DNA of 64,000 nucleotides from Promethearchaeota archaeon (GTDB taxonomy: Archaea; Asgardarchaeota; Lokiarchaeia; Sigyniarchaeales; SOKP01), in NCBI GenBank assembly GCA_016839555.1, contig JAEOUA010000003.1:288001-352000 (forward strand). The letters run 5' to 3'. The number at the start of each line of letters is the position of its first letter. Position 1 is the stretch's first letter. Below are positions 1 to 64,000 of this stretch, piece by piece. The notes under the pieces were generated by a model. It saw nothing but the letters and a program-made list of their open reading frames with translations, did not search any database and had not been told where the DNA came from. Made by a program: the position numbers and the translations under genes.

Positions 1-1
1 T

Positions 2-712
2 TCTGCTATCTCAACTGCTGAAAAAGAGATGTTCAATTGGGAAGAAATTTTTGAGGGAGTAAACTGGTTTCATTGGACGGGTATTACTCCTGCTATCTCT
101 CAAAACTTAGCTGATATCTGTTTGGATGCCGTAAAAATTGCTAAAAAAAAAGGAGTAATAGTTTCTTGTGATTTAAATTATCGTAGTAAACTTTGGAAAT
201 ATGGAAAAAAACCTATTGATGTGATGGGGGAATTAGTTAAATATTGTGATATAGCTATAGGTAATGAAGAAGATGCAGAAAAAAGTTTAGGTATTACTGC
301 TCTTGATACGGATGTTAGTTCGGGAGAATTGGATCCAGAAAATTATAGATTTGTTGTAGAAGAAATGTTCCTTCAATATCCAAATCTTAAAAAAGTAGCT
401 ATCACTTTAAGGGGGTCAATTTCAGCATCCCATAATACCTGGTCGGGGCTCCTTTATGATGGAAATACGATGTTCATATCTCCAACTTATGATATTGATT
501 TTATTGTGGACAGAGTTGGAGGGGGTGATTCTTTTAATGCTGGTCTTATTTATGGATTAAATTTTTACCCAAATAATTTGCAAAAAGCCTTAAATTTTGC
601 CACAGCAGCATCATGCTTAAAACATTCAATTGAAGGAGATTTTAATTTGATCTCTAAAGAAGAAGTAGAAAAATTAATGGAGGGAGAGGTTTCAGGTCGA
701 ATTTCTCGTTAG
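2..712 (+). CDS. kdgK: PfkB-family sugar kinase, 2-keto-3-deoxygluconate kinase-like (5' truncated by the window edge)
   Basis: WFHWTGITPA, DLNYRSKLW, GNEED and DRVGGGDSF motifs; the frame is open upstream to position 2. Confidence 0.85.
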   Translation, partial: SAISTAEKEMFNWEEIFEGVNWFHWTGITPAISQNLADICLDAVKIAKKKGVIVSCDLNYRSKLWKYGKKPIDVMGELVKYCDIAIGNEEDAEKSLGITALDTDVSSGELDPENYRFVVEEMFLQYPNLKKVAITLRGSISASHNTWSGLLYDGNTMFISPTYDIDFIVDRVGGGDSFNAGLIYGLNFYPNNLQKALNFATAASCLKHSIEGDFNLISKEEVEKLMEGEVSGRISR

Positions 713-842
713 ATTAGTGATATGATAAATTTTCATATTTTAAGAAAAAATTTAAATTGAAATAACTTTATTTAATATTCCTCTAATGCTTTTTTATAAT
801 GAAATTTGGCTAAATAACTAGTATAAAAACAATCTTTATTGG

Positions 843-1703
843 ATGAAAATGAAATTAAACAAACTGATAGTGAAAGAGAAATTAAAGCAATTTTTAGAGG
901 AGGATTGCCACTTTAAAGATGTTAGTTCGGAATTCATTCCTGAGGACGCCATAGTAACAGCAAAAATTATGGCAAAATCTGAAGGATATATTTCAGGATT
1001 GGAAGTAATGAAAATCCTATTTGAAATGTTAGATGTGAATATCGAAATCAAAATAAAAGATGGAAAGAAGATTAAAAAGGGAGATATAATTGCAATATTA
1101 AAAGGAAACGCTAGAAACATTTTATTAGGGGAAAGAATAGGATTAAATTTGATAACTCTAATGAGTTCTATTACAACTACCACACAAAAATATAATAAAA
1201 TCATTAAAAAATCCGGAAAAAAAGTTAAAATCGCCTGTACAAGAAAAACTACTCCTGGGCTCCGTATGTTTGAAAAAATTGCAGTTGAGTTAGGAGAAGG
1301 AGATACACATCGCTATTCATTAGATGATATGATTCTTTTAAAAGATACTCACTTAGAATATTATGATGGGAATATTCAAAAGTTAATTAGGGATGTCAAG
1401 AAAAAAGCTAGCTTTTCTAAGAAAATAGAGATCGAATTAGAAAAAGTTGATGACGTACTGCTTGCTGCTAAAGAGGGGGTTGATATTATAATGCTTGATA
1501 ATATGACTCCAGAAGAAGTAAAAAAATCTATTGAGTTACTCAAGCAACATCAACTTCGAGACCGAGTAGTAATCGAGGTTTCTGGAGGAATTACAATAGA
1601 AAATATTTCTGATTATCTAATCGCTGAACCAGATATTATCAGTACGAGTGAATTAACCCTCCTACCTAGGGAAAAGGTTGATCTTTCTCTTAGATTTGAA
1701 TAG
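843..1703 (+). CDS. nadC: Nicotinate-nucleotide pyrophosphorylase (quinolinate phosphoribosyltransferase)
   Basis: TRKTTPGLR, HR..LDD..LLKDTH, IMLDNM and EVSGGI motifs. Confidence 0.93.
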   Translation: MKMKLNKLIVKEKLKQFLEEDCHFKDVSSEFIPEDAIVTAKIMAKSEGYISGLEVMKILFEMLDVNIEIKIKDGKKIKKGDIIAILKGNARNILLGERIGLNLITLMSSITTTTQKYNKIIKKSGKKVKIACTRKTTPGLRMFEKIAVELGEGDTHRYSLDDMILLKDTHLEYYDGNIQKLIRDVKKKASFSKKIEIELEKVDDVLLAAKEGVDIIMLDNMTPEEVKKSIELLKQHQLRDRVVIEVSGGITIENISDYLIAEPDIISTSELTLLPREKVDLSLRFE

Positions 1704-1727
1704 CAAATATAGATTTTTAATTCAAAC

Positions 1728-2402
1728 TTAGAGGTTTTTCAAGAAATTTCTCGGAGCATTACTAAATAACCCCTTGAATAATGCTTTGAATTTATCAAGA
1801 TTTTTATCATCCAATATATACGGATTTCCCACTTGGAGGGTGCCCCAGTAAATTTTTGCTAATTTTTCTACTAATTCCGCAAATTTTACAGCGTGATCAA
1901 TACTTCTACCACATACTATTGAACCATGATTTGCTAAAAGTGCCCCATTTTTATATGATAATGCATCAAGTGCTACTTTTCCAAGATCTTCGGTATGAGC
2001 TTCTCCGTATGAACCTATATCAATTGAGCCACCTAAAAAGACTAATTGCTCTTCCATTATGATTGGAATACCTTTGCGTAGAACTGACAAAATTGTCGCG
2101 TATGTAGAATGGGTATGAATTACTCCATTTACTTTATCACGAGCCTTATAAATAGCAGTATGCATTTTAGCTTCTGTTGAGGGAAGTTTTCCGCTACTAA
2201 GAGCTTCGCCATCGAAATTCATATGCACTACATCTTCGGATTTTAAATCTACATATTGATTAAAAGAAGGAGTAATGAAAAATTCATCCCTATTTCCGTG
2301 TCTAATACTTACGTTTCCTTCACCAGCCTCAACTAAACCCTTACTAAATATTGCCTTTGCAGCATTTACAACTTCCACACGAATTTGTGCTTCATCTGAC
2401 AT
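1728..2402 (-). CDS. Class II aldolase/adducin family protein (fuculose-1-phosphate aldolase-like)
   Basis: GNVS, PSTE..MH, HTHS and NHG metal-binding motifs. Confidence 0.9.
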   Translation of the reverse strand: MSDEAQIRVEVVNAAKAIFSKGLVEAGEGNVSIRHGNRDEFFITPSFNQYVDLKSEDVVHMNFDGEALSSGKLPSTEAKMHTAIYKARDKVNGVIHTHSTYATILSVLRKGIPIIMEEQLVFLGGSIDIGSYGEAHTEDLGKVALDALSYKNGALLANHGSIVCGRSIDHAVKFAELVEKLAKIYWGTLQVGNPYILDDKNLDKFKALFKGLFSNAPRNFLKNL

Positions 2403-2611
2403 TTATTTAAACCAATTCTTTTTGTTTTATTATATTTTTAATCTATTCTTAATTAGGATTAGGTTTGATTTCCAATTAAATTTTATACTTTATCTACTAA
2501 AATTATTAAACTTTTAAGGTATAGTTATTTAAATTATAATTGGTATTTTTACACGTAGAATAATTTTAAGATAAGAAGTTGAATACTTAGCATTTAACAG
2601 ATTTATAAAGT

Positions 2612-3700
2612 ATGGATAGCTTCATTTTGCATGCTGATTTAGATGCATTTTTTGCATCGGTTGAAATGCGGGACAATCCAGAATTAAAAAACAAACCAGT
2701 AATTATTGGTGCTGATCCCAAAGATGGAAAGGGTCGTGGAGTTGTATCAACTTGTTCTTATGAAGCAAGAAAATTTGGAATTCATTCTGCGATGCCTATT
2801 TCAAAAGCATATCGTTTATGCCCTCAGGGTATTTATTTACAACCGAATTTTGAAAAATATTCTCAAGCTTCTAAACATGTAATGAGTATCTTATCCTCTT
2901 ATACGGATGAATTTCAACAAGTAGGAATGGATGAAGCATATTTAGATGTCTCTGATATTTGTAAATCTTTTAAGGATGTTGAAGTTTTAGCTAATAGAAT
3001 TAAAGATGATATAAAGACACAAGTGGGAATTACCTGTTCAATAGGAGCATCAATCACAAAATCAATCGCAAAAATAGCTTCAGATGAAAACAAACCTGAT
3101 GGGCTATGCATTGTACCTCCAGATAAAATTAAAACCTTTCTTTCCATGAAAAATATTACTAGAATACCAGGAATTGGGAAAAAAACTAAAATTTTTTTTT
3201 ATAAAAAGGGGATAAACAAAATTGGTGATTTAATTGATTTCCCATTACATAAATTGATGGATTTATTTGGAAAAAGTGGAAAATGGATTTGGAAAGTAAT
3301 AAATGGATTAGATAAACGAAAAGTAAAGGAATTTCATGAAGGAAGAAAATCTATTAGCAAGGAACGCACGTTTTATGAAGATACAAAAAATTTTGAATTA
3401 ATTTTATCAAAAGTAGAAGAAATAAATGAAAAGATTCACACAAAATTGCTTGAGAAAAAGATGAGTTATAAAACAATAGCCCTTAAAATTAGATTTGAGG
3501 ATTTCCAGACCTTTACTCGTTCAAGAACAATAGATTACCCTATTTGTGATAAGGATAAAGCTATCAAGATATTTCTGGATTTATATAAAGAATTCTCAAA
3601 TGTGGATAAAAAAATAAGGTTAATCGGGATTAAATTTTTCAATTTTGAGAGGACCTCTAAAATAAAACAAGAAACAATAATGAAATATATAAATGTATAA
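2612..3700 (+). CDS. dinB: DNA polymerase IV (Y family)
   Basis: HADLDAFFASVE, SYEARKFGIHSAM and MDEAYLD motifs; C-terminal PIP-like QETIMKYI. Confidence 0.95.
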   Translation: MDSFILHADLDAFFASVEMRDNPELKNKPVIIGADPKDGKGRGVVSTCSYEARKFGIHSAMPISKAYRLCPQGIYLQPNFEKYSQASKHVMSILSSYTDEFQQVGMDEAYLDVSDICKSFKDVEVLANRIKDDIKTQVGITCSIGASITKSIAKIASDENKPDGLCIVPPDKIKTFLSMKNITRIPGIGKKTKIFFYKKGINKIGDLIDFPLHKLMDLFGKSGKWIWKVINGLDKRKVKEFHEGRKSISKERTFYEDTKNFELILSKVEEINEKIHTKLLEKKMSYKTIALKIRFEDFQTFTRSRTIDYPICDKDKAIKIFLDLYKEFSNVDKKIRLIGIKFFNFERTSKIKQETIMKYINV

Positions 3701-3776
3701 TCTATTAATGAAGAATTATTAGATCTTTCTAATTAATATGAAAAATTTTTTTCCATTTCAAAAAAATATTTAGGCG

Positions 3777-4391
3777 TTATTTTTGCCACTTTTTTAGAAA
3801 GTTTTGAGCTGCTTTTTTAGTTTTTGGACTATTATTATTTATTTGATTATTCACGAATTTCAAAATCTCTTCTTTATTCTCAGCATCTTTGAAGTATTCA
3901 TCGAAAGATTCAATAATATAACTTTTTATCAACTCTTTTTGCTTTCCACTATGAAGCTTATCTATATTCAATAGCTTCTCAGTAATTATGTTTCTTAAAT
4001 CTATTCTTTTTTTTGCTATCTTCCCCGAATTTTTTGCCACTTGTGCGGGAACAATAGTTTTTTCACTTTTAAATAAACTAAAATACTCATTAAATATTTC
4101 ATCAAATTTTTTATCTGGATCTGAACAAGCTAAATTAGCAATAATATTTATTGCTATATTTTGATGATAAGTATTTGAACTCTTAAGCATTTGGATAAAG
4201 TAGTTGAACTCAGAATATATTACTTCAGGATTTTCTTTACTAATATAATTTAAAACGTAAAATGAATTCTCTCTTATTGTTGATTCTTTATTTAGAATTC
4301 CCTCCAGCAATTCTGAAAGAATTTTTTTATTAGAGATTGCTTTTTTTCCAATTTTTTTGATATCGATATTCTTTTGATTTAATTTAAGCAT
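3777..4391 (-). CDS. Hypothetical alpha-helical (HEAT-like) protein
   Basis: 204-aa ORF with a HEAT-like helical pattern (IRENSFYVL, KTKKAAQNFL). Confidence 0.6.
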   Translation of the reverse strand: MLKLNQKNIDIKKIGKKAISNKKILSELLEGILNKESTIRENSFYVLNYISKENPEVIYSEFNYFIQMLKSSNTYHQNIAINIIANLACSDPDKKFDEIFNEYFSLFKSEKTIVPAQVAKNSGKIAKKRIDLRNIITEKLLNIDKLHSGKQKELIKSYIIESFDEYFKDAENKEEILKFVNNQINNNSPKTKKAAQNFLKKWQK

Positions 4392-4577
4392 AATTATTAA
4401 TAATTAAGATTAGGTGGTTATACTTTTTTAATAATATTTAAGGTATTTCTATTAAGAAACTAAATGTTGTGTTAATATTAAACCATTTCTAGTCTTGGTT
4501 TTTTTTTAATAGAAAGAAAAAAGCTTATCTATTAATAAAAAAGTTATATTAAAAAAAAGATATAAAAATAGGGATAA

Positions 4578-5036
4578 TTATGGAAGTTTAATTATTTGTT
4601 TTCCCATTACTATATGATAAATCTCATTAAAAAGTTTTGGACCTTCTGCGAGTATTTCATAATCCAATTTTTCAAATAAACCTTGGGCACTTTTTCGAGC
4701 ATTAAGTTTTATATATTGAATGCCTAATCCAATTGAATATTTTTCTATATACTTCAATAAACTTTTTCCAACATTTTGCCCTCTATATTCTTCCTCCACT
4801 GCTAAAAACCTAATCTGTCCTTCATGTTCATTGCATGTATGATAACGAGCGGTTCCTACTATTTTTTCGTTTATTACTGCGATAAAATGATGTACTCCAT
4901 TATCTTTACCATCTTTTTCATCTTTTTCAGATCCTTTCGGTTGGTTCCAGGGTTTTCTTAATACTCTCCACCTAAGATCATACATACTTTCAAATTCTTC
5001 TTCAAGGCAAGGCTGTCGTATAACAATATCTTTCAT
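4578..5036 (-). CDS. GNAT family N-acetyltransferase
   Basis: LRWRVLRKPW, AVEEEYRGQNVGKSL acetyl-CoA motif, LNAR. Confidence 0.9.
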   Translation of the reverse strand: MKDIVIRQPCLEEEFESMYDLRWRVLRKPWNQPKGSEKDEKDGKDNGVHHFIAVINEKIVGTARYHTCNEHEGQIRFLAVEEEYRGQNVGKSLLKYIEKYSIGLGIQYIKLNARKSAQGLFEKLDYEILAEGPKLFNEIYHIVMGKQIIKLP

Positions 5037-5219
5037 TTTTAATAAGAAAGTGTTTATTATATATTACTACTCCTTATTTTATTTATTATTTACTATTTCC
5101 TTTAAAAATTGGTAAATTCAGTTTTTTCAATGTTTTCTTCTTATAAGGTTCCAAAAATAAATTATATTTTTTTTTCTTTCATTAAAATTTATTAAAGAAG
5201 AATTAATTTAATTTATCAA

Positions 5220-5993
5220 ATGTTATTATTTGAATTACAAGGAACTGAAGAGCGATTCTTGAATTTTGTGGGATTAATTTATGAATCTGTGATAATTACT
5301 ATCGCAGTATGTCTTTTAATTTTAATTTATCTAAAATATCGTGAAAAACGCCACGAGCTTACCTTGTATTTATTCATAATTTTCATACTTTATAACCTTG
5401 GGATCTTGTTTTCTTGGATGTCAAAACTTTTCGTCGTGTTAAAATTAGATACTGTAGTGGGAGGGTATACGCCATTTGGGTTCATTTTCTACAGAATCAT
5501 GAGCTTCAGAATAAGTGAATTGATGATTTGTATCGCAATTTTTTTATCCTATATTTTGAAGGTAAAACTATTTCACAAGGGATATTATAATACAGTTCAT
5601 AAATACATAGTTATAATCTTTGGTACATTTACTTCGATTTATGTTTTCTTTTTTTATCTCTATGAAGATACCAGTTTTGCTGTGTTATTAGACACAATAG
5701 CATTTTTACTGACCTCTATATTTATGGGAATGGTTTATTTCCCATTTTTTTACCGGTCATTTGAAGCTTATAAAACAGTGAAGGAGAAGCAATATAAGAA
5801 AGCCTTTCTTTCGCTAGGGATTATGTCGATTTGCTATATTCTTATCTTTGTAAACTTTTTTCTCGATAGATTATTAATTTTATTACTAGAAATACCTGGA
5901 TTCACTCCATTTTATTATTTAGCATGGATAGTTGCTATTGTGGCGATAGCAGGCGCATATTTTGGCTATATACGACCAAAAGCAGAAGAATAA
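5220..5993 (+). CDS. Seven-transmembrane membrane protein (Asgard-type 7TM)
   Basis: Seven hydrophobic segments counted by eye. Confidence 0.7.
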   Translation: MLLFELQGTEERFLNFVGLIYESVIITIAVCLLILIYLKYREKRHELTLYLFIIFILYNLGILFSWMSKLFVVLKLDTVVGGYTPFGFIFYRIMSFRISELMICIAIFLSYILKVKLFHKGYYNTVHKYIVIIFGTFTSIYVFFFYLYEDTSFAVLLDTIAFLLTSIFMGMVYFPFFYRSFEAYKTVKEKQYKKAFLSLGIMSICYILIFVNFFLDRLLILLLEIPGFTPFYYLAWIVAIVAIAGAYFGYIRPKAEE

Positions 5994-6116
5994 TAAAATA
6001 ATTTTTAATTTTTTTTTTAATTAAATTTTTAGGGATAGATTATTTTGTTATTCAATATATATATTCATAATTCAACATCGTAGTAAAGTCGCACAGTAGT
6101 TTTTTTTAGTAAAGAT

Positions 6117-6527
6117 ATGGTAAAAGTAATACAAGACATTTGGATATTGGATAAGGCAGGAATAGTGGTATTCCATAGAACATTTGATAAAAATTTAGAT
6201 GTACAGTTGTTCGGCGGATTAATGTCAGCACTTAATTCTTTCGCTGAGAATTTATCCGAAGAGGGACTAACCAGTTTCGAATTATCGCAAAAAAAATTTG
6301 CTATAGTTCAAAAAAATGAATTTTTATTTATAGGAAACGCAAAAAATAAAACAAAAGAAAGGGAAATTTTTAGGGAGTTGGAATCGATCAGTGAAAAATT
6401 CTTTGAATTATATTCTGAGATATTTGAAACCTGGCAAGGAGATATTACATTATTCCAAAATTTTGAGGATGAAATAGAAGACTCCCTTGAGGGTACAATC
6501 GAGCGGTTTAAAAAAGCTTTCTGGTAG
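6117..6527 (+). CDS. Longin-like domain protein
   Basis: IQDIWIL..AGIVVFHR...QLFGGLMSALNSFA pattern typical of Asgard longin domains. Confidence 0.75.
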   Translation: MVKVIQDIWILDKAGIVVFHRTFDKNLDVQLFGGLMSALNSFAENLSEEGLTSFELSQKKFAIVQKNEFLFIGNAKNKTKEREIFRELESISEKFFELYSEIFETWQGDITLFQNFEDEIEDSLEGTIERFKKAFW

Positions 6528-6571
6528 GTAAAATCAAAATTTTTTTTGCATTAATTTTTTTGCTAAATTAA

Positions 6572-7039
6572 TTATATTTCACCGCAACCTTCACATGTAT
6601 ATTTAAAGAAGTTAGCGTCTCTTACTTTTTCTATTTTTTTAACCTCACCTAACAAATCATTTAAATTAATTGTATTAGAATCTGTTATTGAAAAGAAAAT
6701 CCCAAAAAAACAGAGATCTTTGCTCTTACAAAAGCCTGTTGAAGTTATAATATTATTTACCTTGTTTTTTATAATTTCGAGACATTTATGTAATAATTCT
6801 GGTAATATCACGGGTGTTTCTACTTCTAATAGATAAACAGGTTCTGATTTGGTAGGATATAAGGAGAGATGAACATGATTTTCATGTCCATGTCGCTCTT
6901 CCTCAGGTGAAATTGTTAAAAAATAGTATGGATAATCCTTGACATTTAATTTCTCTGCTACCTTTTCAGGAAGTTTCCATTTTAGTATAGCATCTTTATC
7001 GTATAATTTACCTTGGAAAAATTTAATTATGTTGCTCAT
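6572..7039 (-). CDS. Hypothetical protein (possible ACT-like C-terminal domain)
   Basis: 155-aa ATG ORF filling the gap; His-rich segment and a C-terminal CxxC. Confidence 0.6.
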   Translation of the reverse strand: MSNIIKFFQGKLYDKDAILKWKLPEKVAEKLNVKDYPYYFLTISPEEERHGHENHVHLSLYPTKSEPVYLLEVETPVILPELLHKCLEIIKNKVNNIITSTGFCKSKDLCFFGIFFSITDSNTINLNDLLGEVKKIEKVRDANFFKYTCEGCGEI

Positions 7040-7180
7040 TGAACAATATAAATTTTTATAGATTAAAAATCTAATTTTTGAAGAAGTTCTATTCTTAAAA
7101 GTGGGAATAAACTATTTTATGATCTTATATTTGTTTAATGCCCTTTAAATTTAAGATTTTTCTCTCAGAAAAGAGATTAT

Positions 7181-7975
7181 TTATTTTTCATTATCCTTAA
7201 TCGGAGGAAATAATCCTGACCCTAATTCTACGATTTGAGATCCTATTTTTAACGGCGCTTGAGTTCCAAATTTCAAACTTTTCTTTATACTATATAGAAA
7301 TTTTGGTGACAAGGAACTTATTTTCTCCATGATCTTTAGAATAAAATCCTCAAACTCGTCATTCTCTACGAGAAAATGAACATATCCCCATTGATACATT
7401 TGCTCTGCGCTGATTCTCTCACCAAAAAATAGCATACGAGTCGCTCTTGCTAATCCAATGTTTCTTGCCATACGTTGAGTACCTCCACCAGCAGGGAAAA
7501 TCCCCCTTAATATTTCAGCAAATCCAAAGGTAGAGCGTTTACTGGCAATGATGATATCACAAACAAGTGAAAGCTCACAGCCTCCACCTAGCGCATATCC
7601 GTCTATGGCACCAATGAGCGGCTTAGGAAATTGTTCTATCATATTAAATCTGTTATGAAAGAGATACATTGCATAAGTCATATGAATTGGAATATTAGGC
7701 TTAATACCGGGTTTAAAAGGGCTAGTTAAATCAGCCCCAGTTGAAAATGAAGGTTTTTTAGTAAAATCTTTTGTTCCTCTTAGCATCACACATTTTATTT
7801 CAGATTTAAGCTCCATAGAATTTAGCGCAACAACAATTTCCTCTAAAGTCTGAACCGTTATTGCATTTAATTTGTCTGGACGATTTAATGAAATTATCGC
7901 ATAATTTCCGGGAATATTTCCACCACTTGATTCCGGAAATTCAATCTTTATATGCTGAAATTGAATTTTTTCCAT
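7181..7975 (-). CDS. Enoyl-CoA hydratase/isomerase family protein
   Basis: LNRPDKLNA, FSTGADL, GYALGGGCEL and FAE..RGIFPAGGGTQR; ATG at 7975 preferred as start. Confidence 0.92.
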   Translation of the reverse strand: MEKIQFQHIKIEFPESSGGNIPGNYAIISLNRPDKLNAITVQTLEEIVVALNSMELKSEIKCVMLRGTKDFTKKPSFSTGADLTSPFKPGIKPNIPIHMTYAMYLFHNRFNMIEQFPKPLIGAIDGYALGGGCELSLVCDIIIASKRSTFGFAEILRGIFPAGGGTQRMARNIGLARATRMLFFGERISAEQMYQWGYVHFLVENDEFEDFILKIMEKISSLSPKFLYSIKKSLKFGTQAPLKIGSQIVELGSGLFPPIKDNEK

Positions 7976-8126
7976 CAAAAACAATCTCTATTAATCTTCA
8001 AGTTATTAATCTAATTTTTAGAGTGTTATTAAATATAACTATACTAATGTAAATATACATAAAAATATCAGTTATCAAAATTAAGAAAGAATATCAAAAT
8101 ATTATAATAAAAAAAAGGATAAAAAA

Positions 8127-9683
8127 TTAAGATGCTTGGTAGCGTGCATTGCCATTCATGATCTTACCATTTAAAATCATATCATTGGCCTGCATGCCTG
8201 CTAATAATGCCCCAAAAACGCCATGTACAAATTTAGGATTAAATAATCCTTTTATAGGAGTTCTCATCTTTAGACGTGTTCTTCCAAAATTATCCGTATA
8301 TGGAGCCATTCCGTATATCGAACCAGTTGGGGAAGCTGAATAACGTTTATAAGTCGCTGGAGTAGAGACGTCCATCACTAAAATATGTTTCGAAAGTTCG
8401 GGTATCATGTATTTTTCGACTTTATCAATAAAGAATTTCGCCCACTTTTCTTTTCTCTCATTATATTTTTTTCTATCTTTCTTACGTAATTCCTCCCAAT
8501 CACCCAAAGCCATAGGAGTTATCCTAATAGTGAGGTTTGGTCTACCACCTGTGGTAAGGGAGGGACAAATAACACCAACATGGAATATTTGATCACTAAA
8601 TCCTATTTCTCCCCTTTCATATGCATCAAATAATCGATCATACGAGTCTCCTCCAGTGGTTAATACATTATACCCGCAATCTAATCCTAAAGCTTCGAGA
8701 TCGATTTTATCATCAAGTCCTAAACTTACATTCATGGAAGATGTAGACATTTTTACTTCTTCCACTTTTTGTGCATATTTCTTATCTAATCCTCGAATAA
8801 TGTCTAAACCAATCATTTTTTCCATGAGTAGTTTTGTATCGGCGGTATTAATCACATAATCCGAAAAGATTTGTTCTCCTCCTTCTGTTTCAACGCCTTT
8901 TACTTGATCACCCTCAACTAGAATTTTCTTTACTTCCGTTTTTAACATTAATTCTCCTCCCAATTCTTTAAAATGTTCCTCAAGTTTGTTAGAGAATTCA
9001 ATAAAAGGGCCTTTGGTGCGAAAAGTTCCATCCAATAAAGAATTCATAGCTGAGAGAGGTACTATTGCCGCAACGCGTTCGGAAGGTAGCGCAGCAAATT
9101 CAGCAAATACGTTAAATATTTCTTTAACATTGGGTTCTGTAATGTTAAATTGATCGAAATATTCCGCGAATGTTTTACTCCCATTCTTTATAATCTTTGG
9201 ACATGTGAATAAAAGTTTTAAAATATCGACAAATTTAAGCTCCATCTTAAGTTTAAACAATTCTAAATACATCTCTCTCGAATAATCTAAAAATTTCTCA
9301 ATTTGTGAAGCATTACTGGGATATTTTTCCATTAAATAATTCTTAAAAGTTTCCACACCTGAGGGTAATTCTAATAGTTTCACTTCATCTGTATCCGGAT
9401 TTACATGAAAAATTCTCATGTAATAACCCTTAAATTTTTTAAACTCCATATCAATTCCAAGATACTCCAAAATATCCGAGATATTTGGAAGCATTTGGCA
9501 AGTATCAAACCAATAGTCTTCTCGCTCATAAGAAGTAACGAACCCTCCCGTTTTGGGATTCTTCTCAATAATCAGAACAGGATCTTTTTTTACGTCATTA
9601 TTTATTGCCCATGTTATACCAGCACTTAATCCCGAGATTCCACCACCTATAATAATTAAACTCTTCTTATTTGTTTCTGTCAT
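8127..9683 (-). CDS. FAD-dependent oxidoreductase, phytoene desaturase/CrtI-like family
   Basis: IIGGGISGLSAG, EK...GG, STPATY.RY...TGSIYG; SD GGAAGGTG upstream of ATG 9683. Confidence 0.8.
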   Translation of the reverse strand: MTETNKKSLIIIGGGISGLSAGITWAINNDVKKDPVLIIEKNPKTGGFVTSYEREDYWFDTCQMLPNISDILEYLGIDMEFKKFKGYYMRIFHVNPDTDEVKLLELPSGVETFKNYLMEKYPSNASQIEKFLDYSREMYLELFKLKMELKFVDILKLLFTCPKIIKNGSKTFAEYFDQFNITEPNVKEIFNVFAEFAALPSERVAAIVPLSAMNSLLDGTFRTKGPFIEFSNKLEEHFKELGGELMLKTEVKKILVEGDQVKGVETEGGEQIFSDYVINTADTKLLMEKMIGLDIIRGLDKKYAQKVEEVKMSTSSMNVSLGLDDKIDLEALGLDCGYNVLTTGGDSYDRLFDAYERGEIGFSDQIFHVGVICPSLTTGGRPNLTIRITPMALGDWEELRKKDRKKYNERKEKWAKFFIDKVEKYMIPELSKHILVMDVSTPATYKRYSASPTGSIYGMAPYTDNFGRTRLKMRTPIKGLFNPKFVHGVFGALLAGMQANDMILNGKIMNGNARYQAS

Positions 9684-9865
9684 GAATAACACCTTCCTTT
9701 TTTTAAATATACGATAAAAGAATATATAAAGCTTTACAATTAAAGAAAAAATTATTAATCATATTTCTGAAAATAGGAGGAAAATATTAAGCAATCAAGA
9801 AAGAATAAATAAATTTTCAAAATAAGTTGTTCTTTACAAACTTTATATTGAATAATTCAAATTTA

Positions 9866-10792
9866 TTAAGCTCGTTTTATAACTACTCCTGGCTTTTTCT
9901 TATTCTGTTTTCTATGTTTAATTACGATCTGACCATTCACAAGTACATAAGATATTCCTTCGGGAATTTGATAAGGTTTTTCATAGGTTGCTTTATCGAT
10001 GATTGTATCAGGATTAAATATCACGATATCTGCCCAGTAATTCTCTAAAAGAAGCCCTCTATCTTGCAATCCCAATCTCTGAGCGGGAAAGGAAGTCATT
10101 TTACGAATAGCTTGTTCTAAAGTTAAGAGTTTTTCCTCCCTTACATATTTACCCAGAATTCTCGGATAAGTACCAAAACATCGAGGGTGAAACGCACCAC
10201 TACTGAATGAAACAGGAATGCCAAATGCCCCCGCTTCCATGGCCTCCCTAAGATAGCTTTTCATGCGCTCCATTTCATCCTGTGTAGCATCTCTGTTTGC
10301 TCTTCCTTGACCGCCAGCAAATCTTAGATTTTCATAACCCACTAAGAAAGCAAGATTAGCAGAAGGTCGCTTTTTCTGTAAATATTCTAAATATTCCGTA
10401 AAAGTATGATAAGGATAGTCAAATTGTCCAAGAATTGCGTCAGCTGAGGCCATAATTTTTTTAAATTCTTCTTCTTTACCTTCAGGGATTGGTGCCATAC
10501 CGAGTCCGCACATTCCTACCACATTAGTTGTGATTCCTTGATGAAGAGTAGATTCTAGATTTCTGCTAATTAGCAATATATAATCCGAATGAGAATGAAT
10601 ATCAATAAATCCAGGAGAGACAATCTCATTAGAAGCATCAATTATTTCTCTTGCTGTTCCAACTATTTTTGTCCCGATTTTTACAATTTTTCCCTCATTA
10701 ATTCCTATCTCTCCATAATACCATGGATTTCCTGCTCCATTTATAATCTTACCATTTTTGATTATAAAATCATAATCCATATTTTTTCCCAT
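9866..10792 (-). pseudogene. D-aminoacylase (N-acyl-D-amino acid deacylase) with a large in-frame internal deletion
   Basis: N-terminal PGFIDIHSH and GMCG plus C-terminal HPR..GTYPR.LG and KMTSFPAQRLG are present, but the protein is 308 aa and the central barrel is missing. Confidence 0.7.
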
Positions 10793-10976
10793 TTATTATT
10801 TACACTTTAAAATTAAAATTAACTACTTTAATATACCTAATGATAATAATAAATGAAGTAGAATTAGCTTAAAAATTATATAAAAAATATTAATAATCCT
10901 AATCCCATTTTATAATTCAAAAATTTAATATTTATTGTCAAAAGTAAATACTTTATCAGAAAAGGAGTATAGAAAA

Positions 10977-11330
10977 ATGGAACCTATAGGAATAGTATTT
11001 TTATTTAATATGAAAGAAGGGACACCTCAAGATGTGTCAAAAAAGTTTAGTGATTATTTTTCAAGTGTAACCGAAAATCTTGTACGGCAAGGGCTTCTTG
11101 AATTAGTAAAGTTAAAAGAGATTATGGATGAAAATAAAATCTTTTGGGGAGGAATCAAGAAAGATTTTGAGAAGGTTCTTCAAAATAATGAAATGATTGG
11201 AGATTTGGCATGGCAAGTATTTAAAAATCACACAAACATCGAACCATCGGAGGATGTAAAATGCTTGATATATGATGGTGAAAAAGCACCATGGAATTTT
11301 ACATTAATGGTATGTGTTTTATATAAATAG
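10977..11330 (+). CDS. Hypothetical protein
   Basis: AAGGAG SD before ATG 10977; protein-like composition. Confidence 0.7.
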   Translation: MEPIGIVFLFNMKEGTPQDVSKKFSDYFSSVTENLVRQGLLELVKLKEIMDENKIFWGGIKKDFEKVLQNNEMIGDLAWQVFKNHTNIEPSEDVKCLIYDGEKAPWNFTLMVCVLYK

Positions 11331-11404
11331 GTATATTTTTAGAGAAAAAAAATTTTTTAATTAATAATTCTTTAAAATTTTTTTCTAAGTAATTAAGTAG
11401 GAAA

Positions 11405-13135
11405 TTAAATATCATAACTACCAGAATCTCGCATTATTTCAAACATTTCCTTCTCATCTTCTTCTGCTTCTTCGGGAATAGCATATATTGTTCCAAATAA
11501 AGACGCATGATATTGTATTCTAGCAGCAAACTCAACTTGTTGTAATACAGTATAAGCATGCTTCATATTGGTACCGCAACAGACATTTCCATGATTGGGA
11601 AGAAACACAGCATAATTATTTCCTAGAGCTTGTACAGCTTTGAGTGCGATATCTTCGGTTCCCGCCATTCCATATTCTGCAACTTCACATCCCCCAATAA
11701 AAGGAATAATTTCATCTACTATAGGTCCTAATCGCATTCTTGCAATAGAAAGGATAGTAGAATATTCTGCATGAGAATGAATGACAGCATTTATATCTTC
11801 TCGAGAGAGCATTATATACACATGTAGGTGTTTTTCAGAAGTAGGATTCCGTTTTCCCGCTAGAATCTTTAGAGTTTTATCTACTAATACTAAATCATCT
11901 TCCTTCATATTTTCATAGCGAACAGTGCTTGGTGTCATAAGGAAGCCATCCTCTCCATTAGGCAACTTCACTCTCATAGAGACATTTCCTGCGGTCCCAA
12001 TAATAAATCCTTTATCCAACATAACGTTGCAAATATCAATTATTTCTTTACACTGTTTTTTATAGCTTGATAATTCTATTGGAATTTCTTTTCCTTTTTC
12101 CGGAATAGGAATTTTTTCGGGAGAATAACCCGGAAGAACTTCTGGATTAACTATATTCGAGGGAATTTCATTATTAAGTATTTTTTTAATACCATCAACC
12201 ATCATTATTCCATTATTATGATCCGTTTCAAAAGTATCTCCTCCTATATGAGGGGTTACAATTACATTATCTAATTCTAAAAATTCATTATCTTTATCAA
12301 TAGGCTCGATATTGAATACATCTAAAGCGGCACCTGCTATTTTCTTTTCTTTTAAAGCATCAAATAGTGCAAATTCATCTGTTATTGATGCACGAGCGAA
12401 ATTTATAAAAAAACTAGTTTTTTTCATTAAATTTATTTGTTTTTCCCCAACCAACCCATCAGTTTCGTCCGTAGGGGGACAATGAATTGTAACAATATCA
12501 GAATTTGCCATTAAAGTATCGAGATCCACTAATTTTCCATTTATATAGTTTAATCTCTCCTTAATTACATAAGGATCATACACCAGGAAATTTACTTCAA
12601 AAGCTTTCAATCTTTTTGCAATTTCAAATCCAATTCTTCCTAAACCGATAATCCCAATAGTCTTACCTTTTAATTCGTGCCCTTGAAACATATTAAAATA
12701 ATCGAGATAATCTGAAAAATCTTCCACTTTAAAGTTATTTGAATGGAGGACGTGTTCAACCCTATGGAGTTTACGTATTAAAGCAAGTATTGCCGTTATT
12801 GTCATTTCAGCAACAGCATTAGTATTTCTACCAACTGCATTAAGAACGGGTATACCTAATTTCGTTGCGGTCTCAATATCAATATTATTTGGATCACCAC
12901 GAGTTGAGCCAATAATTTTTAGGTTTACATTCTCTAAGACATCCTTTTTTACATTATCTCCTTCGCAGATAAAAATATCAACATTTAAATCTTTAATTTT
13001 CCTTACTAAATCTTCTGCATTAAAGTATAATTTCTTAGTTTCTCGCCAACTCTCATAAATAACTTTATCTCCCGTTAGTTCCTTGAGTTTTTTTAATGAT
13101 TCTGGAGAGATTTGAGCGGTTATGTAAGTTTTCAT
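11405..13135 (-). CDS. Fusion of D-isomer-specific 2-hydroxyacid dehydrogenase (N-terminal) and class II aldolase (C-terminal)
   Basis: GIIGLGRIG, INFARA, DVFNIEP and TPHIGG, followed by AGNVS, PTSEKHLH, HSH and NHG. Confidence 0.9.
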   Translation of the reverse strand: MKTYITAQISPESLKKLKELTGDKVIYESWRETKKLYFNAEDLVRKIKDLNVDIFICEGDNVKKDVLENVNLKIIGSTRGDPNNIDIETATKLGIPVLNAVGRNTNAVAEMTITAILALIRKLHRVEHVLHSNNFKVEDFSDYLDYFNMFQGHELKGKTIGIIGLGRIGFEIAKRLKAFEVNFLVYDPYVIKERLNYINGKLVDLDTLMANSDIVTIHCPPTDETDGLVGEKQINLMKKTSFFINFARASITDEFALFDALKEKKIAGAALDVFNIEPIDKDNEFLELDNVIVTPHIGGDTFETDHNNGIMMVDGIKKILNNEIPSNIVNPEVLPGYSPEKIPIPEKGKEIPIELSSYKKQCKEIIDICNVMLDKGFIIGTAGNVSMRVKLPNGEDGFLMTPSTVRYENMKEDDLVLVDKTLKILAGKRNPTSEKHLHVYIMLSREDINAVIHSHAEYSTILSIARMRLGPIVDEIIPFIGGCEVAEYGMAGTEDIALKAVQALGNNYAVFLPNHGNVCCGTNMKHAYTVLQQVEFAARIQYHASLFGTIYAIPEEAEEDEKEMFEIMRDSGSYDI

Positions 13136-13168
13136 AAATCTCACTTATTCTTATTTAAAATTTAGTTA

Positions 13169-14041
13169 TTAAAACATCAATTTTCGTAATTTTAATAAAT
13201 TCCTCATTTTTCCAGAAACTTCCAACTCTCCACTTGAATAAGCTTTTATCGGATTGATCTGCTTTGTCATCATCTTAATAAAGATGTTTGAACTCAGTTT
13301 TACTTGAACTGCAGCTTCTTCATCATATCCTTCCATTAAAGTTATTCCATGATCATTATCGATTTTGTACAAATATGATTGATTAATATCTGGAAAGCTC
13401 ATCATTAAGGTTTCGTTCCATTTTTGAAATGATTTCGCAACTTTAGGATCATTATATCTATCCACAATCTTTTGAAGAGCTTCTTCAAGTGTTATTTCAA
13501 TCCCCTCCTCTGTAGCGATATCACTTTTTTCAGGACTTGGTTTAGACGTTACAGCCGCAGGCTCTCTGCTGATTGCTTTTTCAGCTTGTTGAATTGGGGG
13601 GGATACTTTTGCTGCAGCTCGAACTGATTTCGATACAGGAGCTTCCTCTCTTTCAATCATGGGAGGACGAATAACAGTTAATCCGCCGCCAATCCCTGAA
13701 GATCTTTTGATACCACTTTCAGAAATTTTCTCTTCCGTTTGTATAACCACTTCTCCAGAGAGTATAGCTTCAATTACCTTTTTAGTTTTTTTTAATAAAC
13801 TAATTGATTGAATCGCGGCCAAAAAAATTAAGATTAATCCAAGAATTATAATTATTATTGCTAATCCGTTAAATAATCGGAGATTTATCCTTAGCTCGTA
13901 AGATATTTCTAAAAGATTGACACTAAATAACAATCCAATAAAAATCAATGCTATTCCAGTAAAAAATAAGGATATTAATGCAACTATCATGTGAACATTT
14001 AATGATTGTAGAATATTTTTTCTATTAGTAGACGAATTCAT
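13169..14041 (-). CDS. Membrane-anchored protein (2 TM + low-complexity linker) with C-terminal SCP2 sterol/lipid-binding domain
   Basis: Two hydrophobic helices, a P/S/A/E-rich linker, then F..MM...INPIKAYSSGELEVSG (SCP2 signature). Confidence 0.8.
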   Translation of the reverse strand: MNSSTNRKNILQSLNVHMIVALISLFFTGIALIFIGLLFSVNLLEISYELRINLRLFNGLAIIIIILGLILIFLAAIQSISLLKKTKKVIEAILSGEVVIQTEEKISESGIKRSSGIGGGLTVIRPPMIEREEAPVSKSVRAAAKVSPPIQQAEKAISREPAAVTSKPSPEKSDIATEEGIEITLEEALQKIVDRYNDPKVAKSFQKWNETLMMSFPDINQSYLYKIDNDHGITLMEGYDEEAAVQVKLSSNIFIKMMTKQINPIKAYSSGELEVSGKMRNLLKLRKLMF

Positions 14042-14123
14042 AATTTATTTAATAATTTTGTATTGTTATAATTTATTATAAGAATTTATATTGATATAGT
14101 TTATTTTAATATTTTATATTGAT

Positions 14124-15692
14124 ATGACTGACTATAGATTGGTTTATGATACGGGCAGTAAATTAGTAAAATGCGTTATAGCAGATGATCTAGGGCATAT
14201 AATGGCCTTGGAATCGTGGAAACCAGAGGTGATTGAAAGCCCGGATGGTTTTCAACGAGAATGGAATTATAGAACATATTGGGATAATTTAATTGAATTA
14301 ACTAAAAATACAATTACAATAGCTAAAATTAATCCAAAAGATATTAAATATATTACTTCTTCCTCTATTCGTCCGAGTTGTGTATTTACGGATGAGAATA
14401 ATGATACTCTTTATATTGGGGCGAGTTTCGAGCTTCGAGGAATTGATTATGCAGATGAAGTAGAAGAAGATTTTTATAATCGGGCAGGAAAAACAATTTA
14501 TGAGAGTTCTGGACATTTTCCATCGCTATTATTACCACCCACTCGATATAAATATTTTCAAGAAGAAATAAAAACGGATGATAGAATAAAACAAATAACC
14601 CAATATGTTCCGCAAGATAGTTGGATTCTTATAAAGTTGGGGGGAGAGGTTCATGCAAATATTGTTAGTGCGGGAGAATCAGGTTTTCTAGATTTGGAAA
14701 CTAAATTATGGCATCCCGCTTGGAAAGATATATTTAATTTACCAGAATATTTTTTTCCATGGCCAGTTCTTCCTGGAGAAATAATTGGCACCGTTTCTGA
14801 GCAATATCAAGAAAAATTAGGCTTAAATTCTGAAGCTAAGCTCATAGCGGGCCTTCCGGATACTCAGGCAGCATTATTAGGAAGCGGATGTATAGAAAAA
14901 GGATCAATTGGGGCTGTATTAGGTACAACAACTCCAGTCCAAATGGTTACTGATAATTTAATTATTAGCTCTGAGGAAACAACTTGGTCCGGGTTAATGA
15001 CAGCAAAAAACCTATTTGATAAATATTATATTGAAGCTAGTACAGGGTTAACTGGTCAATTGTTAATATGGGCTGCAAAACTATTTTTTTCAGATAATAA
15101 TCTTAGCTTAAAGCAGAAATTCAAAGAATTAGATAATGCATATCAACGGTACGATCAATTTGAAGCACAAGCAACTCAAGAACAAATAAGAGAGACTTCG
15201 GTCTATGCATTTTTAGGGCCTTCACCATTGGCAAGTACTCAGATGGGCATAACTCCAGGGCTCTTTCATTTTCAAAGTCCTGGAGGAGTTGAAGAAATCA
15301 CAAGCAATAAAGAATCCTTTATCGCAGCTGTTTTCGATAATATTCAGTTTGCAATTATGGGAAATATAGAATTTTTAAAAAATAAAATGAATTCTATAGA
15401 TCATTCAATTTCAATTATGGGTGGAATTACCCGTAATCCCGTATTATTGCAGCGATTTTCAGATTTATTAGGAACTTCAATAAGCACATCCAGAAGTTTT
15501 GAGACAACGATAGAAGGTATGCTCGTATTATGCGATATTGCTGCTGGAAATATTCAATCCCTTGGAGATTTTAAAAAAAGAGTTCAAAATCAGCAAGAAT
15601 TAGATAAGATTCACCCAAGAAATGGAATGAAGCAAAAATTATCTGTCAGATATACTGAATGGCAAAGATTATTTAAACAGTATAGAGAATAA
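14124..15692 (+). CDS. FGGY-family carbohydrate kinase (divergent, LsrK-like)
   Basis: VYDTGS, SSIRPS, GLPDTQAALLG, LGTTTP and MGGITRN motifs. Confidence 0.85.
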   Translation: MTDYRLVYDTGSKLVKCVIADDLGHIMALESWKPEVIESPDGFQREWNYRTYWDNLIELTKNTITIAKINPKDIKYITSSSIRPSCVFTDENNDTLYIGASFELRGIDYADEVEEDFYNRAGKTIYESSGHFPSLLLPPTRYKYFQEEIKTDDRIKQITQYVPQDSWILIKLGGEVHANIVSAGESGFLDLETKLWHPAWKDIFNLPEYFFPWPVLPGEIIGTVSEQYQEKLGLNSEAKLIAGLPDTQAALLGSGCIEKGSIGAVLGTTTPVQMVTDNLIISSEETTWSGLMTAKNLFDKYYIEASTGLTGQLLIWAAKLFFSDNNLSLKQKFKELDNAYQRYDQFEAQATQEQIRETSVYAFLGPSPLASTQMGITPGLFHFQSPGGVEEITSNKESFIAAVFDNIQFAIMGNIEFLKNKMNSIDHSISIMGGITRNPVLLQRFSDLLGTSISTSRSFETTIEGMLVLCDIAAGNIQSLGDFKKRVQNQQELDKIHPRNGMKQKLSVRYTEWQRLFKQYRE

Positions 15693-15815
15693 TTTTATTC
15701 TTAATCAAACTCAAAAATTTAAAGTATCTATTTAGGTTTATTTTTTCTCTAAAAAAGATTACCTCTTTTTTTAAAAGCTTCAAAGAGAAATAAGTTATTA
15801 AAGTGAAAATATTGA

Positions 15816-16166
15816 TTAAAACATCAATTTCCTTAATTTCATTAAATTTTTAATGCTTCCCTCCACGATCTTTATCAGACCACTTGAATATGCTTTAATA
15901 CCTCCTATCGAACCATTAAACATATCCATTAGTACTTGTTCCTTTGTAAAATCAATTTTCACAGGAGCATTTTCATCCCCAGTATTATCTTTCACTTCAA
16001 TTCCTTGATCTCCATTAATGAGAAGGAGGGCTTTTCTATCTGTATCTAAAAATCTCATTTGGATGGGATCATGGAATGAACTTAATTTATCCCTTGCTTT
16101 TTCATTTTCATTATAGCGGCGCTCTATTTCTTTTAAACACTCTTCTACATTCTTAAAATCTGCCAT
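15816..16166 (-). CDS. Stand-alone SCP2 sterol/lipid-binding domain protein
   Basis: LMDMFNG.IGGIKAYSSGLIKI; C-terminus KLRKLMF shared with the 13169..14041 product. Confidence 0.75.
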   Translation of the reverse strand: MADFKNVEECLKEIERRYNENEKARDKLSSFHDPIQMRFLDTDRKALLLINGDQGIEVKDNTGDENAPVKIDFTKEQVLMDMFNGSIGGIKAYSSGLIKIVEGSIKNLMKLRKLMF

Positions 16167-16293
16167 TTTTATATTATGCCTCTATTTTTAATAAAATTGA
16201 GTTAAACCTCATATAAATAATTATTGAATAATGAAATAATAGTATATTTTTTAAATTAAACAATCTGGAATAATTATCATTAAGATTATGATA

Positions 16294-16932
16294 TTATTCA
16301 CTTCTTTCAAGGTATTTTCTAACAACCTCGCCTCTGGGTTCTGTTTCCTCGAAAAGTATAGCTGAAAATTTATAAATTTTGGTATCATCGTCTTTCCATG
16401 CATCTGTTGAAAGCCAAGCTTTTCTACAAGTTTGTTCTAGAAATGTTTTTGCATCCCAGTTCCTTCCGTGTTCCACTGGTACTTGTGGTAAAAGGAGACC
16501 TCTTCTCATCCCTCTTTCAACGATAAGTCCATCCCTTCCAATTTCTATATGATCAAAATATTCTTGAGGATAATCAACTTCAATAAGCTTTGGAGGGGTT
16601 AAGATTGAAATTTCTATTACAATATTATCCATTTCCTCAAGTGATACTGATGGAAATCGGGGGTCTTCGCATGCTGCACTCACAGATACTCGTTTTACAA
16701 CTTCACATAGTTTATATTTAGGTTCTATATAGCCAATACATCCTCTTAAAGGGTTTCCACTCACATTAGTTTTATTAAGCGTTACAAAAGCACCGCATTT
16801 ATCCCCAAAAAGTTCTTCAAATTCCTCTGGATAAGAGAGTCTTTTTCCCGTTTTTAAATAATTCTCAATATTTTCTCTGATATATATTATTAAATCCTTC
16901 GCATGCTCTAAAGTTATATCTATCTCAGACAT
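16294..16932 (-). CDS. AMMECR1 domain protein (AmmeMemoRadiSam protein A)
   Basis: GAFVTL, LRGCIG, DPRF, EISILT, GRDGL and GLLLPQV motifs. Confidence 0.93.
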   Translation of the reverse strand: MSEIDITLEHAKDLIIYIRENIENYLKTGKRLSYPEEFEELFGDKCGAFVTLNKTNVSGNPLRGCIGYIEPKYKLCEVVKRVSVSAACEDPRFPSVSLEEMDNIVIEISILTPPKLIEVDYPQEYFDHIEIGRDGLIVERGMRRGLLLPQVPVEHGRNWDAKTFLEQTCRKAWLSTDAWKDDDTKIYKFSAILFEETEPRGEVVRKYLERSE

Positions 16933-17006
16933 AGATCTAGTTAAATTTATAATTTTTATTTAATATTTATTTTTTCATTAATTTATAATTATTCTCGAGA
17001 AACTTA

Positions 17007-18401
17007 TTATAAATGCTGGGTTATTATTCTTCCAGTTGGGTTAACATTTTCTAAATTTATCTCAATTCCTCTAAGTAATACTTTCCAGATTTGAATGTTT
17101 GTTTTAAATCCTTCATATGGGGAGATTTTAGATTTTGTATGGAAAGTTTCAGGATTAATTTTATATTCAGAAGATTTATCTACAATTAACATGTCCGCAT
17201 AATAACCCTCCTTGATAAATCCCTTTTTTTCTAGCTTAAATAATTTAGCAGGATTTTCTGATGCTACTTTTACAAAATTAGCCAAAGAGAGTTCATATTT
17301 GGCAATTTTATTTAATAATAATAAGGGATAGGTTTCTAATCCTGGAAAACCAGAAGGAGCTTCAAAAAAATCTACAGATTTTTCTTGGATTGTATGTGGT
17401 GCATGATCTGATCCTATTACTAATAGGTTTCCATCACATAGTTCTTTAAATAAAAATTGCGAATGCTTTTTATTCCTCAAGGGGGGCATTACTTTTCCAA
17501 TTGATGGGTTTGATAAAATTAATTCATTAGATAATAGGAGGTGATGAGGAGTCACTTCATAGCTTATTTTATAGTTAGAATTGGCGGCTAAGACCTTTTT
17601 TATAAGAGAATAACTTTCTTTACAACTAATATGGCAAAAATGAATAAGAGGATAATCCTTAGGTGCTAATTTATTAGAAATTATAAATTCTTTATAATTC
17701 TTTAGTGCGTATTTTACAAACTGAGTTTCGGATTTACACGGATATAGTTTATTATGTAATTTCAACAAATTTGAATGCCGAAAAACATAATCTTCAAATA
17801 GATTTCTGGTTTCTTTTTCATCAATTGGCCACTGGGGATGGATGAAAATTCTTATTTGATGTATTGAAGAGACGTTAAGTAATATTTGAAAATTTATTTT
17901 TTGAGTCCAATCGAGATTAGTAATAGGACTATGGGGATAAATTTTGAATCCCATAACTCCTAAATCTAAAATCTTCTTAATTTCATCTTGATTTATTTGT
18001 TCTGGGACGCCAGAGATAAATCCCACATCTATAAAAATATTTTCTTTTGCCTTATTCATCCATTTCTTTATGTTTGTTGAATTATTTGCTGGAGGAATTG
18101 TGTTTGGCATATTAAAAACAGTAGTGATTCCTGAAAATGCTGCTGCTTTTGTTGCAGTTCGAAAGGTTTCTTTTTGATTTTGTCCCATATCTCTCAAATG
18201 AGTATGGCAATCAATGATTCCCGGTAAAATAATCTTATTTTTACAATCAATAACATTATTATCTTCATTTAAATCTAATAGTTCTTTATAATCTTGATTT
18301 AAAGGATTTAATCTAATATTTTTAATTATGCTTTGCTTAATTAACATAATTCCTTTCACTAATTCACCTTTTTGATAAATCTTTGCATTCTTTAAAATCA
18401 T
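17007..18401 (-). CDS. pyrC: Dihydroorotase (type I amidohydrolase)
   Basis: PGIIDCHTHLRD, MPNT, HIS, EVTPHHL, PPLR, SDHAPH and GFPGLE motifs. Confidence 0.85.
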   Translation of the reverse strand: MILKNAKIYQKGELVKGIMLIKQSIIKNIRLNPLNQDYKELLDLNEDNNVIDCKNKIILPGIIDCHTHLRDMGQNQKETFRTATKAAAFSGITTVFNMPNTIPPANNSTNIKKWMNKAKENIFIDVGFISGVPEQINQDEIKKILDLGVMGFKIYPHSPITNLDWTQKINFQILLNVSSIHQIRIFIHPQWPIDEKETRNLFEDYVFRHSNLLKLHNKLYPCKSETQFVKYALKNYKEFIISNKLAPKDYPLIHFCHISCKESYSLIKKVLAANSNYKISYEVTPHHLLLSNELILSNPSIGKVMPPLRNKKHSQFLFKELCDGNLLVIGSDHAPHTIQEKSVDFFEAPSGFPGLETYPLLLLNKIAKYELSLANFVKVASENPAKLFKLEKKGFIKEGYYADMLIVDKSSEYKINPETFHTKSKISPYEGFKTNIQIWKVLLRGIEINLENVNPTGRIITQHL

Positions 18402-18431
18402 ATCATTAATCTACCATATTATCTAATAAAT

Positions 18432-19070
18432 TTATATTTCTAAATTATCTAAACAATTATTAATATAAATAATCTTATCTTGCACTTTTTTAATTTTAAT
18501 TAAATATATTATTTTCAAATTTAATGCTTTTTTTTTGGCAAGAAATTGAAATAAGGTGGAATATTCTTTTGAAAAATTAAATAAAGGAAATATGAATTGG
18601 GTTTTTTTATCAAAATTCTTAATATCCTTTTTAAGAGATAAATTAATGTTATGAACTGAGTTATCATTTTGGAAGGCTATAAAAAAGGTATTATTATAAT
18701 CTAATGAAATGAATTCTTTGAAAATTAAAAATTCATCCATATACTGTTTTATATATATTCCTGGAGTAGAATTTGTCCAATTATTAAGGGAAAGATTCTC
18801 TTGTAGCTTAAACAGCGCTTTATTTAATAAGATAGCTTGTGAACGCTCATCAGGGCCTAAATATCTTAACTCTTGTCCAATAAATTTTATGGCAATTTTA
18901 TCATCAATAAAATAAATGTATAAATCATTATTTTTTCTAATAGAATAAGAAAGGCAAAAAGTTTCCCTAATACAGCAACACAGTTTATAGATTTGAGGAG
19001 GAACTAATCCATTGTCAATATCTTTTTTAGTATAATTTGTAATCGCCTTACTCAACAATAAAAATTTCAT
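18432..19070 (-). CDS. TrmY-like (tRNA pseudouridine-54 N1-methyltransferase, SPOUT) protein with a divergent C-terminus
   Basis: F.LSYSIR.N, ELRYLGPDERS and STPGIY motifs; adjacent to SRP54. Confidence 0.65.
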   Translation of the reverse strand: MKFLLLSKAITNYTKKDIDNGLVPPQIYKLCCCIRETFCLSYSIRKNNDLYIYFIDDKIAIKFIGQELRYLGPDERSQAILLNKALFKLQENLSLNNWTNSTPGIYIKQYMDEFLIFKEFISLDYNNTFFIAFQNDNSVHNINLSLKKDIKNFDKKTQFIFPLFNFSKEYSTLFQFLAKKKALNLKIIYLIKIKKVQDKIIYINNCLDNLEI

Positions 19071-19174
19071 AAAAATTTTCTGTTTAAATTAAAATTAAAA
19101 TTTAAAAATAATTTAATGCTTTTAAGAAGAGATTTATCAAATGCAAAAATTTTTGTTGAAAAAAGAGAGATGAT

Positions 19175-20551
19175 TTACAATTTAAAATCTTTCCCTAATC
19201 TATTCATAAATTGGGCCATTTGCTTATTCATTCCGGGCATTGCGCCTATTCCTTTTCCTTTCTTTCTTAATTGCATAAATTGTTTCATCATTTTTTTCAT
19301 TTGATTATATTGATCAAGCATACGATTTATTATGGAATAATCTGTACCCGAACCAATACTAATACGATGTTTTCTTGATTTTTTAATTATTTTTGGATTT
19401 TCTTTTTCTAATGCTGTCATACTATCCAGTACAACCCGCCACCGCTCAATATTTTTCTCAGCATCTTCTTTTAACGCTTCGGGAATATTTCCACCTCCCA
19501 TCATTGATAAAATATTCCTAAATTTCCCTACTTTCCTAAATGCCTTCAATTGCTCATATAAATCTTCCAAGGTAAACTTACCATATAACATTCGTTTTAC
19601 CATCTCAGGGTCTGGAGTTGCCTCAGCTTGTTGGACTTTTTCGATTAAACCTTCTATATTTGGAACTCCTAAAAGTGTACCTACAAAATCAGTAGGATTA
19701 AATAATTCTAAATCTTCGATTTTTTCTCCGGTGCCAATAAATCTTATCGATGCATTGGTAGCTGCACAAGCTGAAAGTGCCCCACCTCCTTTTGCAGTAC
19801 CATCGAGTTTTGTTACAATTATACTTCCCAAATTTGTTGCTTTCGAAAATTCCTCTGCTTGCGCATAAGCTTGTTGACCTAAAGTACCATCTACAACCAA
19901 CATAACTTCATTTGGCTTTAAAACCTTTTCAATTTTTTGCATTTCTTCCATTAATTCTTTTTCTTCCTTATGTCTTCCCGCTGTGTCAACAAGTAACAGA
20001 TCATATCCTTTATTTAATGCTTTTTTAGTTTGGTTTACAGCAATCTTTAATGCACTCTGTTCCTTTGGATTTCCAAAACATTTTATTCCAATCTGATCTG
20101 TCAATTGTTGAAGCTGTTCATACGCCCCAGGTCTCCAAGTATCGGTGGTAATAACTGCAACCTTTAAACCTTTACTCTGATAATATTTGGCTAATTTCGC
20201 AACAGTAGTGGTTTTTCCAGAGCCTTGAATTCCAACCAATAATATTACATTTTTTTTCCCGGGTTTTATTCTAATAGGCGCTGGTTTTCCTCCAAGAGTA
20301 TCTATAAGTTCATCATGAACCAGTTTTATAATAAAATCTTTTCTTTTTGCTCGCTGCAGTTCAGTATTCATCCCTTCTTTTTTAATATTCTCAGTCATTT
20401 CGAATACTAATTCTACTTTAACATCTGAACTTAATAGAGCTCTTTGTAAGTCTTGTATAAGGGCATTTATTGCATCTTTGTCGATTTTGGGTAATCTACG
20501 CATTCTTCTTATTGCTTGTTCTAATTTTCTTCCTAAGCTTTCTAATACCAT
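19175..20551 (-). CDS. srp54: Signal recognition particle protein SRP54
   Basis: [21 protein letters not shown] and TKLDG.AKGG motifs; Met-rich M domain. Confidence 0.97.
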
Positions 20552-21039
20552 AATGTAGAGATTCTTCTAAATTATTTTGATTTCAAATAATATAATTCTC
20601 TTTAATAAAATAAATTAATTCATATAAATAATTTCATTCCAAACTTCATACGAACAATTTTTATTAAAATCTTCTTGTGATGACTCTTCCCTAAATAGTG
20701 TAGCAAGGCACCCTTCTTTCAGTTTGTTTATTTTTAATTTAATCTGTGCGTCTCGCTTTCTTTCTTCACCTAAATCATTCCAATAATTTTATTGCTCGAA
20801 TTCATTATTCTTCAGGGACGGAAGATTCGAGCATTGTTTTCGTTTCTATTTCTGTTTCCTTATATCTATTGTAAACCCTTTTCTTAGATAAAAAAGTTGT
20901 AAAATAATTTTTTTTGAATTAAAATGATTGATGATAGAAAAAAAAATCAATAGAATTAGGTTTTAATATTAATGTTAAAAAGAATAAAAAAAAAGGTATA
21001 TATTTATAAATAATATTTCTCTCTCTCTTTAAGCTACTC

Positions 21040-22743
21040 CTAAGTGGGTATGTTTCTCATTCTCCTTCCAAAGAGGTATATCGCCCCAATGAAAATACTA
21101 CTCAAAGTTATTGGGATGAAAATCATTGGAGGGAAGCTTGGTATTTGCGCTTCCGTAGGGGTTGGAAGTAGGAGAAATAAAAGTGAAGGTTGTTGAAACT
21201 CAGAATCTAAAATTAAATATGCTTGTCCCGCCCAGATCCCGCCCTCAGCATTTCCATGTGCTCCGATAAGGATATCATCGTAATCATCCCCATTCACATC
21301 GCCCGCCCCCGCCACCGAGCCTCCCGCTTCATCATCCAAATGTTCTCCTATAAAGGAAACATCTGCAGTTGAAAGATCAGTATCCATAGTCCAGCCCGAT
21401 GCTTTTCCGAGAATCAAATAAGCTTGTCCCGCACCGAACCCGCCCTCAGCATTTCCATGTGCTCCGATAAGGATATCATCGTAATCATCCCCATTCACAT
21501 CGCCCGCCCCCGCCACCGAAGATCCCGCATAATCACCTGCTGCCTCCCCTATGAAGGAGGCATTCGCATTTGTCAAATTCACATCCATAGCCCAGCCCGA
21601 TGCTTTTCCGAGAATCAAATAAGCTTGTCCCGCATAGGACCCGCCCTCAGCATTATAAAGTGCTCCTATGAGGATATCATCGTAATCATCCCCATTCACA
21701 TCGCCCGCGCCCGCTACTGACTCTCCCGCATCATCACCTGCTGCCTCCCCTATGAAGGAGGCATTTGCATTCGTCAAATTCACATCCATAGCCCAGCCCG
21801 ATTCCTTTCCGAGAATCAGATATGCTTGTCCCGCATCGGACCCGCCCTCATCATTATAAAGTGCTCCGACGAGGATATCATCGTAATCATCCCCATTCAC
21901 ATCGCCCGCGCCCGCTACTGACTCTCCCGCATCATCACCTGCTGCCTCCCCTATGAAGGAGGCATCTGCATTTGAAAGAGGAGTATCCATAGCCCAGCCC
22001 GATGCTTTTCCGAGAATCAAATAAGCTTGTCCCGCACTGGACTCGCCTTCACTATTTAAATGTGCTCCGATAAGGATATCATCGTAATCATCCCCATTCA
22101 CATCGCCCGCACCCGCCACCGAATATCCCGCATAATCACCTGCTGCCTCCCCTATAAAGGAGGCATTCACATTCGCCAAATTCACATCCATAGCCCAGCC
22201 CGATTCCTTTCCGAGAATCAGATATGCTTGTCCCGCATCGGACCCGCCCTCAGCATTTCCCCATGCTCCGATGAGGATATCATCATAGGTGTCATTATTG
22301 ACATCGCCCACGCCCGCCACCGAATATCCCGCAGCATCACCTGCTGCCTCCCCTATGAAGGAGGCATTCGCATTTGTCAAATTCACATCCATAGCCCAGC
22401 CCGATGCTTTTCCGAGAATAAGATAAGCTTGTCCCGCACCGCCCCCGCCCTCAGCATTTCCCCATGCTCCGATGAGGATATCATCTTTCCCATCCCCATT
22501 CACATCACCCACGCCCGCCACCGAATATCCAGCATAATCAAATGCTGCCTCCCCTATGAAGGAGGCATCTGCATTCGTCAAATTCATATCCATTTTCAAT
22601 ACCGCACTATGTGGAGAACTCAGATTGTTTATAACCCCTATATATTGGTTCTTAGCTTCTATCATATTTGCAATACTCATAAAACATAAAATAACAAGTA
22701 ATAACATTATAATTTTAGCTTTTTTAACAATCATTTTCATCAC
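21040..22743 (-). CDS. Secreted FG-GAP (integrin-alpha-like) 7-blade beta-propeller protein with a C-terminal membrane anchor (Loki-CTERM-like)
   Basis: Signal peptide, seven 67-aa repeats with GDVNGDxxDDILIGA Ca-binding loops, then IPSF, a TM helix and a basic tail. Confidence 0.9.
   Translation of the reverse strand: MMKMIVKKAKIIMLLLVILCFMSIANMIEAKNQYIGVINNLSSPHSAVLKMDMNLTNADASFIGEAAFDYAGYSVAGVGDVNGDGKDDILIGAWGNAEGGGGAGQAYLILGKASGWAMDVNLTNANASFIGEAAGDAAGYSVAGVGDVNNDTYDDILIGAWGNAEGGSDAGQAYLILGKESGWAMDVNLANVNASFIGEAAGDYAGYSVAGAGDVNGDDYDDILIGAHLNSEGESSAGQAYLILGKASGWAMDTPLSNADASFIGEAAGDDAGESVAGAGDVNGDDYDDILVGALYNDEGGSDAGQAYLILGKESGWAMDVNLTNANASFIGEAAGDDAGESVAGAGDVNGDDYDDILIGALYNAEGGSYAGQAYLILGKASGWAMDVNLTNANASFIGEAAGDYAGSSVAGAGDVNGDDYDDILIGAHGNAEGGFGAGQAYLILGKASGWTMDTDLSTADVSFIGEHLDDEAGGSVAGAGDVNGDDYDDILIGAHGNAEGGIWAGQAYLILDSEFQQPSLLFLLLPTPTEAQIPSFPPMIFIPITLSSIFIGAIYLFGRRMRNIPT
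21215..22580 (-). repeat. About 7 tandem 201-bp coding repeats (FG-GAP blades)
   Basis: ccagcccga at 21391 and 21592 (period 201); 95-nt identical block at 21670-21764 and 21871-21965. Confidence 0.95.
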
Positions 22744-23084
22744 TCTATTAAAATCTTTAATTAAAATCTATTTTACAACGGTCTTTAGTGTTCTTATAAT
22801 TTTTAATAGATTTCAATAATTCAAACTGTTTACATTATATTTAAATATTATTTTTTTTTTTTTTAAAAAAAGAGACGAGAAGATAGATATGAATCATAAT
22901 TTCCTTAATGAGTATGAATATCATTATAAATACAATTTACCATTCTCTGATTATCCTGTAATGAATAAAGAAAGATTGATAAAACAGCTATAAGAAAAGA
23001 ACTCTGATTTTTAGGAAGAGATTATTTGAACGATTACAGCGTTCCCAAAATTTTTGATATAAAAGAGTTTTACTAATAAAAAAA

Positions 23085-23516
23085 TTATTTTGAATATATA
23101 CGATTAATTAATACACGGTTTCCAGGAAATCTCCAGAATTCAACCTGACTTTTAGCCATATTTTCAGGATGAGCCCGTAACTCTTTTATTTTTTCTCGCA
23201 TTTCTTCATTTTCTGGCCATCTTACGTCAAAAGACTCGTAAGTAGAGAGATCCATTATATTGATTGTATTCTCATCAATATAATTGACTTGAGCATTGCC
23301 TTTTTCCACTTGAGGGACTTCTACTAAATCGCCACTAGGAAAAGTGAGGGATCTCTTTTTATCGTCAAAAATCCCAATACAAACAACTCTGACTTTTGCA
23401 TGGCCGTGCTTCCCACTTTTCGAACGCTCTGTACTTTTAATGATGCAAGGTTCCCCTTCTATAATAATATAATTGCCATCCTTCAATTTCTGTATTTCTT
23501 TTCTCTCAATCGAAAT
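23085..23516 (-). CDS. eif5a: Translation factor aIF5A/eIF5A; probable ATT start at 23516 (alternative TTG at 23486)
   Basis: SKSGKHGHAK hypusine motif; AGGTGA SD 6 nt before ATT-TCG-ATT-GAG. Confidence 0.93.
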   Translation of the reverse strand: MSIERKEIQKLKDGNYIIIEGEPCIIKSTERSKSGKHGHAKVRVVCIGIFDDKKRSLTFPSGDLVEVPQVEKGNAQVNYIDENTINIMDLSTYESFDVRWPENEEMREKIKELRAHPENMAKSQVEFWRFPGNRVLINRIYSK

Positions 23517-23696
23517 AGTTAATCACCTTACTGTATTAAAACCCTTATTTTTAATTAGTTTTATGATTTTATATGAAATTTATATGAAAATTCAAATAAA
23601 GATTTATCTGATTTATCTTATATCTAGCATTTATCTGATATATAGTATTTTTAAAATTAATATTTTCAAATAAAAAAAACAGTATCATTTGTAATA

Positions 23697-24611
23697 ATGA
23701 CGAGTAAAGGCATTTTAATCGCAACTCGTATGGATAAAAAGAAAGCTGTGGAATTAACACGTTCAATTTTTAATTTCCTACGAAAAAAAAATATTGATGT
23801 ATATGTGGAGACCAGACTCTCTCCCAAATTTGATGGACTGTATGCAAAAGATTTAAGTACGGTTACTGCCGATCTAATAGATTGTGTTATAGTTGTGGGC
23901 GGCGATGGGACAATTATGCGGGTTTCTAATAGTTTAAATCAAAGCAATCCTCCTCCTATTTTAGGGGTCAATATTGGTTCTATTGGCTTTTTGGATGAAA
24001 CTAATGAAAGAAAAGTCTTTAAAGATTTAGAAAAAGTAATAAATGAAGAATATATCATTGAGAAAGTAGCTAAAATTACAGCATATATTGCTAAAAAAAA
24101 CTCTGAGGAATTAAAATTAAGCAATTCATTGAATGAAATTCTTATAATATCTTCTAAAAGTTCAAAAGTCCTTCAAATTAGTGTAAAAATAAATGGTGTG
24201 TTCTTAAATCGAAGTTATTGCGATGGTATAATCCTCTCCACATCTACTGGATCAACAGCTTATAATCTTAGCGCAGGAGGCGCAATTGTGTTTCCCAACC
24301 TTAATATTATACAGTTAACCAGTTTAAATCCATTTGCCCGTGCAGGTTTGAAACCAATAATAGTCCCCATTGATTCTGAAATAGAAATTGAGCTGTTAAG
24401 ACCACGATTAAATGCAAAAATTATTATAGATGGTCAGCAAGAATATAAAGAGATTCAACCTGGAAGCTTAATAAGAATTAGAAAAGCAGACTCAGAATTT
24501 AAATTTATTCGTCTTTCAGATGATTTGTATAAGAATTATTTTAAACGTCTTAAGAAAAAAATAATAGGCGTTGGGCTAAAGGTACCATTAGAAGACAGTC
24601 CTGAAGAATAA
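23697..24611 (+). CDS. nadK: NAD(+) kinase
   Basis: GGDGT, GSIGFL, LNE and DG.ILSTSTGSTAYNLSAGG motifs. Confidence 0.95.
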   Translation: MTSKGILIATRMDKKKAVELTRSIFNFLRKKNIDVYVETRLSPKFDGLYAKDLSTVTADLIDCVIVVGGDGTIMRVSNSLNQSNPPPILGVNIGSIGFLDETNERKVFKDLEKVINEEYIIEKVAKITAYIAKKNSEELKLSNSLNEILIISSKSSKVLQISVKINGVFLNRSYCDGIILSTSTGSTAYNLSAGGAIVFPNLNIIQLTSLNPFARAGLKPIIVPIDSEIEIELLRPRLNAKIIIDGQQEYKEIQPGSLIRIRKADSEFKFIRLSDDLYKNYFKRLKKKIIGVGLKVPLEDSPEE

Positions 24612-24672
24612 ACCTTTTTTTCAATAATGCTTACACTTAGCAATCAAAATTAAATAAGGAATGAAATAAATT

Positions 24673-25227
24673 GTGAAAACTGAAATTGATAGGCTCTTAG
24701 TTTTTGATACCAATATTTTTCTCACTGGGATCGATTTTAATGTGATTAATGGAAATATTTTTACTATTCCGGAAGTTATTGATGAAATCAGAGTGGAAAG
24801 ATATGAAGAGAAAAATAGGAATATTTTAAATAGAATAACTTATGCAAGGGAGAAAAAAAATTTAATTTTTAAGGAACCCAGTGAAAAATATATAAATAAT
24901 GTTAGAAAGAGAGCAAAAATTACTAATGATTTAAGAGTTTTATCTGATGTAGATATAAAATTAATTGCTCTTGCGTTAGAATTACAGAGCAATACTAATA
25001 AAAGGGTAATTCTTTATACAAACGACTATTCTATGGAAAATTTATGTTCAGAGTTAAATATTACCTATTCTCCTTTAAAAAGAAGGGGGATTAAGAAAAA
25101 AATTCTATTTGAATTATATTGTCCTTTTTGTAATGAAGTTAAAAATACAGATCAAGAATTCTGTGAAAAATGTGGTTCTAAAATCAAAAGAAGACCAAAG
25201 AATCTCAAATATAATAGTGATAAATAA
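24673..25227 (+). CDS. nob1: Nob1-type PIN endonuclease with a Zn ribbon
   Basis: FDTN, LSDVD..LIALA, TNDYSM and CPFC...CEKCG motifs. Confidence 0.88.
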   Translation: MKTEIDRLLVFDTNIFLTGIDFNVINGNIFTIPEVIDEIRVERYEEKNRNILNRITYAREKKNLIFKEPSEKYINNVRKRAKITNDLRVLSDVDIKLIALALELQSNTNKRVILYTNDYSMENLCSELNITYSPLKRRGIKKKILFELYCPFCNEVKNTDQEFCEKCGSKIKRRPKNLKYNSDK

Positions 25228-25296
25228 ATACGACAATAGATATTTATATATTGAAAACGATTCAATTGGAAATATAATTAAAAGGAGAAATCGATT

Positions 25297-26352
25297 ATGG
25301 GAGTAAAAATTAATCAATTAGTGAATGAAGTTAAACGTTCTATCACATTTGAGAACCTTTATAATCGAGTAATCGCTATTGATGCTTTTAATACCATGTA
25401 TCAATTCTTAGCAATAATACGTCAAAGAGATGGGACCCCTTTAAAAGATTACCAAGGTAATGTTACTTCTCATCTTTCAGGACTTTTCTATAGAACAATT
25501 AATTTTATAGAACAAAATATTAAACCTGTGTATGTTTTTGATGGAGAACCATCAGAACTTAAATTTGATACAATAGAAAAAAGAAAAGAGGTAAAAAAAG
25601 AAGCCAAAGAAAAAATGATCGAAGCGCAAGAGAAAGGAGATATGATAGAAGCTAAAAAATATGCTCAAATGACTTCCAAACTCGATTCAGATATGATAGA
25701 GGAAAGCAAAAAGTTAATTGATTCCCTTGGTATTCCTATTATTCAAGCCCCATCAGAAGGAGAGGCTCAATCTGCCTATATGGTTCAGAAAGGACTTGCA
25801 TGGGCCTGTGCGAGCCAAGATTATGACACACTTTTGTTTGGTGCGGATAGATTAATAAGAAATTTTGCAGTAAAGAGAAGTAAAAAGGTTAAAAATACTA
25901 CAGTCATGTTAGATATTGAATATATTTCTCTCTCTAAATTTCTCAAACAGTATGAGATAACGAGAGAACAACTCATAGAAATGGGACTCTTAATTGGGAC
26001 TGATTTTTATCCAGGTATAAAAGGTATAGGTCAAAAAACCGCATTAGATTTGATAAAAACCCATGATTCTCTTGAAAATATGATTTCTAATGAAGTCAAA
26101 GCTGCGGGAAAGACGATAGATATTAATTTAGACATAGTTGACCAAGTTAAAGAAATTTTTTTACACCCTAAAATAGAAAAAGATTTAGCTCCTTTAAAGT
26201 GGAAAAATATTGAATATGAGAAAGTTAAGGAAATATTAGTAGAACAACATAATTTTTCAAACAAAAGAGTAGAAAATGCTTTGGATAGACTTAGAAAATT
26301 ATCATCGAATTCACTACAAGTTTCTTTAGATTCGTTTATTAGTAAAAAATAG
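25297..26352 (+). CDS. fen: Flap endonuclease 1
   Basis: MGVK, IDAFN..YQFLAIIR, APSEGEAQ, SQDYDTLLFG and GTDF motifs; PIP box QVSLDSF. Confidence 0.97.
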   Translation: MGVKINQLVNEVKRSITFENLYNRVIAIDAFNTMYQFLAIIRQRDGTPLKDYQGNVTSHLSGLFYRTINFIEQNIKPVYVFDGEPSELKFDTIEKRKEVKKEAKEKMIEAQEKGDMIEAKKYAQMTSKLDSDMIEESKKLIDSLGIPIIQAPSEGEAQSAYMVQKGLAWACASQDYDTLLFGADRLIRNFAVKRSKKVKNTTVMLDIEYISLSKFLKQYEITREQLIEMGLLIGTDFYPGIKGIGQKTALDLIKTHDSLENMISNEVKAAGKTIDINLDIVDQVKEIFLHPKIEKDLAPLKWKNIEYEKVKEILVEQHNFSNKRVENALDRLRKLSSNSLQVSLDSFISKK

Positions 26353-26484
26353 TGGTTCTAATAGACATTCACTAATTAAGTAGAAATAGAAAAAATTTTT
26401 ACAATACTATTAATTTTCATAATTAATATAACAAAAACTTCTTACTATAAATTTTTTTAAATATATCTAATAGTGAGGATAAAA

Positions 26485-28725
26485 ATGACAGCTTCTAATA
26501 GTAATGATGATGAAAAAAAAAATGATGAGAAACAAGAAACCATCACACTTCGTATTCAAAAGGCAAAAAAACGAGATATAGGTCGAAATATTATTCGAAT
26601 CGATCCCGAAACAATGGAGAAATTATCTATTCAAACCGGTGATGTTATTGCGATAAAAGGTAAAAAAGAATCTGTAGGAATAGCTTGGCCAAGTTATCCG
26701 CAAGACAATGGACTTGGGATTATTAGAATTGATTCTCGTCTTAGGAAAAATACAAATACCAGTATCGATGATACGATCGAGATACGAAAAGTGAATGCCG
26801 AGCCCGCCCGGACCGTGGTGTTGGCACCAGCTAACGTAAAGATTCGAAGCAATCCTCGGTTTGAGAGCTTTGTAAAAAGAAAATTGAACAATTTTCCTCT
26901 GACAATAGACGACATTATCCTTATCTCAATTGGTATAAGTAGGGAAATTACATTTAAAGTAATTAACTTGAGACCAGAGGGAGTCTGTATCATAAAGCCA
27001 GAAACGAACTTAAGCATTAGTGAGCGCATTACAGAAGAGGAAGAAAAAGGTGCGATGTATGTTACGTACGAAGATGTTGGTGGCTTAGATAATGAAATAC
27101 AGAGAGTAAGAGAGATGGTAGAATTACCATTAAGACATCCTTCGCTATTTAAGCGCTTAGGCATTGATCCTCCTAAAGGAGTATTACTTCGCGGACCTCC
27201 TGGTTGTGGTAAAACATTACTTGCGCGCGCAGTAGCAAATGAAAGTGAAGCCCATTTTATATCGATTAATGGTCCAGAGATAATGAGCAAATTTTACGGG
27301 GAATCTGAGAAAAAATTACGGAAATTATTTATAGAAGCTGAAGAAGAAAGTCCTTCTATTATTTTTATTGATGAAATCGATGCCATTGCCCCTAAAAGGG
27401 AAACTGTCACTGGAGAAGTGGAAAGAAGAGTGGTAGCCCAACTCTTAGCATTAATGGATGGTTTGCATAGTAGGGGAAGGGTAATTGTGATTGGAGCTAC
27501 TAATCGACCCAATAGTTTAGATTCAGCATTAAGAAGACCAGGAAGATTCGACCGCGAAATAGAAATTAAGGTTCCAAATGAGAAAGGTAGAAGAGAGATT
27601 TTCCAAATTCACACTCGCACAATGCCTCTTGATGATAAAAAAGAATTAATAAAGGAATTTTCAAAAATTACCCATGGTTTTGTAGGGGCCGATATATCTG
27701 CAGTGTGTAGGGAAGCAGCAATGTCTGCTTTACGTCGATACTTACCGCAAATTAATTTAGAATCAGAAATGATTAATCCTGAGCTCTTAGAACAAATAAA
27801 AGTCACAAAGGAAGACTTCAACCAGGCATTAAAAGAAGTTATGCCCTCAGGTATAAGAGAAGTTTTTGTAGAAATCCCTAATGTGAGCTGGGAAGATGTA
27901 GGTGGTTTGAACGAACAGAAGCAAAAATTGATCGAAGCAGTAGATTGGCCAATTTCTGATCCCAAGATTTTTGAAAGAATGGGAATCAAACCTCCTAAAG
28001 GTATTTTATTATTTGGACCTCCTGGATGTGGTAAAACCTTATTAGCAAGAGCAGTATCCTCTGAAAGCAAAGCAAATTTCATTTCAATAAAAGGTCCCGA
28101 ATTATTATCAAAATGGGTTGGTGAAAGTGAAAAAGCAATACGAGAGGTATTTCGAAAAGCAAAAATGGCCGCACCATGCATCATCTTCTTTGATGAATTT
28201 GATTCAATCGCCCCCAGTAGAGGTCGATATACTTCTGATTCTGGAGTGACAGAAAAAGTGCTCTCTCAATTTTTAACTGAACTCGATGGATTGGAAGTTA
28301 TGAAGGATATTATCGTAATCGCCGCTACTAATAGACCAGATATTTTAGATCCCGCATTAATTAGACCTGGCAGAATAGATAGAGTGTTATATATTCCTCC
28401 TCCTGATAAAAATGAGCGTCTCGCCATTTTAAAAATATTTACGGAAAAAATGCCGTTAGCATCCAATATCGACCTACAAGACTTAGTCAAAATGACTGAA
28501 AATTTTTCTGGAGCCGATATTGAATCATGGTGTCGAGAAGCTGCTATGGAAGCGCTGAGAGAGAATATTCGTGCCAGAAAAGTTTTTATAGAACATTTCA
28601 AAAAAGCTAAAGAAAATCTTCATCCCTCAATAAGTCCTGAGATTACCAAATGGTACGAAGAATTTGGAAAAACGCTTAAAAGAAGAAAAATTGAGAGGCA
28701 AGAAGGAGAAAAATTGTTTGTATAA
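26485..28725 (+). CDS. cdc48: CDC48/VCP AAA+ ATPase
   Basis: N domain plus two AAA modules (GPPGCGKT twice, DEID/DEFD, RPGR); ATG at 26485 preferred as start. Confidence 0.97.
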
Positions 28726-28837
28726 CATTTTTCTTATCTAAAAATTATAATTTTTTAAAAATATATATTAAAAACTAAAAATTATTTAAAAAATAAAAGC
28801 TATAAATTGTAATAAACAAAGAGAAGGAGTTGGTTTT

Positions 28838-29110
28838 TTGAAAACAAAATATTGGAACATTAACCCGATTATAAATGCTATTATTGATATTCTTATTGAT
28901 AATAAGGGTGAGGTTCTGGATAAAAGGATTGAAGAATTACTGAATAAGGATTATAAATATATTAATAATTATTATTTACAAGAAATTTTCATGAAAATGG
29001 AAAGCGCTAATATCATTAAAGTCTTTCGAATAAGCAAAAATAAGAAAAGAATTATTTTAAACAAAGATACGAATACTATCAGAAAAAAATTAATCAAAGA
29101 ATTACTCTAA
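28838..29110 (+). CDS. Small winged-helix-like hypothetical protein downstream of CDC48
   Basis: GGAG SD + TTG start; helix-helix-beta-hairpin pattern (FMKMESANIIKV...KKRI). Confidence 0.6.
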   Translation: MKTKYWNINPIINAIIDILIDNKGEVLDKRIEELLNKDYKYINNYYLQEIFMKMESANIIKVFRISKNKKRIILNKDTNTIRKKLIKELL

Positions 29111-30622
29111 TTTTTCCTGCCAATGTTGGCAGACTTCCGCTAAACTGATATCTTCTGATTCAGACTTGAAATGCCTTTCTCTGACATCAATAAATATAGG
29201 ATAGTTCACTGCATTTCCCATTAATAACATCTCGCCAACACCCAAGGTGGAAATCATATCCGCATATTTTTTAGTAATTGCTTCAGAACTATCCATTAGA
29301 TGTTTTAAATCGTATGGATTTTTAATATTTAAAATCATCTTGGAATTCATTTGAGATAATGCTGTTGTACTCAATCGTTTCGGTCTCTGACTAATTAAAC
29401 ATAAACATGCCAAAAACTTTCTTCCCTCTCGAGAAATTGTTTCTAAGATCGATTTCGAAATCGCTTTCGAAAGGGCTGCTTCTGGACAGAATTGGTGAGC
29501 CTCTTCCACTATTAAAAAAAATGGCGGGACCATATCCATCCGGCGTAGATAAAAAAGACGATTGCAAAGATAATCTACAATTATTTGTTTTTTCCTAATA
29601 CTAATTTCTTTTTCTAATGAAAGGATGACCATTTCTCCTTCATTAAGAATATTTTTTAACTTAGGATTTTCCATCGCACCAAAAAGATTTAATCGATCTA
29701 ATTCATTCAACCAACCAATAAGTGCTTGTTTTGTGCTTTTATTGGTATCTGGGTCTTCTTCTATAAAATCCATTAAATCCGAGAGGCTATATTTCCCATT
29801 TTTTTCTTCATCTTTAATTAATTCTTGAATATATTTTGATAATTCGCGTATTTGAACATGCGAAATCTGGTTTTGATATTTCCTAAATGTCCATGCAGAA
29901 AGGTTTGAAGTGGAAATTTGAAAATAAGTAGTATCATACACTTGTATTTTGTCTTTAAATTGTGGGACATCTTTGAGATAGAGATATTCTCCATGCACAT
30001 CAATTAAAACTATCGCAGGTGTACCATTTTTTCGTGATAATAATTCTTCTATAAGTACTGAGGTGAGATAACTTTTTCCCCCACCTGATATCGATAATAT
30101 TGCAAGATGTTTATTCAATAAGCGATCCATATTAATTAATGCCTTATAATTAGTGACTTTCACCGTACCTACATCTAATCCGTCTTCAGTATCGAATCCA
30201 ATAAATTGAGTTAATATTGATTCATCAACAACATAAACTGGCGCACCAGGCGTAGCGGGATAGCTCATTCTGCGTAATTTTTTCATGAGTTCTGGATTTT
30301 GCTTATTGAATTCTATAATTCCAAGGCACTTCACAATTGCTATTGCAAATTCAAAATCATCGCTGGGAAATAATCCTTTTAATATGTTTGGATTTTTATT
30401 TTCATCATAAGCCTTAATAGTAAGCCCATCGGAAAAATATTCATTTAATAAGATGATTTCTTCAATGATGCCAAGTAAATATCCTTCATCTGATTTTGTA
30501 GAAACAAATAACCCTTTTCTCACAAAAATTCCATTTTTCTGCTTCTTGTTAATAATAAAGGGAAATTTAGAAACATTTGGGAAGTCTTGAAAACTAAATA
30601 CCGTTCCAACTTTGGTTGACAT
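29102..30622 (-). CDS. HerA-like (DUF87) ATPase
   Basis: HLAILSISGGGKS, IDVHGEY, EEAHQF, SREGRKF and SQRP motifs. Confidence 0.88.
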   Translation of the reverse strand: MSTKVGTVFSFQDFPNVSKFPFIINKKQKNGIFVRKGLFVSTKSDEGYLLGIIEEIILLNEYFSDGLTIKAYDENKNPNILKGLFPSDDFEFAIAIVKCLGIIEFNKQNPELMKKLRRMSYPATPGAPVYVVDESILTQFIGFDTEDGLDVGTVKVTNYKALINMDRLLNKHLAILSISGGGKSYLTSVLIEELLSRKNGTPAIVLIDVHGEYLYLKDVPQFKDKIQVYDTTYFQISTSNLSAWTFRKYQNQISHVQIRELSKYIQELIKDEEKNGKYSLSDLMDFIEEDPDTNKSTKQALIGWLNELDRLNLFGAMENPKLKNILNEGEMVILSLEKEISIRKKQIIVDYLCNRLFYLRRMDMVPPFFLIVEEAHQFCPEAALSKAISKSILETISREGRKFLACLCLISQRPKRLSTTALSQMNSKMILNIKNPYDLKHLMDSSEAITKKYADMISTLGVGEMLLMGNAVNYPIFIDVRERHFKSESEDISLAEVCQHWQEKLE

Positions 30623-30752
30623 AGTCTTCCTTTTGGAGATATAAGAATCTTTTAGTTATACTCTAAATTAATTAATGATTTAAATAAAACCACTCCCTTG
30701 ATTTTCTAAATCTAAACTTAAGAAAATGAGAGAAAAAAGAGGTGATATGAAT

Positions 30753-31340
30753 TTATTCCGACATTTTATAGATAATTTTAGCTATAAAGTAAAATCCATT
30801 CCTAATAATATAAACTAAGAAGAGTATGATGCCAATTATTATAAAAACTAAGATACCTATAGATAAAATTAACGTTCCTATTGATAAAGTTATAATTGAA
30901 ATTAATGACATCAATAAGCTATCTCCTGAGCCAGAAGAGGTATTTAATATAATTGCTATAGATATTGCAATCAGAACACCGATAGTGCTGACAATAAATC
31001 CGCCAGCAACAATCTTTATCCCAAGCCGATCTCGATATTGTTCTTCTAATTCTTTTTTGGTATAGAGAGTTTTGAGGATTCGTTTTTTCCCCCTTCTATA
31101 AAATCCCACGAAAAAGACCAATAAAATGAATACAAATAAGAAAAACCCAAAAATCCCAACAAGCAGGTATCCTATATTTTTAGAGAAATAATCCTGCACT
31201 CCTTGTAATGGATTAAATATATCCACAAGAGTCCATACACTTCCGACAATAGTGATGAACCATCCAACTACTGAAACTAAATAAAATAAAGTTCCAATAT
31301 TTTCTTGCTTATCACTATAAATTGCATAATTTTCTTCCAT
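30753..31340 (-). CDS. Hypothetical 4-TM membrane protein
   Basis: Four hydrophobic segments. Confidence 0.7.
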   Translation of the reverse strand: MEENYAIYSDKQENIGTLFYLVSVVGWFITIVGSVWTLVDIFNPLQGVQDYFSKNIGYLLVGIFGFFLFVFILLVFFVGFYRRGKKRILKTLYTKKELEEQYRDRLGIKIVAGGFIVSTIGVLIAISIAIILNTSSGSGDSLLMSLISIITLSIGTLILSIGILVFIIIGIILFLVYIIRNGFYFIAKIIYKMSE

Positions 31341-31476
31341 AGTTTTTCACACGTGAATTAATACTTAAATTTTAATAAATATATAGATTTTTGATATTTA
31401 TTTTTTTATTTCAAGATTTTTATATAAAAAGTTTTGAGTAATTGAAGTATAAAATTTAATAGAAAAATAGAGAAAT

Positions 31477-33003
31477 TTATTTATTAAAAATATCATCAAA
31501 AGTTTTAAAATATTTCTGCTGGTTAATTAAATTATAGAGTTTATAAGAAAAATCATATATCTTATTATAAAATTTATTCTGATTTTCATCTGGGAAATAT
31601 TTCTTTTCGACTTTACATATATTCTCCGCAGCCTCTGAAATATCTGGAAACAATCCAGCGCCAGATGCAGCCAAAATAGCCGCTCCTAAAGAAGTCGCCT
31701 CTTCAATCACATTCCTTACACACACAATATTTAACACATCCGCGATTATTTGGTTCCATAAATCTGAGCGAGCGCCTCCTCCTGTTAACTTCAATTGTAA
31801 GGGCTCTATTCCAATACTTTTAAACACTTCAATATTTTTCTTTATTTCAAACGCAACTCCCTCAAGAATCGATCTATAAAGATCTTTTCGTTCATGACCT
31901 AATGATAATCCAAATAAAATTCCTTTTGAATAGGGATTCCAATGAGGTGCTCCAGCGCCGACAAGGTGTGGAATCATCAATAAACCATTTGCTCCTGAAG
32001 AAGATTCATTTGCTAACGCAGTCATATAATCATAGGGATCAGCACCTTCTTCTTCTGCTTGTTGGCATTCAACTTGTCCTACTTGGTCTCTAAACCATCG
32101 AAGCACAGCGCCTGTGGTGAATACGCTTGCTTCTTGAACCCATGCACCAGGGATTGCATGGCAACTACATAATACCCGCTTTTCTGGATCTAATTTGGGT
32201 TCTTTTAAATATGCTAATATAAAACTTCCTGTACCCGTGGTACATTTGATATCACCTGCTTTACTCACACCTACCCCTAACGCTGCAGATTGCTGATCTC
32301 CTGCGCCCGTAATCACTAAAGTTTTTTTATCAAAAGAAGTTTCATCAGTAACAATTTCTCCAATATCTACGCCACTTTCGACAGGTTCTGGCATCTTATC
32401 GAGATCAATTTCTAATTTGGACGCAATATCTTCAGAATATCTTAGATTATTAATATCAAACAACATAGTTCTACTTAGATTACTAAAATCACTATAAAAT
32501 TTCCCTGTAAGTTTATTAATAATAAAATCAGACACTAAGAGAAATTTATGAGTTTTGTTATATATTTCTGGTTTATTATCTTTAAACCACAAGATTTTTG
32601 TGGCAGAAAAATAGGGATCAATGGTAAGCCCTGTAGTTTTATATATCTTATCAATTCCAACTTTTTGTTTAATAAATTCTACTTGATCTGTGGTTCTTCT
32701 ATCTTGCCATACTAATGCATTATGTAGTGGATTACCTTCTTTATCAACAGGAACTATTGTCTCACGCTGATTAGTTATTGATAGACTTACGATTTCAGTA
32801 CTATCAATCCCACTTTTTTTTAAAGCAGAATCAATAGTTTCTTTAATGGATTTCCACCATATATCTGCGTTCTGCTCCACGTAGGATGGTTTTGGATAAT
32901 GGCTAGCCCATTCACGATAATCCCAAGCTAAAATAGTCCCCGAAATATCAAAAATATATGTGCGACACCCAGTAGTACCTAAATCTAAAGCAGCAACAAA
33001 CAT
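31477..33003 (-). CDS. FGGY-family kinase (xylulokinase/glycerol kinase-like)
   Basis: LDLGTTG, TNQRET, WQDRRT, GDQQ, TGTG and GGGARS motifs. Confidence 0.92.
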   Translation of the reverse strand: MFVAALDLGTTGCRTYIFDISGTILAWDYREWASHYPKPSYVEQNADIWWKSIKETIDSALKKSGIDSTEIVSLSITNQRETIVPVDKEGNPLHNALVWQDRRTTDQVEFIKQKVGIDKIYKTTGLTIDPYFSATKILWFKDNKPEIYNKTHKFLLVSDFIINKLTGKFYSDFSNLSRTMLFDINNLRYSEDIASKLEIDLDKMPEPVESGVDIGEIVTDETSFDKKTLVITGAGDQQSAALGVGVSKAGDIKCTTGTGSFILAYLKEPKLDPEKRVLCSCHAIPGAWVQEASVFTTGAVLRWFRDQVGQVECQQAEEEGADPYDYMTALANESSSGANGLLMIPHLVGAGAPHWNPYSKGILFGLSLGHERKDLYRSILEGVAFEIKKNIEVFKSIGIEPLQLKLTGGGARSDLWNQIIADVLNIVCVRNVIEEATSLGAAILAASGAGLFPDISEAAENICKVEKKYFPDENQNKFYNKIYDFSYKLYNLINQQKYFKTFDDIFNK

Positions 33004-33200
33004 TTAATTTAATTCCCTCTTGTTAGATGAATATAATATATTTAATAAATATTAAAAATAATTAAATTTCATTATTAATCAGATTATTATAATTTTACTT
33101 TTTTTTCGAGATAAAAATAAAATATAATCTAATTTTTAAAGACTACTACAGAATATTTTTATTGTCGAAATTTAATTATATAGGTATAAGTAAATATTTT

Positions 33201-33218
33201 TTTAGGTTAAAACCTAAA
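33201..33218. promoter_or_regulatory. Perfect inverted repeat TTTAGGTT-AA-AACCTAAA, a candidate operator
   Basis: 8+2+8 palindrome about 30 nt upstream of the roadblock operon, in a divergent intergenic region. Confidence 0.4.
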
Positions 33219-33248
33219 TATAAATTATTTAACAAGGAATAGAAGAGC

Positions 33249-33668
33249 TTGATTGTTTTGTCAAATAAAGATACACTATCAAAATTAAAAGCAATTATTC
33301 AAGATTTTACAGATTCTCAAAGCGATGTCCAAGGTCAAATAGTAATAACCTATCCAGGAGGAGTCCCCATAGTTAATACTTGGAAGGGAGGAAAAATTGA
33401 TCCCATTTTAGTTGGAGCTATTTCTGCTGCGGTTAAGCTCACCTTTCGATATCTCTGTGAGCAATTGCGGAAAGGAATATTAAAAAAATTATTTATAAAT
33501 AGCGATTATGGACGAGTAATCATCCAGGATGCTGGTCCGAAAGCAATTTTAACTTCAATAATTGATAAAGAAGCAGATCTATTTAGAATTGCATTTGGTA
33601 TGACCAATCTTGCTATTGAACTCGAGAAATTATTAGAAGATTTCACATTGGAGGTGTCTGATATATAA
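33249..33668 (+). CDS. Roadblock/LC7 domain protein
   Basis: GxPIV...LVGAISAA, I...GRVIIQDAGPKAIL; roadblock secondary-structure pattern. Confidence 0.8.
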   Translation: MIVLSNKDTLSKLKAIIQDFTDSQSDVQGQIVITYPGGVPIVNTWKGGKIDPILVGAISAAVKLTFRYLCEQLRKGILKKLFINSDYGRVIIQDAGPKAILTSIIDKEADLFRIAFGMTNLAIELEKLLEDFTLEVSDI

Positions 33669-33670
33669 AG

Positions 33671-34663
33671 ATGAGTGAGATCATTCAAGAGTATAATTTA
33701 CTCGGGTATTTACAAGAAATAGAAAAAGTTACAGATTTAAATGGATGTTTTTTCATTAATGCGAAGGATGATATTGTAATTGAATCAACGATACCATTTA
33801 GAGTTCCAGATGAAATTCTATGGGAAATAGGGGTTTTACGCGACACTTTTAGGCAATTTTCTAATGGTATAAACCACGGGAAACTTAATGAACTTATGAT
33901 TGAAGGGAGTAAGGGTTATATTTTATTATATGATATTCCTCCTCATTTATTATTGCTTGCTCTAGGATCAGATGATATGAATTTATCATATGTAAGACTC
34001 GCGATGATTGATATTTTAAAAAGGATTAGAGAAGAGATCGCAAAAATCGGAGATAACATTTTAAAAATTCCCGGAAAAGACTTAGGAGCATTAGGAGTAA
34101 AAGAGGGGATTGTACCTACTCTTGTAACTATCACTGAACCTGTAGAAACTCAACCACAACCTCCTAGTATTAAGGTGCCCCCTAAGATTGAAGCTGTTGA
34201 AAAAGAGCCTGTAATATCTCAAGCCGAGATGGAACCAATAGAGCCAGAACAACCTATAGCAGAAAAAGTTGAAATAGGAATTATAAAAGCTGAATTAGTT
34301 GAATCAATTGAGGAACCTTCTTTTGAAGAAAAATTACCCACATTCGAAATAGTTGAAGAAAGCCTAGAAGCTATGATAAAATCATTAGAAATTAAGGAAT
34401 TGAAAGAGAGATACCAAACACTTGGATCAATATTTAATGGATTGAAAGCTCAACTTGAAGAAATTACTGGAAATGAATTAAGTAAATTACTTGAACAATT
34501 AAAAGATGCGATTTTATTAAATATAGGTACTTCTCTTGCCCTTTTTGATATTTCAAAAGCCGAAAAAGAGTTAAATAAATTAAATAGAAAATTGGGTATT
34601 GCAGAAATACAACAATATAAAAATAGAATAGATAATTGGTCAAGTAGAATTATAAAAATATGA
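33671..34663 (+). CDS. Protein with an N-terminal roadblock-like domain, a Pro/Glu-rich linker and a C-terminal helical domain
   Basis: LNELMIEGSKGYILLY...LLLLALG roadblock-like segment; P/E-rich linker. Confidence 0.7.
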   Translation: MSEIIQEYNLLGYLQEIEKVTDLNGCFFINAKDDIVIESTIPFRVPDEILWEIGVLRDTFRQFSNGINHGKLNELMIEGSKGYILLYDIPPHLLLLALGSDDMNLSYVRLAMIDILKRIREEIAKIGDNILKIPGKDLGALGVKEGIVPTLVTITEPVETQPQPPSIKVPPKIEAVEKEPVISQAEMEPIEPEQPIAEKVEIGIIKAELVESIEEPSFEEKLPTFEIVEESLEAMIKSLEIKELKERYQTLGSIFNGLKAQLEEITGNELSKLLEQLKDAILLNIGTSLALFDISKAEKELNKLNRKLGIAEIQQYKNRIDNWSSRIIKI

Positions 34664-34683
34664 AGAGGTGAAAAATAGAAAAT

Positions 34684-35181
34684 ATGAGTTTGATGATATA
34701 TACAATTGATGGGAAGGATATTGTACCTGTTAATGATATTAAATTAAAAGAAGATAAAATCTATATAATAATTGATATACATGCGAAACGTCCGAAAATA
34801 TGGATTTGGAGTGGGGCAAACTCGAGTATGATAGATAAATATCATGCAGGCGTGAGTGCAACCAAAATTAAATCCAGAAAAAAATTATATGGAGCAAGTA
34901 TTGAAGTAGTGGAAAGTGGAGCAGAACCAGAACAATTTCCCAATTTGTCTGAGGCACAACTAATAGAAGCGACTGAAGAAGAATTTGAAGAAAAATTACG
35001 TATATTTGAACCAAAAATAGAAGAAATATCAGCTTCTCAAGAAATGCCTGCAATTAAATCAGAAATGATGGCTCAAACAGATAGAGAGAGCAAGAATAAA
35101 TTGAAAAAATTTTTGAGTGAAATTTCAAGAGATCTAAATAATATTAAACAAAAAATAGATGATTTTATCCAAAATATATAA
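34684..35181 (+). CDS. Single-domain gelsolin-like protein with a C-terminal coiled coil
   Basis: IYIIID...IWIWSGANS...KYHA...IEVVESGAEPEQF gelsolin signature. Confidence 0.75.
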   Translation: MSLMIYTIDGKDIVPVNDIKLKEDKIYIIIDIHAKRPKIWIWSGANSSMIDKYHAGVSATKIKSRKKLYGASIEVVESGAEPEQFPNLSEAQLIEATEEEFEEKLRIFEPKIEEISASQEMPAIKSEMMAQTDRESKNKLKKFLSEISRDLNNIKQKIDDFIQNI

Positions 35182-35217
35182 AATATTAAATAATAAAAAA
35201 TCTAAAAGGTAAATAAA

Positions 35218-36537
35218 ATGATTGATGCAGGAGTAGCTTTAACAACCGAATTTGATGGTTATAAAGCAGGTAGGATTGTTATTAAGGAAGCATTAGGAGG
35301 TATTAGTCTAAAACCAAAATTAGCGATCCTAGCTGTGGACTCTTTATCACGTGTACAATATAATTATAATGAAGTATTAAAAGGTGTAAGGGAAGAGCTT
35401 GGTTCAGATGTAACTTTAATTGGTAGTACTGCTAATGGTATTTTAGTAAACAATAGATATGCATTTAGAAGTGTTGGGTTAATGTTAATAGGTGGTGATA
35501 TAAATATTGATATTTCTTTTAATTACCCTGAATCTAAATTGGATTATGAGAATATCGCAAAATCGATATATCAAAGAAGCAGTGGATTACTCCCAAAAGA
35601 AAATCGATTCATGTTGATGTTTCAAGATGGATATAAATTTCCACCTGAGGTATTTAAGAAGCAAGAAATGTTAAATATGAGAATTATATCGTTAATGTCT
35701 GGATTAGTATCTCGATTCTTTAAAAAGCAACTAGATGATTTTAAAGAAGATGGAATGGGGTTGACAAGTGCTCAAGAATTGTTAGAAAGCTTATATAATA
35801 AAGGTTTTGATTTACCGATAGTGGGAAATGTTGCTACTGATGTTCGAAACTATGAATCTGTTGAATTTTATAACGATCAAATTGGAGATGACAATATTGT
35901 TGGGGTTATTTTATCTGGAGAAGGAGCGACAAAATTTGGATTTGGATTTGGTGCAGGAGCAGAATCTACAGGAAAAACCTTAAAGCCAACTAAAAAAATT
36001 GGTGGCTTTTTCCTAAAAATTGATGGAAAACCGGCATTAGAAGGATTTTGTAATGCAGCAAGTATAAAATTAGAATCATTAGAGCAATTAAGACCATACG
36101 GGTACCAAAATCCTTATGTTTCTTTAGGATTTAGAGAGAAAAGTAATGGAGAGGAGATTATTCATCTTTCAGGGCTTCTTACAAACCCTAATTTATCAAA
36201 TCTGGTAACCACTAGTTTCCCATTTAATTATAAAATACCCGAAGAAATTGAGATTTTTAGGAGCAATATTAAAGTACTTAAAAGAACTACGGAAAGTGCG
36301 ATAAATCAAGCTATAGAAAATATCTCTAAACCCAAATTTCTGCTTGGATTTGATTGTTTTAATAGGGCCATGTCTTATGGAGATATGATGCCTGAAATAA
36401 TTGAAAAAATCGATGATACTGTTGGTAAAGATCTCCCTCGAATGATTTTTGGTGCAGGTGGTGAAATATTTGGTAAGAAAGATTTAGGATACTATAATAA
36501 TAATATGACATTTGTTACTTTAGCGGGTGGAGAATAA
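35218..36537 (+). CDS. FIST (FIST_N/FIST_C) sensory domain protein
   Basis: LIGSTANG, PIVGNVA, IDGKPA, FDCFNR, GGEI and NNMTFV motifs. Confidence 0.85.
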   Translation: MIDAGVALTTEFDGYKAGRIVIKEALGGISLKPKLAILAVDSLSRVQYNYNEVLKGVREELGSDVTLIGSTANGILVNNRYAFRSVGLMLIGGDINIDISFNYPESKLDYENIAKSIYQRSSGLLPKENRFMLMFQDGYKFPPEVFKKQEMLNMRIISLMSGLVSRFFKKQLDDFKEDGMGLTSAQELLESLYNKGFDLPIVGNVATDVRNYESVEFYNDQIGDDNIVGVILSGEGATKFGFGFGAGAESTGKTLKPTKKIGGFFLKIDGKPALEGFCNAASIKLESLEQLRPYGYQNPYVSLGFREKSNGEEIIHLSGLLTNPNLSNLVTTSFPFNYKIPEEIEIFRSNIKVLKRTTESAINQAIENISKPKFLLGFDCFNRAMSYGDMMPEIIEKIDDTVGKDLPRMIFGAGGEIFGKKDLGYYNNNMTFVTLAGGE

Positions 36538-36761
36538 CTAATCTCTTTCCCATCAAAAAGAATTTTTTTTATTCTTATTTTAAATTTCTTTTTTATTTTT
36601 ATAATATTAGTTTAATTTTAAAAAATTTATATTTTAACCTTCGAAGTCACTAATTTATTTAAAATAATTAATATCTATTAATTATTTTTAAATTTATCTA
36701 TTTCATATCATTTAAATATCCTTATTATCTTTTCTTTATACAAAATTAAGGGTATGATTAA

Positions 36762-37937
36762 ATGAAAATTGATGATATTTTAGAAAAAGGACTACAAGAT
36801 TTCAAAAAGGAAGATCAAACTGGCGTAAAAAATGATTTATTTAAGGCAATCAAGGAATCCCTAATGCATCAGTTTAAAGGATGTGATTTATACAGGCAAA
36901 TATGTAAACAGCAGAATTTCAATCCTAATACAGATTTAAAAAGTTTAGATGATTTAGCTATGATACCCTACATAACGACAGCTAATTTTAAGCAAAAGAA
37001 AGGATCTCCCAAGAAGTTCTTAACTGTACCTGAAAGTGAAATTCAAATCTGGTCGAGATCAACAGGCACATCAGGAGATCCATCTATTGTAGGGAGAGAT
37101 CATACAAATATAGTAAGATATGTTAATATGTTTAGTAATGTAATAGAAGATGTTGGATTAGACAATTACTATTGGAGTCTTATGTTTATTCCTGAACCCC
37201 AAAAAGAATATAGCATTGATGATAAAATTAAAGACCCAACGATCATGTTCTCGCTAATGATGCATTTTGTGAATACATCTGAAGAGAAGGTGTTTTGCTT
37301 GAAGATGCCCAGCCCAGAAGAAATGAAACAAGGGAAAAAAATTGAATTTGATGCACAAAAAACATTCGGTTTCTTAAATTCAAATCCATCACAAAAAGGA
37401 ATAGGGTGGATAACTGGTTCGGTACCTTTAATGTATAAGATTCTATCTGGGTATCACCAACAAACAGGGCAGACTTTTAATGTAGGTAAAAAATCAGTTA
37501 TTTTAACAGGAGGAGGATGGAAAACATTTCAGGGAGATGCAATTTCTCCTGAAGAATTCAGAAGAGATATGGCTAAAATCCTTGGGATCTCTGAAAAGAA
37601 TGTGAGAGATATCTATAGTTTTTCCGAATCAGATGTTATTTTTGTAGAATGTGAAGAACATAATAAACATACTTATCCTTGGCAAGATATAATTGTTAGG
37701 GATGTGGAAACCTTAGAACCTGTAGAAATAGGAGAAAAAGGCTTAGCAAATCTAATAAATCCTCTTGCCCATAGTTATGCCGGCGTATCAATCCTCCAAG
37801 ATGATATCATACGAATTGTAAGTGAAGATGACTGTCCATGTGGAAGAAAGGGTAAGATTATTGAAGTTATTGGTAGAGCAGAAGGCGCGGAAGCAAAAGG
37901 TTGTGGAGTACAATTAGCAGATGAAACTGCAACATAA
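36762..37937 (+). CDS. LuxE-like acyl-protein synthetase (LuxE/PaaK family)
   Basis: STGTSG, TGGGWK, DIYSFSE, SILQDD and C-terminal GRAEGAEAKGC with the acyl-accepting Cys. Confidence 0.88.
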   Translation: MKIDDILEKGLQDFKKEDQTGVKNDLFKAIKESLMHQFKGCDLYRQICKQQNFNPNTDLKSLDDLAMIPYITTANFKQKKGSPKKFLTVPESEIQIWSRSTGTSGDPSIVGRDHTNIVRYVNMFSNVIEDVGLDNYYWSLMFIPEPQKEYSIDDKIKDPTIMFSLMMHFVNTSEEKVFCLKMPSPEEMKQGKKIEFDAQKTFGFLNSNPSQKGIGWITGSVPLMYKILSGYHQQTGQTFNVGKKSVILTGGGWKTFQGDAISPEEFRRDMAKILGISEKNVRDIYSFSESDVIFVECEEHNKHTYPWQDIIVRDVETLEPVEIGEKGLANLINPLAHSYAGVSILQDDIIRIVSEDDCPCGRKGKIIEVIGRAEGAEAKGCGVQLADETAT

Positions 37938-37952
37938 TTTTTTTTTTTTTTT
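37938..37952 (+). terminator. Poly-T tract directly after the luxE-like stop (archaeal oligo-U terminator candidate)
   Basis: About 15 consecutive T immediately after TAA. Confidence 0.45.
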
Positions 37953-38057
37953 AATTAAAGAGAATTTTCTATACATTGTTGAAACTAAAATCTTTTTTTC
38001 ATTTTATTTTATATTTATTAAAGGATATTATTAATATTATTATAAAGTGAATTAAGA

Positions 38058-39770
38058 TTGAAGAGAAAATTAAAAATACCGGGATTTATTTTTAAGCCGG
38101 TCTATTCTGAAAATACTACAAAAGAAATAGTAAAACGACAAGATGATGTATTAGAATTCGATTTTCCTATATTCGATAAAAAGACTGTATTAGATACTGC
38201 AGAAAAACTAGCTTTAAGAAAAAGAAGAGCTCATGATAGGGATTTGAATGAATTATTTGAAATAATGGATCAAGTAGGTGACTTATGGCTTGATCCTAAT
38301 TATGACCTTAGAAAAGAGGTCTTAGAAGTCATTCCTATGATGACGGGACAATCAAGAGAATTATGTGAAATCGAATTTTTAGGGACAATTAGACTTTGGA
38401 ATAAGAAGAACTCGGAATTACAATTAAAAGGCGAAATAGGAGGAAAAGAATACTTAGAAGATTGGGTTCAGAGAGGAACTGCAAGAATGCATGCACAACC
38501 TAGAGGAGTTGTCCTTCATAATTTGGCGGGAAATTCATTCGGTTTGGGTCCTACCTCTCTATCATATGGTTTAATAACTAAAAATGTAAATCTAATAAAA
38601 CTTTCCCATCAAGAACCCTATGTATCTGTTAAATTATGTGAATCTATTGTAGAAGTAGATAAGAAATTATCAAAAGAAATAGCTGCATTTTATTGGAAAG
38701 GAAGTAGAGGAGATATTTATGACGATCTATTTAATTCCGGTAATATTAATTGCGTTCTCGCATGGGGTGCCATCCAATCAATCGAAGATATTAGAAGGAG
38801 AGCGAATCGTTATGGTATAAAAATAATAGATAATGGTCCTAAACTTTCCTTCAGTGTTCTTTCAGAAGATACTTTTAACAATAAAAATATTATGCAAGAA
38901 ATAGCTCAAAAAATAGCAATCGATGTAGTATACTGGAATCAGAGAGCGTGTTTAAGCCCCAGAGTTATTTATATTATAGATAAGCCTCATAAATCAGCAA
39001 TTTCGAATAATATAAATAATAATTTATCAAAAGACAATAATAATGAATTATTGAATGATTCATCAATAAACACCTTATTTGCAGATTCTATTAATACAAT
39101 TTTTCATACTAATGAATCTGGACGTTATGATATGAGTATTCTCATGAAACGTTCCTTAAAAATGCTCAGATATAGTTTTTCTGAATTATCTGCCATGGGA
39201 TTTGCAAAAATGTTAGCAAATGGGCTAAGAAATGCTGACCAGATGCTTCCGCGTGCAAATTTGACCCAAACAGATAATTTAGAAATGCAAAGAAAACGAG
39301 AATATTTCTTTATAAATTACGTTACTCAAAAAAGAGCAATAATTTTATATCCTCCTAAAAATAAATTAGATTGGACTGTTGTATTCATGCGGACCTTACC
39401 TAATCTGAAGGAAATAAATATGTGCCAAGATAGATTTGTGATTTGTTGTAGAATCTCAAGTATTCAAGATTTAATCTATTCAATAAGAAAACAAGAGTTA
39501 CAACAATATTTACAAACTGTTGCTATATATGGTAATGATAATTTTGTAAAGGATGTTGCCGAAGAACTGTCAATTTTAGGCGCATTTAGATTTCCAAGGG
39601 CAGGAGAGCATAATTTGAATGACTTCGGTCTTCCATGGGATGGTAAATATGTTTTGCAAGATATGATAAGATGGTGTTATATTTGTTTTCCTGAAGAGCA
39701 ACCCATGGGAAATAATAATAAACAGAGCTCACTTTTTAAAGGAAAAACCTATCCTGAAAGAAATCAATAA
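38058..39770 (+). CDS. LuxC-like acyl-CoA/acyl-protein reductase with an internal insertion
   Basis: PRGVVLHNLAGN, KN.NLIK, AWG, GPKLSF, QRACLSP (catalytic Cys), YLQTVA and PWDG motifs. Confidence 0.88.
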   Translation: MKRKLKIPGFIFKPVYSENTTKEIVKRQDDVLEFDFPIFDKKTVLDTAEKLALRKRRAHDRDLNELFEIMDQVGDLWLDPNYDLRKEVLEVIPMMTGQSRELCEIEFLGTIRLWNKKNSELQLKGEIGGKEYLEDWVQRGTARMHAQPRGVVLHNLAGNSFGLGPTSLSYGLITKNVNLIKLSHQEPYVSVKLCESIVEVDKKLSKEIAAFYWKGSRGDIYDDLFNSGNINCVLAWGAIQSIEDIRRRANRYGIKIIDNGPKLSFSVLSEDTFNNKNIMQEIAQKIAIDVVYWNQRACLSPRVIYIIDKPHKSAISNNINNNLSKDNNNELLNDSSINTLFADSINTIFHTNESGRYDMSILMKRSLKMLRYSFSELSAMGFAKMLANGLRNADQMLPRANLTQTDNLEMQRKREYFFINYVTQKRAIILYPPKNKLDWTVVFMRTLPNLKEINMCQDRFVICCRISSIQDLIYSIRKQELQQYLQTVAIYGNDNFVKDVAEELSILGAFRFPRAGEHNLNDFGLPWDGKYVLQDMIRWCYICFPEEQPMGNNNKQSSLFKGKTYPERNQ

Positions 39771-39802
39771 TATAATTTATTCTTATAAATGAATTCAGAC
39801 CA

Positions 39803-41623
39803 TTATACTAATAATACATCTAAAAATTTTTCTATATAGTGAGATTGTCCCTCTTTTTTGTAATTAAAAATTATTTTTATATTAATCATTTTGGGATTAG
39901 TCCCTCTATCAGTTTTTTTTTCAAAATTATATTTTAAAATAAGATTCTGGTTTGGCTCTAATTTCATCCCTCGTTCTTCTTGATTTTCACTCGAAATGTT
40001 GAATATTTTAACAGGGTATTTAATATCTATATTTAAATTTTCGATTAAAACTCCAGAGATATTACGAATATGAATAAATAATTTTATGTCATAATCATCA
40101 GACCCTTCTAATTTTTCAGAGATCTTCCATTTCTTCAAAAATAAAAGATCTTCAACCTCAAAAGCGGATGAGGTATCAGCGGCTATAATATTATTAGATA
40201 TTATTGCATTCAAATCTCCTTTTTCTATGAGTTTTTCTATATAAGGTGTAAATTTTTCTTCATTTATATGAAATTTTTCAGATATTTCTTTAATATTAAT
40301 AGGCCCCTCTACTAATTTAGCTTCTATCCATTTTTTTACTTTTGAAAAACTAAGTTCGGGTTTTTTCTCTAACATAAAATCTAATAATAATTTTCGTTTC
40401 CTCTCCGAGTCTCTGTTATCAATGAAATCAATCTCATTTAGTATTTGATAACAATGTAAATATATATTATCTTGTAAGTTCGCTTTTAATATTGATTTTA
40501 ATTTAATGTAATTCTGTGAGTTTAAATTCTCTAATATTTTTTTAGTTAACTTAGAGATTAAAGAATTCATTAATTTCGGATTGGATAAATTTATTTTTTT
40601 GATGACATTATTTAAAGTTCTAATCATAGCATCTGAATCAGGATTAATTATTTTAAATAGGTGATAAAACCGCTCAAATTCATTTTTAATTACTGAAGTT
40701 TTCAGAATTTCTTCAATTGGATCCACATTGTCTAACTCACCGTTTTCTATGACTTGGAATAATGCATCATCAAATATTCCTTTATGATACTCTAAAATTT
40801 CTTCAATTATATCCTCTATTGCCTCTCTTACTAAATGATCTTCATAATCTAATAGATGGAGTAAATCTCTTGACAATGGTTTAATTAAATCTTTTCTATG
40901 AAGTCCCAATTTTCCAATTAAAAAGATTATATTCTCTTGAGTTGGCCATTCATTATTCAGAAGTGAATTTATTAATTTTTTAAGATCCTCAACTGTATAT
41001 GTTTTTATAAATAATCTTAATAACAAATCCAAACCTTCTTTTTTTACATCAACATCTTTTTCACTATAAAGTATTTTTAATTGTTCTTCAAAGCCTTTAA
41101 TAAAAGTTGGTTTATTAATAAGAACCTCATCTAAGAACTGGATTATTTCCATCCTTACATTCCAGGATTCGTCTGTTAAACTGGATATCAGTGCTTTAAT
41201 CATCCTTTTTTCTTTATTTGTTAGGTTATAATATAATTTTATTAAAAATCCAACAACTTTCTCTCTAATCCCTAATTCAAAATCTTCAATCTTAGATGTG
41301 AGTAAATCTATTTCTTTATAAATAGATTCCATTTCTCGATTAATTTTTTTCGAGAAAATTTTTATTGCTAAATCCTGAATCGTTTCATCATAATCATCAA
41401 TCCAAGGTTTTATCTTTTCAAGCTGTTCATCTGATAAAAATGCTCCTTTTTTTTGAAGTTCCGTGATTCCTTCTAAGATCTGTGGAAATGATGTATAATT
41501 ATCTTCATTCAGTAAAGAAACTAGGTCATTTAAGGCACTTTGAAATTCTCCTAATTCCATTTTTTTTTTAATGTCAGTTAAATCGATCTCTGTAATTTCT
41601 ATCAACTCCTTTTTAATAGTCAC
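39803..41623 (-). CDS. HEAT-repeat solenoid + PCI-like winged helix + C-terminal Ig-like beta-sandwich protein
   Basis: DESWNVR, DVDVKKE and DHLVRE HEAT turns; INIKEISEKF...LIEKGDLNAII; IKLFIHIRN...LEPNQ beta-rich tail. Confidence 0.7.
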   Translation of the reverse strand: MTIKKELIEITEIDLTDIKKKMELGEFQSALNDLVSLLNEDNYTSFPQILEGITELQKKGAFLSDEQLEKIKPWIDDYDETIQDLAIKIFSKKINREMESIYKEIDLLTSKIEDFELGIREKVVGFLIKLYYNLTNKEKRMIKALISSLTDESWNVRMEIIQFLDEVLINKPTFIKGFEEQLKILYSEKDVDVKKEGLDLLLRLFIKTYTVEDLKKLINSLLNNEWPTQENIIFLIGKLGLHRKDLIKPLSRDLLHLLDYEDHLVREAIEDIIEEILEYHKGIFDDALFQVIENGELDNVDPIEEILKTSVIKNEFERFYHLFKIINPDSDAMIRTLNNVIKKINLSNPKLMNSLISKLTKKILENLNSQNYIKLKSILKANLQDNIYLHCYQILNEIDFIDNRDSERKRKLLLDFMLEKKPELSFSKVKKWIEAKLVEGPINIKEISEKFHINEEKFTPYIEKLIEKGDLNAIISNNIIAADTSSAFEVEDLLFLKKWKISEKLEGSDDYDIKLFIHIRNISGVLIENLNIDIKYPVKIFNISSENQEERGMKLEPNQNLILKYNFEKKTDRGTNPKMINIKIIFNYKKEGQSHYIEKFLDVLLV

Positions 41624-41742
41624 TTTTCTTTATTTTTTCTTAAAACAATTTAGAATTGTTTTATTTTTTATAGAATTTATATTAATTATTGTTTTTCTAT
41701 AAAGAATAAAAAATTCGAAAATTAAATTTTTCCTATTTTGTT

Positions 41743-42438
41743 TTATTTTTTATTTTTTTCATAGCCACATTTAGGGCATATAAGTTTTCCAAACCCTATA
41801 CGATATCCTTCTAATTCTTTCATAAAAGAACCACATATGGGACATTTTGGAGCATAATTGGGAAACCATTGACCTTTTACATTCGGTTGTTCTTTTAAAA
41901 AGTTAGAAAAGCGAATTCTTTCAAGAAATTTATCAGCAATATTAAAGTCCTTGCTCTCTTCAGCAATAGATTTTCCTTGAGCATATAATAATGTCAGAAA
42001 TGAAATATTATTTGGATTATTGAGTAATGAAAGTGTTTTAATGATACTTTCTTTTTTATGAATTGAAAATAATTTAACTAATTCTAATGGTGCTAACGCA
42101 ACCAAAACAGCCATTATTTTATCATTTTTTTTGACTTTCTGAAAAAGAAACTGATACATTCTCCTTTGTTTATCTTGTGCCCACAGGAAATTCCAGTTTT
42201 GAATTGTATAATCTTTGTTATGGGGATCAATGATTCTTTTAATTGTTTTGTAAAAAGTATAGTGGGAATATTCCTTAATATTTATATTAAGATCAGTGAA
42301 AAAATTTGATCCTATAATTGGATACTTATCAAATATATTCAGAATAGACATCAAGCGTACCTTAGAAAGAGTTTCTGTCTGTAATCTATCCCACGGTGTA
42401 TATGTTAAGAGATTCCAATATAAGGTTTGATTTTTCAT
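41743..42438 (-). CDS. Hypothetical protein with a C-terminal Zn ribbon
   Basis: CPICG...CPKCG. Confidence 0.7.
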   Translation of the reverse strand: MKNQTLYWNLLTYTPWDRLQTETLSKVRLMSILNIFDKYPIIGSNFFTDLNINIKEYSHYTFYKTIKRIIDPHNKDYTIQNWNFLWAQDKQRRMYQFLFQKVKKNDKIMAVLVALAPLELVKLFSIHKKESIIKTLSLLNNPNNISFLTLLYAQGKSIAEESKDFNIADKFLERIRFSNFLKEQPNVKGQWFPNYAPKCPICGSFMKELEGYRIGFGKLICPKCGYEKNKK

Positions 42439-42533
42439 TTTTTTGTTTTACAATCAATTATAATAATATTTTAAATTAGATGATCAGTAAAAAATCACAT
42501 TCTCAAGTTCATTTTCTATTTTAAAAATCTCAT

Positions 42534-42947
42534 TTATAACTTATCCAATGATGATATCAATTTATATTGATCTAATGATAATTTATCTTTAACAACCTCA
42601 AAAAGCTCTAAAAGTACATTATCAGGAGCTGCTGCCATAATATATTTCATAGGACCAAAACTCTTAATTTTCTTTATAAATTGAAAGCCCTTACTCTTCA
42701 TATGTTCTACGAGAGCTTCTAAATCATCAGTTTCAATTCCTAAATGATGTATAGCCCCTCGCCCTTGATCTTTAGGTGGTTGATCAAAGAAATTAATTCT
42801 TGATGAACCAATCCGTATCATTACATTTCGCGCTCCTGCCATTTCCAAATCGAATAAAATTTTAGCCCCAAACATTTCTTTGTAAAAATTGATGCTTTCA
42901 TCAAGATTGGAAGCAAATAAATGAGCATGGTGTAGTGAATTTCTCAT
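42534..42947 (-). CDS. VOC/glyoxalase family protein
   Basis: LHHAHL..SN...SINFY, IHHLGI and APD.VLLELFE motifs. Confidence 0.9.
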   Translation of the reverse strand: MRNSLHHAHLFASNLDESINFYKEMFGAKILFDLEMAGARNVMIRIGSSRINFFDQPPKDQGRGAIHHLGIETDDLEALVEHMKSKGFQFIKKIKSFGPMKYIMAAAPDNVLLELFEVVKDKLSLDQYKLISSLDKL

Positions 42948-43148
42948 AATTTCCTCACATTTAATTATAAATTCTAAATATTCTTATTTTAAATAAATTA
43001 ATAATTTTTTTACAATCAATTAAGTATTATCTTAAATAAAAAAGGCTTCGATAGTGGGATAGGGAACTTTTTTCATTAAATAAAATATTTTTTAAATCTA
43101 AAAAGAATATTTAATTCTTTTTGTAAATTTTATAAATAAGACCCTATT

Positions 43149-44297
43149 ATGGATTTTTTATGGGATACTAAGGCGGACAGAATTACAAAAGGAGATAACT
43201 TGCGGGAGATTATACCAATTGAAATAAAAGAAAATCAAAAAGGATACACCCACTATATTTTTGATAAAAAACTATTTAACAATCCTTTTTATGATATTCC
43301 GGATGATAAATTTATGCTTTTTAAAAGTTTTTTAAATGGTGGTTCAAGATCATATCCTTCTGATGGAAATATTCCTTGCGATGTTATCGCGAGGGAGGCA
43401 AGAAAAGTTCTCAATAAAATTAAGGATTATGCTAAAAATCCCAATTCTAGATACTATGAAAAAGCAAATGATGCATTAAAACATGGCAAAAAAAGCTTAG
43501 TAAGAGGAACTTTAAAATTATATTTAGGAAAATATACTACCAGAGATTGGCGCAGAAAACGGTTTACAGATGATATCGACTTCTGGATCTTTCATTTTGA
43601 CATGTTAGAAGCCGCTTTAAATGATTGCGGATTTATAAAGAATAAACTTACTAAAGAATGGGAAAAAAGAATTTCCTGGTATAATAAAAAAACTGGGGAA
43701 ACTCATCATGATATTTTATATGCTGCCAACAATATTAATCAAATATTAGATTTTGGTTCGGGGAGCTATTTAATAGGAGCTAGCTTGAGTGATATAGTTC
43801 ATAAAAAAATTAAACGAGGGCATGATGTTGATATCTCCGATTTAATTAATATTGCAATGATTCAGAACCATCAGAAATTAGATTCACGAGAAGAATGGGC
43901 TGAAGCTTGGAATGCATTTGAAGAAGAAGCGAATACAAGAAATAAAAGAACCATCTCGAATATGATAAGTTTATGTCGTTATGCTTATGCTGTTGCAGAT
44001 CACTTAGAGAATGTTAGCAATGCGATTCAGCAATATCACGATTTAATTTATGATGATTTGGAATATCCCGAAGATATGATACAAGAGATTTGTAAAAATA
44101 TTTCAATTCATTGGGAAAATTATTTGGAAGTCCATGGAACAAACGCTACTAGAGAGATGATACACGAATTCTTACTTGAGCAACAAAAGGAGAGACCAGA
44201 ACTCGCTAATAATTTAAGGCAGTTTGCTCAGAGAATATTAACCTTAATAAATTCTAGATTTACTCATCAAAAAGTAGTTTTTAAAATTAAAAAGTAA
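43149..44297 (+). CDS. Hypothetical protein with nucleotidyltransferase (AbiEii/DUF1814-like) motifs
   Basis: VRGTLKLY...RFTDDIDF and KIKRGHDVDISDL motifs. Confidence 0.5.
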   Translation: MDFLWDTKADRITKGDNLREIIPIEIKENQKGYTHYIFDKKLFNNPFYDIPDDKFMLFKSFLNGGSRSYPSDGNIPCDVIAREARKVLNKIKDYAKNPNSRYYEKANDALKHGKKSLVRGTLKLYLGKYTTRDWRRKRFTDDIDFWIFHFDMLEAALNDCGFIKNKLTKEWEKRISWYNKKTGETHHDILYAANNINQILDFGSGSYLIGASLSDIVHKKIKRGHDVDISDLINIAMIQNHQKLDSREEWAEAWNAFEEEANTRNKRTISNMISLCRYAYAVADHLENVSNAIQQYHDLIYDDLEYPEDMIQEICKNISIHWENYLEVHGTNATREMIHEFLLEQQKERPELANNLRQFAQRILTLINSRFTHQKVVFKIKK

Positions 44298-44525
44298 AAA
44301 TCAGATTCTTAATTTAATCATATTTTCACCTTATCAAATTTTTTAGTGATCATTATAATATGCTAATAATATTTAGATAATATGCTGATATATAGGAATA
44401 TTCTTGAAACACACCTTTCACGAATAAAAGGTTTAAGGTATAAAAAATTGATTTATATTTTAATAAGCATTCTATCAATTCAATTATTAAATTAATAAAA
44501 TAATCAAAATAGATAGGTTAAAAAA

Positions 44526-45173
44526 ATGGTGTTACTATTTCCAGATGCAACCCAAAAAGCTCTTAGTATCCTCAGGAGCGGTCAAAATTTCAATTTTTAT
44601 GTTATTTTTCTCTTAGTGGCAGTTTTATATATCTATTTTAATGAAATACACAATAAAAACTGGAATGGTATCGCTTCTGGATTGATGTTATATATGATAC
44701 ATTGGTTTGTCGAAATTATAAATGCTGTTATTCAATTCTTTTCTGGATATGCCTTATGGACGATTCCAACCGGTACCGCTTATCTAATTCTAATAGGGTT
44801 AGGAATTGAATTAAATCTAATGTTCTCTATCGCAGGATTGGCTCAGAGTAAATTATTGCCCGAGGATCCCAAGGAAAAAATATTTGGGATTCCTAAACCA
44901 CTCTTGATTGGCATTGCTAATGCTGCATTTGCTTCTATCATTGAAATTTTCTTGATAATGACACCTACTTTTGTGTGGGTCTATTGGTGGTGGAATGCGA
45001 TTACTGTCTTTATTTTTGTCTACATACCTTTTTTCGTAGGGGCAGCATATGCATATTATTGGGAGAAAGATAAACAAAAGAAGATCATTGGATCACTTGC
45101 ATTAATAAATGTCATACTATTAGTTATTTTCACTGTAATTTTGCCTTTAATTTTAGGAAGAGTAGTTATCTAA
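44526..45173 (+). CDS. Hypothetical multi-pass membrane protein
   Basis: About 6 hydrophobic segments; conserved-looking HWFVEIINA and GIE motifs. Confidence 0.75.
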   Translation: MVLLFPDATQKALSILRSGQNFNFYVIFLLVAVLYIYFNEIHNKNWNGIASGLMLYMIHWFVEIINAVIQFFSGYALWTIPTGTAYLILIGLGIELNLMFSIAGLAQSKLLPEDPKEKIFGIPKPLLIGIANAAFASIIEIFLIMTPTFVWVYWWWNAITVFIFVYIPFFVGAAYAYYWEKDKQKKIIGSLALINVILLVIFTVILPLILGRVVI

Positions 45174-45332
45174 AATTTTCTATTTTTTATTTCTTTTAAT
45201 TTATTTATTCTTTCGCTAAATTCAAAGAAAAAGAAAGCTAGTTAGGATTAATTTCTATATTCTATAAAATTAATATTTTTTAGTATAAATAGAGTTTAAT
45301 ATCTTAATAATGAAGGAATTTTGGTGATAAAT

Positions 45333-46160
45333 TTGGAATTAACTATTAATTCAAAGGTCGAATTAAACAATGGAGTATCCATACCTCGTTTAGGATTTGG
45401 AACTTGGAAATTAAAAGGAGAGATGGCTTATAACCCAGTAAGATGGGCATTAGAAATTGGATATCGATCTATCGATACTGCCAAATTATACGGAAATGAA
45501 ACCTATGTGGGGAAGGCAATCCATGATAGTAAAGTATCAAGAGAGCAACTTTTCATCACCACGAAGGTATGGGATTCGGATTTAGGATATCAAAAAACTC
45601 TAAAAGCTTTTGATACGAGTCTTAGCAAGTTAAAATTAGATTATATCGATTTATACTTAATACATTGGCCCCGTAAACTCCGAAATGAATCATGGAAAGC
45701 AATGGTAGAATTATATGAACAAGGAAGAGTAAAAGCTATTGGAGTAGCAAATTTCGCAATTAAACATCTAAAAGAATTTTTGAATAAATCAGAAATTATT
45801 CCCGCCATAAATCAGTTCGAATTGCATCCGTTGTTATTTTCGCAACAAATAAAGCTAATAGAATTCTGCAAAAACAATGAGATCCAAATAGAGGCATATA
45901 GCCCATTAACACATGGAAAAAAATTAAACAATCCAAAAATCAAATCTATAGCACAAAAATATGATAAAAGCCCAGCTCAAATTTTGATTCGCTGGAGTTT
46001 ACAGCACGATTTTGTAGTCATTCCAAAATCAGGCAAAAAAGATCATATAAAGGAAAATGCAGAAGTTTTTGATTTTAAAATTTCTGAAAAAGATATGAAA
46101 GAGCTTGATTCTTTGAAAGAGCGGTTTCGATTATTATATAATACAAGTACTTGGGATTAA
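45333..46160 (+). CDS. Aldo/keto reductase (AKR5-like), copy 1
   Basis: GFGTW, DTAKLYGNE, TTKVW, LIHWP and IPKS; GGTGA SD before TTG 45333. Confidence 0.93.
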   Translation: MELTINSKVELNNGVSIPRLGFGTWKLKGEMAYNPVRWALEIGYRSIDTAKLYGNETYVGKAIHDSKVSREQLFITTKVWDSDLGYQKTLKAFDTSLSKLKLDYIDLYLIHWPRKLRNESWKAMVELYEQGRVKAIGVANFAIKHLKEFLNKSEIIPAINQFELHPLLFSQQIKLIEFCKNNEIQIEAYSPLTHGKKLNNPKIKSIAQKYDKSPAQILIRWSLQHDFVVIPKSGKKDHIKENAEVFDFKISEKDMKELDSLKERFRLLYNTSTWD

Positions 46161-46225
46161 ATTAAAATTAGGTTAAACCTTAATGAGATATTAATTTAGG
46201 AATAAAAAATAAAATATGATTAAAA

Positions 46226-47050
46226 ATGAATTCAACTAGAACCTTAACTTATACGCTTAATAATAATATAAAAATCCCAAGGATAGGTTTTGGAACGTGG
46301 GCTTTAAACGGTAAAGTTGCGATCGAAGCAGTCAAATGGGCTCTCCAAGAGGGGTATAGATTAATAGATACTGCATCTTTTTATGGGAATGAGGCTGAAA
46401 TTGGAAGAGCGATAAAGGAAAGTTCTATACCAAGAGAGGATTTATTCATTACCACAAAAGTATGGGATACAGAACAAGGATATGATGAAACATTTAAAGC
46501 TTTTGAAAGAAGTGTAATTAACTTACAAATGGATTACATTGATTTATATTTAATTCATTGGCCAAGAGCAAAGCGTTTAAAAACTTGGAAAGCAATGGAA
46601 GAGTTATATGAACAAGGAAGTGCAAAAAGCATTGGAGTAAGTAATTTTACTCCCGATCATCTAAAAGAATTATTAGCAAATTCTACGATTACTCCAGTTA
46701 TTAATCAAGTTGAATTTACTCCTTTTCTTTATCAAAAAGAATTATTGGACTTTTGTACAAAACATAAGATTAAAATAGAAGCATATTCTCCCCTTACAAA
46801 AGCTAAAAAACTCAATAATCAAATCTTGCAAGAAATTAGTAATAAGTATAATAAAACCCCAGCTCAAATTTTAATTCGGTGGGGATTAGAACATAATTTA
46901 ATTGAAATCCCAAGATCAAAAAATAAAACACATATCTCTGAAAATATTAATGTTTTTGATTTCAGTATTAATAAAGAAGATATGAAAAAGCTTGATAATT
47001 TTAATGAGAATTTTCGAAATGTAAAAGATATTGTATTTTCATCGGGTTAA
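46226..47050 (+). CDS. Aldo/keto reductase (AKR5-like), copy 2
   Basis: GFGTW, DTASFYGNE, TTKVW, LIHWP and IPRS motifs. Confidence 0.93.
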   Translation: MNSTRTLTYTLNNNIKIPRIGFGTWALNGKVAIEAVKWALQEGYRLIDTASFYGNEAEIGRAIKESSIPREDLFITTKVWDTEQGYDETFKAFERSVINLQMDYIDLYLIHWPRAKRLKTWKAMEELYEQGSAKSIGVSNFTPDHLKELLANSTITPVINQVEFTPFLYQKELLDFCTKHKIKIEAYSPLTKAKKLNNQILQEISNKYNKTPAQILIRWGLEHNLIEIPRSKNKTHISENINVFDFSINKEDMKKLDNFNENFRNVKDIVFSSG

Positions 47051-47155
47051 ATCTTTTTCATCTTATTTAATATTTACATCTCTTCAACTTTTTAAAAATA
47101 AAATAATAAAAATTTAAATTAATTAATCATTAGTTAATTCTTAGAGGTGAATAAT

Positions 47156-47650
47156 ATGAGTCAACAAAAAACTGAAGGAGAATGGGAATCAAAAAATAAG
47201 TTCGTTATTACTCTCGGTACATGGGCGTGGTTATTTAGTCTAGCGAACGGTATAGTATATCTTATATGGGGAATAGTTATTATATTTGTCCAGACTAGGG
47301 TAACATCACAGGTCCCCTTTGATATCTTTTCTATTTTTCAACCTGTAAGAGTAGCATGGTATTCAAGTCGCGGAATCGGATTTTATTATCTTATCGGAGG
47401 GGCGATTAATATAGTATTTTCAATAGCCATAATAAAATTTAGATTTTCAGACAAAATAAAAGCTCGAGATTGGGATTTTCTCTATGAAAAAGATATTCTC
47501 AAATTAGGCAGTGTGAGATTCCCACTAATGCTTCTATGGGGTATTCTTTTAGCCGTATTTGGATGGGGATGGGGAGGAGCGCTTGTATTGATTGTTGCAT
47601 TTTGGTTGATCTTTGCGGGACCAAGAGAATACCAATGGAAGGAAAGTTAA
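47156..47650 (+). CDS. Hypothetical membrane protein
   Basis: GAGGTGA SD + ATG 47156; hydrophobic segments with GWGWGG. Confidence 0.75.
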   Translation: MSQQKTEGEWESKNKFVITLGTWAWLFSLANGIVYLIWGIVIIFVQTRVTSQVPFDIFSIFQPVRVAWYSSRGIGFYYLIGGAINIVFSIAIIKFRFSDKIKARDWDFLYEKDILKLGSVRFPLMLLWGILLAVFGWGWGGALVLIVAFWLIFAGPREYQWKES

Positions 47651-47718
47651 ATAAATTATTAATATCTACTTTTTTTTCTATATTATTATTTATTTTTTTT
47701 TTGAATACGAAAAAACAA

Positions 47719-48594
47719 CTATAACATTAAAGATATAGCTAATAAAAACGCGCCATATATCTCGTTTAAAGCTCCCACTCTAGAAGTATCGATTACAATC
47801 TTTTCTAATCCCATATAAATTGCTCCATATGCTTTTCCCCCTCCTAAATGCACTAAAGTTCTATAAATTAAATTACCTGATATTCCGTCGGGAGCAATTA
47901 TTAAATTAGCATTATTGTCAATGGCTTTTTCTATTAATATTTCATCATGTGATATTCTAATACTAGGAAAAATCCCTCGAATTAATTTTATTATTTCTTT
48001 AGCTTGATTTATTGTCTTATCCACCCGCTCATCTCTTCCAATATCGCTCGTTCTTCCTCCGCTTAAAATGCTTACCTTTGGACTGATCTCTAATGCGTGT
48101 AATTGATTCACCGCAGCTTCTATAAAATTCATTTTTGACCTTAAATCATTACATTCATCAATACCTACTGGCCCATAGAAGAATTGATATCCACTATTGG
48201 TTTCAAGTAAGGCTAAGCGATTAATAACTGGCACATGTAATTTTTCTACTACTAAGGGTAAAAATTCGGAGGAACTAATGCCTCCTCTGACTATAGCATT
48301 TAATGTATTTGTATTTAAGTAATTAAATAAGTCTATGGCAGGATTTTGAGTATTTATTAATTTAATTTTCCTTCTGTATTTTGAATAACTTGAATTTACA
48401 GAGATACGATCTATATATTCCTCTTCTCCAAAGAAATAGATTTGAATATCCTCGTTTTTCTCAAATTGATTTAGAAATTTTATTGCAGCATATAGGATCT
48501 TTTTGTTTTGAAATTCTGAACTATTACTTAACCCTATACCTATTTTTGCTGTTGAAATTTCCGTTTCTCTTATAATTTGGTTTATTATACTCAT
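47719..48594 (-). CDS. mtxX: MtxX / methanogenesis marker protein 4 family (phosphotransacetylase-like fold)
   Basis: IVRG, PVGIDE, LSGGR..DIGR, ILIEKA, APDGISGNLIYRTL and DTSR motifs. Confidence 0.85.
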   Translation of the reverse strand: MSIINQIIRETEISTAKIGIGLSNSSEFQNKKILYAAIKFLNQFEKNEDIQIYFFGEEEYIDRISVNSSYSKYRRKIKLINTQNPAIDLFNYLNTNTLNAIVRGGISSSEFLPLVVEKLHVPVINRLALLETNSGYQFFYGPVGIDECNDLRSKMNFIEAAVNQLHALEISPKVSILSGGRTSDIGRDERVDKTINQAKEIIKLIRGIFPSIRISHDEILIEKAIDNNANLIIAPDGISGNLIYRTLVHLGGGKAYGAIYMGLEKIVIDTSRVGALNEIYGAFLLAISLML

Positions 48595-48860
48595 TTTTAG
48601 ATATATATACCTTCTTTAAACGAGTTTTTTATTACGTATGTATATAATAAATTTTTATTATTATTAAATGATATAAAAACCAGAAGTTTTATTGGTAATA
48701 GACTTTTATTTTTAAATTTAAGTCTTAAACTAAAATTACTAATATTTTGGATAAGATACAATAATTTTTTTAAGATTTATTATTATTTGAATTTAAATCA
48801 AAAAAAACTTTTATGATCTTATTTATAATTTAAAATAATAGATTAGTTTAAAGATTCATA

Positions 48861-50129
48861 ATGAATATTGAAAAGAAAAACGGGATTTATGAATTTAAAT
48901 CAAAACTTATTGATAAAAATTTATACAAACCAAAAAAGAAAAATTACTTTTATTGGATTGATATAAATAGAGGTTTTTCCATTATATGTTTAGTCTTGAC
49001 TCATTCTGGATTTGCGGCCCATCTTAGTAGATTAACTTATCCTAATTTCTATATTTTTGATTTATTTCATTATCTTGTTATTCCTATATTTATATTTTTA
49101 TCTGGATATGCGATGGCAATTAATTATCCTCAAATCGATAATTATAAAGTATACTTAAAAAAAAAATTAAAATATATTGTACCAAATTATCTTATATGGG
49201 GTTTTATTACCGTATTTTTTACCTTTTGCTGGAGTTATATAAATAATAATCAAATAGGCAAATTATTCAATATTAAAGAGATTCTATTTTTATTAATTAA
49301 TAGTTTCTTTTTAGTTATTACCGGAGTTGTGAATGTAATATATTTTGTCTTTTTTATAATTCAATTTTATATAATATATCCTATACTATTAAAAATCATG
49401 AATAAATTCAAAAAACCTCAATTTTTCTATTTTGTTAGTCTTCTAATTATAATATTTTTAATTTATTTTCTTGAAAGATATTTTGGAATTTTTAATTTCA
49501 CTAAATTTAATTTTACTATCCAATTTGATTCAGAGCATACATTTGATGTTTATCCTTTTTGTGGTATATTTTTTGCTCCAAATTCTTTGATATTCCTTTC
49601 TGTTTTTATCTTAGGTATGGTTTGTGGAAAGAATAAAAAAATTTTATCCACAATTAAACATAATAAATTAATTATAATCTTTTTATTAGTCATATTCTCA
49701 CTATATCTATTTCTTGGTCCTTGTGTAAATCATCTTTTTTCAGCCCCAATAGTACTAGTTATTGTTTCTTTTTTTTATAAAATGACCCTAAAATCAAATA
49801 CTAATATTAATGAGAAAAAAAATATAAAAAATAATTTGAAAACAAATCAAAATAATTTAAATTTAAAAATTGAATTTGTTAAAGAAAAAAGTAAAAATGT
49901 TTTATGGAAATTAGGAATTAACTCAGCAGGTATATATTATGTTCATTCTCTATTTGCTCCAATAATACAAATAACAACTTTTTTTATAGGTAATTTAACA
50001 GGTTATTTACTCCCTATTCTTGTATTAACTAGTATTGGTCTAACTATTCTATTATTAGTTTTAAGTAATCTTTTAGTGAATTTTATAAAGAAAAAAGTAG
50101 ATAGATCAAGATATATTATAGGAAGTTAA
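48861..50129 (+). CDS. Acyltransferase family 3 (membrane O-acyltransferase)
   Basis: ID..RG.....V..H, FIFLSGY, IQFYIIYP and LG..S.GIY.VH motifs; multiple TM segments. Confidence 0.85.
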   Translation: MNIEKKNGIYEFKSKLIDKNLYKPKKKNYFYWIDINRGFSIICLVLTHSGFAAHLSRLTYPNFYIFDLFHYLVIPIFIFLSGYAMAINYPQIDNYKVYLKKKLKYIVPNYLIWGFITVFFTFCWSYINNNQIGKLFNIKEILFLLINSFFLVITGVVNVIYFVFFIIQFYIIYPILLKIMNKFKKPQFFYFVSLLIIIFLIYFLERYFGIFNFTKFNFTIQFDSEHTFDVYPFCGIFFAPNSLIFLSVFILGMVCGKNKKILSTIKHNKLIIIFLLVIFSLYLFLGPCVNHLFSAPIVLVIVSFFYKMTLKSNTNINEKKNIKNNLKTNQNNLNLKIEFVKEKSKNVLWKLGINSAGIYYVHSLFAPIIQITTFFIGNLTGYLLPILVLTSIGLTILLLVLSNLLVNFIKKKVDRSRYIIGS

Positions 50130-50198
50130 AAAGTTTGGTGATTTTAATTTTATAATAATCTTATATTCATTCTTAATTAATATTTAAAAACAATAATA

Positions 50199-50507
50199 TT
50201 AATTTATTTTAGATTTAAGATTTGTAAATTTTGCTACTTTTCTCCATCTAACATTTAACTGAGCATCAAAATAAATCAAAAGAGCATGAAATGGATATTT
50301 TTCAGATGAATGAATATGTAAATAATCAAACGGAAAGTTATTAATTTTAGAAAAGTCTATTCCTTCAAAATCGATATCTTTAACATATATCTTTTTTTCA
50401 CATAAAGGACACGTCGTTAAGAGTTTTTCAGACTTAATCTTAATTATAGAAGAATTATTCCCTTTCTCTATAATGATATCAGAAAAATTTAATTTAGATG
50501 AATTCAT
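50199..50507 (-). CDS. Small putative Zn-binding hypothetical protein (start uncertain; frame open to 50732)
   Basis: CPLC...FPFDYLHIH...HALLIYFD motif. Confidence 0.55.
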   Translation of the reverse strand: MNSSKLNFSDIIIEKGNNSSIIKIKSEKLLTTCPLCEKKIYVKDIDFEGIDFSKINNFPFDYLHIHSSEKYPFHALLIYFDAQLNVRWRKVAKFTNLKSKIN

Positions 50508-50855
50508 TTTCTTTTCTTCATTTTTTAGGCTATTGAATTGATCCGCTTTTCTATGTCGATAAAAATGTTTAAAATCTCCTAAAATTGATGCTTTTAACTT
50601 TTCTTTAGTTAAATATAATCCATTATTTAAAATATAGTGCCCAAAAAGAAATCCTTGTTTATAATATTCGAAAAAAAGGGCTTTTAATTTCTTAAAAAAA
50701 TTATTATCTTTATTTAATAATATTTCTTTCATACAAATTTGGATTAAAAAATATGTTTAAATATTACACATATATTCAAGATTGTAGTATTTTAGATTTA
50801 TTAAGATAATGATTTTAAAACAATTCAATCCTCTAAAAGAATTAGTTTTTTTGTG

Positions 50856-51989
50856 TCATTTTTTGTATTTCTTCAAAAAAGAATATGAAATAAAGGACAT
50901 AAATGAAATAGCCATAATTGCAATAAAATATATTAAAAGCATGGTTAATGGAAAGTTATAGAAAATAAAAGCCATTATTACAGTTAAAGCATTATATACG
51001 CCATGAGTAATAATTGGGGCTATTAAATTTTCGTTTCGCCAGTTAAATAAATATCCTAATAAAAGAGATATCAAAAGGTAAGGAATTAATAGAATAATAA
51101 AAGATAGAATGCTTGAAAGTGGGGAAGTTGTTATATCCCCAAAAACGGTTAATACATGAATCAGAGTAAAAATTATTGCCGTAATCCAGATTCCCTTTTT
51201 TTTATTATAACTTCTAACTAATCCCCGCTGCATAAATCCCCGAAATGCTATTTCTTCTGAAGGACCTATTACTACTATCATTATGATGGATAATAATATG
51301 ATTTCAAAGATATTTGTTGATATACCAAGGAGTTCTACATCAGAATTTGGGATTTGAGCGGGAATAATGCTTGAAATAGATAAAAAGGGACCAAATAAAA
51401 ACTCTAATAAAAGTGAAAGCAAATTAACTATAATAACACTTATTATAGCACATCCGATACCAAGTAGTGCTTCTTTTAATATAAAAAATTTATCTTCTTT
51501 ATTAGAATAAAGCCCTAAAAACTTAAATCTATTCTTCAAGGTAGGATTTTGAAGATATTGACCCACATATAAAACGGGAACAATCATAAATACTAGCTCA
51601 GTAAGGGAAATTATTGATATAAAAAGCGGGGATATAATAAGATTTAATAAGGAAAGCGAGATTAAACCTAAAAAAACTAATAAAATTATTATTACACCCA
51701 AAATTTGCCCCATAATAACTAAACTAATAAGTGGCCAAAAAATAGACGCTTTCGGTCTCCAGAATTCTCTCGTAGTATTTGTTATCTCCTCATCTTTTAA
51801 CTTATACTTATTAACTATTTGAAAAGAGGGAGGGGGCATTTTCTGTTTCGAAGGTATTGATTTCAATGATTTAAACTCTAATCCACATGATATGCAAAAA
51901 CGGATTTCTTTTTGAGATTCTGGAAGCCTTTCTCCACAGCGGGGACAAAAATTCCATTTTAATTCTTTATTTCTTGAATTATTGGACAA
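50856..51989 (-). CDS. CPBP (CAAX type II/Abi) intramembrane metalloprotease with an N-terminal Zn ribbon
   Basis: FCPRCG...FCISCG; EEIAFRG, FTLIH and HGVYN motifs. Confidence 0.9.
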   Translation of the reverse strand: MSNNSRNKELKWNFCPRCGERLPESQKEIRFCISCGLEFKSLKSIPSKQKMPPPSFQIVNKYKLKDEEITNTTREFWRPKASIFWPLISLVIMGQILGVIIILLVFLGLISLSLLNLIISPLFISIISLTELVFMIVPVLYVGQYLQNPTLKNRFKFLGLYSNKEDKFFILKEALLGIGCAIISVIIVNLLSLLLEFLFGPFLSISSIIPAQIPNSDVELLGISTNIFEIILLSIIMIVVIGPSEEIAFRGFMQRGLVRSYNKKKGIWITAIIFTLIHVLTVFGDITTSPLSSILSFIILLIPYLLISLLLGYLFNWRNENLIAPIITHGVYNALTVIMAFIFYNFPLTMLLIYFIAIMAISFMSFISYSFLKKYKK

Positions 51990-52064
51990 TTCTGTTCCTC
52001 TTAGTTATTTAAATTATAATATTAATATTGTTATAGTATTTTAAACCTTTATCTTATGAAAATT

Positions 52065-53846
52065 TCAATGTGTAAAATAACAAAAGAGTTCTTCCTTTTT
52101 AAGATCTTTTCTAATAGGATTCACAAATCCATAACGTTCGAATTGAATTGTCTTTTTCATAGGAATTTCTAGTAAATTATGTTCACCATATCCCTCAGAT
52201 ATAAAGCCATCAGGTTTTAATATTTTTACATGAATTTTACCATCATTTGGTACCCAATGTATTATAGGAAATTCCCTGTTTAATTCCTTGCTATGATATT
52301 GGGATTTGATTAAATTTTGAGATGAATTTATAGAGATAATTTTTATATTAAATAAATCCTTTAAACGAATTAAATCATTACTTTTTCTCTCTTTAGCATC
52401 AGCTTCTGCTATATATACTATCAATTGATTATTATTTATATTGCACTCAATTTTTCTTCTTCCTTTCCCCGGATTTGTCGGTAAGAGCAGAGGCTCTGCA
52501 ATTAATTTTTCAAAGGGAACATCATCAATGATAAGCTTAATGGGATTTTCCACAAAAAAATATCTATGTGAACTCTCATCTATTAATGCTTGATTCTTAG
52601 CATAAAGCCAATTAACTGAAAATGTGATACCTGACATAGACATTCCGAGATCTAATAATGTTTCTCTTAAAGCTTCTGGTAGAATGCCTCTTTTTTTGAG
52701 AGATTGAAGGCTCCAAGTCCGTGGATCATCCCATCCATCATATTCACCTTTTAATATTTTATTTCGAGTATTAGTTTTACTTAATTTCATATTTGGAAAA
52801 TTTATTCTTCCATAATGAAGAAACTGCGCCTTTTTCCACTTAAAATGAGTCCAAATGAAATCTTCAATATAATCTTCTTTAATAAGATCAGTACCTCTTA
52901 AGATATGAGTTACTCCTATTAAATAATCGTCAATAGCCCAAGAAAATTCTAACATTGGCCAAACAGTATATCTCGTATATACTCGTGGATGTGATGCTTC
53001 TGAAATTCTCATAATGATTTGGTCTCTCAATGCAGGGTCTTTATGATCCATACCAGTTTTTAATCTAACTATAGCCTCAGTTTCATGATATTCTCTATTA
53101 AGCATTTTTTCCCACTCCTCTAAATTCTTTTCAACTGTATGATTTCGGTGGGGACATTGTTTTTTATGTTTAATATATTTTTCTTTAAACTCCTCTGCAG
53201 AGCAAGAACACACATATGCCATATTATCCTCAATTAGTTGTTTACAATATTTATAATAATATTGCAATCTATCGCTTTTATAATATACTTTTGAATATTT
53301 AACTCCCAACCATTCCAAACCCTCCTTAATTAAATCATATGCTTCTGGGAGAACATATTTTGCTTTTTCTGGTTCCTGTTCTCTTAAAAGTTTAGAACTT
53401 CCAATAGTATCATCGAAAAAAAGTATAAGTTTACCATTATATCTCTTCGTATATTGATCGTTAAGCACAACCATACGTGCATTCCCAATATGTAAGGCTC
53501 CACTGGGATAAGGAGCTAATCTCATTATAACTTTCTCATAATTATTAACATTAGGCAGTTCAGGAAGTTCTTTTTTTTCCTCTTGAGTTTCTTCCTCTTT
53601 AAATGCATCAGGGTCTAACTTTAATAATTTCTTTCTTTGCTCTTCTAATTCAAGCTTTGAGATTTTTTCCACTATTTTATCTAGAATAGGCATAATTTCC
53701 TTTGCATAAGGTCTTAAGTCTTTTCTCTTCCCCATTAATTTTCCCATTATCGCTTTTTTATTTGGATTCCCTTCAAATTCTACTGCATTTTTCAATCCAT
53801 TTATCCAGAGTATTTTTTCTATTTCTTTTATTTTGCTGTCGTCCAA
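52065..53846 (-). CDS. gltX: Glutamate--tRNA ligase (archaeal type)
   Basis: RLAPYPSGALHIGN, GVTHILRG, KLSKT, GWDDPR and QFERYGF motifs. Confidence 0.96.
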   Translation of the reverse strand: MDDSKIKEIEKILWINGLKNAVEFEGNPNKKAIMGKLMGKRKDLRPYAKEIMPILDKIVEKISKLELEEQRKKLLKLDPDAFKEEETQEEKKELPELPNVNNYEKVIMRLAPYPSGALHIGNARMVVLNDQYTKRYNGKLILFFDDTIGSSKLLREQEPEKAKYVLPEAYDLIKEGLEWLGVKYSKVYYKSDRLQYYYKYCKQLIEDNMAYVCSCSAEEFKEKYIKHKKQCPHRNHTVEKNLEEWEKMLNREYHETEAIVRLKTGMDHKDPALRDQIIMRISEASHPRVYTRYTVWPMLEFSWAIDDYLIGVTHILRGTDLIKEDYIEDFIWTHFKWKKAQFLHYGRINFPNMKLSKTNTRNKILKGEYDGWDDPRTWSLQSLKKRGILPEALRETLLDLGMSMSGITFSVNWLYAKNQALIDESSHRYFFVENPIKLIIDDVPFEKLIAEPLLLPTNPGKGRRKIECNINNNQLIVYIAEADAKERKSNDLIRLKDLFNIKIISINSSQNLIKSQYHSKELNREFPIIHWVPNDGKIHVKILKPDGFISEGYGEHNLLEIPMKKTIQFERYGFVNPIRKDLKKEELFCYFTH

Positions 53847-54090
53847 TTGAAAATCCTCTTTAGATTTGTGATGAGGGTAAAAAATTATAAAATTATACTA
53901 AAAAAAATGTTTTGTATCAAAAAATCATTTTTATTCCTTAAATACTATAGAGATTCATAATATCTAATTGTTCTTGAAGCAAATTAAATTAAATGCTTTT
54001 TATATATTTAAATACGGATTAAATAATGAATTAGAATTATTATATCATTAAAAAATAAAAAGAAAATTCTTCAAAATAAAAAAGGATGAT

Positions 54091-54378
54091 TTACATTTCA
54101 AAATCATCTTTAGTACCCATGAGGGTGGTTGTTTCCTCGATCCAATTTGATAATTCATCATCCGTCCTGCAGTAAGTCACTATCTTATCCAATTCATTCA
54201 AATTTGTAAATGCACATTCCACAATTACATCCCAACCACCATATATCGCAGTTGCATAGGTTACCTTCCAATCCTCACCTTGTTCTTTTGAAGTTAACCC
54301 ATTTAATTTTTCTACAACTTTCCATTCCTTACCTACTATTTTTAACCGTACTAAAATATATCCTCTATAATAGCCCAA
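54091..54378 (-). CDS. Lrp/AsnC ligand-binding (RAM) domain protein
   Basis: GYILV..., IYGGWDVIVE and IEETTTL motifs; no HTH domain. Confidence 0.8.
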   Translation of the reverse strand: MGYYRGYILVRLKIVGKEWKVVEKLNGLTSKEQGEDWKVTYATAIYGGWDVIVECAFTNLNELDKIVTYCRTDDELSNWIEETTTLMGTKDDFEM

Positions 54379-54484
54379 GTATTACCACTTCTTTATATTT
54401 GTTTTATTTATATTTCTCGATAAATTTACATTATATAGAATATTATTTTGATTTTTAATATACCTTACCTAGATATTAGGGATA

Positions 54485-55111
54485 ATGATTACTAATTTAA
54501 AGAAAGCATTAGAAGCATATTTTTTTAAAGAGAGTAGATTAAATAAAGAATTAATTAATAGCTTGTCAAAAATCTTATATCATTGTTCCAAAAAGAAAAA
54601 AATTACTTTTGAAGAAATAAAAGTATTAAATGAAGGAGATATTACGGATCTTATATTTTTTATAAACGAAAAAAAATTATTAATCCCAAGAAAAACATTT
54701 AGTGGGACTATGGAGTGGGACGATACATTTTTTTTAAATAATTCTAATGAAATTTATGAAATTCCTAATATTATAAAGCAGATGATAAGAGAAGCAATAA
54801 ATTCGGGATTATGGAACCCCGAAAAAGTAATCATAAAATTATTTAAAAAAATTGGAGAAAAAGACTATGAAAAGATGCCTACTCTAATTAAGACGTTATA
54901 TCAGTATTCTAAGAATTATCAAATATATGGATCTCAAATTAAAAGTAAATGTGATGACATGCTTTTAGGTGATAAAGTAAATTCAATCATATCAGAACTA
55001 AAGGGAACAGGAATAATGAGTCCGAAATTAAGTAGTTCTTTTTTTCACTCTATTCAGCAGAAGTCCCCCATATATGAATTAAATCCCTCTATATTTAAAA
55101 AAGAAAAATAA
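54485..55111 (+). CDS. Hypothetical protein (possible winged-helix repeats)
   Basis: 208-aa ORF; ISELKGTGIMSP...YELNPS. Confidence 0.7.
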   Translation: MITNLKKALEAYFFKESRLNKELINSLSKILYHCSKKKKITFEEIKVLNEGDITDLIFFINEKKLLIPRKTFSGTMEWDDTFFLNNSNEIYEIPNIIKQMIREAINSGLWNPEKVIIKLFKKIGEKDYEKMPTLIKTLYQYSKNYQIYGSQIKSKCDDMLLGDKVNSIISELKGTGIMSPKLSSSFFHSIQQKSPIYELNPSIFKKEK

Positions 55112-55119
55112 AAAAAATT

Positions 55120-56229
55120 ATGAAAGAAATAACGAAAGAAGAATATTATAATAAAGTCTATGGCTCATGGTTAGGCAGGATTTCGGGAGATTTTGTGGGA
55201 TATCCTCTAGAATTTCACCCTTATAAGTTCATTGTAAAAAAGTATGGAAATGATTTAGATTACTACCCTAAAGAGATTAACTTAGATTATGTAAATGATG
55301 ATGAAATGTATGAAATTGTGGCCTTAATCGCCTTTGAAAAATATGGTTTAGATTTAACTGCCAAAGAGATTTCTCAAGAGTGGTTAAATCTACTATATAA
55401 AAAGAATTTTACAGCGGAAGCAATTGCTCTCAAAAATTTAAGAAAAGGGATTTGGCCGCCAGAATCGGCCACTTATAATAATATCTGGTATGATGCGATT
55501 GGAGCTCAGATGCGAGCAGATATTTTCGGACAAATAGCTCCGGGTTGTCCAGATATTGCAAAATATTATGCAGAAATTGATGGTTCCATCTCACATTCGG
55601 GAATTGGCATTGAGGGCGAAGTTTATATCGCCGTTATGCTCTCTAATGCGTTCTTTGAAACAGACATTCGTAAAAATATTCATTATTCTCTTAATTATAT
55701 CCTCTCTGCTACGGAAAGTATTTATGCTGAAATGATACTCAAGGCAATCGACATCTATGAAAAGAATGAGGATAATTTTCGAGACGCAAGGGATGAATTG
55801 ATAAACTATTGGCATTATATTAGAAAGAAAAAGATAAAATCAAAAGATAGATTCATGGGGAAACGCAGAGTCAAATTTCTGAATAAATACATTTCCGCTG
55901 TACATGTACTTCCTAATATTGGAATCATTATTCTTTCGCTTCTTTATGGCGCTGAAAATGAAAAAGATACCCTTGGAAAGTCAATTTGTACCGCAGCGAT
56001 GATGGGACTTGATACTGATTGTAATTGTGGAAATATTGGCGCAATTATTGGTGCACAACTTGGAGCAGATAAAATTCCCTCAAAATGGAAAGCGCCCTTA
56101 AGAAATAGTTTTTCAACGTATGTGAAAGGCTATGAAAAATGGAAAATAACCGATTTGGCAAAAAGAATATGGAATATGGGACTTAAAGTGGTGGAACAAA
56201 AGGGAAAAAACTGCGTTAGGATCAATTAA
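55120..56229 (+). CDS. ADP-ribosylglycohydrolase family protein
   Basis: GSWLG...GD..G.PLE, NDD, IGAQMRAD, SH and G.DTDCN...GAIIG motifs. Confidence 0.9.
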   Translation: MKEITKEEYYNKVYGSWLGRISGDFVGYPLEFHPYKFIVKKYGNDLDYYPKEINLDYVNDDEMYEIVALIAFEKYGLDLTAKEISQEWLNLLYKKNFTAEAIALKNLRKGIWPPESATYNNIWYDAIGAQMRADIFGQIAPGCPDIAKYYAEIDGSISHSGIGIEGEVYIAVMLSNAFFETDIRKNIHYSLNYILSATESIYAEMILKAIDIYEKNEDNFRDARDELINYWHYIRKKKIKSKDRFMGKRRVKFLNKYISAVHVLPNIGIIILSLLYGAENEKDTLGKSICTAAMMGLDTDCNCGNIGAIIGAQLGADKIPSKWKAPLRNSFSTYVKGYEKWKITDLAKRIWNMGLKVVEQKGKNCVRIN

Positions 56230-56313
56230 AAGAAATATTCTAATATGAAAAATTTAAAAATATTCTGATTTAATAATAGATTTAATAGTTAGTGAGCGTT
56301 TTTTTAATATAAG

Positions 56314-56967
56314 TTAAGCTTTTATTATTTTTTTTATATCCTTAAAATTTATTTTTGATAAATCTTCTAAAATTAAATCCGCATTCTTAAGTTCATCTTT
56401 TTTATGAGTGGTTGTTAGAGCGATTGTTTTCATACCCGCACTTTTGGCAGCTTCAATACCAACGGGAGCATCTTCAATAACGACGCATCTCTCTGAAATT
56501 AGCTGAAAATAATTTTTTATTTTTTTAAATACTTCTGGATCTGGTTTTCCTTTCTGAACATCATCGCCTGTTATAATGAAATCAAAATATTTTTTTATTT
56601 TTAAACTATTTAATAAAAGATCAACATTTTCAGGTGGCCCGCTTGATCCGACAGCTAGTTTAAAGTTATTCTTTTTTAAATCTTTAATAAGGGAAATTAC
56701 TCCAGGGAGGGGTTTTATTTTGTCTTTTACCATCTCGCGGTAATATTTTTCTTTTAAATCGGCCCATTCTTTAATTTTTGATTCTTCAGTATTTTTTCCA
56801 ACCAATTTCCTCGTAATCGGAACGCTTTTTTGACCGAATGACTTCTCAAAGAACTCTTTTGTAAATTCTACTCCAATCTTTTTGGCAAGCTTCTTCCAAC
56901 TAGCAAAATGAATAGGACCTGTGTCAGCAAGTACCCCATCCATATCAAATATTACGCATTCAGACAT
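56314..56967 (-). CDS. HAD family phosphatase (beta-phosphoglucomutase-like)
   Basis: FDMDGV, SSG, GKPDPE and IEDA..GIEAA motifs. Confidence 0.92.
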   Translation of the reverse strand: MSECVIFDMDGVLADTGPIHFASWKKLAKKIGVEFTKEFFEKSFGQKSVPITRKLVGKNTEESKIKEWADLKEKYYREMVKDKIKPLPGVISLIKDLKKNNFKLAVGSSGPPENVDLLLNSLKIKKYFDFIITGDDVQKGKPDPEVFKKIKNYFQLISERCVVIEDAPVGIEAAKSAGMKTIALTTTHKKDELKNADLILEDLSKINFKDIKKIIKA

Positions 56968-57054
56968 AATTTTAACAACTATATTTAATTATTCTCAATT
57001 ATCTGTAAATAAAATATTTTAAGAATTGATCATAAAGAATAATTATTAATATAT

Positions 57055-57163
57055 GACCCTGTGGTCCAGTTGGATAGGGCGCTGGCTTGCGGATTGCGAG
57101 GGATTATGTCCCCCTCGTTTAGCAGAAAGCCAGAAATCGGGGGTTCAAGTCCCTCCAGGGTCG
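57055..57163 (+). tRNA. tRNA-Arg(GCG) with a 35-nt intron at 37/38 (57093-57127); CCA not encoded
   Basis: Acceptor GACCCTG/CAGGGTC, anticodon stem CTGGC/GCCAG, anticodon GCG at 57089-57091, T arm GGGGG-TTCAAGT-CCCTC, BHB motif (TTGC/GCAG with 3-nt bulges). Confidence 0.95.
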
Positions 57164-57343
57164 CTTTATCCTATTCTTAATTTTTAAATTAATTTTTATT
57201 TATTATTGAATATATTATTAATTTAAATAGATAATTACAAAACTAAATAAAATCCTAGAATAAGCTTAAATATATGATTTTCTTTAAAAAACATGAGAGC
57301 GTTCTATAAAAGATATAAAGAAAACTTTAAGAGATGAATTATA

Positions 57344-57949
57344 ATTAGTTTAATAGAGAGGATCAAAAAGAATTGGTTTTGGATTTGTGTTATTGAACTT
57401 ATTATCTTTATTCCTTTTAATTGGATTTTGTTTTTTTTGGATATTCTCCCTCTAAATGCGGCGATTATGACCCTCTTTTTTCCTTTAGTATTAGTAGTCC
57501 CATATTACCTGGAAAAACAAGAGCATCAAAAATATGTCACTAAACTAACTAAATTAGTATATCTTCTTGGGGGTATTTTTGTTATTGGAGGAATAATTTG
57601 GTTTGCTATTATGTTTATTTTAAGGATAATTAATATTTTGGATACAGAGGCAAAGGGGTTTAATTTATGGTTTATATTTTCTATTATATTTTCATATGGA
57701 TTAGGTGCATTTATATCATATCTGATAGGGAAAAAAAGAAATTGGAGACCTCCAAAAAGGTTTGTCGTGGAGATCAGTGGTCAATTTAAAGATGAAACAG
57801 AAGATAAAATTTTAATAAAAATCTCATCAGACCAAGAAATGTGGATTCAAAAATTAAATGTATATTCTAAATATAAGAAAGAGGAAAATATCACTCAAAC
57901 TTTTCTAATTAATATTTGGGAGCTTACTAAAGAAAATACCAATAGCTAA
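57344..57949 (+). CDS. Hypothetical membrane protein; probable ATT start at 57344 (ORF-track start TTG 57428)
   Basis: The frame is open 28 codons upstream, adding a basic N-terminus and a TM helix (SLIERIKKNWFWICVIELIIFIPFNWI). Confidence 0.6.
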   Translation: MSLIERIKKNWFWICVIELIIFIPFNWILFFLDILPLNAAIMTLFFPLVLVVPYYLEKQEHQKYVTKLTKLVYLLGGIFVIGGIIWFAIMFILRIINILDTEAKGFNLWFIFSIIFSYGLGAFISYLIGKKRNWRPPKRFVVEISGQFKDETEDKILIKISSDQEMWIQKLNVYSKYKKEENITQTFLINIWELTKENTNS

Positions 57950-58026
57950 AATTTAATAAATTTCTAAAAAAACTAGATAAGTAAATACAGTGATCTTATT
58001 TTTCTGCTTAATTCTGTGTTTTAAAT

Positions 58027-58776
58027 CTATATGATATTTAAAATTTCGGATATTTCTTGTATTTTGTTTATATTCTGTAAAGGGATTTCCTTTTCATAGG
58101 GGAATTTATATTTTCTTTCAAAAAGAAGTATCTGAAGTCCTGCACGATGCGCCCCCATAATATCGGCATATTCATCACCGCACATTATAATATTTTTTTT
58201 ATCTTGTTCTTTAAATCCCATTTTCTCGACTGTGTAATTGAATATTTCAATATGAGGTTTTCTTTTTCCGAATAAAGCTGATGTAATAACCATATCAAAA
58301 TATTGTAATAATTTATGCTTTTGGACTAAATTTTTGATAGTGTCGTGATGCGGATGATTAGATAAAAGAGCCAGCTTTAAATCCGGAATTTTAGATAATT
58401 CTTTTAAAGTGGTTGCTGTTTTTTGGAAAGGAACCCACTCTTCTGCTTCGCATGAATGATATATGGTCGTGAGTTCATCAAGCAGAATTTCATCAATTTC
58501 TTCAATATTCATATATTCAAATACTTGTTTAAAAATTAACGATGTAGGATATTCCTCATTGGTTTTCATACTATCTCGAAAATAGCGTGTTCTTAGTGTA
58601 TTAAACTTGTTCATGAACTTTTGAGTTTCAGATGTTTGCTTTAATATTCCCATTCCATTCAAAACTTCAACTGCTTTTTTGAGACCTATTTTATAGCAAT
58701 TTAAATATTTTTCAAGGGAAACATCATTAAAATAAAATAAGGTGAAGCCAAAATCAAAAATGATTCCTCTGATCAT
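58027..58776 (-). CDS. HAD superfamily hydrolase
   Basis: IIFDFGFTL, LSN, RKP..EIF and GDEYADIMGA motifs; ATG at 58776. Confidence 0.88.
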   Translation of the reverse strand: MIRGIIFDFGFTLFYFNDVSLEKYLNCYKIGLKKAVEVLNGMGILKQTSETQKFMNKFNTLRTRYFRDSMKTNEEYPTSLIFKQVFEYMNIEEIDEILLDELTTIYHSCEAEEWVPFQKTATTLKELSKIPDLKLALLSNHPHHDTIKNLVQKHKLLQYFDMVITSALFGKRKPHIEIFNYTVEKMGFKEQDKKNIIMCGDEYADIMGAHRAGLQILLFERKYKFPYEKEIPLQNINKIQEISEILNII

Positions 58777-58979
58777 TCCAATAATATTAAGGATTTTCAA
58801 TAATTTTAATCTTTCTTAATCAGTAAATAATTCACCCCTATAAATATAATAAAAAATAAAATTCTTAATTTATTAAAAGAGAGAATTTTAGTAAGAAAAT
58901 GATAAATTAAGGAGTATTAAAATAATACTTGAATTGACAGAAATTTTTTTATTAAAAATAACAAAATTATCTATTTATT

Positions 58980-59513
58980 ATGACCATAGAGAAATGGCTT
59001 TCAGAAAATAAAAATTGGCAAGAAAATCAGAAAAGGAGGAAGGAAGAACAAGAACGAGAAAAAATTCAACTCAGAAAAACAATAATCAACGATTTAGTGG
59101 AAAAAAAGCAAAGAAAATCTTCTCAAAAAGCAAGGGACTCTAAAAAGAAGGATTATTTTCTAAGAAAAATCACTGAGTTTAAAAACTGGTTAAACGCCCG
59201 AACCTATCTTCAAGGAGATAAACCTAAAATTGAGACTTGGATCTCCAATCTATATCGAATTTTAGAAGAGCAACAAAAATCAAATCTGATAAAGGATAAA
59301 AATGAGAATAAAGATAAGTTAATAGAGAAATTTCGCAAAATTCATCCGCGATTTTTGGATGAAAAAACCCGTATAGCAATTATTAAAAAGCTCCAGGGTA
59401 AAGATCTAACAAGCTCCGATCAATATTATTTAAGGAAACTTAAAAAACAAATTGAACAAAAATTAAAAGATTTGTATAATTATCAATTGTTAAGAGATAT
59501 CTTAGAGATATAA
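58980..59513 (+). CDS. Hypothetical charged helical protein
   Basis: 177-aa ATG ORF, co-oriented with the downstream gene. Confidence 0.65.
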   Translation: MTIEKWLSENKNWQENQKRRKEEQEREKIQLRKTIINDLVEKKQRKSSQKARDSKKKDYFLRKITEFKNWLNARTYLQGDKPKIETWISNLYRILEEQQKSNLIKDKNENKDKLIEKFRKIHPRFLDEKTRIAIIKKLQGKDLTSSDQYYLRKLKKQIEQKLKDLYNYQLLRDILEI

Positions 59514-59552
59514 AATAATAAAATTAAGAGAAACAATAAATAAAGAAAATTT

Positions 59553-60659
59553 ATGCATATCATATTTCCTATAGCGGGGGTTGGTTCTCGGCTTCAACCC
59601 TTTACCTTTTCAAAACCGAAAGCATTTATAAAAATTGCGGGAAAAAGATTAATTGATCATATTCTTATTAAATTAAAGAAAAATTTTCCTGAAGGTACAA
59701 ATATTCTTTTTATAGTAGGATATATGAAGCGCCAAATAACGGATTATCTACGAAAAAATTATTCCGATTATTTTAATATACAATTTCAGGAGCAGAAGCC
59801 TTTAGGATATCAAGATGAAACCCCATATTTCTCAGGGCTGGGCGATGCAATTTTGCTAGCAAAAGAGAGTGTTAAGGACGATGATATTTTTATCTGTTTA
59901 AGCGACAGATTACCAATAAATGATTATTCTTCACTTTTAATCAATTATCATCAACAAAAATGTGATGGAATGATTAACACTAAGAAGGTTGATAATCCGC
60001 AATTTTATGGAGTAACAATAGTAGATAAACAAGGATTTCTTAAGGATATAGTTGAAAAACCTAAAGATTTTATTTCAGACTTAGCAGTGTCAGGAGCCTA
60101 TATTTTTAGCAAAAAAGTCACATTACGACTGTTTCAACTTCTTGAGGAACAGAGTAAAATCGAATTAGAAAACGGACAAGAACATCAATTTACTCCTATA
60201 ATTAAGAAATTATTGGAAGAGGGAAAAAAAATAAAAATAAACGAAATGAAATCAGAAATCTTAGATTTTGGCAGACCAGAAACACTTTTAGAAGGAAATA
60301 GATACCTTTTATCTGAGACTAAGATTGAAAATCCCTTATATGAACATTTAATTCAATCAGATAATATCATTGACTCTAAGATTATTCCTCCTGTTTTTAT
60401 TGGTAAAGATGTTAAAATTAAAGATTCTATTATTGGTCCTAATGTTTCAATAGGAAACAATACAAAAATTGTTAAAAGTATTTTATCTGAGTTTGTGATT
60501 GGTGATGGAAGTCATCTCGAAAAGATCATTTCAAGCAATAGCATTCTTGGAGATTACGTTACTTTACAGGATTTGATTAAAAATGGTATAACTATTGGGG
60601 ATTCAACATTTATCCATACCACAATCACCAGAGAAACATATAATAATTCTCACATCTAA
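59553..60659 (+). CDS. Sugar-phosphate nucleotidyltransferase (glucose-1-phosphate thymidylyltransferase-like, with a left-handed beta-helix tail)
   Basis: AGVGSRLQPFT...PK, GLGDAI, YGV, VEKP and DFG motifs; hexapeptide repeats. Confidence 0.9.
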   Translation: MHIIFPIAGVGSRLQPFTFSKPKAFIKIAGKRLIDHILIKLKKNFPEGTNILFIVGYMKRQITDYLRKNYSDYFNIQFQEQKPLGYQDETPYFSGLGDAILLAKESVKDDDIFICLSDRLPINDYSSLLINYHQQKCDGMINTKKVDNPQFYGVTIVDKQGFLKDIVEKPKDFISDLAVSGAYIFSKKVTLRLFQLLEEQSKIELENGQEHQFTPIIKKLLEEGKKIKINEMKSEILDFGRPETLLEGNRYLLSETKIENPLYEHLIQSDNIIDSKIIPPVFIGKDVKIKDSIIGPNVSIGNNTKIVKSILSEFVIGDGSHLEKIISSNSILGDYVTLQDLIKNGITIGDSTFIHTTITRETYNNSHI

Positions 60660-60693
60660 TTTTAACACTCACGCAGAGCTTTGTTCTTAAAGT

Positions 60694-60719
60694 TTTTTAA
60701 CAAAGAAATTTGTTAAAAA
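60694..60719. terminator. 11-bp hairpin with a GAAA loop between convergent genes
   Basis: TTTTTAACAAA-GAAA-TTTGTTAAAAA. Confidence 0.5.
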
Positions 60720-60746
60720 GAGATTAATTGGTCCTAATAAATAGTA

Positions 60747-61991
60747 TTAATAAAATAAATTCTTTATATGTCTTTCATAAATGTTAAACATCACATGTTC
60801 AGAAACTATGCGTTCATTTCTTATTAATGCATCTATGAAGTTCTCCCCCATTTCCGCAGCAATTTTATAGGCAATGTGAAGTAATTGTCGGAAGTGTGGA
60901 TTGAACTTTTTATTATTTGAATCATGCTGTAATGTATTAACATATTCCTCACTCGTCCACTTGTTTACAGAATTTGGTGTTGGTAATTTTTCTCTATCTA
61001 TACTAATTACTTCCGTATATGGTTTGCATAATTCATCATAGCGTTTATATGCTTTATAGTAGATTTCTTTTACTATGCTCAAACCATCATTTCCAGCTAA
61101 TGCTAATCCTATTAATTCTTCAAGCCAAGTAGTACCTGCTGTTTTTAGATGAACTCCAGTATTGAAATTTTTAATTGCTTTATTTATTGGCTCATAGAGG
61201 GAAAATTTATCGCTTCCTGAATGTATACTTAATTTTAAATTATTAGGTAATGAGAATTCTTTTATAGCAAATTTAATAATAGCTAAATCATTTTCAAATT
61301 GCTTTGTAAATTGATTAATATTTCCAATGTAATCTATTCCTTTGATAAATGAGCCAATAAATTTTGGAGCTATAGTTTGTATAGGAATTTTTAGTTCTGC
61401 CGTGGCAAAGAGGATAAAAAATATTTCTAAGGGACTCTGAGGGCTATCCGTTTCATCCATTGAAATTTCTGTGATAAAATTATTTTCTCCCTTACCATTT
61501 TCAATTTTGCGATATATTTTACCCGCTTCTTTTACAGCAAGGAAATATTTTTCAGCAATGAGACAGATTTGTTCCTTGCTGATCTGAAGGGGGGTAGGAA
61601 TGTTTGGAATTTTTAATTCTCCCATATAAGCCTTGCATTTTTCTATAAACAAATTAAGTTCTTTTTTTGGAGCTTTTTTTCCAATAAATTCTGCCACATC
61701 AAGCGTGAAATAATTACTGTATTCCATAAATCGATCGACAGTTGAATATCCAATATGATCTGCATCAATAAAGTATTCGCCATCATAATTTAATTCATTT
61801 GCCGCATTTTTGGCTTCAATAAAAACATCTTGTGGTTTTGTATTAATTATGGAATGTTCCCTATTAGATTTATTCCATACAATTGCTAGTTTAATTCCAT
61901 CTTGTCTTGCTTTGATTACTGCACTAAGGAGGGCTTTTCCTTGCTGACCAAAGCGATCTCCCGTGCCAATACTATATATTGGTAATTTCAT
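60747..61991 (-). CDS. uxaE: Tagaturonate/fructuronate epimerase UxaE family
   Basis: GTGDRFG, DADHI, EISMDET, APKF.G.F.KGIDY, SIHSGSDKFS and HLKTAGTTWLE motifs. Confidence 0.92.
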   Translation of the reverse strand: MKLPIYSIGTGDRFGQQGKALLSAVIKARQDGIKLAIVWNKSNREHSIINTKPQDVFIEAKNAANELNYDGEYFIDADHIGYSTVDRFMEYSNYFTLDVAEFIGKKAPKKELNLFIEKCKAYMGELKIPNIPTPLQISKEQICLIAEKYFLAVKEAGKIYRKIENGKGENNFITEISMDETDSPQSPLEIFFILFATAELKIPIQTIAPKFIGSFIKGIDYIGNINQFTKQFENDLAIIKFAIKEFSLPNNLKLSIHSGSDKFSLYEPINKAIKNFNTGVHLKTAGTTWLEELIGLALAGNDGLSIVKEIYYKAYKRYDELCKPYTEVISIDREKLPTPNSVNKWTSEEYVNTLQHDSNNKKFNPHFRQLLHIAYKIAAEMGENFIDALIRNERIVSEHVMFNIYERHIKNLFY

Positions 61992-62123
61992 GTTAAATAC
62001 TAATTATTTTAAGATTTTTTTCAAAATTATAAGATCCCTAATTAAATTATATTTTAATCTCTATTTGATTTTCTTATAGTTTTTCTTTATAAAAGCAACA
62101 ATTTTAGTGCTTCTTATAAAAAA

Positions 62124-62306
62124 TCAAAAATTAAATTTATAGATATTTCTTGGCTCTTTATATGTACTGATTTGATAATTACAATCAGGAGAAGTACATA
62201 CCCATACAGGAGGGCTCCCTCCTACCACTGGAAAAAATATTAAATATCCTTTTCCACAAACTGGGCAGGGTGGAGAAGCGGTGTAGATATTTTCATTATT
62301 AGACAT
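62124..62306 (-). CDS. Small Zn-ribbon (CPxCG) protein
   Basis: CPVCGKG...WVCTSPDCNY. Confidence 0.65.
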   Translation of the reverse strand: MSNNENIYTASPPCPVCGKGYLIFFPVVGGSPPVWVCTSPDCNYQISTYKEPRNIYKFNF

Positions 62307-62416
62307 TTTAATCAAGTTTTACATATTGATTGAGTTTTAAAAATTTAATCCAATATAACTGTAATATAAAAATAGAGTATTACTTATTGATAAAATTATA
62401 AAGAAATATAAAAAAA

Positions 62417-63844
62417 TTATAAATTTGGTATTTTATCTTGCCAAGGTTGAATTTCTTCAAACGCTTTAGAGACTTGAAGTACAGTTTTTTCATCATAGCG
62501 CTTACCTACAATTTGCATTCCAATTGGTAATCCATTTTTAGTCCAGCTCGCTGGAATTGTAGCTGCAGGTAATCCAGTCATATTAAATGGATAGGTAAAT
62601 GTCATCCAGCTTACAATATTTAAAGGTCTGTTTCCAACTTTTGGAAAGACCGTTCCTGTCTCTAACCATTCTGGTTTAAATGCAGGACAAGGCAATGTTG
62701 GTGTAATTAAAAGGTCATAATTTTTGAAATATTCATACATTACCTCATATGTTCTTTTTCTAACCTCATTAGCTTTTCCAATACTAATTGAATCACAATC
62801 AAGACCGAATCTGATAGTCGCTACCAAATCAGGGGAGAGATCTTCAGGCCTTTTCTCATGATCGTTCTTTAAATCATATGCATACCCTATTCCTACTAAA
62901 GTTTTAAATGCTAATTCAGGGCTTCGTATTTTTATTTTTGCCTCTTCAACTTCCCAATTAAATTGTTCAAATTTTTGAACCTGGTTTAAGATGTTTTCTT
63001 CAATTTCCTCATTAAGAGCTTTCCCAAACCCGAGACTCATTGAAAATCCAATTTTCAGTTTTTTTGGTTTTTCCTCTAATATTTCAACATAATCGAGATC
63101 ATTATCAGGTAATGAATTGTTGTCTGCAGGATGATATCCCTTCATCACATTTAGCATTAAGGCCGCATCTTTCACATATCTTACTATTGGACCATAATGA
63201 TCCAATCCTATGAAAGCAATTCCAATACGAGGGTAACTTGGAATACGTCCATAGGTGGGTTTTAATCCATAGACCCCACAGCAACTACTGGGTATTCTTA
63301 TTGACCCACCACCATCAGATCCTAATGCTAATGGTCCTAAACCGCTGGCGACCGCAGAGGCAGCACCTCCACTTGAGCCTCCTGAATTAGTATCTAAATC
63401 CCAAGGATTCCTTGTTTCTCCAAAAATTTTATTATTGGTAAGCGCAATATGTCCAAACTCAGGAGTATTAGTCTTCCCAAGAATTACACATCCAGCGTCT
63501 TTTAATCTTTTTACTGCAATATCATCTTGTTCCGGAATAAAATCCTCATATAATTTAGATCCATAGGTTGTTCTAATCCCTTTTGTTTGCATCAAATCTT
63601 TGATGGAGGTAGGGATACCATTTAATAGACCAATTTTTTCACCATTTTTAACTGCATCATCTGCTTTTTTGGCCATCTCTCGTGCCAAATCAAAAGTGGT
63701 GGTACAGTAGGCATTAACTTTTGGATTTATCTTTTCGATACGCTCAATAATTCGTTCAGTTATTTCTTGTGAAGTAATTTCTTGAGATTTAATTTTCTCT
63801 CTCATTTCATAAGCCGATAAATAACATAGATCTTCATTACTCAT
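62417..63844 (-). CDS. Amidase signature family protein
   Basis: SIKDL, GKTNTPEFG, GGSSGG and GSDGGGSIRIP motifs. Confidence 0.95.
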   Translation of the reverse strand: MSNEDLCYLSAYEMREKIKSQEITSQEITERIIERIEKINPKVNAYCTTTFDLAREMAKKADDAVKNGEKIGLLNGIPTSIKDLMQTKGIRTTYGSKLYEDFIPEQDDIAVKRLKDAGCVILGKTNTPEFGHIALTNNKIFGETRNPWDLDTNSGGSSGGAASAVASGLGPLALGSDGGGSIRIPSSCCGVYGLKPTYGRIPSYPRIGIAFIGLDHYGPIVRYVKDAALMLNVMKGYHPADNNSLPDNDLDYVEILEEKPKKLKIGFSMSLGFGKALNEEIEENILNQVQKFEQFNWEVEEAKIKIRSPELAFKTLVGIGYAYDLKNDHEKRPEDLSPDLVATIRFGLDCDSISIGKANEVRKRTYEVMYEYFKNYDLLITPTLPCPAFKPEWLETGTVFPKVGNRPLNIVSWMTFTYPFNMTGLPAATIPASWTKNGLPIGMQIVGKRYDEKTVLQVSKAFEEIQPWQDKIPNL

Positions 63845-64000
63845 AGTGTTCACTTCTCTTAATCATTATAAAAATTTTTGAAATTTATACCAATTAAAAA
63901 TGAATTATTTTATTATTAAATTGTTTTGCCTATTAATTTATAATTATTATAAATTAGATATAAAAAATTAAATGATGAAAATCAAAAGCTCGTATTAAAA

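Follow-up and report, generated by a model that had tools for sequence, protein, structure and literature searches.

A conserved Lokiarchaeia gene cassette joining a FIST protein and two roadblock proteins to a LuxE/LuxC-type enzyme pair

The window analysed here, a 64,000-nt stretch of a Promethearchaeota archaeon genome (contig JAEOUA010000003.1, positions 288,001 to 352,000), harbours a conserved cassette consisting of the genes for two roadblock proteins (RB1 and RB2), a gelsolin, a FIST protein, LuxE and LuxC, as well as a convergent HEAT gene. No description of this cassette was found in the literature searched, nor was any paper combining FIST with LuxE and LuxC, KaiC with FIST and roadblock in archaea, or a FIST domain with a roadblock. 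The reading that we tentatively favour, at slightly less than even confidence, is that FIST and an RB1/RB2 heterodimer form a sensor coupled to the acyl/aldehyde chemistry of LuxE/LuxC, with gelsolin being a later and optional actin output.

Gene content and distribution of the cassette

The first four genes all lie on the forward strand. RB1 (33249..33668, 139 aa) has an MglB/LAMTOR-type fold and may start at the TTG codon at 33258, since its orthologues begin near that position. RB2 (33671..34663, 330 aa) comprises an N-terminal roadblock domain, a P/E linker and a C-terminal helical domain, and is followed by a one-domain gelsolin (34684..35181, 165 aa), an accessory member of the cassette, and by a stand-alone FIST plus FIST_C protein with an FBXO22/Toblerone-like three-lobed fold (35218..36537, 439 aa). 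The original prediction described these four co-oriented genes with gaps of 2, 20 and 36 nt, and both the arrangement and its domain calls are borne out by the ORF coordinates and by Pfam, profile and structure matches. The unit as delimited at that time was nevertheless too short, because luxE (36762..37937) and luxC (38058..39770), on the same strand, and the convergent HEAT gene (39803..41623, reverse strand) belong to the conserved unit as well. FIST and luxE are separated by a spacer of 224 nt containing T-runs (36538..36761), which, judging from its sequence, may mark the end of a four-gene transcript in this genome; in G006 the same spacer measures 36 nt. A sigma-70 promoter scan of the locus was uninformative, the host being archaeal.

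Orthologues of FIST and RB2 occur in an identical set of 21 out of 161 Lokiarchaeia-class genomes, of which 20 also contain luxC, 18 the gelsolin and 17 the HEAT gene; one must bear in mind that these counts do not represent independent events, because the genomes are related to one another and are fragmented MAGs, in some of which contigs have probably been mis-binned. None of the five was found in the other 140 genomes, among which are near-complete ones from the same genus. RB1 adjoins RB2 in every locus read, and the adjacency of FIST, roadblock and gelsolin genes on which the original prediction was built is conserved in 18 of the 21 genomes. Some 20 genomes preserve the gene order, and the arrangement is therefore not due to chance. 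In the deep member G006 the genes form one tight run, FIST-luxE-luxC-RB1-RB2 (gaps of 36, 51 and 51), while one locus reads FIST-luxE-RB1-RB2 with no luxC adjoining. No further conserved gene, kinase or CvnC was detected among the cassette loci read, nor any matching Pfam or NCBIfam family in the cassette genes.

It is conceivable, albeit very improbable, that the signalling module and the reductase pair are neighbours by history only, that is, a co-inherited island devoid of functional coupling. The cassette occurs patchily, in 1/54, 1/10 and 2/6 of the genomes of three genera, as would fit gain and loss as a block, and each of the two parts also occurs apart. This explanation is at odds with a linkage that outlasts three gene orders and divergence down to 35% identity, with flanking genes that are not conserved, and with an insertion in LuxC that tracks the linkage (see below).

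The HEAT gene product combines HEAT repeats with a winged-helix and a beta-rich C-terminal part. Its single-sequence structure model (pLDDT 43) was not used, and the Atlas search with this protein gave no usable match. An adaptin reading was not adopted, as the HEAT-type matches are weak and PP2A-A scores higher.

The FIST protein and its predicted roadblock partners

Assignment of the FIST protein to its family is based on FIST and FIST_C matches above the Pfam cut-off, an FBXO22-like fold and a Cys-x-x-Arg motif. The structure model (pLDDT 93) matches FBXO22 best (Z 19.7, rmsd 3.5, 278 residues aligned) and includes a helical insert of ∼45 aa at about 140-185. Cys380-x-x-Arg383 and His316 are invariant, Cys278 is nearly so, and Cys380 aligns with Cys326 of human FBXO22. 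The latter reversibly forms hemithioacetals with aldehydes (bioRxiv 10.1101/2025.08.29.673087), as seen with synthetic drugs. Cys-x-x-Arg is common to FIST domains generally, hence the motif does not single out aldehydes. To our knowledge, natural ligands have yet to be assigned to most FIST domains, human FBXO22 included. A NosP-like NO/heme role finds no support in the NosP family test: the protein scores 12.3 bits against a cut-off of 450 for NosP (NCBIfam NF041558), on which membership was rejected, and no co-encoded histidine kinase was found in the cassette or in the loci read.

RB1 and the N-terminus of RB2 belong to the Roadblock/LC7 family, their profiles matching the Asgard roadblock structures 9jue, 7f8m and 7yh1 with E values of 2.6e-19 and 5e-6; aligned with each other, they score 92% in hhalign at 17% identity. 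RB1 carries small residues on its alpha2 helix and is the probable heterodimer partner of RB2. The C-terminal helical domain of RB2 (∼100 aa) is absent in G006 and G001, paralogues of this tail have no consistent neighbour gene which would explain the domain, and an Atlas search with it returned no usable match.

An interaction between FIST and the roadblocks, suspected from the start, is predicted with a complex score of 0.85 as compared to 0.61 for the best control; the mark for this score was reached by 58 of 80 solved and 2 of 110 mismatched pairs, counts which are only a rough guide here. At least 76% of the contacts recur between runs, and the partner pLDDT is at least 88. In the model, RB2, aided by RB1, would dock beside Cys380, at the helix following it, through its alpha1/alpha3 face (residues 16-22, 74, 78 and 103-114). 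On the RB2 side, conservation is higher at the interface than over the remainder of the domain (0.79 vs 0.67; 0.79 vs 0.51 for charged residues only), whereas the FIST side (0.69 vs 0.70) and the RB1 side (0.67 vs 0.69) do not exceed the background. Judged by eye, the RB2 contact motif is shared by single roadblocks adjoining FIST in other Asgard lineages. The cassette thus provides the roadblock pair with a specific candidate partner, with an interface predicted at residue level.

The alpha2 face of roadblocks is the GTPase-binding side in MglB-type complexes. Docking through alpha1/alpha3 would leave this face of RB2 free for a partner encoded elsewhere. As noted originally, the cassette contains neither kinase nor GTPase; among 39 loci, many of them incomplete, no more than 3 have an adjoining GTPase (two of these belong to one lineage), and a conserved partner GTPase was rejected on this count. 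While the window has no Ras-family gene, 63 Ras-family matches are found elsewhere in the genome, and their products could act in trans with the roadblock dimer. Asgard roadblocks are in general seldom encoded with identifiable partners (PMC10933270).

LuxE/LuxC chemistry and the place of gelsolin

LuxE, an acyl-protein synthetase type protein, possesses the adenylation loop and the C-terminal GC acyl-carrier cysteine, and the catalytic Cys298 of the LuxC-type acyl reductase is intact. On these residues both are assigned to the LuxC/LuxE reductases, with scores above the Pfam cut-offs and below the NCBIfam equivalog cut-offs for lux proteins. Cassette LuxC is distinguished by an insertion of 55-85 aa that closes with a conserved helix (about 359-376) and is present in 19/19 linked proteins as against 0/12 unlinked ones; the LuxC of X246/G243 is unlinked and lacks the insertion, yet is nested in the linked clade. 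The FIST and LuxC trees have their main clades in common. LuxD (PF02273), luciferase (PF00296) and an acyl carrier were not found in the genome, which is 92% complete, and the locus does not qualify as a lux bioluminescence operon.

From the catalytic residues, LuxE would convert a carboxylic acid into an activated thioester, which LuxC would reduce to an aldehyde. By analogy with FBXO22, FIST, in the predicted complex with the roadblock pair, may then detect the aldehyde or acyl intermediate in the Cys380 pocket. Encoded next to the putative aldehyde-forming enzyme pair is a FIST protein with a conserved cysteine that, in its human counterpart, reacts with aldehydes. Against such coupling stand the long FIST-luxE spacer of this genome, the many FIST-roadblock modules without an adjoining reductase, and the fact that LuxC is unlinked in many Asgards.

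The wiring might also run the other way, which we regard as possible though unlikely: FIST would sense another ligand (amino acid, heme, redox), and FIST-roadblock would control LuxE/LuxC via the inserted LuxC helix, so that a lipid or an aldehyde, and not a signal, would be the output. The co-occurrence of FIST, RB2 and luxC and the insertion data fit equally, FIST proteins such as NosP regulate an adjoining enzyme (PMC8846402), His316 is available, and no LuxD, acyl carrier or luciferase came to light that would give the reductase another use. Such wiring leaves the confinement of gelsolin and HEAT (17/21 vs 0/140 for the latter) to cassette genomes unexplained, and no transporter, heme or amino-acid gene that could represent a ligand source is conserved near the cassette in the loci read. 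About as improbable as the island explanation, if not slightly more so, is a protein-acylation relay, in which LuxE/LuxC would lipidate a cassette protein and give the roadblock complex a LAMTOR1-like membrane anchor. LuxE and LuxC do hand acyl groups from cysteine to cysteine (PMC9157457), and acceptors might be sought in FIST Cys380 and Cys278 or in the near-invariant Cys70 of RB1; but LuxC retains the reductase catalytic core, Cys70 is missing in G006/G001, and no precedent is known to us.

The product of the gene at 34684 has the gelsolin fold that had been assigned to it (Pfam E 4e-4; profile to Thor 2DGel 7c2h, E 2.7e-11), with a W-x-G core and an E-P-x-x-F end placing it in the gelsolin superfamily; an acidic linker leads to an amphipathic C-terminal helix of ∼25 residues. 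Lys63, invariant, occupies the type-I calcium Asp position on the long helix. It is not a 2DGel, having a single domain and this lysine, whereas 2DGel has two domains, a WH2-like linker and the Asp. In architecture, on which the comparison with 1DGelX (one gelsolin domain plus a coiled-coil domain X) is based, it is similar save for the short tail, and the genome also encodes separate 400-aa one-domain gelsolins which fit 1DGelX better. Two metagenomic loci and the cassettes of G006, G001 and G022 lack the gene, while luxE/luxC are kept in almost all gelsolin-less cassette loci. Gelsolin is thus a frequent but dispensable add-on.

This observation bears directly on the original interpretation, according to which the unit chiefly serves to relay a nutrient sensor's signal through the roadblock pair to gelsolin and actin; luxE/luxC would then be secondary. 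The position of gelsolin between RB2 and FIST in the genomes that have it, the failure to find its orthologue outside cassette genomes, and the actin-family proteins encoded in the genome speak for it. Gelsolin-plus-helix proteins, moreover, lie within chemotaxis clusters in 10/10 such loci read, so that signalling operons are a repeated setting for proteins of this type. The gelsolin tree gave no clear answer as to a sister relationship of the cassette and chemotaxis types. Since the deepest members and the G022/X040 clade have luxE/luxC without gelsolin, and the invariant lysine sits at the type-I calcium/actin site, such a purpose seems rather doubtful. What stands of that interpretation is the domains, their adjacency, the lack of kinase and GTPase, and the predicted FIST-roadblock contact; a nutrient-to-actin circuit might exist as a derived output but is not supported as the core. 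Within the sensor reading favoured here, the larger Lokiarchaeia clade might, speculatively, have added the RB2 helical tail, the HEAT scaffold and a calcium-independent one-domain gelsolin as a lokiactin output. We give an equally low chance to the full chain, in which the LuxE/LuxC aldehyde would be a messenger reversibly captured at Cys380 and relayed by the roadblock heterodimer to a calcium-independent gelsolin remodelling lokiactin. If this is true, Asgard archaea would possess a circuit leading from a metabolite to the cytoskeleton, and aldehydes would become candidate natural ligands for FIST domains generally; wiring of gelsolin into the cassette would in itself give the actin cytoskeleton of Asgards a concrete input. 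The six co-oriented cassette proteins all look soluble and are amenable to work in vitro.

Comparison with known systems

Among the closest arrangements are archaeal KaiC-roadblock-FIST(-GTPase) clusters, on which no paper was found in the literature search. As in the cassette, an insert-bearing FIST directly adjoins an RB2-like roadblock; the cassette differs in lacking KaiC and GTPase and in having a second roadblock, LuxE/LuxC, gelsolin and HEAT. At two other Asgard loci a FIST-roadblock module lies beside a different ligase and aldehyde-dehydrogenase-family pair. An Atlas cluster of 95 members with an Aldedh-FIST fusion is a lead only.

With NosP-NahK and other FIST sensors (PMC8846402) the protein shares a stand-alone FIST-FIST_C architecture with the family Cys-x-x-Arg and Gly-Glu motifs, but histidine kinase and cyclase are absent, the archaeal helical insert is present and the predicted partner is a roadblock dimer. 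The FIST domain of human FBXO22 (PDB 8ua3, 8s7e), although the closest structural match, is not the nearest sequence relative (10-15% identity), and the cassette protein has no F-box. In the LuxCDE fatty acid reductase of luminous bacteria (PDB 7xc6; PMC9157457), too, LuxE and LuxC adjoin each other and their catalytic cysteines are intact; here, in contrast, LuxD, luciferase and acyl carrier went undetected and LuxC bears the insertion. Among the Asgard mini-gelsolins ProGel, 1DGelX and 2DGel (PMC7444086, PMC9433394), the cassette gelsolin core is nearest to Thor 2DGel and its one domain with a helical tail recalls 1DGelX, from all of which it is set apart by its small size, short tail and Lys in place of the type-I calcium Asp. 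Finally, MglA/MglB and the actinobacterial conservons (PMC13343842, PMC3747258) also encode a roadblock dimer with a sensor protein, and in the model the top roadblock face is open to a P-loop NTPase here too; the conservons, however, consist of the CvnA kinase, CvnB roadblock, CvnC and CvnD GTPase, whereas the cassette has no kinase, CvnC or GTPase and instead unites two divergent roadblocks with a FIST sensor, a reductase pair and a gelsolin.

Extent and distribution of the cassette

Re-reading of the window confirmed the four co-oriented ORFs with gaps of 2, 20 and 36 nt, and their assignment as roadblock, roadblock-like, gelsolin-like and FIST genes was borne out by profile and family matches. 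Profile comparison identified RB1 (33249-33668, +) and the N-terminus of RB2 (33671-34663, +) as roadblocks; the third gene (34684-35181, +) encodes a gelsolin domain whose best profile match is Thor 2DGel, and the fourth (35218-36537, +) belongs to the FIST-FIST_C domain family. The predicted operon is real and conserved as a unit, but larger than first reported, since luxE (36762-37937, +) and luxC (38058-39770, +) directly follow FIST and a convergent HEAT gene (39803-41623, -) lies beyond.

A survey of 161 Lokiarchaeia-class genomes found FIST orthologues (E below 1e-70) in 21, and RB2 orthologues in the identical 21. LuxC is encoded in 20 of these, the exception being a 68% complete genome whose contig stops after FIST; the gelsolin orthologue is present in 18 and the HEAT gene in 17. 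No orthologue of FIST, RB2, LuxC, gelsolin or HEAT was detected in the remaining 140 genomes, 93-98% complete ones of the same genus included. These counts describe a pattern rather than independent events, because the cassette genomes are kin, several are fragmented and one contig (C684 of genome G022, locus L068) is probably mis-binned.

That contig and contig C240 of genome G033 (L071) resemble other genera much more than their own bins: the LuxC of the former is 80% identical to that of the window genome, and the FIST of the latter is nearly identical to that of G062; mis-binning or recent transfer may account for either. Genome G041 carries a second, decayed copy (L100:3213-6219) 13 kb from the intact one, in which HEAT and gelsolin are whole but luxC and FIST (with stops) survive only as remnants. 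In one genus, six to seven similar 180-aa genes stand in tandem next to the cassette (L036:375-4906, L040:3884-8017).

The commonest order is RB1-RB2-gelsolin-FIST-luxE-luxC with HEAT convergent, and ten more metagenome loci match it where their length suffices. In genome G006 the order is FIST-luxE-luxC-RB1-RB2, where RB2 is short and gelsolin missing, and G001 repeats this order across two contigs; G017 has luxC-HEAT-RB1-RB2-gelsolin-FIST, a Logan locus FIST-luxE-RB1-RB2, and in G022 and one ENA locus RB2 immediately precedes FIST. Flanking genes are not conserved across the cassette loci. An FGGY carbohydrate kinase gene (31477-33003), divergent from RB1, is linked only within the same genus.

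Predicted FIST-roadblock complex and related clusters

Three-chain structure prediction gave FIST against RB1 and RB2 a score of 0.85. Of three controls, the highest scored 0.61; it retained RB2, the bearer of most contacts. Of 80 solved complexes 58 attained the score mark, against 2 of 110 mismatched pairs; for this job both counts are only rough. At least 76% of contacts were shared between prediction runs, and partner pLDDT was 88 or higher. All solved FIST structures retrieved were FBXO22 complexes, which makes recall of a similar solved complex unlikely. Residues of RB2 at the interface are better conserved than the remainder of its domain, while the FIST and RB1 sides show no such enrichment. 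On the roadblocks the contacts fall on the alpha1/alpha3 side, facing away from their GTPase-binding face (PMC3747258); on FIST they reach residues 384-393, just past Cys380 and Arg383. The model thus supports putative binding of FIST to RB1/RB2.

In other Asgard lineages, the closest FIST relatives have a helical insert of ~45 residues in common, absent from bacterial-type FISTs, and belong to KaiC-roadblock-FIST clusters, which a small GTPase frequently joins. Two of these clusters (L055:3984-10421, L077:817-6912) are flanked by a divergently oriented AMP-binding ligase gene and aldehyde-dehydrogenase-family gene, neither orthologous to luxE/luxC. So the FIST-roadblock pair is the oldest part, and the link to acyl/aldehyde enzymes is recurrent, not universal.

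Longin-like genes lie near both of these clusters. Of the clusters with a small GTPase (L057-L064, L073, L074), one type adds a divergent winged-helix/UFL1-like gene and another an MFS permease. In genome G336 (L066:8356-12303) FIST is fused to PAS/GAF and a histidine kinase, with a ferritin-like gene next and a Ras-family gene convergent. A 95-member ESM Atlas cluster is annotated as an aldehyde dehydrogenase family-FIST fusion; at 545 aa it is too short for both complete domains.

The gelsolin gene

The gelsolin core aligns with actin-binding Asgard gelsolins. The type-II Glu position holds Asp51, and the type-I calcium Asp, the residue bridging to actin, is replaced by an invariant Lys63, which suggests calcium-independent or weak binding. 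The same small architecture recurs in signalling operons, being embedded in chemotaxis clusters at the ten loci read (L088-L097; genomes G083, G129, G041, G069, G029, G062, G153, G152, G067 and G106), which favours a putative output role for the cassette protein. The main clades are common to the FIST and LuxC trees (midpoint root; the LuxC tree a quick one). The G006/G001 group, the most distant, and the G022/X040 pair, which branches with gelsolin-bearing lineages in a fork of unresolved order, are without gelsolin yet keep luxE/luxC; gelsolin is thus dispensable in at least two lineages. That a sensor-to-actin circuit is the main purpose of the locus, as originally proposed, is improbable.

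The chemotaxis clusters contain a CheW-CheC fusion, CheR, CheB, CheD and sometimes roadblock-Ras; tblastn detected none of this gelsolin-bearing type in the window genome. The C-terminal helical domain of RB2, for which no family name was found, also terminates several Lokiarchaeia proteins of 500-900 aa (G000:C10:294631-296478; L126-L138), one type of which often has a gelsolin gene of 300-440 aa no more than ~4 kb away.

FIST and LuxE/LuxC chemistry

The cassette most likely centres on a sensor of FIST and roadblocks that is linked to LuxE/LuxC chemistry. All 19 FIST-linked LuxC proteins have 75-104 residues from the catalytic Cys to the next helix, with a conserved helix at the end; in 12 unlinked Asgard LuxC proteins this stretch is 18-39 residues long and lacks such a helix. 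One of the 12 falls inside the linked clade and lacks both the helix and FIST/roadblock neighbours; the loss is one event only, yet it is the pattern expected of a docking element. A version of this core in which FIST controls the enzyme is the less likely one.

We lean, with somewhat less than even confidence, towards FIST reading the product of the LuxE/LuxC reductase, an attractive idea but an unproven one, since FIST domains share the cysteine motif across the family. The catalytic cysteines of LuxE and LuxC are intact, and their counterparts in luminous bacteria produce aldehydes (PMC9157457). A search of the window genome for LuxD, acyl carrier and luciferase families found none of them. 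By its family score, the FIST protein is not NosP. The best structural match of the FIST model is FBXO22, followed by chorismatase and cyanuric-acid-hydrolase folds, and in a broad FIST profile Cys380 aligns with residue 326 of full-length FBXO22; Cys326 is the residue through which FBXO22 binds aldehyde degraders reversibly, as hemithioacetals (bioRxiv 10.1101/2025.08.29.673087). Every part of the cassette comes from a known family, and the searched literature yielded no report of the combination.
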